From a virus: a stretch of 24,840 nucleotides of DNA. The position numbers and the translations under genes are program-made. Shown one piece after another: positions 1-24,840 of the stretch. How positions within the stretch are numbered: position 1 is the first letter of the stretch; each line of letters opens with the position of its first letter. The notes under the pieces were generated by a model. That model did not search any database. It was given only the letters and a program-made list of their open reading frames with translations, and was not told the origin of the DNA. The stretch lies in UHGV virus genome UHGV-0183909; one strand, 5' to 3'.

Positions 1-7255: not shown

Positions 7256-7939
7256 TTATCCAAACTCTATCATTTTAAGAGGTAAGCACCTGATAAGCTT
7301 GCCGAAAATGTATACTTCATTCATTTCATGTTCTTCTATGAAGAACGGCGGATAGTGCTCATTGTCTGATAGGACTGCCAGACGACGACCTTTAACTTTT
7401 TGTAGTCGTTTTACAAAGGTGCTGTCCTCGAAGTTGAACACGTAAACGCCATCGCCGCTAAATTGCTCCACCTTACTATCAATGAAGAGCAGATCCTTAG
7501 GGCACAACGTTGGCATCATACTGTCGCCATCAACGTTGATCATAACGATACCATCCAAGCTTCTCCGGCCAAACAATTCGAAAATCCTTTCTTCTGGTAT
7601 TTCTATCGAGCTGACAATCGTTGGGAACGGTTGATTGATATATCCCGAACCGGCTGACGCATGCACATCCAATTGCTGAATTCTAACCGTCCCGGTAGCA
7701 GGCGCATCACCGCCATTAACGGGTACCCCGTAATCAAGATAAGCAGGGGATACGGCAAGCCTGTCTGCAATTCGAATCATCTTTTCATCTCTTGGTTTTG
7801 CAGTACCAAGAGTATAGCGTCGCGCCATCTCATATGAGACACCACTGAACTCTGACAATTCTTTAACTCCAATTGATTGCTCTTGGAGAGACTTGTTTAG
7901 CCTGTCGGCAAAGTCTTTGTATTTAGCATTTTCCACCAT
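7256..7939 (-). CDS. CI-like prophage repressor (N-terminal HTH, C-terminal LexA/S24-like autoproteolysis domain)
   Basis: HTH-like segment SIGVKELSEFSGVSYEMARRY. C-terminal S24-like features: AGSG before a predicted cleavage region, VDGDSMMP (catalytic Ser motif), VFNFEDSTFVKRL (Lys region). Start could instead be the upstream in-frame ATG at 7975 if the transcript is leaderless. Confidence 0.85.
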   Translation of the reverse strand: MVENAKYKDFADRLNKSLQEQSIGVKELSEFSGVSYEMARRYTLGTAKPRDEKMIRIADRLAVSPAYLDYGVPVNGGDAPATGTVRIQQLDVHASAGSGYINQPFPTIVSSIEIPEERIFELFGRRSLDGIVMINVDGDSMMPTLCPKDLLFIDSKVEQFSGDGVYVFNFEDSTFVKRLQKVKGRRLAVLSDNEHYPPFFIEEHEMNEVYIFGKLIRCLPLKMIEFG

Positions 7940-7987
7940 AAGTAGAAGATTAAGCGCACAAGGCATAGTTGTCATTTCTATTTTAAG

Positions 7988-8023
7988 TTGCTAATAATTG
8001 CTACTATAAGTAGTATTGACGCA
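7988..8023 (+). promoter_or_regulatory. Candidate PR promoter with embedded OR operator
   Basis: -35 TTGCTA (7988-7993), 17-nt spacer, -10 TAGTAT (8011-8016). Operator CTACTATAAGTAG (8001-8013) mirrors the PL arrangement. Confidence 0.55.
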
Positions 8024-8044
8024 AGCTTAGTCACAGGAGAGAAC

Positions 8045-8311
8045 ATGTCAGACCAACACAAGAATGTCACCGCTAAAGCTGTTAAAGCGGTTGGCTCAAT
8101 CTCTGAAGTGTCCAGAAAATTCGAATTTCAGTCAGTTCAATCAGTTGCGAACTGGATTTCGAAAAACAGAGTCCCTTCAGAAAGGGTGATTCAGTTATGT
8201 CAGTGGGGTGGGTGGACTGTAACGCCACATCAATTACGACCAGATATTTACCCAAATAAACATGATGGATTACCGGTACAGCCAAACAGTACGCAACTTT
8301 TAGTTGATTGA
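8045..8311 (+). CDS. Cro-like repressor (YdaS/Cro-type HTH family)
   Basis: AGGAGA RBS then ATG at 8045. Sequence VKAVGSISEVSRKFEFQSVQSVANWISKNRVPSERV...LRPDIYP resembles the YdaS-type Cro family; divergent from cI across the operator region. Confidence 0.8.
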   Translation: MSDQHKNVTAKAVKAVGSISEVSRKFEFQSVQSVANWISKNRVPSERVIQLCQWGGWTVTPHQLRPDIYPNKHDGLPVQPNSTQLLVD

Positions 8312-8333
8312 TAACTACCAAAGGAAAAACAAG

Positions 8334-8804
8334 ATGGTAGAGCAGACCCTGAAAGAAGTAGTGAAAGCGATGTGCAAAGCATATCCCGGTGGCCGCGAGG
8401 CTATGGCTGGTGCATTGGGCATGTCAGTAACTCAGTTCAATAACAACCTGTATGAGAAAAACGGCTGTCGTTTCTTTGAGGTAACAGAGCTGGAAGCGAT
8501 GGAAGACATTTCCAACACATCGCTGGTGGCTGATTACTTTGCTAAGCGTCGTGGTGCTTTGCTGGTGGACAGGCCACTCCTGGAAGATCTGGACCGCGTT
8601 GATTTATTCAGTCGGGCAATACGTACATCTGCGGCGCGTGGGCAGGTTGACCAAATCATTGAGCAGGCTCTGGAAGATGGGGTGATCGAGCAGCATGAAG
8701 CAGAAGAAATTATGGAACATCACCGCCGCCACCTGGCAGCACGTGAGGAAGAGATTCAGGCAATCATCACTCTTTTCGGACGTAAGAAAAGCCAAAAAAA
8801 GTGA
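8334..8804 (+). CDS. CII-like regulatory protein (YdaT-like)
   Basis: Internal ATG with AAGGA RBS. Position directly after cro and similarity to YdaT-type proteins (GALGMSVTQFNN...). Confidence 0.7.
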   Translation: MVEQTLKEVVKAMCKAYPGGREAMAGALGMSVTQFNNNLYEKNGCRFFEVTELEAMEDISNTSLVADYFAKRRGALLVDRPLLEDLDRVDLFSRAIRTSAARGQVDQIIEQALEDGVIEQHEAEEIMEHHRRHLAAREEEIQAIITLFGRKKSQKK

Positions 8805-8865
8805 CGCCAGCGAGTGTGCAGCTCCTGGCGTCGTGGCGTGTCGTTATCAAGTGGAGAACTAACGC

Positions 8866-9204
8866 ATGAACAGTGTAAACCGATTCAGACCAGTTAAGCA
8901 ATTCAGATGCCCACCGCTGGTGGGGCGTGATGCCCCGTTCGGCTATGTGGGAATAGTACGTACAGCGAACGGAAGCCACAACTACCAGTGTGGTTCAGAG
9001 ATGGTAGAGGCGTTTACTCAGATGAATGAGAAGGGGCGTGAGGAGTGGCTGAAGTTGACCGGCGATTCAGAGACCACCGTGGAATCGAAGTCAGGGTTAT
9101 CCGTTGGGAGCCCGAGACCGGACGCGTTATATACCTTCGCCAAGGGTACGATCATGAGTGCTTCAGCCCTCTTGAACAATTCCAGCGTAAGTTTACAGAG
9201 TTAA
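8866..9204 (+). CDS. Hypothetical protein
   Basis: 112-aa ORF between the cII-like and replication genes; no recognisable domain and weak RBS. Confidence 0.4.
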   Translation: MNSVNRFRPVKQFRCPPLVGRDAPFGYVGIVRTANGSHNYQCGSEMVEAFTQMNEKGREEWLKLTGDSETTVESKSGLSVGSPRPDALYTFAKGTIMSASALLNNSSVSLQS

Positions 9205-9213
9205 AGGACGACC

Positions 9214-10098
9214 ATGAGCACTAAATTAACCGGTTACGTTTGGGACGCTTGCGCTTCTTCAGGCATGAAGTTGTCCAGCGTTGCCATCATGGCGCGTCTG
9301 GCAGACTTCAGCAGCGATGAGGGAGTTAGCTGGCCTTCAATTGGCACTATTGCTCGTCAGATTGGCGCTGGTGAAAGCACTGTACGCACAGCGATATCCC
9401 AACTGGAGAAGGATGGCTGGCTTACTCGTAAACAGCGCCGCAATGGCAACCGTAACGCCTCAAACGTGTATCAACTGAATGTCGCGAAGCTTCGTGATGC
9501 AGCTTTCTCTCACCTGTCAGATTCTGACGCATCAAAATCTGATGCATCAAAATCCGACCCGTCAAAATTTGAGGCATCAAAAAACGACGATAACGGCACT
9601 TTTGACCCGTCAGAATCTGGTGGGGATCCGTCAGTAAAATCAAAACCAGAACCATCAGTTAAAAATAAAACCCCTTGTCCGGTTCCTTCGAAACCTGACG
9701 ACGTCGATTCTGATCCTGCTGTTCAGGTTCTTGACCATTTCAACCAGGTCACCGGGTCTGAATACGGTCGTGGTGGTCGTAACAAAACCACGCTGGGATA
9801 CATCCGTGGTCGTCTCGCTGAAGATTACACCGCTGATGATTTGAAACTGGTGGTGGATTATCTCAACGCCAAGTGGGCAGACGATTCGAAGATGAGTGAC
9901 TACCTGCGCCCTAAAACGCTTTTCGGCGCGGAAAATTGCACGGAGTACTTCGAGAAGGCCAAGAAGTGGCGAAAGAGCGGTAGCCCGAAATGTGTCAACG
10001 GGCGCTGGGTCAAAGAGTCTGATCCGGTCCCTGTTACTCGTGAATCCTACGATAACGTTGATTACGCACTGCCTGAGAACGCGGGGTTCCGCCAATGA
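9214..10098 (+). CDS. Replication initiation protein (lambda O-like / DnaD-like: N-terminal winged helix, conserved phage C-terminal domain)
   Basis: 294-aa ORF. N-terminal HTH-like region (SWPSIGTIARQIGAGESTVRTAISQLEKDGWL) and C-terminal region (LGYIRGRLAEDYTADDLKLVVDYLNAKWADD) typical of phage replisome organisers. Origin-like iterons lie in the linker. Confidence 0.8.
   Translation: MSTKLTGYVWDACASSGMKLSSVAIMARLADFSSDEGVSWPSIGTIARQIGAGESTVRTAISQLEKDGWLTRKQRRNGNRNASNVYQLNVAKLRDAAFSHLSDSDASKSDASKSDPSKFEASKNDDNGTFDPSESGGDPSVKSKPEPSVKNKTPCPVPSKPDDVDSDPAVQVLDHFNQVTGSEYGRGGRNKTTLGYIRGRLAEDYTADDLKLVVDYLNAKWADDSKMSDYLRPKTLFGAENCTEYFEKAKKWRKSGSPKCVNGRWVKESDPVPVTRESYDNVDYALPENAGFRQ
9526..9672 (+). 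repeat. Candidate replication origin: four contiguous 15-bp iterons plus three degenerate copies, then an A-rich tract, inside the O-like gene
   Basis: GACGCATCAAAATCT / GATGCATCAAAATCC / GACCCGTCAAAATTT / GAGGCATCAAAAAAC in tandem at 9526-9585; further copies GACCCGTCAGAATCT, GATCCGTCAGTAAAATC, ACCATCAGTTAAAAAT; then GTTAAAAATAAAACC. Confidence 0.6.
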
Positions 10099-10568
10099 GC
10101 ATGCTGAAAGAAGTTCAGGCCTTCCTTGCCAAAAATCCTGGGTCCGGAAGTGCGGAGATTGTGGAGGCGTTCAGCCAGTACAGCGCACGAAGTATTCAAC
10201 GCACAGTGTGCCGACTTTATGACCTGAACCGTGCTACTCGTGAAACCGTTGGTAACCGCTTTGTCTACTCAGCTGATATGCCACTGGATATGGCGAAAGG
10301 GTGCGCTTCTCCTGCAAAAGTCGTTGTTCAACAAATGCCACGACAGGTAGTTACTCATCTCATCGAAAAAGCCGATCACCTTATGAGTCGTGGACTTTAT
10401 CGCCGCGCTGCCACGATGTTCATGGAAGCGTTCGAAGGGGCTGTTCATACCGAAGAGCGAGACTATTGCTTACGCCAGCGTCAGCGCTGCCTAAAGAAAT
10501 GCGCAGTGGACAAAAAGCGGCAGGAGGAATGGTGTCTTGCCGGGAAGTTTTGTGGAGGTGACATGTGA
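10095..10568 (+). CDS. PerC-like putative transcriptional regulator, in the position usually held by a helicase loader
   Basis: Start overlaps the O-like stop (ATGA). Motif SRGLYRRAATMFMEAF resembles the conserved GLWRRAA core of PerC-family activators as I recall it. Confidence 0.55.
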   Translation: MSMLKEVQAFLAKNPGSGSAEIVEAFSQYSARSIQRTVCRLYDLNRATRETVGNRFVYSADMPLDMAKGCASPAKVVVQQMPRQVVTHLIEKADHLMSRGLYRRAATMFMEAFEGAVHTEERDYCLRQRQRCLKKCAVDKKRQEEWCLAGKFCGGDM

Positions 10569-11233
10569 ACTACGAGCTGATTTACGCCGATCCTCCATGG
10601 TCATACGACAACACAGCCAGCAACGGTGCAGCAGAAAACCATTATGGAACGATGAAGCTCATCGACATTAAACGCCTTCCAGTGTGGGAGCTTTCTGCTG
10701 AAAACGCCGTGTTGGCCATGTGGTACACCGGGACGCATACCCGCGAGGCTATAGAGCTGGCGGAAGCATGGGGATTCAAGGTCCGCACGATGAAGGGCTT
10801 CACCTGGGTCAAGTTCAATCCGCTCGCGGAGAAGCACATCAACAAAGCGCTGCAGGCTGGGGGTGTGGAGGACTTTTACGATTTCCTCGACCTGTTGAAC
10901 GTCCAGACCAGGATGAACGGCGGCAACCACACCCGAGCCAATACAGAAGACCTGTTGATCGCCACAAAAGGGAAGGGGTTAGAGCGCCTGAACGCCGGTA
11001 TTAAGCAGGTTGTTTACAGCCCACTCGGTGTACACAGCCAAAAGCCCTGGGAAGTTCGCCACCGCTTAGAGCTACTTTACGGTGATGTATCGCGCATTGA
11101 ATTATTCAGCCGCAACGGTTCGCCAGGCTGGGACCACTGGGGCAATGAAGCGGAAAACCCTTCGGTGTTTATGGCTCCTGGTTATGTCTGTCCGGTTGAT
11201 ATGCAGGATGAGGTGACCAATGCCGGGTATTGA
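10565..11233 (+). CDS. MT-A70 family DNA N6-adenine methyltransferase (orphan, no adjacent restriction enzyme)
   Basis: GTG start overlapping the upstream stop. LIYADPPWSY contains the DPPW catalytic motif near the N-terminus, typical of MT-A70-type enzymes. Confidence 0.85.
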   Translation: MNYELIYADPPWSYDNTASNGAAENHYGTMKLIDIKRLPVWELSAENAVLAMWYTGTHTREAIELAEAWGFKVRTMKGFTWVKFNPLAEKHINKALQAGGVEDFYDFLDLLNVQTRMNGGNHTRANTEDLLIATKGKGLERLNAGIKQVVYSPLGVHSQKPWEVRHRLELLYGDVSRIELFSRNGSPGWDHWGNEAENPSVFMAPGYVCPVDMQDEVTNAGY

Positions 11234-11438
11234 AGAGCGTAACCTCCTGAAGAACATTGCCCGGAAAGTGAATGATGAAATCAGAGCAGAGCGGAAAGCC
11301 AGGCCCAATGAAAGCCCTGACTCGATATCGAGAAGGATCATGAACCGAGAAATGCCGATGGTTAAGTTGATGGGTTTTATGCCGTCCCATCTCTACTTCG
11401 AGATCGGTGTGCTCAATGGCAAATGTAAGGAGCGGTGA
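11220..11438 (+). CDS. Hypothetical small basic protein
   Basis: 72-aa ORF; its start overlaps the methyltransferase 3' end. Confidence 0.5.
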   Translation: MPGIEERNLLKNIARKVNDEIRAERKARPNESPDSISRRIMNREMPMVKLMGFMPSHLYFEIGVLNGKCKER

Positions 11439-11439
11439 G

Positions 11440-11760
11440 ATGGAACAGTTAACAATGCGTCAGGAAGAAGTACTTGGGATTATCGAAAACTACCAGCAGC
11501 GTATGGGGTTTCCGCCAACCGTCTACGAGCTGGCAAATCTGATGGGCTGCACATCCGGCAATGCGGCGGCGATTCAAATCAAGGCTCTGGAGAAGAAGGG
11601 CTATATCTCTGTCGCTCGCGGCGCAGCCAGGGGGATCACCATTCTGCGGGAGAGTCAGGAGCCTGATGCTGTAAGCATCGTTCGGGCGCTGCTGGTGGGC
11701 GATGCTGACGCGCGTCAGAAAGCAGTCTCCTGGCTGGAATCAAAAGGGGTAACGATTTGA
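11440..11760 (+). CDS. LexA N-terminal DNA-binding-domain-like protein lacking the S24 peptidase domain
   Basis: AAGGAG RBS 8 nt upstream of the ATG. LTMRQEEVLGIIENYQQRMGFPPTVYELANLMGCTSGNAAAIQIKALEKKGYISVARGAARGITIL aligns by eye with the LexA winged-helix DBD (LTARQQEV...[32 protein letters not shown]...SRGIRLL). Only about 40 residues follow and there is no Ser-Lys dyad region. Confidence 0.7.
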   Translation: MEQLTMRQEEVLGIIENYQQRMGFPPTVYELANLMGCTSGNAAAIQIKALEKKGYISVARGAARGITILRESQEPDAVSIVRALLVGDADARQKAVSWLESKGVTI

Positions 11761-12155
11761 AACTGACACTCCCGTTTCCCCCAACGGTCAATTCCTACTA
11801 CCGCGCCCCTGATAAGGGCGCTTTGAAGGGTAAGCACCTGATCAGCGAGGCAGGCCGTAAATTCAAGAAGAACGTCTATGCCGCAGTGGTGACGCAGTAT
11901 GGCGGTATACCAAAGCCGGTAACTATTGACGTTGAGGTGAACATTACGCTTTACCCGCCAGACAGACGCCGCCGCGACCTGGACAACTACAACAAGGCGC
12001 TCTTTGACGCACTGACCAACGCCAGAGTGTGGGCTGATGATAGCCAGGTTAAGCGCATGCAAATTGAATGGGGGCATGTGGTGAAGCAGGGGAAGGTTGA
12101 TATGACCATCTCAAAATATCAACGGGATGGAGACTGTTGCCATGCTTCCTCCTAA
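11757..12155 (+). CDS. rusA: RusA-family Holliday junction resolvase
   Basis: TTG start overlapping the upstream stop. Motifs LPFPPTVNSYY and PDRRRRDLDNYNKALFDALTNARVWADDSQV match the RusA family. Confidence 0.85.
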   Translation: MKLTLPFPPTVNSYYRAPDKGALKGKHLISEAGRKFKKNVYAAVVTQYGGIPKPVTIDVEVNITLYPPDRRRRDLDNYNKALFDALTNARVWADDSQVKRMQIEWGHVVKQGKVDMTISKYQRDGDCCHASS

Positions 12156-12231
12156 AAATGAGTGTATTGTAAGCAAGTGCCAGCGAACCGGGAGTGCAGT
12201 CCCGCTCGCATTACAACAAGTGGAGAGGCCA

Positions 12232-12843
12232 ATGGATCAGTTATTCGTAATTGATGGCGTTTCTGTACGCCAGTATTTTGAATCTAACTATTGCCTGAAT
12301 GACCTTCAGAAAGCAGCCATTAACGCTAGTGGTGAAACTCGCTCATCACGATCGATGGAGGTTTACGAGTTCATGCGCTGCCCTGAAACGCAGGCGCTTG
12401 TAGAATTGCTCGAAAAAGAAACTACGGGAAATTCCCGTAGTATCCCGGTAATGACTATCCAGGGACGTAATGGCGGTACTTACGTTTGCAAAGAACTGGT
12501 TTACGCATACGCGATGTGGATCAGCCCTGCGTTTAATCTCAAAGTAATCCGGACATTTGACGCCCTTCAAAACCCAACTTCGGAAAGCATCACATCAGAC
12601 AAAATTCAGGCTGGCGTGATCCTGCTTGAATCAGCGGCTAAAATGCTGAACCTCTCAAACTCTTCAAGACTTGGTGCGTACCAGAAGCTTCAGCAAGTAG
12701 CAGGACTCCCTGATTTATGCCGCACTACGCCATTGATGCCCCTGCTGGTGCGCCAGACGGTTCAAGCCGTCCAACTCAATCCCTTAGCGCTTTACTCAAA
12801 GCCAACAATCTTCGCATCACGGCTAATCAGGTCTACCACATGA
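12232..12843 (+). CDS. KilA-N domain protein (antirepressor-like); 3' end ambiguous because of a frame overlap
   Basis: GGAGAG RBS then ATG at 12232. MDQLFVIDGVSVRQYFESNYCLNDLQKA...KELVYAYAMWISPAFNLKVIRTFD resembles the KilA-N fold. Confidence 0.7.
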   Translation: MDQLFVIDGVSVRQYFESNYCLNDLQKAAINASGETRSSRSMEVYEFMRCPETQALVELLEKETTGNSRSIPVMTIQGRNGGTYVCKELVYAYAMWISPAFNLKVIRTFDALQNPTSESITSDKIQAGVILLESAAKMLNLSNSSRLGAYQKLQQVAGLPDLCRTTPLMPLLVRQTVQAVQLNPLALYSKPTIFASRLIRSTT

Positions 12844-13046
12844 TGTCCAGACAGGGCATCGTTGAGCAAAAAGAGCGCCGCAGCCGTTCCGGTGTTAATG
12901 GCGTGAAGAAGTTCTGGTCTCTCACTGCCAAGGGTTGCCTGTACGGGAAGAACATCACCAGCCCGGCAAACCCACGCGAAACACAGCCGCATTTCTTCGA
13001 ATCGAAGTTTGCGGAGTTGATGAAAATTATCGATCTCGTTGGCTGA
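12840..13046 (+). CDS. Small ORF, either coupled to the KilA-N gene (ATGA overlap) or the displaced C-terminal part of a frameshifted KilA-N gene
   Basis: A second protein-like frame is open from 12714 to 13046 and overlaps the 3' end of the KilA-N ORF; an in-frame ATG at 12840 overlaps the KilA-N stop. Confidence 0.35.
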   Translation: MMSRQGIVEQKERRSRSGVNGVKKFWSLTAKGCLYGKNITSPANPRETQPHFFESKFAELMKIIDLVG

Positions 13047-13053
13047 GGTGTAA

Positions 13054-14043
13054 GTGAGAGCTCTGTTAACGCCGGAAGTTGCTAATGGGCTGGGTATCGT
13101 ATTGTTCCGTCCCGGTCCTGACCTGATGTACCTGTTCAAACGTGGGCGCGTACTGATTGAAGAAGAGCCGGAGAACTACGCCACCTTTCCAACAGGGGCA
13201 ATCCCTCCCGCATCTCAACCACTGGCAGAAGAGCCAATGATGAAGGCCGTGTTTGAGAATAAGAAGGTGATAGCGCGTGCTGGTGGGCTTGTTTCACTCG
13301 ACAGGTGGTTAGAGAGTTCATTCGTCTGTCAGTGGCCCCACAACGACTATCACAGCCCGCATTTTACGCTGTTTCGCCATTATCCAGGCTCAATCAGATT
13401 GTGCTGGGCATGTGATAACCAATTACGTGATCAGACCACGGAAAGACTGGCAGGCATAGCGCGTGAAAACCTGGTATCCTGGATTTTATCTGTAGTGCTT
13501 CGTGAGCTGGGTTTCAGTGATGACCACCAGCTTACTCTTCCTGAGTTTTGCTGGTGGATGGTGCGAAGTGGCCTGGCTGATGTCATCCCTGAAGGGATAG
13601 CGACTAAAGCCATGGGAATGAAGCCAGAAGAGCATCAGTCAGTGATGCGGGAGAGTGACATTGTTCCGCGTCCGGCAGCGACGGAAGTACTGCAGGAAAG
13701 GGCGAAAAAGGTACTGACGATAAAGGTTGATGACGAATCGCCGGAATCTTTCATGCTGAGGCCTAAGCGCCGTCGCTGGGAAAATGAGAAGTACACGCGC
13801 TGGGTTAAAGCACAGCCGTGCGCCTGCTGTAACAAGCAGGCAGATGACCCCCATCACCTGATAGGCCACGGTCAGGGTGGAATGGGTACAAAAGCGCATG
13901 ATCTCTTTGTGTTGCCGTTGTGCAGGCTGCATCACCGGGAGCTTCATGATGACACCGTGGCATTTGAGAAGAAATACGGCTCACAACTGGAGCTGATATT
14001 TCGTTTTATCGATCGTGCGCTGGCAACCGGCGTACTGGCGTAA
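13054..14043 (+). CDS. DUF968 (YdfU-like) protein with a C-terminal Cys/His-rich motif
   Basis: 329-aa ORF with GTG start. C-terminus CACCNKQADDPHHLIGHG...LCRLHHRELHDD. Sits directly upstream of the Q-like gene, as ydfU does in the Qin prophage. Confidence 0.75.
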   Translation: MRALLTPEVANGLGIVLFRPGPDLMYLFKRGRVLIEEEPENYATFPTGAIPPASQPLAEEPMMKAVFENKKVIARAGGLVSLDRWLESSFVCQWPHNDYHSPHFTLFRHYPGSIRLCWACDNQLRDQTTERLAGIARENLVSWILSVVLRELGFSDDHQLTLPEFCWWMVRSGLADVIPEGIATKAMGMKPEEHQSVMRESDIVPRPAATEVLQERAKKVLTIKVDDESPESFMLRPKRRRWENEKYTRWVKAQPCACCNKQADDPHHLIGHGQGGMGTKAHDLFVLPLCRLHHRELHDDTVAFEKKYGSQLELIFRFIDRALATGVLA

Positions 14044-14055
14044 GTGGAGAACGCT

Positions 14056-14889
14056 ATGAACCTTGAAGCCCTACCAAAATTTTATTCACCAAAATCGCCA
14101 AAGTTGAGTGATGACGCGCCAGCAACCAGCAATGATGCATTGTCTGTGACTGATGTGATGGCTGCACAGGGGATGACACAGAACCGCGCATCATTTGGCT
14201 TTTCTGCGTTCCTGGGGAAGTTGGGGATCAGCATCACTGAAAAAGAAAAGGCTATCGCGCTTCTTTCTAATTATGCCCTTGCTCGCTGCGACAGAGTCCC
14301 GGCGCTTCGAAAATTGAGCGCTGAAATCAAGCCAAAAGTAATTCGCATTCTCGCTGTTTATGCATTCGAGGATTATTCTCGAAGTGCAAGCACTACACGA
14401 ATCTGTGACTGCTGTAATGGTGAAGGGTTTATTGATGCCGAAGTCTTCAGCATGAAAACCCACACACCAGGCAAGAATAAAGAATTTGTCAAAATGTCAC
14501 TGCATATGGGCGTAAAAGATATCAAGCCATCAGCATATGAGGTGCGCAGACAAGTGAGAGAAATAAACCGCGTTCTGTGCCATCAGTGCAAAGGGAAGAA
14601 AGTAGTTAGTTCCTCATGCAACGATTGCCATGGTCGCGGTAAGGCCGTAAACCGCGAATTAACTGCAAAGCAGGGAGTACCGGTATTCACCGACTGTAAA
14701 CGATGCGGTGGTAATGGCTATGCAAGAATGCCGTCAACGGAAGCACTGGAAGCAATACGCCTTGTTACTGATGCCATTTCTCTCGATACATGGAAAAAGT
14801 CTGTGAAGAAGTTCTATGACGATCTCATTGAAAAGTTCGAAGTAGAAGAGGCATGGGCTGAAGAGCAATTGCGGCGGGTAACAAAATAA
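14056..14889 (+). CDS. Late-gene antitermination protein Q (lambdoid Q family with zinc-binding Cys clusters)
   Basis: GGAGAA RBS then ATG at 14056. Cys clusters CDCCNGEG, CHQCKGKK, CNDCHGRGK, CKRCGGNG. Last gene before the tandem terminators and the lysis cassette. Confidence 0.75.
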   Translation: MNLEALPKFYSPKSPKLSDDAPATSNDALSVTDVMAAQGMTQNRASFGFSAFLGKLGISITEKEKAIALLSNYALARCDRVPALRKLSAEIKPKVIRILAVYAFEDYSRSASTTRICDCCNGEGFIDAEVFSMKTHTPGKNKEFVKMSLHMGVKDIKPSAYEVRRQVREINRVLCHQCKGKKVVSSSCNDCHGRGKAVNRELTAKQGVPVFTDCKRCGGNGYARMPSTEALEAIRLVTDAISLDTWKKSVKKFYDDLIEKFEVEEAWAEEQLRRVTK

Positions 14890-14993
14890 AAACCAGTTAA
14901 ATTTAGATGTGATATTTACTTTTCCCGAATCTGTGTTAATTTTTATCTAACGATGGGCTTTGTATGTCCACGGTTAGAAAGAATATCAAAAAA

Positions 14994-15022
14994 CCTCGCT
15001 TCGGCGGGGTTTTCGCGTTTTT
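14994..15022 (+). terminator. Intrinsic terminator downstream of Q (candidate tR' target of Q antitermination)
   Basis: CCTCGC-TTCG-GCGGGG hairpin with UUCG tetraloop, followed by TTTTCGCGTTTTT. Confidence 0.7.
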
Positions 15023-15023
15023 A

Positions 15024-15048
15024 GGGCTGCCAATTGGTGGCCTTTTTT
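15024..15048 (+). terminator. Second tandem intrinsic terminator before the lysis genes
   Basis: GGCTGCCAATTGGTGGCC hairpin followed by TTTTTTATT. Confidence 0.6.
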
Positions 15049-15093
15049 ATTCCCCTCGTTCTGAGAGGACTCACGGCAATAAGAGGGGGCTAA

Positions 15094-15489
15094 ATGTCCG
15101 ATCCTGTTTCTGGCACTACGGTTGCCGCTGGTGGCCTTATGGGTGCCAGTGTTTTTGGTATCGCAACCGGTATTGATTATGGCGTGGTGTTTGGCGCTTT
15201 CGCAGGAGCTGTGTTCTACGTGGCGACAGCAGCAAACATCAGCAGGATGAAGTTGGTTGGCTATTTCGTGACGTCGTTTATTGTCGGCGTTCTCGGCGCG
15301 GGGCTTGTCGGTTCGTACCTTGCCAAATGGACAGGCTATAGTGACAGGCCGCTTGATGCACTCGGAGCGGTGGCGGTAGCTGCATTAGCCATCAAACTTC
15401 TTACCTTCATCAACAGTCAGGATTTGGGAAGCCTGTTCAGTATGCTTTCGCGATTGCGTGGAGGAGGGGCCAGCAATGGTAACAAGTGA
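15094..15489 (+). CDS. Putative holin / lysis membrane protein
   Basis: 131-aa ORF with AGAGGGGG RBS; several hydrophobic Gly/Ala-rich segments consistent with transmembrane helices; first gene after tR'. Confidence 0.55.
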   Translation: MSDPVSGTTVAAGGLMGASVFGIATGIDYGVVFGAFAGAVFYVATAANISRMKLVGYFVTSFIVGVLGAGLVGSYLAKWTGYSDRPLDALGAVAVAALAIKLLTFINSQDLGSLFSMLSRLRGGGASNGNK

Positions 15490-15757
15490 TCCTTCAGCGA
15501 TGATTAATGCGGGTATTTGCGCGGTCATCGTACTTGCTTTGATGTTTTACCAGCGTGGCGGTGCCAGACATCGCCCGATAGTTTCTCTTCTCGCTTACTT
15601 CACGGTGCTGGTTTATGCCAGCATCCCGTTCCGCTATCTGTTCGGCCTCTACCAGGAATCACACTGGCTGGTGGTCATCGTTAACATCCTGATATGCGCC
15701 GCCGTGCTTTGGGCTCGGGGAAACGTGGCGCGTCTTATTGATGCTCTGAGGCACTAA
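15476..15757 (+). CDS. Putative holin or antiholin (small membrane protein)
   Basis: GGAGGAGGGG RBS then ATG at 15476. Hydrophobic segments AMINAGICAVIVLALMF and HWLVVIVNILICAAVLW; stop overlaps the endolysin start (TAATG). Confidence 0.55.
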   Translation: MVTSDPSAMINAGICAVIVLALMFYQRGGARHRPIVSLLAYFTVLVYASIPFRYLFGLYQESHWLVVIVNILICAAVLWARGNVARLIDALRH

Positions 15758-16368
15758 TGAACCAATCACAATTTCAACAGGCGGCTGTTATTAGCGCCGG
15801 GTTAGCTGCACGCTGGTTTCAGCCGATTACGGATGCAATGAAAGAGTTCGGCATCACGGAGCCAAAAGATAAGGCGATGTTCATTGCTCAGGTAGGACAT
15901 GAATCAGCGGGATTCTCTGCGCTGGTGGAGAACTTCAACTACACACCTGCTGCATTACTGACGACGTTTGGACGCCGGGTAACGAACTACCAGGCATCAA
16001 TGCTTGGACGTGCCAACGGTAAGCCAGCAAGTCAGGAAGCTATCGCAAACCTGGTATACAGCAACCGCCTGGGTAACAAAGCTGCTGGTGATGGCTGGAA
16101 ATACCGTGGGCGTGGGTTAATTCAGATTACCGGTCTCACCAATTACCGTGATTGCGGTATTGGTCTTAAGCTTGACCTGGTTACTACCCCTGAACTGCTG
16201 GAGAAAGACATTAATGCTGCACGTTCTGCTGCATGGTTCTACGCCTCCAAAGGTTGTCTGAAGTACACCGATGACCTGGTGCGCATCACTCAGATTATCA
16301 ATGGCGGTCAGAACGGCATTAATGACAGACGCGTGCGTTACGCCAAAGCGAAAGCGGTGATTGCATGA
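15757..16368 (+). CDS. Endolysin, glycoside hydrolase family 19 (chitinase-like lysozyme)
   Basis: 203-aa ORF. FIAQVGHESAGFSALVENFNY...GWKYRGRGLIQITGLTNY...INGGQNG matches GH19-type phage endolysins. Confidence 0.85.
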   Translation: MNQSQFQQAAVISAGLAARWFQPITDAMKEFGITEPKDKAMFIAQVGHESAGFSALVENFNYTPAALLTTFGRRVTNYQASMLGRANGKPASQEAIANLVYSNRLGNKAAGDGWKYRGRGLIQITGLTNYRDCGIGLKLDLVTTPELLEKDINAARSAAWFYASKGCLKYTDDLVRITQIINGGQNGINDRRVRYAKAKAVIA

Positions 16369-16643
16369 GTATTGTAGAAATCATCATTGGTGTTATTGGC
16401 GCTATCTGTGTTGCCGCTGCTGGTGGGTTTGGTCTTGGCCACATTCGCGGTACCAGCAAAGCAGAAGCAAAAGCCGATCAACAACGCACTGAAGAAAACG
16501 CTGCGGCGAAGATTGCAGTGGCAGAACGTCAGGCAGAAGTAACCAGAGAGGCCAGCAATGTACAGCAGAGTGTTAACCATATGCCTGATGACGATGTTGA
16601 TCGCGAGCTGCGCAAAAACTTCACCCGCCCCAGTGGTGGTTGA
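16365..16643 (+). CDS. Inner-membrane spanin (Rz-like i-spanin)
   Basis: ATGA overlap with the endolysin stop. N-terminal TM helix (IVEIIIGVIGAICVAAAGG) followed by a charged coiled-coil region. Confidence 0.75.
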   Translation: MSIVEIIIGVIGAICVAAAGGFGLGHIRGTSKAEAKADQQRTEENAAAKIAVAERQAEVTREASNVQQSVNHMPDDDVDRELRKNFTRPSGG

Positions 16644-16788
16644 TACCGGTTGCCTGTGGACCCGAATTATCTATCTGACCTACAGCGATATCGACGTGCT
16701 GGATAAGCAGACGAAGCGCGACATTCTGGCACATAACAAAGCGTGGCAGGCGAATTGCCAGAAGGTGCAAGGAAATGAACATCAATAA
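16558..16788 (+). CDS. Outer-membrane lipoprotein spanin (Rz1-like o-spanin), overlapping the i-spanin 3' end in another frame
   Basis: Signal peptide with lipobox (MLIASC); small Cys-containing mature region; overlapping-frame arrangement typical of Rz/Rz1 pairs. Confidence 0.7.
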   Translation: MYSRVLTICLMTMLIASCAKTSPAPVVVDTGCLWTRIIYLTYSDIDVLDKQTKRDILAHNKAWQANCQKVQGNEHQ

Positions 16789-17017
16789 TGTTAACGCTGC
16801 TTCAATATTATGCGAGCAGCTTAAGGAGCTTGAAGGGCAATACTCACTCGTCGTCCGTGGGGAAGGGCTAGGCATAACGATTCAGAGTCGTTATCAGGAT
16901 GATGCTTTTGTTAATGCGGTACGTAGCAGCGTTACTGGGGAACTTAGCCGACGCATTGGAGCCGTTAAACATCAGCTTAAAGAACTAGGAATAACGTCAT
17001 TTACCAAAGAGCAGTAG
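16775..17017 (+). CDS. Hypothetical protein
   Basis: 80-aa ORF with AAGGAA RBS. Confidence 0.5.
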   Translation: MNINNVNAASILCEQLKELEGQYSLVVRGEGLGITIQSRYQDDAFVNAVRSSVTGELSRRIGAVKHQLKELGITSFTKEQ

Positions 17018-17107
17018 CCATTACAAAGCTCATCTGCTGGTGGGCTTGATAATGGTTATCCCCGTAAGCGGATAATGCAATCAATATACCCTCTAAAGGA
17101 TAAAACT

Positions 17108-17308
17108 ATGACACCATTAGTTCTGACAGCAGAGCAGATCAAATCCCTTGCAGAATTTGCAGAGCAGGAAGGTCAGCCGTTCTATACGATCGCCCACTCA
17201 ACCATTCCTGAGTTTGAATCAGAAAGTGGTGAAGTTGTTCCGGCATATGAAGGGCTGATTGCCTACTCCGAGTCAGAGGAACATGGCGTTCTTCAGCTCG
17301 ACGATTAA
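17108..17308 (+). CDS. Hypothetical small acidic protein
   Basis: Internal ATG with AAAGGA RBS; acidic C-terminus SESEEHGVLQLDD. Confidence 0.5.
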   Translation: MTPLVLTAEQIKSLAEFAEQEGQPFYTIAHSTIPEFESESGEVVPAYEGLIAYSESEEHGVLQLDD

Positions 17309-17562
17309 GCATTACAGCAGGCATTCACTGAGTGCCTGTGATAATGTCGAATTGTGGTAAATGCGCAGGCTGATGCGCAGCGCGTGGATGTGAAGCGAAG
17401 CAAGTCGTGCCGTTGGTTCCCTGCTAAGCGCCAACGGAATTCCGGGTTCAGCACCGGATACCACACCTAATTGAATTGTCAGTGGCTAGGGTAGCTCCTG
17501 AAAAGCGGCATCGTCACCGCCTGCCACTGATAACCTGACGAACAACTAAGACGAGGTTGTAG

Positions 17563-17940
17563 ATGAATGGTGAAGAATACCGCGCTTTGATAGCCACTCT
17601 TTTTGAAGAGTTAGTAATTGCAAATGGACTGATCAAGGAAATCTGCTCGGTACGAGAAATACCGATACCTGCTGCCTCTATGAAGAGAATGGACAATGCT
17701 ATTCATGAAGCAAGACATAAAATGTCTGATGGTTTCGAAAGAGATTGGATAAGCGTTGATGAAAGACTGCCGGAAAGCAAAGAGGGTCAGTGGTCGAAAG
17801 AGGTAATCGCGCTTAGTGATACTGGTGATGTGTTCAAACTATCCTGTATGGGAACTTACTGGCAGAGAACAACAGCGTTCATTGAATCGAGTTCCAGCAA
17901 GATTACTCACTGGATGCCGCTGATATACCCCGATGATTAA
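17563..17940 (+). CDS. DUF551 domain protein
   Basis: C-terminal pattern WISVDERLPE...VIALSDTGDV...ITHWMPLIYPDD matches the DUF551 signature (W.S....LP ... THWMPLP). Confidence 0.7.
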   Translation: MNGEEYRALIATLFEELVIANGLIKEICSVREIPIPAASMKRMDNAIHEARHKMSDGFERDWISVDERLPESKEGQWSKEVIALSDTGDVFKLSCMGTYWQRTTAFIESSSSKITHWMPLIYPDD

Positions 17941-17958
17941 AACAGAATGAAAAATAGA

Positions 17959-17980
17959 GGTCGCTTAGGCGACCTTTTTT
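17959..17980 (+). terminator. Intrinsic terminator downstream of the DUF551 gene
   Basis: GGTCGC-TTAG-GCGACC hairpin followed by TTTTTT. Confidence 0.7.
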
Positions 17981-18100
17981 ATTGCGCTTCGCACGCGCAT
18001 ATCGAAGAGAGTCTTTCAGTAGTGAGCCTGGGTAATGCCGTTAGGTTGCGTTTACCTCTCGGGCGGCGTTGCCGTGCGACAGGCTCACGTCTAAAAGGAA

Positions 18101-19564
18101 ATGCACATGCAGGTCACAATAGATGGTGTCCCGTATGCACCTGTCAATAATTCACACTCAGCGGTAGGGATCGCCATAACTACGCATAACAGACCTGATG
18201 TTCTTAAGCGTGCCATCGAGCAGCACATGAAGCATCTTCCGTCCGGTGCGCTGGTGGTCGTCATCGACGATGGCTCAAAGCCTCCCGCTGTTGTACCGGC
18301 TAATGTAAAACTGGTTCGTCATGACCAATCATGCGGTATTGTCGCTTCGAAGAACGCCAGCCTGACCGCACTGGTGGATGCCGGGTGTGAGCATCTCTTC
18401 CTATGGGATGATGACGCGTGGCCCATCGCCGATAACTGGCATCTTCCCTACATCGAATCTCCCGAGCCGCACCTGGCTTACCAGTTTCTCGATCTTGCTG
18501 GGCCGAGAAAGCTTAATGATATGGCCGTGCTGTACCGGGATGATAAGCACATCGCTTACACCGGACAACGCGGTGTGATGCTGTATTACCACCGCAGCGC
18601 TATTGAGAAGGTTGGCGGTTTCGATCCGGTTTATGGTCGCGGCATGTACGAGCATCCAGATCTGGCGCTACGCATTCACAATGCCGGTTTATCGACCTGG
18701 GCGTTCGCTGATGTGGTCGGATCTGAAAAACTGATTCATTCAATGGATGAGCACGAAGAGGGTACGCGCTCAATTCCACGACCTGACCGAGAGGCGCTGG
18801 TAAAAAGAAACGTTGGCATATTCAATGCTCGCCGTGACAGCGGTTATACAGGCTTTTCCTCTTATAGCAGAAATCCAAATCTGGTGATTACGACGCTACT
18901 CACAAGCCAGCCAGACCCACAGCGCGGCGGAAAGATGAAACCCGACCCGCAGGTTCTGCAATCATGGGCTGACTCAATATCCGGCGCACTACCAATTGTC
19001 TTGGCTGACGAATTGAAAGAGTCGCCAACTGGTGCTGGTTTAAGTGAAGTCCCGCTGGTGGACATGAGCCCATACTTTGCTCGCTGGCTTCACATCTATC
19101 AGTTTCTACGTGCGCACCCTGAGTATCACCTTGTCTGGTGCACTGATGGTACTGACGTTGAAATGTTGCGAGAGCCCTGGGCAGAAATGCAGTCGGGTAA
19201 AATTTACGTTGGCTCAGAGCACAAGACGTATTCCGACGAATGGATGAAAGCAAATCACCACGGCAAGGCGTATAGCGATTTCATCGAGCAACATCGCGAT
19301 GAACCACTGCTAAATGCTGGCTTGTTAGGTGGTAACCGTGAAGACGTTATGGAGTTCGCGCATCGTATCATTCGTCAGTATTACCTGATTGAAAGTCATC
19401 GCTTCTGGAAGATTGAAAGAGCGCCTGAAACGAAGGTTGATATGGGTGCATTCGGCATGGTGGCGAAGTCATTTGGAGACAAGGTTATTACCGGGCCCAA
19501 GGTTCACACCATCTTCAAGTCTGAAGGCGTTGGCAAGGAGTTGGCATGGTGGATGCACAAGTAA
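18101..19564 (+). CDS. Two-domain glycosyltransferase: N-terminal GT2 (GT-A fold), C-terminal domain of unclear family
   Basis: 487-aa ORF. GT2 hallmarks: GIAITTHNRPDVLKRAIE, VVVIDDGS, LWDDDAWP (DxD) and VGGFD. C-terminal half (LVITTLLTS..., WCTDGTDVEML) may be a second nucleotide-sugar transferase-like domain. Confidence 0.8.
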   Translation: MHMQVTIDGVPYAPVNNSHSAVGIAITTHNRPDVLKRAIEQHMKHLPSGALVVVIDDGSKPPAVVPANVKLVRHDQSCGIVASKNASLTALVDAGCEHLFLWDDDAWPIADNWHLPYIESPEPHLAYQFLDLAGPRKLNDMAVLYRDDKHIAYTGQRGVMLYYHRSAIEKVGGFDPVYGRGMYEHPDLALRIHNAGLSTWAFADVVGSEKLIHSMDEHEEGTRSIPRPDREALVKRNVGIFNARRDSGYTGFSSYSRNPNLVITTLLTSQPDPQRGGKMKPDPQVLQSWADSISGALPIVLADELKESPTGAGLSEVPLVDMSPYFARWLHIYQFLRAHPEYHLVWCTDGTDVEMLREPWAEMQSGKIYVGSEHKTYSDEWMKANHHGKAYSDFIEQHRDEPLLNAGLLGGNREDVMEFAHRIIRQYYLIESHRFWKIERAPETKVDMGAFGMVAKSFGDKVITGPKVHTIFKSEGVGKELAWWMHK

Positions 19565-20139
19565 AGTTTGTGGTTGTTGGTCACCATCTGCGCCACAAAC
19601 AAGCATTAATTCTGGCTGAGTCGATAGGTGCATTACTGCTTATCGACACGGGAGATAACGGTGCTAACTGGAATCACCGCCGCGCTCTTGAATGGGCAGA
19701 AGAGCAGTCTTGCCGAGTGGTCATTTTAGAAGACGATGCAATTCCAGTTGATGGGTTCACCAACAAACTCGTTAAGTGGATTGAGCGCTTCCCTGATGCA
19801 CTGGTTTCTTTCTATCTCGGTACTGGTCGTCCTCCACAATATCAACTCGATATAGCATCAAAGCTAATCGCAGCAGATAAGAGCAGAACTGATTACATAA
19901 CACTTTCACGTCTGATCCATGGCGTCTGCTACAGCGTACCGCATCAGCATATCAAGCGAGTTCTTGATAAATGGAACCACGGCAAAGCAGCAGATTATGC
20001 AGTAGGTGATGCTTATGGTGGCCCTGTTGTTTATCCATGCTACTCGCTCGTTGACCATGCTGACGGACAGCCGGTAGAACCAGCGCGAGACAACCAGCCA
20101 CGTACAGAACGCCGAAGAGCATGGAGGTTACATGTCTAA
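19546..20139 (+). CDS. Putative GT25-like glycosyltransferase (LPS/LOS glycosyltransferase-like)
   Basis: AAGGAG RBS; start overlaps the 3' end of the GT2 gene. GANWNHRRALEWAEEQSCRVVILEDDAIPVDGF resembles the GT25 signature (G..GC..SH..W...ILEDD), as I recall it. Confidence 0.6.
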   Translation: MVDAQVKFVVVGHHLRHKQALILAESIGALLLIDTGDNGANWNHRRALEWAEEQSCRVVILEDDAIPVDGFTNKLVKWIERFPDALVSFYLGTGRPPQYQLDIASKLIAADKSRTDYITLSRLIHGVCYSVPHQHIKRVLDKWNHGKAADYAVGDAYGGPVVYPCYSLVDHADGQPVEPARDNQPRTERRRAWRLHV

Positions 20140-20500
20140 ACTAAAGACACTACAGCCACGCCTTAAAGCTATCGACACGCGGCGCATCAAACCTATCTAT
20201 GGTGAGCATCGTCGAGTCAGTGGCAGTGCCAGGGTAAGCCTGAAGCGACGTATCTATGTTCGCGACGGTGGTCATTGCTGCATGTGCAAGCGAGTAGTAG
20301 ACCTGCATGACAGTGAGCTTGACCACCGCATTGCTCTACAGTTCGGCGGTGACAACGATGAGCGCAACCTTTGGACGCTGTGCATCGAGTGTCATTCAGG
20401 TAAGTCATCGCGAGAAGCATCAATGAACCAGCCTGATGGTGAGGCTCTGAAGCACTCTGTGCCGAAAGATAAATCACAATCTGGCATCGTAATTCTCTGA
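20132..20500 (+). CDS. HNH endonuclease (packaging-associated, upstream of small terminase)
   Basis: GGAGG RBS. HNH signature GGHCCMCKRVVDLHDSELDHRIALQFGGDNDERNLWTLCIECHSGK (two Cys pairs, His-Asn-His spacing). Confidence 0.85.
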   Translation: MSKLKTLQPRLKAIDTRRIKPIYGEHRRVSGSARVSLKRRIYVRDGGHCCMCKRVVDLHDSELDHRIALQFGGDNDERNLWTLCIECHSGKSSREASMNQPDGEALKHSVPKDKSQSGIVIL

Positions 20501-20600
20501 CCAAACACCGGGGGGGTATCAGTGGGTGTCAACGCCGATCGCGCTGGACACCGCGCCCCCTCTCACGCGTAGAAAAAATTCCCTTTTGGAGGGTGTTAAC

Positions 20601-21083
20601 GTGTTAACAGGACAGAAGCGCAAGTTCGCACAGGCGCGGATGTCCGGTTCATCCCAGGCTGAAGCAGCCCGTAAGGCCGGTTACTCCGAGAAAACCGCAA
20701 GGTCTCAGGGTTCACGGCTGGCAAAAGACCCGGATATCATCGCTTACATTGAAAAAAATGGAGCAGGTGATAAGCCTTCAAAATTTGTTGGGCTGCCAAT
20801 TCCTCCATCAGCGAAGGTGGGAAAAGATCTACCCATGGAGGTAGAGCCAGTACCGACCCTGAACAAATATGAAGATCCTCTTGAATTCCTGAAATCTGTC
20901 ATGAATGACCCAACTCTTGAACTTGATGACAGAAAAGACGCAGCGAAGGCGATGCTTCCATACATTCATCAGAAAAAAGGTGAGGGTGGGAAAAAGGAAG
21001 CGAAAGGCGCAGCCGCAAAAAATGCAGCCAATAAGTTTGCCGTTCCTGCACCGCCGAAACTTGTTGTAAACAACCGGGGGTGA
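20601..21083 (+). CDS. Terminase small subunit (P27-like)
   Basis: GTG start after GGAGGG. LTGQKRKFAQARMSGSSQAEAARKAGYSEKTARSQGSRLAKDPDIIAYI matches the conserved N-terminal HTH region of P27-family small terminases. The longer GTG-initiated ORF from 20526 is possible. Confidence 0.75.
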   Translation: MLTGQKRKFAQARMSGSSQAEAARKAGYSEKTARSQGSRLAKDPDIIAYIEKNGAGDKPSKFVGLPIPPSAKVGKDLPMEVEPVPTLNKYEDPLEFLKSVMNDPTLELDDRKDAAKAMLPYIHQKKGEGGKKEAKGAAAKNAANKFAVPAPPKLVVNNRG

Positions 21084-21086
21084 TTA

Positions 21087-22745
21087 ATGCCAGAATGGAC
21101 TACAGCATGCCCTGACTGGAGTGAACGACTTAAGCGCGGTGATTCGATAATTCCACCACCGATTTATCCTGAACAGGCAGAGATAGCGCTTAATATTTTC
21201 AAGCAACTGAAAATAGTTGATGCGCCAGGCTCTCCAACGTTTGGTGAGTCGTGTGCCAATTGGGTGTTTGATCTGGTTGCGGCGCTTTTCGGTTCGTACG
21301 ATGCCGAAACAGGAAGGCGGCATATCACGGAAGTTTTCGTACTAATACCGAAAAAAAACAGTAAATCTACACTTGCTGCCGGAATTATGATGACGGCACT
21401 GCTTCTCAACTGGCGACAAGCTGCCGGCTACACAATTATTGCCCCAACTGTAGAAGTAGCAACGAACGCATTTAACCCCGCTCGCGATATGGTTAAGCGT
21501 GATGATGACCTTGATGATCTTTGCCAGGTACAAACCCATATTAGGACCATTACTCACCTGGTGAGCGATACCACGCTGAAGGTTGTTGCAGCAGATGCAA
21601 ACACTGTTTCTGGGATTAAATCAGTAGGAACGCTGATTGATGAACTTTGGCTATTCGGAAAGCAGGCAAATGCGGAGGATTTACTTCGTGAAGCGATAGG
21701 TGGTTTGGCATCTCGTCCTGAAGGATTCGTGATGTACACTACTACGCAATCAAACGAACCTCCAGCCGGTGTTTTTAAACAAAAACTTCAGTACGCTCGC
21801 GACGTTAGAGACGGGAAAATTATTGATCCAAACTTTCTTCCCGTTATTTTCGAACACCCGCCAGAAATGGTTGCCAACGGCGATCACCTTCTTCTTGAAA
21901 ATATGCCGATGGTTAACCCTAACTTGGGGTATTCGGTCGATGAGCAGTTTCTTAATCGTGAGTTTAGGAAAGCCAAAGAAGCAGGAGAAGAAGCATTTCG
22001 TGGATTCATGGCAAAGCACGCGAACATAGAGATTGGTTTGGCGTTACGTGCTGACCGATGGGCAGGTGCTGATTTCTGGGAGCAACAAGCAGAAAGGGTA
22101 AGTTTTGAAGAAATTATTCAACGCAGCGAGGTCATCACGGTTGGTATTGATGGTGGTGGTCTTGATGACCTACTTGGACTGTCAATAACCGGCAGAGATA
22201 AAGACACGCGAAAATGGATATCCTGGAGCCATGCTTGGGCCCACGAAATTATGCTTGAACGCCGTAAAAGCGAGATATCGAAACTGCGTGATTTTGAAAA
22301 GGCCGGAGACTTCACCATTGTGAAGCGAGTTGGTCAGGACACAGAGCAAGTTGCAGAGTACGTCAGCAGAATTTATGAAGCTGATTTGCTGGATAAGATT
22401 GGTATTGACCCGGCAGGCGTTGGGCAAATTCTGGATGCACTGGTTGAGGCAGGAATCCCTCCTGAACTGGTAGTCGGTATCAGTCAGGGCTGGCGACTTG
22501 GCGGCGCGATAATGACTACCGAGCGAAAACTTGCTGAAGGCGTCCTGATCCACGGCGGTCAGCCGATGATGGCCTGGTGCGTTGGTAACGCAAGGGTAGA
22601 ACCTAAGGGTAACGCCATCCTGATTACCAAGCAGGCCAGTGGGAAGGGGAAAATTGACCCCCTTATGGCGCTATTTAATGCCGTCTCGTTAATGGCACTG
22701 AATCCAGAGGCGAAGAAACAAGATTACCAGGTATTTTTCATATAA
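21087..22745 (+). CDS. Terminase large subunit (ATPase plus nuclease)
   Basis: 552-aa ORF. Walker A-like region VFVLIPKKNSKSTLAAGIMMTALLL; C-terminal nuclease-like region VGIDGGGLDDLLGLSITG. Confidence 0.9.
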   Translation: MPEWTTACPDWSERLKRGDSIIPPPIYPEQAEIALNIFKQLKIVDAPGSPTFGESCANWVFDLVAALFGSYDAETGRRHITEVFVLIPKKNSKSTLAAGIMMTALLLNWRQAAGYTIIAPTVEVATNAFNPARDMVKRDDDLDDLCQVQTHIRTITHLVSDTTLKVVAADANTVSGIKSVGTLIDELWLFGKQANAEDLLREAIGGLASRPEGFVMYTTTQSNEPPAGVFKQKLQYARDVRDGKIIDPNFLPVIFEHPPEMVANGDHLLLENMPMVNPNLGYSVDEQFLNREFRKAKEAGEEAFRGFMAKHANIEIGLALRADRWAGADFWEQQAERVSFEEIIQRSEVITVGIDGGGLDDLLGLSITGRDKDTRKWISWSHAWAHEIMLERRKSEISKLRDFEKAGDFTIVKRVGQDTEQVAEYVSRIYEADLLDKIGIDPAGVGQILDALVEAGIPPELVVGISQGWRLGGAIMTTERKLAEGVLIHGGQPMMAWCVGNARVEPKGNAILITKQASGKGKIDPLMALFNAVSLMALNPEAKKQDYQVFFI

Positions 22746-22764
22746 CACACACGTCAGTTAATGA

Positions 22765-22784
22765 CCCGCTACGGCGGGTTTTTT
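22765..22784 (+). terminator. Hairpin plus U-run between the large terminase and the capsid ORF (terminator or attenuator)
   Basis: CCCGC-TACG-GCGGG followed by TTTTTT, then GGAGGA RBS and ATG at 22804. Confidence 0.5.
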
Positions 22785-22803
22785 CGTTTCTGGAGGACAG
22801 AAA

Positions 22804-24741
22804 ATGAAGCTTGACCGCGCATGTACCATCATGACGGTGAAAGCGGTGGATGAGGATAAACGGATTATCACCGGCATTGCCTCCACACCATCACCAGACC
22901 GTGACGGCGACATTATGGAGCCTGACGGCGCGAAGTTTGGCAGTGAAAACCCGTTTTTATGGCAGCACGACAGGTCTCAGCCCATCGGTAATTGCTCGGC
23001 GAAAAAGGTGAAAGAGGGGCTGCAAATTACAGCTCAACTTGTTAAGCCAACACCTGATATGCCATCGCAGCTGGTGGCCAGACTTGAAGAAGCGTGGGCA
23101 TCAATTAAGTCAGGACTTGTAAAAGGTCTGTCGATTGGTTTTAAGCCCATCAAATACGCTTATCTCGACTCTGGCGGCATTCAATTCCTCGAATGGGAGT
23201 TACTAGAAGTCTCTGCCGTAACCATTCCCGCTAATTCTGAGTGTTCAATTCAGACAGTTAAATCTTTTGACCGCCAGTTACTCGCCGCGCTTGGCAATGA
23301 GAAACGCGTGGTTAAAGCAAATCAATCCGCTGGCGCTACAGCACAAAAACAAACTTCTCAAAAAGGAAAACCAACGATGAATATCGCTGAACAGATCAAA
23401 AGTTTTGAAAACAAGCGTGCAGCGCTGGCCGCTTTACTGAATGACATCATGAGCAAAGCTGCTGATGAAGGTCGCACTCTGGATGTAGAAGAAACTGAAA
23501 GCTACGACAACACCTCTACGGAAATCAAATCGGTAGACGAACACCTGAAACGCCTTCGTGACATGGAAGCCAGCATGGCATCAACCGCGAAGCCGGTGAC
23601 CAAAACTGCAAACGGTGAAGTTACTGTGATTAATAACGGGCCGTCCATCATTCGCGTAGAGCCGAAACTGGAAAAAGGTATCGCTTTTGCCCGTTTCGCA
23701 AAGTCACTGGCCGCTGGTAACGGTAGCCGATCTGAAGCCCTGCAGATTGCGAAAAACCAGTATCCTGATGACACTAAACTTCATCATGTCCTGAAAGCGG
23801 CGGTTAGTGCCGGTACTACTACAGACCCGACCTGGGCTGGCGCACTGGTAGAATACCAGGATTACGCACAGGACTTCGTTGAATTCCTGCGTCCGCAGAC
23901 CATTATTGGTCGCTTTGGTCAGGGTAATATCCCTTCTCTTCGTCAGGTTCCATTCAACGTTCGTATTCCAGCGCAAACCTCAGGCGGTTCAGCAAGCTGG
24001 GTAGGTCAGGGTAAAGCAAAACCTCTGACTAAATTTGACTTTGCCACCATCACCTTCGGTTTCTCCAAAGTGGCATCTATCGCAGTGTTGACCGAAGAAC
24101 TGATCCGCTTCTCTAACCCATCTGCTGATGCTCTGGTGCGAAATGCACTGGCAGAAGCGGTGATCGCGCGACTGGATACAGACTTCATTGACCCTGCTAA
24201 AGCGGCGGTCGCTGATGTTTCTCCGGCATCTATCACCAATGGCATCACTGCTATTCCTTCTACCGGTGATCCTGATACTGATGCTTCTGCAGCATTTGGT
24301 CAGTTCATTACGAACAACCTGCAGCCGAATGGTGCGGTATGGCTGATGTCCAGCACTACGGCACTTACTCTGTCTATGCGTAAAAACGCGCTTGGTCAGA
24401 AAGAATACCCGGATATGACCATGCTGGGCGGTACGTTCCAGGGCTTGCCGGTGATCGTTTCACAGTACGTTGGCAACCAATTGGTACTGGTTAACGCACC
24501 AGATGTTTATCTGGCAGATGATGGTGGCGTCGCCGTTGATATGTCTCGCGAAGCTTCTCTGGAAATGCAGAGCGCTCCGACCCACGACAGCACAACGCCA
24601 ACTCCAGTTGAATTGGTTTCGATGTTCCAGACTAACAGCGTGGCAATTCGTGCTGAGCGCTGGATTAACTGGAAACGCCGCCGTGATGCAGCCGTAGCTG
24701 TTATTTCTGACGTTGATTACAGCACTGGTTCAACCAGCTAA
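22804..24741 (+). CDS. Fused prohead protease / scaffold-like linker / HK97-fold major capsid protein
   Basis: 645-aa ORF. N-terminal third carries HK97-type prohead protease motifs (IITGIASTPSPDRDGDIMEPDGAKF, NPFLWQHDRSQPIG). Middle is a charged coiled-coil-like linker. C-terminal ~400 aa resembles HK97-fold capsid proteins. In-frame internal ATG at 23377 has an AAAAGGA RBS. Confidence 0.8.
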   Translation: MKLDRACTIMTVKAVDEDKRIITGIASTPSPDRDGDIMEPDGAKFGSENPFLWQHDRSQPIGNCSAKKVKEGLQITAQLVKPTPDMPSQLVARLEEAWASIKSGLVKGLSIGFKPIKYAYLDSGGIQFLEWELLEVSAVTIPANSECSIQTVKSFDRQLLAALGNEKRVVKANQSAGATAQKQTSQKGKPTMNIAEQIKSFENKRAALAALLNDIMSKAADEGRTLDVEETESYDNTSTEIKSVDEHLKRLRDMEASMASTAKPVTKTANGEVTVINNGPSIIRVEPKLEKGIAFARFAKSLAAGNGSRSEALQIAKNQYPDDTKLHHVLKAAVSAGTTTDPTWAGALVEYQDYAQDFVEFLRPQTIIGRFGQGNIPSLRQVPFNVRIPAQTSGGSASWVGQGKAKPLTKFDFATITFGFSKVASIAVLTEELIRFSNPSADALVRNALAEAVIARLDTDFIDPAKAAVADVSPASITNGITAIPSTGDPDTDASAAFGQFITNNLQPNGAVWLMSSTTALTLSMRKNALGQKEYPDMTMLGGTFQGLPVIVSQYVGNQLVLVNAPDVYLADDGGVAVDMSREASLEMQSAPTHDSTTPTPVELVSMFQTNSVAIRAERWINWKRRRDAAVAVISDVDYSTGSTS

Positions 24742-24840
24742 GAAGGAGGGCGGGGGAAACCCCCATAAGCGCTAACTTAAGGGTTGTGGTATTACGCCTG
24801 ATATGATTTAACGTGCCGATGAATTACTCTCACGATAACT

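Follow-up and report, generated by a model that had tools for sequence, protein, structure and literature searches.

An O-only replication module with a YfdN-type PerC-family gene and a DnaT-like initiator tail in an Escherichia coli prophage

Organization of the replication module

The DNA analyzed here, referred to as the window, is the whole 24,840-nucleotide stretch of virus genome UHGV-0183909. It is an E. coli prophage whose integration site adjoins mtfA/tRNA-Ser. The features on which the analysis is based are listed below.

156-2241: mtfA/integrase, left end of the early region scanned for replication genes
8866..9204, + strand: gene of 112 aa matching PHROG 1170 (E 1.6e-36), just upstream of the initiator gene
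9214..10098, + strand: O-like initiator, 294 aa, with Pfam domains HTH_36 and Phg_2220_C
9516..9657, no strand assigned: putative origin, 15-bp iterons inside the initiator gene
10057..10095, + strand: C-terminal tail of the initiator, VDYALPENAGFRQ, with likeness to the DnaT C-terminus
10095..10568, + strand: YfdN-type PerC-family protein, 157 aa, matching PHROG 1324 over its full length
10565..11233, + strand: MT-A70-type DNA methyltransferase (Pfam MT-A70, E 1.2e-23; PHROG 359, E 1.5e-94)
14044-14889: Q, right end of the early region

The initiator gene and the gene for the 157-aa protein overlap by ATGA (10095-10098), and the latter overlaps the methyltransferase gene by GTGA, an arrangement indicative of translational coupling. 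The methyltransferase gene is the next member of a conserved SfV-type early-right operon. The small gene upstream of the initiator carries a DUF4222 annotation in its RefSeq relatives (E. coli matches), and a gene of about 110 aa, matched by position and size, precedes O in phages LLS, Flotzy and KpF5 as well. The window contains 17 Chi sites, 16 of which are located on the same strand.

The initiator and the putative origin

Pfam domains HTH_36 (aa 23-70, 35 bits) and Phg_2220_C (aa 172-246, 63 bits) were identified in the 294-aa initiator, together with a weak match to DnaD_N, and the protein matched PHROGs 11896, 428 and 391, which belong to the families 'replication initiation O-like' and 'primosomal protein'. 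Across its first half, the initiator gene is 82% identical at the nucleotide level to the O gene of phage LLS. Four to five tandem 15-bp iterons with the consensus TCTGACGCATCAAAA are located at 9516-9582 within the gene (TRF period 15, 4 copies, score 78), related and inverted copies follow at 9600-9657 (repeat families D1, D2, D4 and I2), and an A/T-rich stretch lies past the iteron array at about 9634-9670. The iterons are situated between the parts of the gene coding for HTH_36 and Phg_2220_C, as in the lambda ori, and the region 9516-9657 is considered a putative origin; no DnaA boxes were found close to it. The original prediction of an O-like initiator was confirmed by the HTH_36 domain, the iterons within the gene, the Phg_2220_C domain and the O-like PHROGs, which give the protein the anatomy of a lambda-O-type initiator, with a winged helix, iterons in its own gene and Phg_2220_C at the C-terminal side.

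Sequence searches of PDB chains with the 157-aa protein and the initiator returned only a PPR repeat protein (E 0.04) and MarR-type proteins (E 0.07, HTH only), and a profile of the Phg_2220_C region matched neither DnaD nor DnaT in the PDB. A DnaD- or DnaT-like fold is not claimed for Phg_2220_C, the comparison with the PDB being empty for both. Homology between the initiator and DnaT over a whole domain was rejected, as hhalign comparison of the Phg_2220_C alignment with DnaT aligned the tail alone. The C-terminus of lambda O was treated as '_2220_C' by HHpred in an earlier study (Brezellec et al. 2017, PMC5509034).

Search for helicase, loader and primase genes

Pfam and PHROG scans were carried out on 32 ORFs in the region that runs from mtfA/integrase via Q to the capsid gene, comprising every long ORF and some of the short ones. 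None of the 32 ORFs matched DnaB, DnaC/IstB, P, a primase or a DnaD-type loader, in agreement with the original prediction that the module contains no helicase-loader or helicase gene. Between the integrase and Q this absence of helicase, loader and primase is one by homology, several short early-left ORFs bearing no annotation. No gene of the prophage is recognisable as coding for a helicase, loader or primase, and its replication module is, by homology, of the lambdoid 'O-only' type. Phage replication modules reviewed by Weigel and Seitz reportedly include 'initiator-solo' modules. Phage LLS also has an O homologue only, as do 34 of 314 lambdoid phages in total (Zheng et al. 2025, PMC12315714); according to its authors, no loader or helicase is encoded by LLS, and the way in which phages of this kind replicate is described there as 'not yet understood' (PMC12315714).

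Family, domains and fold of the 157-aa protein

The motif GLYRRAATMFMEAF is located at aa 100-113 of the 157-aa protein, within a region (aa 92-137) that matched the Pfam PerC model with an E value of 9.7e-4 and 19.8 bits, under the gathering cut-off of 22.6 bits. PerC was matched at E<0.01 by 29 of 31 aligned homologues (best 1e-9), and P0002, which is 71% identical to the 157-aa protein, has a precomputed PF06069 match. The whole protein (aa 1-157) matched positions 15-169 of the 172 in PHROG 1324, 'transcriptional activator', with an E value of 9e-45, and it aligned end to end with K-12 YfdN and SfV orf40 at 32-36% identity. The PerC likeness that had been proposed from the motif is clear at the level of the family, as judged from the 29 homologues and PHROG 1324, while the Pfam score of the protein itself is borderline.

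The 157-aa protein is predicted to consist of a winged-helix domain (aa 1-60, nt 10095-10274, pLDDT 84-91), followed by a variable, disordered linker spanning aa 61-82, a PerC domain of three helices (aa 83-141, nt 10341-10517) and, at the C-terminus, the conserved tail W.LAG.F.GG. The AlphaFold2 model was obtained in a run with 44 sequences (mean pLDDT 80; 61 in a run with 3 sequences). In Foldseek searches of PDB and BFVD, the N-terminal domain matched only the winged-helix regulators BlaI, MecI, ArsR/SmtB, MarR and Fur, and the PerC domain had no match. Of the profile-HMM and structure searches, which had been proposed as a check of the original prediction, the former detected similarity to PerC, and neither placed the protein in a loader family. 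With 157 aa and an extra N-terminal winged helix, it is not of the small single-domain PerC type. These comparisons identify the C-terminal domain as homologous to PerC and the protein as a divergent member of that family; it belongs to the YfdN family and is a two-domain relative of PerC/Pch.

Only two close relatives, with 97% and 71% identity, were found in a search of 5.8 billion proteins, and this version of the protein was found in no complete E. coli genome. A second homologue search gave 20 relatives, and a scan of genome contigs for the YfdN family with a single-protein query gave no match. Since an exhaustive HMMER search returned only 58 cluster representatives, the YfdN-type family is narrow. 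An apparent fusion of O and YfdN in Salmonella phage 118970_sal3 was set aside because the record looks frameshifted, and the database fusions P0008, P0012, P0013, P0020, P0029 and P0030 were regarded as deletion or read-through products rather than informative domain fusions.

The characterised PerC-domain members act on the transcription of host genes (PMC6265319, PMC4764244), and the pch genes are prophage-borne (PMC6265319). PerC and PchA-C are the only ones shown to activate LEE/ler; PchD/E are not among them. The literature search turned up no experiment on the function of the YfdN subtype, the one manipulation of yfdN encountered being its deletion from a reporter strain. RefSeq already lists YfdN-type proteins as PerC homologues, and even K-12 has them. 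The suggestion that the prophage carries a homologue of a virulence regulator is correct insofar as the protein is a relative of PerC, but its implication for virulence is weak, the YfdN subtype being present in harmless K-12 too.

Gene neighborhood and probable dispensability of the PerC-like gene

The gene order O, YfdN-like gene, methyltransferase, LexA-DBD, RusA, KilA-N, DUF968 and Q was found in SfV, Stx phages, Salmonella F1055 and the K-12 prophage CPS-53. In SfV, orf40 has an annotated promoter within its 3' end. Among 80 IMG/VR loci, which are mostly near-identical E. coli prophages, the YfdN-like gene directly followed an ORF of 122-330 aa in 78, and in 70 of these 78 the preceding ORF was recognisably similar to the initiator in the window, the overlap being mostly ATGA.

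The methyltransferase gene is located at an equivalent position in SfV, K-12 CPS-53, LLS and KpF5. In LLS, Flotzy and KpF5, the small gene and the O-like gene are directly followed by a methyltransferase or PAPS-reductase gene. When the complete genomes of Flotzy and KpF5 were translated in six frames and searched with a profile, no YfdN-like ORF was identified, and none is annotated in the O region of LLS. Because Flotzy, KpF5 and LLS form plaques with close homologues of the initiator in the window, the 157-aa protein is probably not needed for replication, and its gene appears to be dispensable in this respect. The PerC-like gene is an optional insert between O and the methyltransferase gene in the SfV-type gene order. 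The original prediction had placed it in the slot of a helicase loader; it does adjoin O, but as an optional insert and not as a replacement of P.

Within the sample, the YfdN-like gene occurred only beside O-only initiators that carry the class-A tail described below. No full YfdN-like protein was found in seven loci with O and a DnaC-like gene, in which the one weak match covered the N-terminal winged-helix part alone. In every locus that has it, the YfdN-like gene is tightly linked to the 3' end of an O-only initiator gene, which would be compatible with a function in replication too.

The DnaT-like C-terminal tail of the initiator

DnaT, or primosomal protein I, is a primosome adaptor, and its gene is located just upstream of dnaC. 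The initiator in the window ends in ...VDYALPENAGFRQ, other O-only initiators end, for example, in ...VDYSQIPAGFRG, and the C-terminus of E. coli DnaT is ...SEPDSQIPPGFRG. At the extreme C-terminus, 8 of 9 residues are identical between SfV orf39 and DnaT. The tail in the window fits the pattern [ILV]P-x(1-3)-GFR-x(0-3) at the protein end and is a variant with three residues between P and GFR and with Q as the final residue. Every O-only initiator examined carried the tail, irrespective of the domains within the protein, and the tail type was identical across initiators with three different C-terminal domains. Among 5420 ORFs, the motif was found at the end of only DnaT and initiators. It ended no protein in 80 lambda-type loci, a negative set consisting only of lambda-identical loci returned by a scan of viral contigs with an alignment of the lambda-O C-domain. 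Lambda O, which is accompanied by P, has no tail, whereas the O of the KpF5 type has a lambda-O-like C-domain (38% identity, E 2e-26) with the tail and without P. Of 80 Enterobacteriaceae species compared, 79 have the conserved DnaT tail, while the adjacent residues vary.

The same motif ends phage initiators whose genes are directly upstream of genes for phage-encoded, E. coli-type DnaC loaders. In a small sample of 11 phages with a DnaC-like loader, picked from BLAST matches, the tail type corresponded to the loader class in all 11 (class A, 5/5; class B, 4/4; class C, 2/2), and classes B and C have different conserved tails of their own. In two class-A phage initiators the C-terminal domain is homologous to that of DnaT (E 1e-19 and 1e-8). 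A scan of viral contigs for DnaC returned host dnaC only. The dnaC gene of Enterobacterales has been described as a domesticated phage gene (PMC5109545), and a DnaT_C domain in a domesticated O-like protein was noted earlier (Brezellec et al. 2017, PMC5509034), although neither that study nor the other literature searched was found to mention the tail or its link to O-only phages. No direct contact between DnaT and DnaC has been demonstrated (PMC11087952).

The codons of the tail differ synonymously between types. In many loci, including dnaT-dnaC, the final residues R-G (AGR GGN) double as the Shine-Dalgarno sequence of the coupled downstream gene, and therefore part of the conservation of the tail could be at the nucleotide level. 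Taken together, the likeness to DnaT and the co-variation with the loader class suggest that the tail of O probably contacts or recruits host DnaC-DnaB. This comparative evidence lends support to the proposal that host DnaC may be recruited through the C-terminal part of the O-like protein.

Proposed replication mechanism and alternative explanations

The reading that we favor, with a probability of roughly 60%, is that of an O-only module in which the YfdN/PerC gene encodes an accessory regulator and the tail of O recruits the host DnaB-DnaC machinery. O bound at the origin would melt the neighboring A/T-rich DNA and obtain the host DnaB helicase out of the host DnaB-DnaC complex, the recruiting element being most likely the extreme C-terminal tail (...VDYALPENAGFRQ). 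The 157-aa protein would be co-translated with O from the rightward early transcript and would act as an accessory DNA-binding regulator of the early operon, its winged helix recognizing the target and its PerC domain serving as the effector, by activation or anti-silencing.

The 157-aa protein could instead be a divergent loader or adaptor that links O to host DnaB and is the functional counterpart of lambda P, given that its gene is directly after O and translationally coupled to it, that it directly follows an ORF in 78 of the 80 IMG/VR loci, with 70 recognisable initiators, and that the module offers no other candidate. However, Pfam, PHROG and NCBIfam searches did not relate the protein to the loader families P (PF06992), DnaC/IstB (AAA+, PF01695), DnaD/DnaB_2 or DciA, hhalign of the family profile against lambda P gave a probability of 0.09%, and its predicted fold, a winged helix and a three-helix PerC domain, had no loader among the Foldseek matches. 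LLS, Flotzy and KpF5 are viable without the gene and have the same initiator architecture; this dispensability in relatives largely refutes a divergent loader, which the original prediction had allowed for and which now appears extremely unlikely. A different function near replication was also considered, namely that the protein is a non-essential modulator acting at or near the origin or on O, and not a general transcription factor. Conceivable roles include tuning of initiation, coupling of transcription to origin activation, and linking of replication to the downstream methyltransferase. Consistent with such a role, its gene strictly adjoins the initiator gene and overlaps it by 4 bp, even though the initiator domains upstream are mosaic and the methyltransferases downstream differ; the protein also has a DNA-binding winged helix, and in the sample YfdN-like genes occurred only with class-A-tailed O-only initiators. 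We nevertheless consider a modulator unlikely: the adjacency is explicable by descent of one SfV-type module, and the C-terminal domain is a PerC domain, the characterised members acting on host-gene transcription (PMC6265319, PMC4764244).

Regarding the tail, its target might be PriA or the PriA/PriB/DnaT preprimosome and not DnaC, in which case DnaB would be loaded via the replication-restart pathway, as in phiX174 and ColE1. The C-terminal domain of DnaT docks on PriA through a conserved hydrophobic interface in a 2026 cryo-EM study (PMC13377028), the tail (IPPGF) is itself hydrophobic and conserved, and a DnaT-DnaC contact has not been demonstrated (PMC11087952); in addition, LLS-type phages depend on host recombination by RecBCD and Chi, which feeds PriA-dependent restart, and the window has 17 Chi sites. 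On the other hand, the tail is not mentioned in the text of PMC13377028 as belonging to the interface with PriA, and in all 11 phages the tail type went with the class of the DnaC-like loader encoded next to the initiator. Such co-variation would be unexpected for a contact with PriA, because PriA is the same host protein in all of the enterobacterial cases, and recruitment of PriA is regarded as rather unlikely. The tail could also bind other DnaT C-terminal domains. Alternatively, the tail might be conserved as DNA, either because it supplies the ribosome-binding site of the coupled gene that follows or because phage modules recombine there. In favor of this, AGG GGG TGA and AGA GGA TGA precede the start codon of the following gene by 3-8 nt in most loci as well as in dnaT-dnaC, and module boundaries in lambdoid phages commonly fall at gene ends. 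Yet the conservation reaches 8-13 residues upstream of the Shine-Dalgarno-like codons (VDYSxIPxGF), with synonymous codon differences; the window and KpF5 retain GFR with CGC CAA or CGC TCA, neither of which resembles a Shine-Dalgarno sequence; classes B and C carry distinct conserved tails of their own; and the DnaT tail is near-invariant across 79 species next to variable neighboring residues. An explanation at the DNA level was accordingly judged to be very unlikely.

Implications of the proposed model

O-only lambdoid modules (described in 2025) and YfdN-type PerC homologues (annotated in RefSeq) were already known, and what may be added here is the DnaT-like tail of O-only initiators as a lead on helicase recruitment. 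In the enterobacterial lambdoid phages surveyed, about 11% have loader-less O-only modules (PMC12315714). The optional status of the PerC-like gene removes it as an answer to helicase loading in these phages and also tempers its reading as a virulence regulator.

A broader interpretation, which we offer only tentatively and with less than even confidence, is that the initiator tail is a swappable 'address label' for the loader, that the O-only tail (...IPxGFRG) captures DnaC-DnaB as DnaT does, and that dnaT-dnaC is a domesticated phage pair. If so, this prophage, SfV, LLS and other O-only phages would replicate without a loader gene by capturing the host complex directly through a DnaT-type tail, the handover by DnaT to DnaB-DnaC in replication restart would be mediated by its C-terminal tail, and the dnaT-dnaC operon would be a domesticated initiator-loader pair of phage origin. 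The tail could connect two questions, the replication of O-only phages and the recruitment of DnaB-DnaC by DnaT in restart, and it might provide a simple sequence rule predicting the host-factor dependence of temperate phages, including Stx phages.

Comparison with known systems

The 157-aa protein shares with PerC (EPEC pEAF plasmid) and PchA-E (EHEC), the PF06069 family, the C-terminal motif A..L...GLYRRAA..W.EAF...ER..CL.RR..CL, and its gene, like the pch genes, is prophage-borne. PerC and Pch are single-domain proteins (Pfam model of 90 positions; hits of 80-120 aa), whereas the protein in the window has an additional N-terminal winged helix. It is closer in organization to K-12 YfdN (CPS-53), SfV orf40 and the 'PerC family transcriptional regulator' of Stx phages and SfII, with which it shares homology over the full length of PHROG 1324, the succession of winged helix, linker, PerC domain and LAGxxxG tail, and the position of the gene between O-like and methyltransferase genes. 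Relative to this group, it represents a divergent branch, and the downstream methyltransferase is of the MT-A70 type in the window and of the Dam type in SfV.

The module resembles that of LLS, the O-only prototype (Zheng, Casjens, Davidson, Amundsen, Smith, Genome Res 2025, PMC12315714), in its initiator with HTH_36 and Phg_2220_C, in a small gene of similar size before O, in having no P, helicase or Rec module, and in abundant, co-oriented Chi sites. It differs from LLS in the PerC-like gene between O and the methyltransferase gene and in also carrying SfV-type LexA-DBD, RusA and KilA-N genes. As in the lambda O-P system, an iteron origin is located inside the initiator gene, between the parts for the N-terminal DNA-binding domain and the C-terminal domain, the genes lie in the early-right operon after cII, and the initiator gene is coupled to the next gene. 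However, the window has no P homologue, its initiator has Phg_2220_C in place of the lambda-O C-domain, and the tail is DnaT-like, while lambda O ends in ...TNTDWIYGVDL.

The initiator in the window is alignable with DnaT over the 13-14 residues of the tail only, its globular part being Phg_2220_C, and DnaT, unlike the initiator, has no origin-binding domain. No dnaC-like gene follows the initiator in the window, which distinguishes it from the class-A initiators (Gifsy-2, vB_EcoS-613R10, ST974-OXA48phi18.2 from Klebsiella, Kp4885-1 and pAEv1818 from Aeromonas), whose loaders are E. coli-type DnaC. DnaT and these class-A initiators have the common terminal sequence [IL]P-x(1-3)-GFR-[GSQ], and in the initiators of pAEv1818 and 613R10 the homology extends to the whole C-terminal domain of DnaT.

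Gene organization of the prophage

The window is an E. coli prophage, bases 1-1250 of which have 99.6% identity with the E. coli mtfA/tRNA-Ser/tRNA-Asn region. Its genes are arranged as follows.

1252-2241, minus strand: integrase
right of the integrase, left of the cI-like repressor: early-left operon of small ORFs
7256-7975, minus strand: cI-like repressor
right of the cI-like repressor: Cro/YdaS-like gene
right of the Cro/YdaS-like gene: CII (CP76) gene
8866-9204: small PHROG-1170/DUF4222 gene
9214-10098: O-like initiator, 294 aa
10095-10568: YfdN-type PerC-family protein, 157 aa
10565-11233: MT-A70 methyltransferase
between the MT-A70 gene and Q: LexA DNA-binding-domain (LexA-DBD) protein, then RusA, KilA-N protein and DUF968/HNH protein
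14044-14889: Q
right of Q: lysis genes, terminase and protease-capsid fusion

The LexA-DBD gene (11407-11760, plus strand), whose position is conserved in SfV (orf42) and Stx phages, encodes a 117-aa protein with the LexA DNA-binding domain alone (Pfam LexA_DNA_bind, E 3.5e-19) and no S24 peptidase domain, which could be a non-cleavable LexA mimic. A 487-aa ORF (18101-19564, plus strand), for which a weak glycosyltransferase-2 match was the only hit, separates the lysis genes from the HNH/terminase genes, and the 645-aa product of the capsid gene (22804-24741, plus strand) combines a prohead protease (Peptidase_S78) with a major capsid (Phage_capsid) domain in one fusion protein. In E. coli Z142-3 (NZ_CP159694.1; locus L004, 4115-6389), a degraded prophage at the same mtfA/tRNA-Ser site has an O-like gene with 97% identity to that of the window, joined straight to a KilAC remnant; the PerC-like, methyltransferase, LexA-DBD and RusA genes are deleted.

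Seventeen Chi sites (GCTGGTGG), 16 of them on the plus strand, are present across 2292-23077, with 0.69 expected for the window and at most 5 found among 100 shuffles. Together with the lack of any detected Rec (recombination) module in the early-left operon, these sites suggest that the prophage shares the recombination-dependent lifestyle of LLS-type phages.

Initiator and putative origin

The initiator contains Pfam domains HTH_36 (aa 23-70) and Phg_2220_C (aa 172-246) and matched PHROGs whose annotations are 'replication initiation O-like' and 'primosomal protein'. Four copies of a 15-bp tandem repeat (consensus TCTGACGCATCAAAA) are located at 9516-9582, inside the initiator gene between its two domains, and related and inverted copies of this iteron reach 9657, next to an A/T-rich stretch. 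By analogy with lambda, whose origin is likewise located inside the O gene, the iteron region is the putative origin. No helicase, loader or primase was matched between the integrase and Q in Pfam and PHROG scans of 32 ORFs (all long ones and several short ones), which bears out, by homology, the original prediction of an O-like initiator accompanied by neither a helicase-loader nor a helicase gene.

Family and predicted fold of the PerC-like protein

The 157-aa ORF overlaps the initiator stop codon at its 5' end (ATGA) and the next ORF at its 3' end (GTGA). The motif from which a PerC-like regulator was originally predicted lies at aa 100-113. Pfam PerC matched aa 92-137 with 19.8 bits, slightly below the 22.6-bit cut-off, and PHROG 1324 ('transcriptional activator') matched the whole protein (E 9e-45). 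Full-length relatives with 33-36% identity were found by tblastn in phage genomes, among them SfV (orf40), SfII, many Stx2 phages, mEp460, Ayreon and Salmonella phages, several being annotated as 'putative protein YfdN' or 'PerC family transcriptional regulator'. The same three-gene order is found in the E. coli K-12 cryptic prophage CPS-53 as yfdO (truncated O-like), yfdN and yfdM (truncated methyltransferase), and yfdN has been called 'the K12 unique PerC homologue' (PMC5931665). An exhaustive HMMER search of 1.84 billion representatives yielded 58 relatives only, and the YfdN family is therefore narrow. The two nearest relatives have 97% and 71% identity, and the window's version of the gene was found in no complete E. 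coli genome; it is a divergent new member of an already annotated gene family, inside a known module type.

Alignment of 31 family members revealed conservation in an N-terminal domain of ~55 residues, in a C-terminal domain (A..L...GL.RRAA..W.EAF...ER..CL.RR..CL) and in a tail (W.LAG.F.G), whereas the linker joining the two domains is variable; 29 of the 31 matched Pfam PerC, so that the predicted PerC-like nature holds at the family level. In the AlphaFold2 model (44-sequence alignment, mean pLDDT 80), aa 1-60 form a winged helix made up of three helices plus a beta hairpin, aa 61-82 are a disordered linker, and aa 83-141 fold into a C-terminal domain of three helices. In Foldseek searches of the PDB the N-terminal domain matched BlaI/MecI, ArsR/SmtB, MarR and Fur-type winged helices (1.3-2.6 Å rmsd), the C-terminal domain matched nothing and no loader was among the matches; a viral structure library added nothing further. 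Taken together, the family alignment, the PerC matches and the predicted winged helix indicate that the protein is a two-domain relative of PerC/Pch, in which a DNA-binding winged helix is fused to a PerC domain.

Two proteins from the HMMER search, P0047 (838 aa) and P0048 (679 aa), are long repeat proteins in which the PerC-domain region (aa 87-133) is matched 7-8 times in tandem, with a unit resembling ...NLNSEGDxLFNQGKYxEAHSKYHEAYDKS..., which makes the PerC helix pair similar to a TPR-like unit. Phage vB_EcoS-613R10 has, downstream of its truncated DnaC-like gene, an ORF of 270 aa (L179, 3216-4028) with at least two tandem winged helices resembling the YfdN N-terminal domain (E 6e-6) and no PerC domain.

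Role of the PerC-like protein

The 157-aa protein is most probably (about 0.75) an early DNA-binding regulator of accessory function, in which the PerC domain is the effector. A divergent helicase loader, which the original prediction had allowed for, is very unlikely: no similarity to loader-family profiles was found, hhalign of the family against lambda P gave a probability of 0.09%, and the predicted fold is of the transcription factor type. A further argument is the gene order common to the window, SfV, Stx phages and Salmonella F1055 (small gene, O, YfdN-like, methyltransferase, LexA-DBD, RusA, KilA-N, DUF968, Q). Most tellingly, close initiator homologues in the virion-derived, plaque-forming phages LLS and Flotzy (82-83% nucleotide identity; same HTH_36 and Phg_2220_C architecture) and Klebsiella KpF5 are followed immediately by a methyltransferase or PAPS-reductase gene, and a profile search of six-frame translations found no YfdN-like ORF in the complete Flotzy and KpF5 genomes. 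As these three phages lack it, the PerC-like gene is an optional element, inserted where the nin-like region begins, and not, as proposed, the occupant of the loader (P) slot.

Ranked second, and doubtful, is a non-essential modulator of replication. Of 80 IMG/VR loci with a YfdN-like gene, 78 have an ORF of 122-330 aa immediately upstream of it, in most cases overlapping it by 4 bp, and in 70 of these 78 the ORF shows recognisable similarity to the initiator of the window. The adjacency persists despite varying initiator domains upstream and methyltransferase types downstream; however, most of the 80 loci are near-identical E. coli prophages and thus represent few independent observations. 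The suggested connection with virulence regulation is weak, because the YfdN subtype also occurs in K-12 and the literature yielded no functional test of this subtype.

The O-like and YfdN-like frames of Salmonella phage 118970_sal3 (L002, 2960-4472) are joined in one 460-aa open frame, the PerC domain then being split by a frameshift. An error of sequencing or assembly in the 77-kb record probably accounts for this apparent fusion, which was therefore set aside as evidence.

A DnaT-like tail in the initiators

Initiators encoded upstream of YfdN-like genes were compared with those of LLS, Flotzy and KpF5. Their C-terminal domains are of at least three kinds, namely Phg_2220_C, SfV-type (FGPDRHFEE...) and a homologue of the lambda O C-terminal domain (38% identity, E 2e-26), and all end in a common tail, ...(S/K)(Y/F)xxVDY(S/A)x(I/L)P-x(1-3)-GFR(G/S/Q), which in the window reads ...SYDNVDYALPENAGFRQ. 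In contrast, lambda O, which works with P, ends in ...TNTDWIYGVDL, and the motif was found in none of 80 lambda-type loci. The C-terminus of E. coli DnaT, the primosomal adaptor encoded directly upstream of dnaC, is ...VSEPDSQIPPGFRG, with 8 of 9 residues identical to the SfV orf39 C-terminus; in hhalign comparisons of Phg_2220_C proteins with DnaT, the tail alone aligned.

Of 80 Enterobacteriaceae species examined, 79 have the conserved tail in DnaT, the whole proteins being just 73-97% identical. The fetched loci (~2 Mb) contain 5420 ORFs of at least 80 aa; the motif forms the C-terminus of 176 of them, each a DnaT or an initiator, and the core motif occurs 177 times at any position, so it is essentially confined to these C-termini. 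Tail codons differ synonymously between types, which points to selection on the peptide. A confounder persists in many loci, where the final R-G codons double as a Shine-Dalgarno-like sequence serving the next, coupled gene; the window and KpF5 are exceptions.

Tail type and loader class

Supposing that the tail directs an initiator to the DnaC pathway, phages with an E. coli-type DnaC gene downstream were expected to have initiators with the tail, and those with other loaders initiators without it. Eleven phages with DnaC-like genes, obtained by tblastn with E. coli DnaC (EcDnaC), were divided into three loader classes by mutual identity.

Loader classes and initiator C-termini in the 11 phages
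Class A: Gifsy-2, Klebsiella ST974-OXA48phi18.2, Kp4885-1, Aeromonas pAEv1818, vB_EcoS-613R10; loaders 48-51% to EcDnaC; C-termini, as listed, ...IPTGFRG, ...IPSGFRG, ...VPAGFRG, ...PPGFN, ...VNTVSLPDSAIPPGFRG
Class B: mEpX1, N7, RCIP0034, Hafnia yong1; loaders 58-73% mutual, 31-35% to EcDnaC; C-terminus ...KDYGQTE(M/I)PSWA..; initiators L182 898-1743, L266 752-1597, L267 719-1573, L184 964-1842
Class C: P27, Stx2_EH2201, a helicase gene after each loader; loaders 96% mutual; C-terminus ...SDKFGKSSDKLTF; initiators L183 809-1735, L268 627-1535

In this small comparative sample the tail type fits the loader class in every phage (A, 5/5; B, 4/4; C, 2/2), and the 613R10 tail is nearly identical to DnaT ...VNTVSEPDSQIPPGFRG. 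The SfV-type central domain carries a class-A tail in SfV (no loader) and ST974 (class-A loader) and a class-C tail in P27; the tail thus behaves like a module that is exchanged to match the loader. That classes B and C have their own conserved tails suggests a general tail-to-loader code in lambdoid initiators.

Proposed helicase recruitment and possible origin of dnaT-dnaC

In the proposed mechanism, the O-like protein would bind the iterons and its DnaT-type tail would capture the host DnaB-DnaC complex, or act at a neighbouring step in the same pathway, which would make a phage loader unnecessary. The original suggestion that host DnaC is recruited through the C-terminal part of the initiator thus gains support from the co-variation of tail and loader class, the contact itself and its partner remaining putative. 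No DnaT-DnaC interaction has been demonstrated (PMC11087952), and the authors of 2026 preprimosome structures favour the DnaT N-terminal domain as the recruiter of DnaB/DnaC (PMC13377028), both of which count against a tail-DnaC contact. As the DnaT C-terminal domain docks on PriA in those structures (PMC13377028), a tail directed at PriA is a live, if less probable, rival, which would also fit the recombination-dependent lifestyle of LLS-type phages and the window.

The module type and the gene family were already known; the potentially surprising part for specialists might be the tail/loader-class rule, which bears on two stated open questions. Neither the tail nor its connection with phages that have an O-like initiator and no loader was found described in the literature; a DnaT_C domain in a domesticated O-like protein was reported by Brezellec et al. 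2017 (PMC5509034). The DnaT C-terminal domain (aa 85-179; dnaT, 2979-3518 of the E. coli locus L094) is homologous to the C-terminal domains of two class-A initiators, those of pAEv1818 (44% over 100 aa, E 1e-19; L181, 1551-2468) and 613R10 (E 1e-8; L179, 1703-2491), and Enterobacterales dnaC is known to be a phage gene that became domesticated (PMC5109545). This homology and the phage origin of dnaC suggest that an initiator-loader pair of a phage was domesticated to give dnaT-dnaC, the host operon having no origin-binding domain.

Follow-up and report, generated by a model that had tools for sequence, protein, structure and literature searches.

The locus and its gene model

Positions 11440–11760 of the window (the whole analyzed stretch of virus genome UHGV-0183909, 24,840 nt) hold a gene for a 106-residue LexA-like protein, read on the + strand from ATG 11440 to the TGA at 11758–11760 (Table 1). 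The 72-aa ORF that precedes it ends (TGA 11436–11438) between the Shine-Dalgarno sequence and this ATG. A longer reading from GTG 11407 has no support, as homologs are 105–109 aa long and begin with MEQLT or MxxLT. That this is a real gene is confirmed, far beyond chance, and hundreds of prophages conserve it; its product, which ends in ...KGVTI, is 94% identical to a "LexA family transcriptional regulator" from Pseudocitrobacter faecalis. The following gene, rusA, starts at TTG 11757 and shares four nucleotides (TTGA) with the stop of the LexA-like gene. This confirms the position given in the preliminary description, directly upstream of rusA in a nin-like region.

Table 1 Features of the LexA-like locus and its operon.
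Feature	Position	Strand	Basis
pR-like promoter (TTGTCA, 18 nt, AATAAT)	7969..7998	+	Promoter scan
MT-A70-family DNA methyltransferase, same operon, upstream	10565..11233	+	Pfam MT-A70, PADLOC MTase_II
72-aa ORF, between methyltransferase and LexA-like genes	11220..11438	+	PHROG 303
Shine-Dalgarno AAGGAG, 7 nt 5' of ATG	11427..11432	+	Read from sequence
LexA-like gene, N-terminal domain only, 106 aa	11440..11760	+	PHROG 362 full-length, Pfam PF01726
Residues 1–68, LexA-type winged helix-turn-helix	11440..11643	+	Pfam PF01726, AlphaFold2, 3jso superposition
Residues 39–52, recognition helix SGNAAAIQIKALEK	11554..11595	+	Alignments
Residues 76–106, family-specific C-terminal tail	11665..11757	+	AlphaFold2 pLDDT 93–94, column conservation
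rusA, Holliday-junction resolvase	11757..12155	+	Pfam RusA, E 1.2e-15
KilA-N/antirepressor-like gene, 76-nt gap before it	12232..13046	+	PHROG 129
DUF968/HNH gene	13054..14043	+	Pfam DUF968
Antiterminator Q gene	14044..14889	+	Pfam Antiterm

A LexA DNA-binding domain joined to a conserved tail

The N-terminal part of the protein is a complete LexA DNA-binding domain. Residues 1–65 match all 65 positions of the Pfam model LexA_DNA_bind (PF01726) with 69.3 bits (E 2.5e-19; cutoff 23.7 bits), and a phmmer search of the PDB aligned residues 1–74 without a gap to the N-terminal domain of E. coli LexA (1lea, E 2.1e-14). The helix region of LexA named in the preliminary description aligns with NAAAIQIKALEKKG in the window protein, as had been claimed. 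The AlphaFold2 model (pLDDT 90) superimposes on DNA-bound LexA (3jso) with an rmsd of 0.6 Å over 68 residues at 44% identity; within residues 1–68 it has helices at 6–22, 28–34 and 40–52 and a beta wing formed by residues 56–58 and 66–68.

The rest of LexA is missing. The protein stops at residue 106, and the Pfam search returned no Peptidase_S24, the domain that holds the Ser119/Lys156 dyad and serves in LexA for dimerization. The lexA equivalog model TIGR00498 scored 70.9 bits, below its cutoff of 110.95, and was covered only from position 1 to 90 of 203. In the alignment to LexA, neither an Ala-Gly nor a Cys-Gly scissile bond was found: the site corresponding to Ala84-Gly85 is Val86-Gly87, and residue 87 varies among G, D, E and R across the family. 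The preliminary description of a DNA-binding domain alone, lacking both cleavage site and catalytic dyad, is therefore accurate. Because it has no cleavage site and no S24 domain, the window protein cannot undergo RecA-stimulated self-cleavage. Among the PADLOC defense models, no family matched it at E 0.01 or better.

In place of these parts the protein has a C-terminal tail, which the preliminary description had passed over. AlphaFold2 predicts a hairpin of two helices (residues 76–86 and 91–101, pLDDT 93–94), and the family alignment gives the motif AVxIIRxLLxGxxxARxRAxxWLxxxG. Eleven of the 26 positions from 76 to 101 are conserved as hydrophobic or Ala (77, 78, 80, 81, 84, 85, 91, 95, 96, 98 and 99); Ala95 is invariant, and Ala77, Ala91 and Leu99 occur in at least 90% of sequences. 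A tail-only profile had no significant match among PDB sequences. As the conserved hydrophobic and Ala positions exceed what a lone hairpin can bury, the tail is probably an interface, and we propose that it may be a surface for dimerization or for a partner protein.

An abundant prophage family

The window protein matches PHROG 362 end to end (residues 1–105 against profile positions 1–105 of 106, E 7.7e-40). This family, in which we counted at least 990 protein clusters, keeps a steady length of 105–135 aa, and among 5426 complete E. coli genomes, 2233 (41%) carry a homolog of the SfV orf42 type. RefSeq already names such proteins "LexA family transcriptional regulator", and names given to PHROG 362 members in lambdoid prophages include "LexA DNA binding domain protein". 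The window protein is only 43–59% identical to deposited phage members of PHROG 362, and searching genome contigs with this one protein returned a single locus. By sequence comparison it is a member of a family that is very common in the prophages of enterobacteria, where it has been annotated before. Since the tail is conserved, the PHROG 362 match runs end to end and the length is constant, the gene is not a broken lexA. In the searchable literature, we found no experimental work on any member of PHROG 362 or SfV orf42.

Position in the early lytic operon

The genes from cro to Q, including the LexA-like gene, are separated by gaps of no more than 76 nt, and upstream of this gene string the + strand has a single sigma-70-like site, the pR-like promoter. 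The promoter scan found no promoter-like site belonging to the LexA-like gene itself. Because the gene lies inside a pR-driven early-lytic operon and has no such site, expression in a quiescent lysogen is unlikely.

The arrangement around the gene is highly conserved. The same 4-nt overlap was found in 157 of 160 related loci, RusA lies downstream in 154 of the 160, and the same arrangement also occurs in SfV, mEp390, Atlantibacter, Salmonella, Buttiauxella and Cronobacter. The slot taken here by the MT-A70 methyltransferase holds methyltransferases of other families in relatives, and the 72-aa ORF has a counterpart in E. coli F467 that is annotated as a hypothetical protein. The conserved module is closed by the DUF968/HNH and Q genes, in relatives as in the window. 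The KilA-N gene is split by a frameshift in the window (PHROG 129 positions 2–188 and 164–267 lie in two frames); in relatives L014, L023, L032 and L147, an SOS box lies about 100 nt upstream of the homologous gene. In an abundant Klebsiella clade the order differs: a dinI homolog, orf85 and the LexA-like gene follow one another downstream of a perfect SOS box (TACTGTTTATTTATACAGTA). There, the LexA-like gene is probably SOS-induced alongside another SOS damper.

The recognition helix and the search for an operator

We compared the recognition helix with that of LexA. The helix reads SGNAAAIQI in the window protein and SPNAAEEHL in host LexA, so that Glu44, Glu45 and His46 of LexA are replaced by Ala44, Ile45 and Gln46. 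A secondary source gives Ser39, Asn41, Ala42, Glu44 and Glu45 as DNA-contacting residues of LexA (PMC13416735); three of these five are kept in the window protein (Ser39, Asn41 and Ala42), and Glu44 and Glu45 are lost. Across the family, Ser39, Asn41 and Arg64 never change, at least 90% of sequences have Ala42 and Gly65, and the variable helix positions are 40 and 43–46. Besides the SGNAAAIQI of the window, variants include SPNAAAEHL, SPNAANDHL, SVNAAADML, SSNAVLLHL, SGNTAAGHV and SVNAAVEHL. Many members carry SPNAAAEHL, a single residue away from the host helix; the host sequence itself occurred in none of the members examined. SGNAAAIQI is a minority variant, shared with a near-identical IMG/VR contig, and the close variants AIH and ALH come from Pseudocitrobacter and one E. 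coli.

Phages of E. coli alone carry both ALH-type and VEH-type helices. Because the helix varies in this way among phages of the same host species, mimicry of a single invariant host operator is unlikely, and the variation is the pattern that would be expected of phage-specific operators. The recognition helix of the window protein likewise appears to argue against simple SOS-box mimicry. Members with SPNAAAEHL, and possibly the window protein too, may nevertheless bind canonical SOS boxes.

Searches of the window yielded no candidate operator. No exact SOS box is present in its 24.8 kb, boxes with one mismatch occur at chance level (10 found, 8.8 expected), and a relaxed scan allowing AT-rich spacers returned one poor SOS-like site, at 23624. 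No repeated palindrome in the window could be tied to the LexA-like protein as a candidate operator. The single element that recurs, CTACCA-N14-TGGTAG, is found flanking the cII-like gene and was rejected because it is absent from SfV-type phages that carry the family. None of the NNGT-N6-10-ACNN palindrome classes was enriched over shuffled sequences beyond chance for 80 tests; only TGGT-N8-ACCA stood out, with three sites, but all lie within coding sequence and 3 of 200 shuffles reached that count, which is chance level over the 80 tests. A non-coding island shared with the closest relatives (7006–7092) proved to be a hairpin with a T-run behind it, like a terminator, and not an operator. 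The likeness of 12158–12177 (GAGTGTATTGTAAGCAAGTG) to the SOS box of relative L147 was also set aside, as homology between the two intergenic regions begins only at GGGAGTGCAG.

A search of 149 loci for palindromes specific to helix clades returned solely lineage-linked coding sequence. SOS boxes within 1.5 kb downstream were found in 13 of 36 loci in one clade, in 1 of 80 in another clade with E45/H46 and in 0 of 30 in a third, so they do not consistently track LexA-like helices across the three clades, and several of the relatives' "boxes" sit in cI or methyltransferase coding sequence.

Proposed function and alternatives

Our preferred reading, held tentatively and at slightly under an even chance, is that the gene encodes a RecA-insensitive, phage-specific regulator of the lytic phase that uses a diverged LexA-like operator. 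The gene would be functional and belong to the delayed-early set of a lambdoid prophage, and after induction or infection transcription from pR would cover it along with the genes for replication, the methyltransferase, RusA and Q. Its product would descend from a proteobacterial LexA, having kept the winged helix, lost the cleavage site and the S24 protease/dimerization domain, and gained the conserved two-helix tail in their place. Such a protein would escape inactivation by RecA-stimulated self-cleavage and might pair through its hydrophobic tail, through wing contacts on DNA, or both. Its target would be a palindromic operator related to the host SOS box yet diverged from it, and its role that of a phage-specific transcription regulator, not a general substitute for host LexA. 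Given the LexA ancestry, occupancy or repression would be the likelier mode of action. A precedent is gp6 of phage GIL01, described below, a truncated LexA homolog that reads a palindrome of its own. Three points count against this reading: neither the window nor the clade comparison yielded a candidate operator, many family helices are nearly identical to that of LexA (SPNAAAEHL), and the near-universal 4-nt coupling to rusA could signal a role in DNA metabolism.

A rather doubtful alternative is an uncleavable LexA mimic, which would bind canonical CTGT-N8-ACAG boxes in host and co-resident prophage DNA and re-repress or damp the SOS regulon while RecA is active. Given the operon position, such a mimic would act in lytic growth rather than in the lysogen. 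The close fit to the E. coli LexA N-terminal domain in both identity and structure, the conserved Ser39, Asn41, Ala42, Arg64 and Gly65, and the many members one residue away from the host helix speak for it, as do the Klebsiella genes behind a perfect SOS box and a dinI homolog and the relatives with SOS boxes before the KilA-N gene just after rusA. Work on LexA itself also speaks for it: Kim and Little reportedly observed in 1992 that the N-terminal domain of LexA, when isolated, shows weak operator binding and dimerizes on DNA, and ClpXP is said (Neher et al. in 2003) to clear the cleaved N-terminal fragment since repressor activity remains in it. LexA fragments are degraded by ClpXP and Lon (PMC3159453). 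However, two of the five reported contacts are lost in the window protein, with Ala44, Ile45 and Gln46 in their region; no member examined has the host helix, and helices differ among phages of one host; exact SOS boxes are missing from the window, where near matches stay at chance level; the boxes of relatives do not track the family; and the LexA-like gene has no promoter of its own. The architecture and position given in the preliminary description thus stand, but its suggestion that the protein occupies SOS boxes or competes with host LexA is weaker than it implied, in view of the helix, the missing SOS box, the operon position and the behavior of gp6 described below.

Unlikely too, in our judgment, is the broader version in which the protein is a RecA-proof surrogate LexA that re-occupies SOS-type operators after prophage induction (in Klebsiella, once the SOS-box/dinI promoter fires), shutting off host SOS along with the LexA-controlled antirepressors, colicins and defenses of competitors.

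There is a slim chance that the protein is instead an activator, binding a phage promoter (e.g. that of KilA-N, or one in the late or lysis region) and recruiting RNA polymerase to time lytic genes. The model for this is gp6 of the betatectivirus GIL01, which binds its own palindrome (GaCACAnnTGTGaC) and not LexA boxes; the site, centered at -43.5, overlaps the -35 element of the late promoter P3, which gp6 activates, and Lys38 in its recognition helix is essential for binding (PMC6182141). Gp6 is homologous to the window protein (33% identity over 66 residues, E 2e-9 by BLASTP), and both are early genes. Yet the window has no match to the gp6 operator at up to two mismatches, the essential Lys38 corresponds to Asn41 in the window protein, and the conserved tail is missing from gp6. 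With a Q antiterminator present for the late genes, such a role is not obviously needed, and none of the promoters had a conserved site upstream of it.

We regard as comparably improbable a non-transcriptional DNA-binding accessory of the recombination and DNA-modification module. It could, for example, guide or restrain RusA, the methyltransferase or the DUF968/HNH nuclease on particular DNA, and its tail would serve as the protein-protein interface. Synteny speaks for it: besides the translational coupling to rusA, a methyltransferase usually lies immediately upstream even though its family changes (MT-A70, Dam D12, PF05869, C5), and the DUF968/HNH gene is never more than two genes downstream, even in the rusA-less Klebsiella clade. 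But 4-nt overlaps are the rule throughout compact nin regions, that same clade dispenses with rusA, and the methyltransferase is absent in mEp390 and Klebsiella. A LexA-type helix with invariant Ser39 and Asn41 favors base-specific reading, and no precedent for such an accessory is known.

Finally, decay of a captured lexA into a functionless fragment has next to no chance of being correct: the residues after the wing do retain a weak alignment (IVRALLVGD against LVGRVAAGE) to the region around the LexA cleavage site, which fits an origin by truncation, but functionlessness appears already contradicted by the conservation data, from the at least 990 clusters of constant length with a conserved tail to the good Shine-Dalgarno sequence, the conserved synteny and the presence in 41% of complete E. 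coli genomes.

Implications

The annotation of the window gene can be corrected: it is neither LexA nor a fragment of it, and belongs to a distinct two-part family. LexA DNA-binding domains that stand alone rank with the most frequent accessory regulators in the lambdoid prophages of enterobacteria, Stx-converting and serotype-converting phages among them. If private operators are read, as we prefer, the family would form a second, unrecognized layer of lytic-phase regulation and would offer, on the LexA scaffold, a naturally occurring set of specificity variants. If SOS-type operators are bound, the response of lysogens to DNA-damaging antibiotics would be altered, as would competition after induction among co-resident prophages, Shiga-toxin phages included. 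A surrogate LexA, if true, would amount to an SOS off-switch imposed by the phage and would serve prophages in competing with one another, with helix variants setting different target sets; this would concern a family found in ~40% of E. coli genomes and in many prophages of Klebsiella, Salmonella, Citrobacter and Cronobacter.

Comparison with known systems

LexA of E. coli and other Enterobacteriaceae (TIGR00498; 1lea, 3jso) shares Ser39, Asn41, Ala42, Arg64 and Gly65 with the window protein. Unlike LexA, the window protein has no Ala-Gly site and no S24 domain, scores below the equivalog cutoff, and has Glu44, Glu45 and His46 replaced and an unrelated helical tail. LexA is also an autoregulated SOS gene, whereas the window gene lies in a phage lytic operon.

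To our knowledge, GIL01 gp6 is the only truncated LexA homolog of a phage characterized so far. Like the window protein, it is a LexA DNA-binding domain without a protease, made early by a phage; it differs in being only 66 aa long with no tail, and in coming from a phage of a Gram-positive host with no Q-type antiterminator. The LexA(1-84) cleavage fragment is the same domain without a C-terminal domain. It retains weak operator binding and so offers a natural guide to how a stable form might act. LexA(1-84) carries a ClpXP degron at its end and is rapidly cleared from the cell, while the phage protein ends in KGVTI and has an additional tail that is predicted to fold. BlaI/MecI and Rrf2-type repressors, in which a winged helix is followed by C-terminal helices forming a dimer interface, gave weak Foldseek matches to the window model; with an rmsd of 5–10 Å and no sequence relationship, they are an analogy and not a membership. 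Members of the PHROG 362/SfV orf42 family, from phages SfV, SfII, cdtI, mEp460 and mEp390 and from Stx2a and Stx2c phages, have the same length as the window protein, the same two-part architecture and the same slot between a methyltransferase gene and rusA.

The protein and its tail

The LexA-like protein matches all 65 model positions of LexA_DNA_bind (PF01726) with its residues 1-65 (Pfam; 69.3 bits, cutoff 23.7, E 2.5e-19), and all other winged-helix families in Pfam scored under their own cutoffs. Among solved structures it best matches the E. coli LexA DNA-binding domain (1lea, E 2.1e-14), aligned without gaps over residues 1-74, and in an AlphaFold2 model (input of 59 family sequences, pLDDT 90) residues 1-68 fit DNA-bound LexA (3jso) with an rmsd of 0.6 A and 44% identity. 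These results bear out the LexA-type N-terminal domain proposed in the preliminary description, with PF01726 confirmed over its winged-helix rivals. The protein has none of the three defining features of LexA that we tested: the position of the LexA Ala84-Gly85 bond is Val86-Gly87 and varies across the family, no S24 domain is present, and the NCBIfam lexA equivalog scores 70.9 bits against a cutoff of 110.95, with model positions 1-90 of 203 alone matched. The loss of the cleavage site and S24 domain was thus also described correctly. Judged from its sequence, the protein is not LexA but belongs, as a full member, to the PF01726-only PHROG 362 / SfV orf42 family.

The last 31 residues carry the family-wide motif AVxIIRxLLxGxxxARxRAxxWLxxxG, modelled as a helical hairpin (76-86 and 91-101, block pLDDT 93-94) that a less confident linker (69-75) connects with the winged helix. 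Conserved hydrophobic or Ala residues fill 11 of 26 tail positions (77, 78, 80, 81, 84, 85, 91, 95, 96, 98 and 99), Ala95 being invariant in the family. As these exceed what a free hairpin buries, we infer from this monomer prediction an interface, whose simplest form would be a homodimeric four-helix bundle. No solved structure is related to the tail by sequence. PHROG 362 ('transcriptional repressor') is matched end to end (E 7.7e-40). A faint alignment after the wing (IVRALLVGD with LexA LVGRVAAGE) would fit an origin in a captured lexA cut just past the cleavage-site region. A broken lexA was rejected, since the tail is conserved family-wide and the PHROG 362 match is full length.

Prophage context and expression

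The window is a lambdoid prophage, in which the LexA-like gene lies directly 5' of rusA, as previously stated. The genes from cro to Q occupy a single strand with gaps of at most 76 nt, and a promoter scan gave pR as the sole sigma-70-like site on that strand, from which we infer delayed-early lytic rather than lysogen expression of the LexA-like gene.

Features of the window and of related loci
Feature	Position	Strand	Remark
Partial tRNA	1-55	-	window edge
tRNA-Ser(CGA)	1047-1136	+	left end; adjoins integrase gene
Integrase	1252-2241	-	left end
tRNA-Arg(UCU)	6868-6943	-	within early-left region
ATGGCTGTCAC-N12-GTGACAGCCAT	7031-7064		perfect 11-nt inverted repeat; T-run after repeat on minus strand
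CI repressor	7256-7975	-	S24 domain
pR-like promoter	7969-7998		
cro			between pR-like promoter and cII
CP76-type cII	8304-8804		
CTACCA-N14-TGGTAG	8315-8340, 8982-9007		two copies, flanking cII
Replication gene	9214-10098		
PerC-like activator	10095-10568		
MT-A70 methyltransferase	10565-11233		
orf72 (72 aa)			between MT-A70 and LexA-like genes
Shine-Dalgarno AAGGAG	11427-11432	+	of LexA-like gene
TGA of upstream 72-aa ORF	11436-11438		between Shine-Dalgarno and ATG
LexA-like ORF	11440-11760	+	106 aa
rusA	11757 (TTG start)		4-nt overlap with LexA-like stop codon
Hairpin/palindrome CGGGAgTGCAgTCCCG	12189-12204		just 5' of Shine-Dalgarno of KilA-N gene
KilA-N/antirepressor-like gene	12232-13046		
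DUF968/HNH gene			between KilA-N gene and Q
Q	14044-14889		
Lysis and head genes			3' of Q
int-alpA RNA	17479-17541	+	Rfam 41.8 bits; gathering score 35.8
KilA-N-upstream SOS boxes, L014, L023, L032	about 10279-10685		
KilA-N-upstream SOS box, L147	10765		
Klebsiella element, L004-L007	3385-5624		SOS box TACTGTTTATTTATACAGTA through 200-aa ORF; very abundant in Klebsiella/Raoultella prophages

A frameshift divides the KilA-N/antirepressor-like gene in two, with PHROG 129 positions 2-188 on ORF 12232-12843 and 164-267 on ORF 12717-13046; its homologue in the related locus L147 is an intact 275-aa ORF. Either the window gene is a pseudogene or the assembly is wrong here. Counterparts of the CGGGAgTGCAgTCCCG hairpin occur in L161/L162 and L165 (about 5790), L164 (about 5690) and L008 (about 5360), with compensatory outer-stem changes among relatives (GGCGGtTGCAgCCGCC, GCGGGCgTGCAgGCCCC, CCGGGgcgtgTGCAgcgtaCCCGG) and a constant central TGCA. 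No T-run follows the hairpin, and no Rfam family matches it at gathering score.

The CTACCA-N14-TGGTAG element, also present in L001, L003, L008, L010, L164 and L165 and absent from SfV-type phages, has conserved arms and a spacer of always 14 nt, the second copy's spacer sequence differing among phages. Both window copies cover a start codon (ATGGTAGAG), and the element looks like a putative protein-binding site or start-codon-sequestering hairpin. The tRNA-Ser is probably the attachment site. The ATGGCTGTCAC-N12-GTGACAGCCAT repeat, downstream of the pL/OL region and 85% conserved in E. coli F467 even though the immunity regions differ, is probably an early-left terminator. The int-alpA match sits after the lysis genes, in a roughly 900-nt gap without a long ORF.

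Family and conserved module

A profile search (E <=1e-8) found at least 990 clusters at 90% identity. Among the best 120 of these, almost all are 103-135 aa with PF01726 as main or sole Pfam domain, the source names are 'LexA family transcriptional regulator', 'LexA family protein' and 'DNA-binding protein', and the named genera are Escherichia, Klebsiella, Raoultella, Salmonella, Citrobacter, Cronobacter, Atlantibacter, Enterobacter and Buttiauxella. The nearest protein is from Pseudocitrobacter faecalis (94% identical), and IMG/VR contig UViG_3300014922_000105 is the same phage as the window (99.995% identity across 20.3 kb). Homologues, each below 60% identity, occur in 63 deposited phage records, including SfV (orf42), SfII, cdtI, mEp460, mEp390 and Stx2a/Stx2c phages. 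Of 5426 complete E. coli genomes, 2233 carry the SfV-type gene at >=90% nucleotide identity, with as many as 4 copies each, and the gene is also encoded by at least 595 IMG/VR stretches. Unrelated viruses, too, frequently have stand-alone LexA DNA-binding domains (65-150 aa). The family is thus large, named and annotated before, and functionally unstudied: the literature searched yielded no paper on its enterobacterial members, and the protein fits none of the PADLOC defence models.

Very different phages keep a module of methyltransferase gene, LexA-like gene, rusA, KilA-N/ANT/Rha gene, DUF968 gene and Q, the methyltransferase family varying by phage (MT-A70, Dam D12, PF05869, C5). The gene directly 5' of the LexA-like gene nearly always encodes a DNA methyltransferase (window, L008, L161, L162, L163, L165, SfV); these are non-homologous (MT-A70, PF05869 Dam, D12 Dam, C5 or C5+D12 fusions of up to 846 aa), and it is the slot, not the gene, that is conserved. 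Across 160 loci from two clades with a mutual identity of only about 45%, the downstream ORF overlaps the LexA-like stop by 4 nt in 157 and encodes RusA in 154. The order differs in the Klebsiella/Raoultella clade (130-aa protein, >1000 member sequences in one cluster), where a perfect SOS box (TACTGTTTATTTATACAGTA) is followed by dinI, orf85, the LexA-like gene, orf67 and DUF968. In the L004-L007 element the 200-aa ORF comes after DUF968, then lysis genes, and replication genes are absent upstream. With a LexA look-alike inside an operon under LexA control, a feedback loop could arise.

Recognition helix and DNA target

LexA contacts DNA through Ser39, Asn41, Ala42, Glu44 and Glu45, according to Knegtel et al (1995) as cited in PMC13416735. 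Ser39, Asn41 and Arg64 do not vary in the family, and >=90% of sequences keep Ala42 and Gly65, which makes a DNA-reading function very likely. Variation falls at positions 40 and 43-46: the helix variants seen include SPNAAAEHL, SPNAANDHL, SVNAAADML, SPNAATDML, SSNAVLLHL, SGNTAAGHV and SVNAAVEHL, none of them the host SPNAAEEHL, and that of the window protein, SGNAAAIQI (Ala44, Ile45, Gln46), is a minority form. The ALH and VEH types both occur within E. coli. The same SOS box is common to all these hosts. A pure mimic should keep the host helix, and diversification of the helix fits private operators better than mimicry. Our leading explanation, held tentatively and at somewhat below an even chance, is a LexA-derived regulator, insensitive to RecA, that acts in the lytic phase, probably as a dimer, on a diverged private operator. 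Palindrome, non-coding-island and clade-wise searches of the window and related loci gave no candidate operator.

SOS boxes and alternative explanations

The preliminary description suggested that the protein could occupy SOS boxes or compete with host LexA. The domain and the loss of the protease support this in part; the helix differs, and the window has no exact SOS box and 10 one-mismatch boxes against 8.8 expected. We consider such mimicry possible but rather unlikely. In its favour, convincing SOS boxes lie about 100 nt 5' of the post-rusA KilA-N gene in some relatives (AACTGTTCAAACATACAGGT in L014, L023 and L032; TACTGTATTTATGAACAGTG in L147), which suggests LexA-controlled antirepressor-like genes of Gifsy type. 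The window KilA-N gene lacks this box-bearing segment, its homology with L147 beginning only at GGGAGTGCAG. The Klebsiella-clade gene is probably co-transcribed from an SOS-box promoter with dinI, whose product is an SOS damper. On its own, the N-terminal domain of LexA is a weak operator binder that forms dimers on DNA, and the cleaved fragment is cleared by ClpXP. Cleavage reduces the DNA affinity of LexA and exposes ClpXP/Lon signals (PMC3159453). Against mimicry, SOS-box presence does not track the family (13/36, 1/80 and 0/30 loci in three clades), and several of the relatives' 'boxes' fall in the coding sequence of cI or a methyltransferase. That phages impose a widespread SOS off-switch is unlikely.

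The near-consensus box TACTGTTTTTATATACAGTA (L098 7094-7113, and about 25 other SfV-type loci) falls within the coding sequence of the CI repressor, at the linker ...NTVYKNSN.... In SfV-type loci another box-like sequence overlaps the opening codons (MKNTVKINSV) of a DNA methyltransferase gene (350 aa), which lies between Q and the holin gene.

An accessory factor of the RusA/HNH/methyltransferase module is doubtful, with little probability attached to it, and a dead remnant is highly improbable.

Comparison with GIL01 gp6

Among phage truncated LexA homologues, GIL01 gp6 was the only experimentally studied one found in the literature searched. The binding site of this 66-aa protein, GaCACAnnTGTGaC, overlaps the -35 of late promoter P3, which gp6 activates and host LexA, together with gp7, represses (PMC6182141). 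The two proteins are homologous (33% identity, E 2e-9), but a gp6-like activator is quite improbable here: the essential Lys38 of gp6 is Asn, the window contains no gp6-type operator, and its phage carries a Q antiterminator, unlike the gp6 system. Gp6 also lacks the tail. The case of gp6 shows that specificity of their own, and even the opposite regulatory direction, can evolve in such proteins.

Follow-up and report, generated by a model that had tools for sequence, protein, structure and literature searches.

The pair of adjacent glycosyltransferase genes in the window, by which we mean the whole analysed stretch of 24,840 nt (UHGV virus genome UHGV-0183909, one strand), is probably expressed late, its products O-glycosylating the C-terminal serine of both the capsid protein (MCP) and the tail-tube protein. 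We consider this the best explanation of the sequence comparisons described below and hold it with good confidence. Although the original prediction stated that no function of the pair could be decided from sequence, homology to mycobacteriophage enzymes together with a co-varying acceptor signature on capsid and tube narrowed the function strongly and favoured virion-protein glycosylation, one of the candidates already listed there. The 487-aa protein is designated GT1 and the 197-aa protein GT2; the CAZy family of the same name is separate and is always referred to as CAZy GT2.

The gene pair and its genomic setting

Both open reading frames were found exactly where they had been predicted, between the lysis genes and the HNH/terminase block (Table 1). 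They are real genes, and chance ORFs are ruled out by matches to PHROG 1579 (E = 7e-230, GT1) and PHROG 854 (E = 3e-70, GT2), by homologous protein clusters numbering more than 1,000 for GT1 and more than 1,800 for GT2, and by confident AlphaFold models (pLDDT 93 and 82). GT1 and GT2 overlap by 19 nt. The 3' end of GT2 overlaps the HNH gene by 8 nt, and the HNH gene is translationally coupled to it. The Q-like gene defines a late operon that runs from the lysis genes through the GT pair and the terminase genes to the capsid gene; the GT pair lies downstream of Q and the lysis genes and is encoded in the same direction. The int gene is approximately 16 kb away. A search for compositional anomaly of the GT cassette revealed none, the base composition being that of the flanks.

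Table 1. Positions of the features of the window discussed in the text.
Feature	Position	Strand	Description
Q-like late antiterminator	14044..14889	+	PHROG 127, E=5e-100
tR'-like terminator	15023-15044		
Intrinsic terminator	17956..17985	+	9-bp stem, 4-nt loop, T-run
Leader	17986..18100	+	~115 nt, from terminator to GT1 start codon; conserved by megablast
GT1	18101..19564	+	487 aa, soluble (by hydropathy) glycosyltransferase with two GT-A domains
GT2	19546..20139	+	197 aa, soluble (by hydropathy) single-domain GT-A glycosyltransferase; Che8 gp110 / Corndog gp38 ortholog
HNH endonuclease	20132..20500	+	HK97 gp74-type, terminase accessory; Pfam HNH E=4.5e-7; PHROG 589
Terminase small subunit (terS)	20526-21083	+	
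Terminase large subunit (terL)	21087-22745	+	
Prohead protease-MCP fusion	22804..24741	+	645 aa; Pfam Peptidase_S78 + Phage_capsid; predicted acceptor
MCP C-terminal tail	24709..24738	+	DVDYSTGSTS-COOH, beyond capsid domain; terminal Ser is the predicted O-glycosylation site

The intrinsic terminator expected upstream of the pair was present, with its stem at 17956-17977 and not at 17959-17980 as claimed. The leader that follows it was 80-95% identical in megablast to sequences of HK639, phi80, mEp237, FSL SP-016, and Nissle prophages. It represents a portable upstream module; other phages carry it ahead of an N15 gp59-like gene. An Rfam search of the leader returned 0 families, and its predicted hairpin barely exceeded shuffled controls in stability (z=-2.1). 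No sigma-70 promoter was predicted on the + strand for the leader or the GT pair, and no terminator was found between the pair and the terminase genes. The terminator and the portable leader look like the boundary of a moron, which leaves room for independent expression of the GTs.

The N-terminal domain of GT1 (18101-18850) is CAZy GT2-like and has a GT-A fold with DDGS, DXD (here DDD), and GGFD-type motifs. In an alignment of 125 sequences, residues D56/D57 (VVVIDDGS), D103/D105 (DDD), and G172/G173 (VGGFD) were invariant or nearly so. The C-terminal domain (~18863-19561) is GT-A-like and carries the invariant D349/D352. In GT2, a DXD-type EDD motif occupies residues 62-64; E62 and D64 of ILEDD were invariant, mycobacteriophage homologs included, and EDD, H125, and DHxD were invariant between GT2 and Che8 gp110 / Corndog gp38. 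The motifs noticed in the original prediction are thus real and conserved, and its assignment of both proteins to glycosyltransferases was right. Domain databases added little: GT1 scored 18.9 bits against PF00535, below the cut-off of 23.3 bits, while many of its homologs have a precomputed PF00535 match; searches of Pfam, NCBIfam, and PADLOC yielded, besides this sub-threshold CAZy GT2 match, only partial hits to MftF and EpsD that we judge spurious, and the C-terminal domain of GT1 searched alone matched 0 Pfam families and 0 PDB sequences. The suggested likeness of GT2 to CAZy GT25 (PF01755, Glyco_transf_25) was not borne out. GT2 shares with the lipooligosaccharide galactosyltransferases of this family the GT-A fold and (I/L)xEDD after strand 4; however, a profile match was absent, and in structure GT2 resembled a dozen other GT-A families at least as closely.

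The maximal Kyte-Doolittle score in a 19-residue window was 0.98 for GT1 and 1.15 for GT2 vs. 2.10 for a holin used as a control. No membrane segment or signal peptide was detected by hydropathy in either protein, and both are soluble as judged from these profiles.

Relationship to mycobacteriophage glycosylation systems

Alignment of GT2 along its entire sequence gave 37% identity to Che8 gp110 (E=4e-31) and 32% to Corndog gp38 (E=3e-18); Fruitloop gp102 is a further ortholog. The counterpart of GT1 is the Fruitloop gp99-type GT in cluster F mycobacteriophages, which matches it at 44% identity throughout its 487 aa and occupies the same position in ~380 cluster F phages; most phages of this cluster have the gp99/gp102-type cassette. 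The glycosylation systems of Che8 and Corndog comprise gp108-110 and gp36-38, respectively, and papers citing Freeman et al. (2023, Cell Host Microbe 31:1216) report Che8 gp110 and Corndog gp38 to be essential for capsid glycosylation. The glycans of mycobacteriophages are located at the C-termini of capsid and tail-tube subunits (PMC12619734, PMC11256854), and the reported benefit is shielding from antibodies. No homology was found between GT1 and the genetically tested Che8 gp108 and gp109, and the role of GT1 is suggested by co-occurrence only. Actinobacteria and Enterobacteriaceae phages share the pair at 30-44% identity, which points to a phage-encoded substrate and not to the host envelope.

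The gene order supports the relationship as well. In Che8, the order is GT-GT-GT-x-HNH followed by the genome end, and the HNH protein of the window, in the equivalent position, is 37% identical to Che8 gp112. The order GT-GT-HNH-terS was found in the window, mEp390, ENT39118, FSL SP-016, and E. coli prophages, continuing in the window and its relatives with terL and the MCP gene. The GTs adjoin the MCP gene inside the structural block in Corndog and L245, and in one lineage, the pair is located between capsid and tail genes. Both GTs were present in every relative having the capsid type of the window and enough upstream sequence. The pair is nevertheless accessory and not universal, being absent from HK97 and Stx phages. 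It had been regarded as cargo outside any conserved virion module; this view is not supported, given its linkage to the capsid type, its siting between capsid and tail genes in one lineage, and its flank-like composition, and the genes instead look largely like conserved members of such a module.

The systems of Che8, Corndog, and Fruitloop thus resemble that of the window in their orthologous soluble GT-A enzymes and in their location, which is either next to an HNH gene of the gp74 type at the right genome end or within the structural genes. They differ in several respects. The phages related to the window have Gram-negative hosts of Enterobacteriaceae (Citrobacter for the closest relative), a lambdoid/HK97-like backbone, and a capsid protein formed as a protease-MCP fusion. 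The window encodes a two-domain enzyme and a small enzyme without a methyltransferase, whereas Che8 has three separate enzymes. Proteins of eukaryotic viruses involved in chlorovirus and giant-virus capsid glycosylation (PBCV-1 A64R, Mimivirus R655/R699) had no detectable sequence homology to the pair and belong to another acceptor chemistry.

C-terminal signature of capsid and tail-tube proteins

The Pfam capsid domain stops at residue 634 of the 645 residues of the window MCP. Among the 23 + strand ORFs of the window with 100 aa or more, the MCP alone ends in [GT]S. The tube gene of this phage is outside the window, and the tube ending was taken from the closest relatives, where it reads ...AQPTS. 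The exact MCP of the window was found on human-gut metagenome contigs, all of which end ~100 bp past the MCP gene. Ends of the -GS or -TS type were also present in Che8 gp6 and gp11, the Corndog MCP, Fruitloop, and the MCP/tube of mEp390, ENT39118, and FSL SP-016. The capsid and tube proteins of the mycobacteriophages end in Gly-Ser-COOH with mapped glycans; the window MCP, for which glycosylation is predicted, has -TS instead of the -GS of the validated phages. A check for strict pairing showed that the MCP and tube within a single phage need not share the same ending, -TS or -GS.

Co-occurrence was surveyed in ~160 related loci, whose MCPs belong to five families and whose tubes to about six; overall, the pair was always accompanied by capsid and tube proteins with the Gly/Thr-Ser-COOH end. 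A further alignment query aimed across phyla again returned mostly enterobacterial loci. Among loci selected by capsid, the [GT]S end was found in 80 of 81 MCPs and 59 of 61 tubes, plus 3 tubes of a fifth family, compared with 3 of ~1,387 other ORFs (background of approximately 0.2-1%). Loci selected by GT gave similar values (66/67 MCPs and 62/64 tubes). Most of the compared loci are related to one another, so these counts do not represent independent events; tested by lineage, the association of GTs with the motif had p=2.5e-4 (Fisher's exact test). L245 represents a third architecture, in which unrelated MCP and tube families both end in GS. Conversely, in the Stx-type clade, with MCPs 79% identical to that of the window, GTs were found in 0 of 45 loci, and none of 80 MCPs was Ser-terminal, all 80 ending in ...SGG. 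The motif was also missing from the negative controls (PAJU2, Mcat2, HK022-tube, and HK97-tube proteins). The capsid proteins of HK97 and HK022 end in ...SGS though the GTs are absent, so the motif alone is not diagnostic and may partly reflect shared ancestry. In a few loci, the Ad1 adaptor and tail-terminator proteins end in [GT]S as well.

Proposed function and alternatives

According to the proposed mechanism, the GT pair would be transcribed late within the Q-dependent operon, along with the lysis, packaging, and structural genes. In the cytoplasm of the induced cell, the enzymes would O-glycosylate the exposed ...Gly/Thr-Ser-COOH of the MCP and the tail tube, and particles released with glycosylated C-termini would bear a glycan coat. 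GT2 probably attaches the first sugar to the terminal serine, since the gp110-like enzyme is the sole component that every version of the system has. Two more sugars would then be added by the two catalytic domains in GT1. The comparisons above establish homology, folds, gene order, placement in the late operon, solubility of both enzymes, and co-occurrence with the acceptor motif; we infer that enterobacterial phages are in fact glycosylated, which residue accepts the sugar, in which order the enzymes act, and what the phage gains.

The pair could instead act during lytic growth on another target. Candidates are host proteins or small molecules, with a role in takeover or anti-defence, and other virion components, for example the head-tail adaptor or tail fibres; the C-terminal motif would then be coincidental or ancestral. 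The GT-A fold does not reveal acceptor specificity, and the SGS capsid ends of HK97 and HK022, as well as the adaptor and terminator proteins mentioned above, fit such an explanation. We regard it as unlikely, because the motif occurs only alongside GTs in five or more MCP families and some six tube families from phages of two phyla, the closely related Stx-type capsid clade without GTs has no terminal Ser, and the function of Che8 gp110 has been reported.

Still less probable is lysogenic conversion, in which the host LPS core, O-antigen, or another surface glycan is remodelled and superinfection is blocked. This was the leading idea of the original prediction. Prophage-borne GTs are classically serotype-converting, the PHROG class of both families is 'moron, auxiliary metabolic gene and host takeover', and the upstream terminator and leader are moron-like. 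However, the pair resembles the GtrABC cassettes of P22, SfV, and SfX only in comprising GT genes of temperate enterobacterial phages, and the contrast with them drawn earlier was confirmed. The Gtr proteins are membrane proteins using a bactoprenol-linked sugar, located beside int/att and expressed in the lysogen, whereas the pair has none of these features and no GtrA/B/C-like partners. Its site in a late operon with no promoter of its own predicted, its siting inside the structural block in L245 and Corndog, its tight linkage to the capsid/tube motif, and its conservation in mycobacteriophages, the hosts of which have no LPS, all argue against conversion. Glycosylation of phage DNA bases against restriction is hardly credible, although GTs of DNA-hypermodifying phages are well known (cited in PMC12619734) and packaging genes adjoin the pair, since the early region of the window lacks a dCMP/dUMP hydroxymethylase or other hypermodification gene and has an ordinary DNA methyltransferase as the sole candidate, the nearest homolog of characterised function modifies virion proteins, and the co-variation of the capsid/tube C-termini would be left unexplained.

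Virion glycosylation by the pair would have several consequences. Gly/Thr-Ser-COOH may be a portable 'glyco-tag' read by the gp110-like enzyme, so that a large share of the temperate phages infecting gut Enterobacteriaceae would release glycan-coated virions; we give this broader proposal an even chance. To our knowledge, phage virion glycosylation has been demonstrated only for mycobacteriophages, and evidence for it among phages at large is reportedly scarce. A literature search on glycosylated Gram-negative phages, mEp390, and newer E. coli phages found no functional work. If the proposal is true, virion glycosylation reaches from Actinobacteria to the phages of Gram-negative hosts, and temperate phages of Citrobacter, Enterobacter, Salmonella, Klebsiella, and E. 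coli shed glycan-coated virions. The coat could change how antibodies recognise the phage or how it interacts with mucus in the mammalian gut, and it would affect phage immunogenicity, neutralisation, and pharmacokinetics both there and in phage therapy. The tail-tube glycan may stand in functionally for an Ig-like decoration domain. The PHROG label of the two families would change to virion modification, and the pair would provide a minimal soluble two-gene cytoplasmic system for tag-directed O-glycosylation usable in E. coli. A gp110-like GT together with an MCP and a tube with the [GT]S end could serve as a simple predictor of glycosylated phages.

Enterobacteriaceae prophages contributed more than 1,000 protein clusters with the GTs and the C-terminal signature, human-gut contigs included, and the pair of the window accordingly predicts sugar-coated virions for many gut enterobacterial prophages. 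Cultured and genetically tractable GT-positive phages are mEp390, ENT39118, FSL SP-016, and ECP1.

The glycosyltransferase pair and its setting

The original prediction placed two overlapping glycosyltransferase genes, here GT1 and GT2, behind an intrinsic terminator. Both reading frames were present, their quoted motifs were invariant across homologs, and the terminator was found. The window covers the left two thirds of a lambdoid prophage. Genes for an integrase, a CI-like repressor, O-like replication proteins, a DNA methyltransferase, and a Q-like antiterminator come first, in this order, followed by a tR'-like terminator, two holins, an endolysin, spanins, small ORFs, and a DUF551 gene. 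Next, on one strand throughout, come the GT pair, an HNH gene, and the terminase and capsid genes. No terminator was found between the GTs and the packaging genes; ahead of the pair, no sigma-70 promoter was predicted. The base composition of the cassette was the same as that of its flanks. The closest relative of GT1 was from Citrobacter freundii (97% identity), and human-gut metagenome contigs carried a capsid protein identical to that of the window.

Coordinates of features in the window and in comparison loci (L-numbers, each with its own coordinates)
Feature	Locus	Coordinates	Strand	Remarks
Q-like antiterminator	window	14044-14889		upstream of lysis genes
Intrinsic terminator	window	stem 17956-17977, then T-run		upstream of GT1
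Leader	window	17986-18100		
GT1	window	18101-19564	+	487 aa
GT2	window	19546-20139	+	197 aa; overlaps GT1
HNH gene	window	20132-20500	+	downstream of GT2, 8-nt overlap with its end
Terminase small and large subunit genes	window		+	3' of HNH gene; same strand as GT pair
Prohead-protease/major-capsid fusion	window	22804-24741	+	645 aa; 3' of terminase genes
phrog_359 and phrog_96 genes	window	10565-11233 and 13054-14043		
Head genes	window; L001	21087-24741; 9411-14620		
Sequence past MCP stop codon	window	24741-24840		
Leader copies	L172; L178; L179; L089	2501-2616; 1501-1606; 2501-2619; ~2941-3045		
HNH insertions	L002; L003	7617-8129; 8779-9360		mEp390 gp55; AsXd-1
HNH remnant	L089	5320-5550		FSL SP-016
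Capsid gp5, HK97/HK022	L091; L175	4028-5185; 4028-5185		
GT1, GT2 and neighbors	L245	7552-13265		
Short tubes, GT-positive	L008; L090; L089; L028	16190-16687; 6680-7150; 15169-15612; 16024-16476		
Tubes compared with short ones	L091; L088	6733-7437; 15233-16078		
Adaptor Ad1 with [GT]S end	L209; L224; L225; L229; L240	16358-16789; 16484-16810; 12444-12770; 16354-16677; 16386-16712		

In Pfam, GT1 residues 24-109 matched the GT2 family below threshold; curated libraries gave no match for the C-terminal half of GT1 or for the GT2 protein, and PADLOC gave none for either enzyme. Both proteins aligned end to end with populated phage families, GT1 with PHROG 1579 (E=7e-230) and GT2 with PHROG 854 (E=3e-70). 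Public annotation lists them as 'glycosyltransferase family 2 protein' or 'hypothetical protein', or classes them among the morons. The AlphaFold predictions were confident for both GT1 (pLDDT 93.4, pTM 0.80) and GT2 (pLDDT 82.3, pTM 0.81). The C-terminal domain of GT1 had no sequence-level match among Pfam families or PDB chains. GT2 was a compact GT-A protein with Mimivirus R655, GlfT2, GnT-I, and POMGnT1 as top matches; the GT25-like label first given to it is not specifically supported because a GT25 enzyme ranked only 20th.

Homologs in mycobacteriophages

The tblastn searches of about 50,000 phage genomes gave 606 records for GT1 and 715 for GT2, the majority of them mycobacteriophages of clusters F, O, and C; the remainder were a few enterobacterial HK97-like phages (mEp390, ENT39118, ECP1, Fraca, FSL SP-016, and AsXd-1). 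GT2 aligned over its full length with gp110 of mycobacteriophage Che8 (37% identity, E=4e-31) and gp38 of mycobacteriophage Corndog (32% identity, E=3e-18), which are named in one paper as essential glycosyltransferases for capsid glycosylation (PMC12363180). According to papers citing Freeman et al. 2023, the glycans sit on the C-termini of capsid and tail-tube subunits (PMC12619734, PMC11256854), and they shield the virion from antibodies. Over 487 residues, GT1 shared 44% identity with the glycosyltransferase found at the same position in most other cluster F phages, e.g., Fruitloop gp99. GT1 had no relation to Che8 gp108 or gp109. The window and its relatives (GT-GT-HNH, then cos and terS) share synteny with Che8, where GT-GT-GT-x-HNH is followed by the genome end. 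Homologs of both GTs (56% and 44% identity) were also found in Serratia/Klebsiella jumbo phages (KpZh, ~299 kb; search matches H34 and H94); the pair is thus not confined to temperate siphophages.

In every feature that can be judged from sequence, the pair agrees with the mycobacteriophage virion-glycosylation family, whose defining biochemical feature is glycans on the particles. Unlike the mycobacteriophage systems, the window phage has a Gram-negative, gut-associated host of the Enterobacteriaceae, a lambdoid/HK97-like backbone, a protease-MCP (major capsid protein) fusion as its predicted acceptor capsid, and a GT set of one two-domain and one small enzyme. Literature searches found no functional reports on enterobacterial versions of the pair.

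C-termini of capsid and tail-tube proteins

If the pair acts like its mycobacteriophage homologs, the capsid and tube should carry the same C-terminal acceptor, and this prediction was then tested. Gly or Thr followed by a C-terminal Ser ([GT]S) ended both MCP and tube of Che8 (gp6, ...NKTGS; gp11, ...YSDGS), Fruitloop (...TGS; ...DGS), mEp390 (...SSGS; ...ASGS), ENT39118 (...SSGS; ...AAGS), and FSL SP-016 (...GAGS; ...DPGS), as well as the MCP of Corndog (...PLVGS). The window MCP ended in ...DYSTGSTS, with a tail of about 10 residues past the Pfam capsid domain, and was the only one of 23 window ORFs with a [GT]S end.

Two sets of loci were compared. The first comprised 80 IMG/VR loci with an MCP at least 78% identical to that of the window, and both GTs were present in every locus with enough upstream sequence. 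[GT]S ended 80/81 MCPs and, across four tube families, 59/61 tubes, and three more ORFs with this end formed a fifth tube family; among all remaining ORFs that reached 100 aa, the count was only 3/~1,387. The second set comprised 79 loci chosen by GT2 homology, and here the motif was found on 66 of 67 genuine MCPs, belonging to two unrelated capsid types, and on 62 of 64 tubes. Locus L245 represents a third genome architecture, much as in Corndog: GT1 and GT2 are flanked directly by the gene of an unrelated MCP (phrog_247, ...SGGSGS) upstream and by the connector/tail genes downstream, and the major tail protein (phrog_290), also unrelated, ends in ...DGQGS.

The MCP of the Stx-converting phage clade is 79% identical to that of the window; in this clade both GTs were absent (45/45 informative loci) and the MCP ended in ...SGG (80/80). 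The motif was also absent from the PAJU2 and Mcat2 capsids and from the HK97 and HK022 tubes. The type A tube of GT-positive phages, to which the HK022 tube is homologous, ends in ...PTS. The background in GT-negative loci was 6/998 ORFs. Counted by lineage and not by locus, the motif occurred in 10/10 with the GTs vs. 1/8 without them (Fisher p=2.5e-4). The sole exception was capsid gp5 of HK97/HK022, which ends in ...FSSGS without GT genes, and because of it the motif alone is not diagnostic. KilA-N occupies the GT slot in these phages. GT-positive mEp390 and ENT39118 have a nearly identical capsid, which fits head-module exchange among Hendrixvirinae. HK97 gp5 would serve as a ready-made test substrate.

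Short tubes (147-165 aa, the N-terminal half of phrog_158 only) with a [GT]S end were near-constant in GT-positive phages, and the tubes of GT-negative HK97 and Stx phages carried a C-terminal Ig-like domain. Ig-domain tubes occurred in three of the GT-positive loci (L034, L035, L228) and there ended in ...TVTVA, with no Ser. The glycan may substitute for Ig-like tube decoration.

Proposed function and adjacent elements

Homology, folds, synteny, location, and co-variation were established in this analysis, and the GT pair probably modifies virion proteins. We infer from these data glycosylation in enterobacterial phages as well as its acceptor residue, order of action, and benefit. Both GTs would be made late, with the structural proteins, through Q-dependent transcription past the upstream terminator, and as soluble enzymes would draw on cytoplasmic nucleotide sugars. 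GT2 is proposed to attach the initial sugar to the terminal serine because it is the sole component common to Che8, Corndog, Fruitloop, and the enterobacterial versions; both GT-A domains of GT1 would then extend the glycan. This detailed division of labor is more tentative. Virion modification by the pair would predict that a very common group of enteric prophages makes glycan-coated particles, and it yields a simple, directly testable sequence rule.

Another protein or a small molecule is a less likely target: head-tail adaptor Ad1 (phrog_40) ended in ...E[GT]S in five GT-positive loci, and tail-terminator homologs ended in -TS in four. Such ends may mark further acceptors or be due to chance. 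Conversion of LPS or O-antigen is unlikely, as neither enzyme has hydrophobic or membrane segments, Gtr partners are lacking, the pair sits in a late operon, and it is also conserved in phages whose hosts are without LPS. DNA glycosylation, also unlikely, would leave the capsid and tube motif unexplained, and the early region encodes no base-activation pathway. None of a GtrABC system, a GT25 enzyme, or a DNA glycosyltransferase fits the pair.

The ~115-nt leader that runs from the terminator to GT1 is a portable module, 80-95% conserved in lambdoid phages that are otherwise not related (HK639, phi80, mEp237, FSL SP-016, and an E. coli Nissle prophage). Elsewhere it precedes an N15 gp59-like gene (phrog_13555/29765), which resembles a domain of tail fiber J and is usually the last before cos; the window lacks this gene, and its leader directly adjoins GT1. 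Rfam had no family for the leader, and its predicted long hairpin was only marginally significant (z=-2.1). Free-standing homing-type HNH genes (phrog_3593) were inserted at the GT1-GT2 junction in mEp390 and AsXd-1, and FSL SP-016 keeps a 76-aa HNH remnant, whereas the GT1 and GT2 genes of the window overlap directly.

The phage DNA methyltransferase (phrog_359) and DUF968/HNH-family protein (phrog_96) of the early-to-late region resemble ordinary lambdoid nin-region content. The order of the head genes was odd, with terL directly before the protease/MCP fusion and the portal gene 3' of the capsid gene, and the same order was found in Stx phages, FSL SP-016, and PAJU2. Public contigs with the exact window MCP (L180-L182), all metagenomic, from human gut and other sources, stop ~100 bp past the MCP stop codon, like the window, which points to an assembly break that recurs between the MCP and portal genes, at a repeat or a strain-variable junction.

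Follow-up and report, generated by a model that had tools for sequence, protein, structure and literature searches.

The 645-aa ORF that follows the large terminase gene of the window (the whole stretch of 24,840 nucleotides that was analyzed, from the virus genome UHGV-0183909) encodes a fusion of an HK97-type prohead protease, a delta (scaffolding) domain, and an HK97-family major capsid protein, and it very probably belongs, as an ordinary representative, to the BP-4795/PAJU2 type of HK97-type head module (PHROG 617), which is widespread and has been annotated before and in which the portal gene normally lies downstream. In addition, comparison with relatives leads us to favor, with slightly better than even confidence, that the Shine-Dalgarno (SD)-like motif and ATG at codon 192 (Met192) form a working start, so that two nested products, protease-delta-capsid and delta-capsid, would be made throughout the family.

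The window is the complete left arm of a lambdoid prophage, with genes for an integrase, a CI-like repressor, replication, a Q-like antiterminator, holins, an endolysin, and a spanin. The packaging module opens with an HNH endonuclease gene, which has an equivalent position in relatives, and continues with the genes for the small (TerS) and large (TerL) terminase subunits (Table 1). The sequence-only reading had described TerL, a 58-nt gap (22746-22803) containing a hairpin and a T-run, and the 645-aa ORF, and all of these coordinates were verified. The stem-loop proper, GACCCGC-TACG-GCGGGTT, spans 22763-22780 and is followed by TTTTCGTTTC; the hairpin sits 23 nt 5' of the start codon of the fusion gene. 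An equivalent hairpin with a T-run was found in 56 of the 66 unique TerL-protease spacers of relatives, compared with 2% of shuffled spacers, and its stems vary by lineage (CCCGC/GCGGG, ACCGC/GCGGT, GCCCCG/CGGGGC, and GCGACCT/AGGTCGC). It is a putative terminator, and its structural conservation between the terL and head genes across gamma- and beta-proteobacterial members may be of modest interest to phage-assembly specialists.

Table 1. Features of the packaging and head region and of the adjoining insertion, in window positions.
Feature	Positions	Strand	Basis
HNH endonuclease gene, first of packaging module	20132-20500	+	PF01844 HNH, E 4.5e-7; phrog_589, E 7.8e-34
Small terminase subunit (TerS)	20526-21083	+	PF03592 Terminase_2; phrog_641, E 6e-52
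Large terminase subunit (TerL), ATPase and nuclease domains, 552 aa	21087-22745	+	PF03354 and PF20441; phrog_9, E 3e-139
Intrinsic-terminator-like hairpin GACCCGC/TACG/GCGGGTT with T-run, conserved	22763-22790	+	hairpin scan
SD GGAGG for full-length ORF	22792-22796	+	read from sequence
Protease-delta-capsid polyprotein ORF, 645 aa, 69.4 kDa	22804-24741	+	phrog_617, full length
S78 (HK97-type) prohead protease domain, aa 1 to ~165	22804-23298	+	PF04586; TIGR01543 sub-threshold
Protease C-terminal tail and hypervariable Lys/Thr/Gln-rich linker, aa 166-191	23299-23376	+	conservation profile
Internal SD-like AAGGA (23363-23367) and in-frame ATG (23377-23379; Met192, codon 192), putative start	23363-23379	+	sequence and relatives
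Delta (scaffolding) domain, aa 192 to roughly 270-284	23377-23655	+	TIGR01554 start; conservation; HK97 gp5 analogy
HK97-family major capsid protein body, ~aa 285-645	23656-24738	+	PF05065 and TIGR01554
GC-rich hairpin (ggcgggggaaacccc) past capsid stop; IS target site, 3' arm broken	24746-24763	+	comparison with close relatives
IS4-family IS421/IS186 element, left end, running off window; transposase ATG at 24819	24764-24840	+	IS421 matches

Profile comparisons bore out the description of the ORF as an HK97-type protease joined through a charged linker to an HK97-family capsid protein. Peptidase_S78 (PF04586) matched aa 49-153 with 43.1 bits (cut-off 21), which places the N-terminal domain in the S78 family, and the stricter equivalog TIGR01543 matched aa 49-154 with 51.5 bits, under its cut-off of 59. 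The catalytic residues His55 (WQH motif) and Ser110 (GLSIGF motif), which we take to be the equivalents of His65 and Ser114 of HK97 gp4, were invariant in 106 of 106 fused relatives. Phage_capsid (PF05065) matched aa 385-634 (54.1 bits, cut-off 24.2), and major_cap_HK97 (TIGR01554) matched aa 203-584 against model positions 3-355 (76.1 bits, cut-off 27.5) with the delta region included, identifying an HK97-family capsid protein with a delta domain; the closest solved capsid protein by sequence was PDB 9d9w (E 1.4e-5). The ORF as a whole belongs end to end to phrog_617, aa 1-639 aligning with positions 7-626 of the 626 of the profile (E 3e-223). The window protein is identical to the public sequence DAZ40043.1, is named HK97 capsid protein/prohead protease in IMG, and falls in a 90% cluster of 436 members, the cluster of the BP-4795 protein having 9,916. 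Conservation among 23 representatives was lowest at about aa 171-190, with a second minimum at aa 271-285, and the protease ORF of split-gene relatives terminates within the linker region (aa 166-191). By analogy with the delta domain of HK97 gp5 (PMC10275583), from which the boundary of the domain is drawn here, its poorly conserved C-terminal end is the probable zone of maturation cleavage, and the mature capsid protein is predicted to have a mass of about 38.5-40 kDa.

The absence of a portal gene between TerL and the capsid gene had been regarded as a departure from the canonical HK97-type order; the order TerL-fusion-portal is, however, the normal one in the PHROG 617 family. In annotated relatives the head module runs HNH-TerS-TerL-fusion-small ORF-portal, and of the 122 related loci whose sequence extends downstream for 1.6 kb or more, 120 carry a portal homolog (PF04860, E 1e-65 to 1e-81) 3' of the capsid gene, the median distance from the capsid stop being 205 nt. 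This comparison of gene order in related prophages, which the sequence-only reading had proposed, agrees with its expectation that the portal lies downstream of the window. A portal ORF overlooked in the interval 21087-24741, which it had named as a possible refutation, was not found there, the TerL and fusion ORFs occupying the whole of it. The window displays the upstream half of the module (HNH-TerS-TerL-fusion), and the view 3' of the capsid gene ends in an insertion sequence, which starts at about 24764, about 23 nt past the capsid stop, and runs to the end of the window. Its left end was overlooked in the earlier reading. In close relatives this site reads ...ggcgggggaaaccccgcc-atttcatATG, the small ORF starting here and the portal coming next, and the window departs after ...aaaccccc; in the closest of them (94-96% identity), the small ORF and portal begin 38-200 nt after the hairpin that is split here by the insertion. 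Matches of 94 nt to IS421 copies, with 100% identity, were found at 8,503 places in E. coli genomes, and the annotated IS421 transposase begins 72 nt into the match. The late operon of the prophage is broken by IS421/IS186, and it is this insertion directly 3' of the capsid gene, together with the window edge, that hides the portal. The portal of the family normally begins about 200 nt past the capsid gene; here, if still present, it would lie beyond the insertion. For the annotation of modules of the PHROG 617 type, a "missing portal" call should be followed by a search 3' of the capsid gene.

The internal AAGGA lies 9 nt 5' of the in-frame ATG, inside the protease-encoding ORF, which is the arrangement of a nested-gene start of the lambda C/Nu3 type. 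The earlier reading had called this ribosome-binding site strong; motif and ATG are present as described, but the strength was overstated, the anti-SD pairing being -5.6 kcal/mol (second among the 30 in-frame internal NTG codons of the window gene) compared with a mean of about -9.6 kcal/mol at the 5' start sites of the fusion gene family. The internal SD of enterics, including the window, is moderate, ranking second to eighth among 26-34 in-frame NTG codons and below the 5' SD. Across the representatives, the Met192 column has the strongest internal SD of the gene, with a mean of -7.1 kcal/mol and 96% of representatives at -5 or below. A start codon at the beginning of the delta domain is kept in 108 of 108 intact fused relatives (107 ATG and one TTG, the latter in L026), and all of them have an SD-like motif a few nucleotides 5' of it, adjoining linker residues that are hypervariable. 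Enterics have AAGGA as this motif, and Pseudomonas and alpha-proteobacteria have GAGGAGGG or AAGGAGGG; it is made from different codons by lineage (KG, EEG, or KEG) at a fixed distance. The site also falls in one of the least structured and most AT-rich stretches of the gene (median lack-of-structure percentile, 91), although this argument is weaker because Lys/Asn-rich linkers are AT-rich for protein reasons. Furthermore, the capsid gene of 16 split-gene relatives begins at the Met192-homologous codon, with the protease stop at -4 to +54 nt from it, and one further split case has a 1.3-kb insertion separating the protease and capsid genes. Fused and split states interleave in a rough tree, implying repeated switching between them, and in the BP-4795 clade, where GTG opens the long ORF, the internal ATG is retained. 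Taken together, these comparisons support the earlier suggestion that two nested products may be made.

Among the other explanations for this locus, it is very improbable that the module is portal-less or of a satellite type (encapsulin-like, GTA-like, or similar to capsid-forming PICI), with its portal absent or borrowed. The window by itself, with no portal visible between the terminase genes and the capsid gene or beyond them, would fit such a module. Against it speak the PF04860 homologs that come after the capsid gene in 120 of the 122 relatives, the 94-96% identical relatives, where the hairpin interrupted here is followed by the small ORF and the portal, and the lambdoid gene content of the window itself; an encapsulin, GTA, or PICI-like system without a portal was rejected. 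Still harder to credit, to the point of being negligible, is that a sequencing or assembly frameshift, or the loss of a stop codon, joined two genes in one defective prophage, an artefact that the earlier reading had itself raised as a refutation. Split-gene relatives do exist, and the prophage may be decaying, given the insertion in its late operon; the 644-646-aa ORF is nevertheless intact in isolates, MAGs, and viral contigs alike, at more than 100 independent loci (106 related loci open it with ATG, and the BP-4795 clade, which opens it with GTG, comes in addition), it is found in the cultured phages FSL SP-016, BP-4795, and PAJU2 and in the two large protein clusters mentioned above, and its catalytic His and Ser are invariant. 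The comparative data refute an artefact or pseudogene.

It is a serious possibility, although probably not the case, that the 69-kDa fusion is the sole product, each capsid subunit bringing its own protease, which would be autocatalytically removed, and that the internal ATG and SD are unused, being inherited from an earlier boundary between two genes or else resulting simply from the amino-acid sequence of the linker and delta domain. The curated name of PAJU2 gp03 is "Capsid polyprotein", and the autocatalytic cleavage that, by a second-hand account, was proposed for it needs no internal start; the 5' SD GGAGG, moreover, outranks the internal AAGGA in strength. Shuffling of synonymous codons indicated that the internal SD strength is due largely to the encoded Lys/Glu-Gly residues, and this test gave weak results, no single representative reaching p<0.05 and the combined p of 0.009 ignoring the relatedness between sequences. 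A second conserved methionine, Met580, likewise stands in an SD-like context, which the conserved DDGG motif produces by chance of the protein sequence, and therefore SD-like conservation alone is not decisive. Against a single product, however, stands the retention of a start codon in every one of the 108 fused genes examined, between lineages that are about 50% identical and next to a hypervariable linker, with even the lone TTG being a start codon. The rebuilding of the SD-like motif from different codons at a fixed distance and the homology of the Met192 site to a real capsid start in the split relatives point in the same direction, and the repeated switching is most easily explained if the capsid protein is translated independently of the fusion. 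We therefore retain initiation at Met192 as the preferred reading.

The following inferred scheme covers autoproteolysis, initiation at the internal start, and the ratio of protease to capsid. In the 69-kDa full-length product, the S78 protease would stand at the N-terminus of the delta scaffold domain; as this domain would face the procapsid interior, the protease is proposed to be delivered inside with no targeting step of its own. Once the procapsid has assembled, the protease would cut off itself and the delta domain, and the mature capsid protein that remains would measure about 39-40 kDa, an autocatalytic step that corresponds to the "capsid polyprotein" model proposed for PAJU2. Ribosomes probably also initiate at the internal SD and ATG, which would yield a 48.7-kDa delta-capsid protein without the protease, so that capsid subunits would outnumber proteases in a procapsid. 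The fused and split forms of the gene pair would then differ solely by a stop codon just 5' of the Met192 start.

If initiation at Met192 does occur, several thousand prophage copies, including Stx phages, would make both nested products, and the ratio of the two initiation rates, the 5' one being from GTG in the BP-4795 clade, would set the protease dose per procapsid. Fused and split genes would be functionally interchangeable states one stop codon apart, which would explain the repeated switching in the tree, and this natural series with one conserved capsid start could be used to ask how the protease copy number per procapsid is set. No statement of dual products across the family was found in the searchable literature, the coverage of which does not extend to the original PAJU2 paper.

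The fusion gene and the terminase-capsid-portal order are not new, having been annotated since the genomes of the O157 prophage, BP-4795, and PAJU2. The annotation of this configuration in published phages was missed in the sequence-only reading. ORF56 of the Stx phage BP-4795 ("putative major head protein/prohead protease"), with homologues in E. coli O157 lambdoid and Stx1/Stx2c prophages and similarly named proteins in many Stx phages, is 645 aa long and 72-73% identical to the window protein, BP-4795 itself standing at 73% over at least 99% of the length. The surrounding module is again HNH-TerS-TerL-fusion-small ORF-portal-second portal-associated ORF. A purine-rich upstream motif and Met192 are also shared, although the motif there is AAGGAAAAG, encoding KEK and not KGK, and the long ORF opens with GTG where that of the window opens with ATG. 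Gp03 of the Pseudomonas phage PAJU2 (CAPSD_BPPAJ, "Capsid polyprotein" in Swiss-Prot and also annotated as "prohead protease fused capsid protein") has the same S78-delta-HK97 capsid ORF, 50% identical over 99% of the length. Its fusion and autocatalytic cleavage were proposed by Uchiyama (2009), as reported in PMC8306868. PAJU2 has the order TerS-TerL-fusion-small ORFs-portal, a hairpin between terL and the fusion gene, and an internal SD (GGAGGG) with an ATG at the start of the delta domain; it differs in being a cultured phage from another host order and GC-rich, with an internal SD of -10.8 compared with -5.6 kcal/mol and a protein 22 aa longer.

The domain architecture is a recognised annotation category, and other fusions that have it are NCBIfam NF045541 (scaf_prot_MCP2, "prohead protease/major capsid protein fusion protein"), PHROG 4523, and the "major capsid and protease fusion protein" of actinobacteriophages. 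These are separate families, however: the window protein scored 42.2 bits against NF045541 over aa 49-249 only (cut-off 525), outside its membership, and matched PHROG 4523 with an E-value of 1e-8, and these fusions look like independent events.

In HK97 itself, the protease and capsid protein are encoded by separate genes, in the order TerL-portal-protease-capsid. The similarity of the window ORF to HK97 gp4 and gp5 is at the family level only (PF04586/TIGR01543-like protease; PF05065/TIGR01554 capsid with an N-terminal scaffold), and they have in common the logic of building the scaffold into the capsid protein as one of its domains, as in gp5 (PMC10275583). The window differs from HK97 in that protease and capsid form one ORF, and its family differs in having the portal 3' of the capsid gene.

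In lambda C/Nu3, as in Mu I/Z, head genes are nested in frame, an internal start within the protease ORF giving a shorter, C-terminally identical assembly protein, and such an arrangement is a means of setting the protease-to-scaffold ratio. The lambda C protease is of the S49 type, and both products have been demonstrated in lambda. The analogy with C/Nu3 drawn in the earlier reading is fair for the mechanism but does not extend to homology, Pfam giving only S78 and Phage_capsid for the window protein. Moreover, lambda makes a free scaffold as its nested product; the nested product here would be a scaffold together with the capsid protein. The resemblance between the two systems is one of mechanism, not of descent.

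The gene content of the window, assessed by PHROG, Pfam, and RNA scans, is that of a lambdoid prophage, covering its left and middle portions, and the closest relatives of its capsid gene (94–96% protein identity) are found in Citrobacter and other enterobacterial prophages. The sequence-only reading had described a large terminase gene (TerL) followed, after 58 nt that contain a hairpin and a U-run, by a single 645-aa ORF for protease and capsid, and this arrangement was confirmed by the six-frame ORF list, the raw sequence, and the Pfam matches, with the T-run following the hairpin as described. The NCBIfam model of HK97-family capsid proteins, TIGR01554, aligns from its position 3 at aa 203 of the fusion ORF, indicating that the capsid homology, including the N-terminal delta/scaffold part, starts about 10 residues past Met192, the candidate internal start. 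His55 and Ser110, whose motifs we take to be the site of the S78 catalytic pair, were unchanged in 106 of 106 fused relatives, which is consistent with an active protease. Because a search of solved structures with the protease part returned chance matches only (E ≥ 0.098), this assignment of catalytic residues is based on the family motifs and the invariance.

Table. Features of the prophage and its head module in the window
Feature	Position	Remark
Integrase		adjoins tRNA-Ser(cga); PHROG/Pfam and RNA scans
CI-like repressor		PHROG/Pfam scans
O-like replication protein, DNA methyltransferase, RusA		PHROG/Pfam scans
Q-like antiterminator	14044–14889	PHROG/Pfam scans
Two holins, endolysin, spanin		PHROG/Pfam scans
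Two glycosyltransferases, then HNH, TerS, TerL, fusion gene		PHROG/Pfam scans
Glycosyltransferase genes	18101–19564; 19546–20139	phrog_1579 and phrog_854, moron category
tRNA and RNA-motif matches	1047–1136; 6868–6943; 17479–17541
TerS	20526–21083	six-frame ORF list and raw sequence
TerL	21087–22745	ATPase and nuclease domains both present (Pfam)
Spacer, TerL to fusion ORF		58 nt; six-frame ORF list and raw sequence
Terminator-like hairpin	22763–22780	22763–22790 with T-run; within the spacer
Fusion ORF	22804–24741	645 aa; six-frame ORF list and raw sequence
Peptidase_S78 prohead protease domain	aa 49–153 of fusion ORF	Pfam, above curated cut-off
Phage_capsid domain	aa 385–634 of fusion ORF	Pfam, above curated cut-off
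AAGGA	23363–23367	upstream of in-frame ATG at 23377 (codon 192)
GC-rich hairpin, target of the IS	24746–24763	follows the capsid stop; the IS begins ~23 nt past that stop
IS421/IS186 left end	24764–24840	transposase ATG at 24819

The two glycosyltransferase genes sit in the late region, with the lysis genes on one side and HNH/TerS on the other, and an E. coli locus (L001) shares this placement, as does Salmonella phage FSL SP-016. The tRNA-Ser(cga) beside the integrase is the likely attachment site; the window also carries a phage-borne tRNA-Arg(tct), and the Rfam int-alpA RNA motif is matched ahead of a DUF551 gene with 41.8 bits (gathering score, 35.8).

The head-module family to which the fusion gene belongs is very common, and this copy is an ordinary one that had already been annotated. 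An origin by frameshift or misassembly was rejected, as 106 loci that open with ATG, and the clade of Stx phage BP-4795, which opens with GTG, have the same 644–667-aa ORF intact, across Enterobacterales, Pseudomonas, Rhizobiales, Rhodobacterales, and Burkholderiales; the fusion is thus genuine and conserved. It is also present in ~100 deposited phage genomes, chiefly Stx1a, Stx2a, and Stx2c converting phages. The exact protein of the window is public as DAZ40043.1, with the IMG name HK97 capsid protein/prohead protease, and its 90% cluster has 436 members, while the BP-4795 cluster, named "putative major head protein/prohead protease," has 9,916. PHROG 617 covers the whole fusion and is matched by the window protein at E 3e-223; membership in NF045541, an NCBIfam family of prohead protease/major capsid protein fusions, was rejected (42 bits against a cut-off of 525). 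The Pseudomonas phage PAJU2 protein gp03 is a Swiss-Prot "Capsid polyprotein" annotated as "prohead protease fused capsid protein," and the passage of PMC8306868 on PAJU2 credits Uchiyama et al (2009) with proposing the fusion and its autocatalytic cleavage. In actinobacteriophages, a protease-capsid fusion is likewise a standing annotation category.

That no portal gene lies between TerL and the capsid gene, as the sequence-only reading had noted, is correct, since TerL and the fusion ORF occupy the whole interval and leave no room for one, and its guess of a downstream portal was right in principle. In the annotated relatives, namely two E. coli prophages, FSL SP-016, BP-4795 (Stx1), and PAJU2, the fusion gene is followed by a small ORF and, just downstream, by a bona fide PF04860 portal (E 1e-65 to 1e-81). 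Among the 130 fetched loci, 122 extended at least 1.6 kb past the capsid stop, and a downstream portal homolog was found in 120 of them (within 700 nt in 118 of the 122; median distance, 205 nt), indicating that TerL-capsid-portal is the normal order of the fusion family and no local anomaly. Past its capsid stop, the window agrees with its closest relatives only as far as "...ggcgggggaaaccccc" and then gives way to an IS421/IS186 element of the IS4 family, entered at its terminal inverted repeat. This element hit the GC-rich hairpin that, in the relatives, is followed by "atttcatATG" and by the small ORF and portal genes. The absence of the portal from view is a matter of family gene order, IS insertion, and the window edge, and a portal-less or satellite capsid was rejected as a reading. 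If kept, the portal of this genome must lie past the ~1.3-kb IS that interrupts the late operon; one would expect, beyond the element, "gccatttcatATG..." of the small ORF and then the PF04860 portal. With the capsid gene parted from the remaining late operon by the IS, the prophage may be defective. The last 94 nt of the window do not share their insertion locus with the E. coli sequences that match them best, as the copy in strain 203740 is located at the ibs/mdtA region; the flank common to both thus comes from a different locus and probably reflects the preference of IS421/IS186 for GC-rich targets.

Directly past the portal, a conserved ORF of 330–460 aa was observed (9511–10896 in BP-4795, ORF59; 6054–7058 in PAJU2, gp07; 15815–18398 in L002, a locus of the BP-4795 clade), which some annotations call a second "portal protein" and others merge with the portal into a "frameshifted" pseudogene; Pfam and NCBIfam gave no convincing family for it.

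The spacer hairpin is also a family feature. Of the 66 unique terL-protease spacers, 56 had a GC-rich hairpin with a T-run, compared with 2% of shuffled spacers. Its position, 18–25 nt upstream of the protease start codon, is kept, but the stem sequences were unlike among the enterics, the BP-4795 clade, Pseudomonas, Acinetobacter, and Snodgrassella. The carriers among the fetched loci were gamma- and beta-proteobacterial; the alpha-proteobacterial members, which have very short gaps, lacked the hairpin. RNAalifold predicted no pairs in a MAFFT alignment of 14 spacers, which is attributable to the hairpins being out of register, and the counts were obtained instead by a per-sequence scan with shuffled controls. 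Because a Q-like antiterminator is encoded, late transcription would be expected to read through the hairpin, whose role may be to stop transcripts that escape antitermination in the lysogen, or to influence RNA stability.

With respect to the internal start, AAGGA and the in-frame ATG at 23377–23379 are present as claimed, but the description of a strong ribosome-binding site was overstated: the predicted anti-SD pairing at Met192 is −5.6 kcal/mol, second among the 30 in-frame NTG codons of the gene, compared with a mean of about −9.6 kcal/mol at the 5' starts of the family. All fused relatives have a start codon exactly where the delta domain begins (ATG, except TTG in locus L026), with an SD-like motif a few nt upstream in every one, within a linker that is otherwise hypervariable by alignment and conservation profile. 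This motif is AAGGA, from Lys-Gly codons, in enterics and GAGGAGGG or AAGGAGGG, from Glu-Glu-Gly or Lys-Glu-Gly, in Pseudomonas and alpha-proteobacteria. In the BP-4795 clade, the long ORF opens with GTG (13666 in L002; 6001 in BP-4795), while the internal capsid start stays ATG. Across 23 representatives below 90% identity, Met192 was the strongest SD column inside the gene (mean, −7.1 kcal/mol; −5 or lower in 96%), and the −20 to +20 region was among the least structured and most AT-rich stretches of the gene (median lack-of-structure percentile, 91; at or above the 75th in 19 of 23), although the argument from structure is weakened in that Lys/Asn-rich linkers are AT-rich regardless.

These features could also arise from the protein sequence. 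When the seven codons ahead of Met192 were shuffled synonymously in the 23 representatives, the median p was 0.19 and none fell below 0.05, with a combined p of 0.009 that disregards kinship between the sequences; this suggests that the SD strength at Met192 is mostly a consequence of the encoded residues. Since nucleotide-level support is weak, we do not claim selection on codon choice there. Met580, also conserved, has an SD-like context owing to a conserved DDGG motif. In the literature searched, where the PAJU2 proposal appears as relayed by PMC8306868, there was no experiment on internal initiation. On comparative grounds, we lean slightly toward Met192 being a functioning start.

More distant relatives bear on the same boundary. 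The protease and capsid genes are separate in 16 of them (sphingomonads, Brucella daejeonensis, Psychrobacter, Acinetobacter, Snodgrassella, and one MAG), and 15 of the 16 have an ATG or GTG capsid start at the homologous position, with the protease stop −4 to +54 nt away from it; in four, stop and start overlap as ATGA or GTGA. The 16th has a 1.3-kb insertion between the genes (~4723–6012 of L037), presumably resembling an IS200/IS605-type TnpB gene, which implies that capsid expression there is independent of the protease ORF. This locus is a MAG labelled Prevotella, with a portal 52% identical to that of PAJU2; the label looks doubtful given the proteobacterial-type module. The fused and split states were intermixed when the capsid part was placed on a rough neighbour-joining tree, implying that the boundary flipped more than once. 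In Pseudorhodoferax sp. Leaf274 (~6570–6615 of L019), the nominally fused ORF runs through an apparent intergenic region, in which a hairpin resembling a terminator (cccgcctctggcgggttttttt) is followed by AAAGGGG and the ATG of the capsid gene; its portal lies ~3.9 kb downstream, compared with ~0.2 kb in other loci. The one mildly new element is that comparison supports a conserved nested start and an evolutionary toggling of the genes between the fused and the split state.

Beyond the domain identities, the family membership, the gene order of relatives, and the conserved sequence features, we infer a mechanism of assembly. In HK97, the delta scaffold forms the N-terminal section of the capsid protein and points into the procapsid (PMC10275583). 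By analogy, a protease on the delta N-terminus would be carried into every shell that it helps build and, after assembly, would remove itself and delta from the 69.4-kDa fusion to leave a mature protein of ~38.5–40 kDa with a predicted N-terminus within aa 270–290, with a second conservation minimum of the fusion protein, at aa 271–285, as the likely cleavage zone. With internal initiation there would also be a delta-capsid protein of 48.7 kDa that lacks the protease and is predicted to begin (f)Met-Asn-Ile-Ala-Glu-Gln, leaving less than one protease for each subunit, and the split relatives would reach the same outcome through two cistrons. The proposed nested start would thus parallel the C/Nu3 genes of lambda in mechanism, not in descent.
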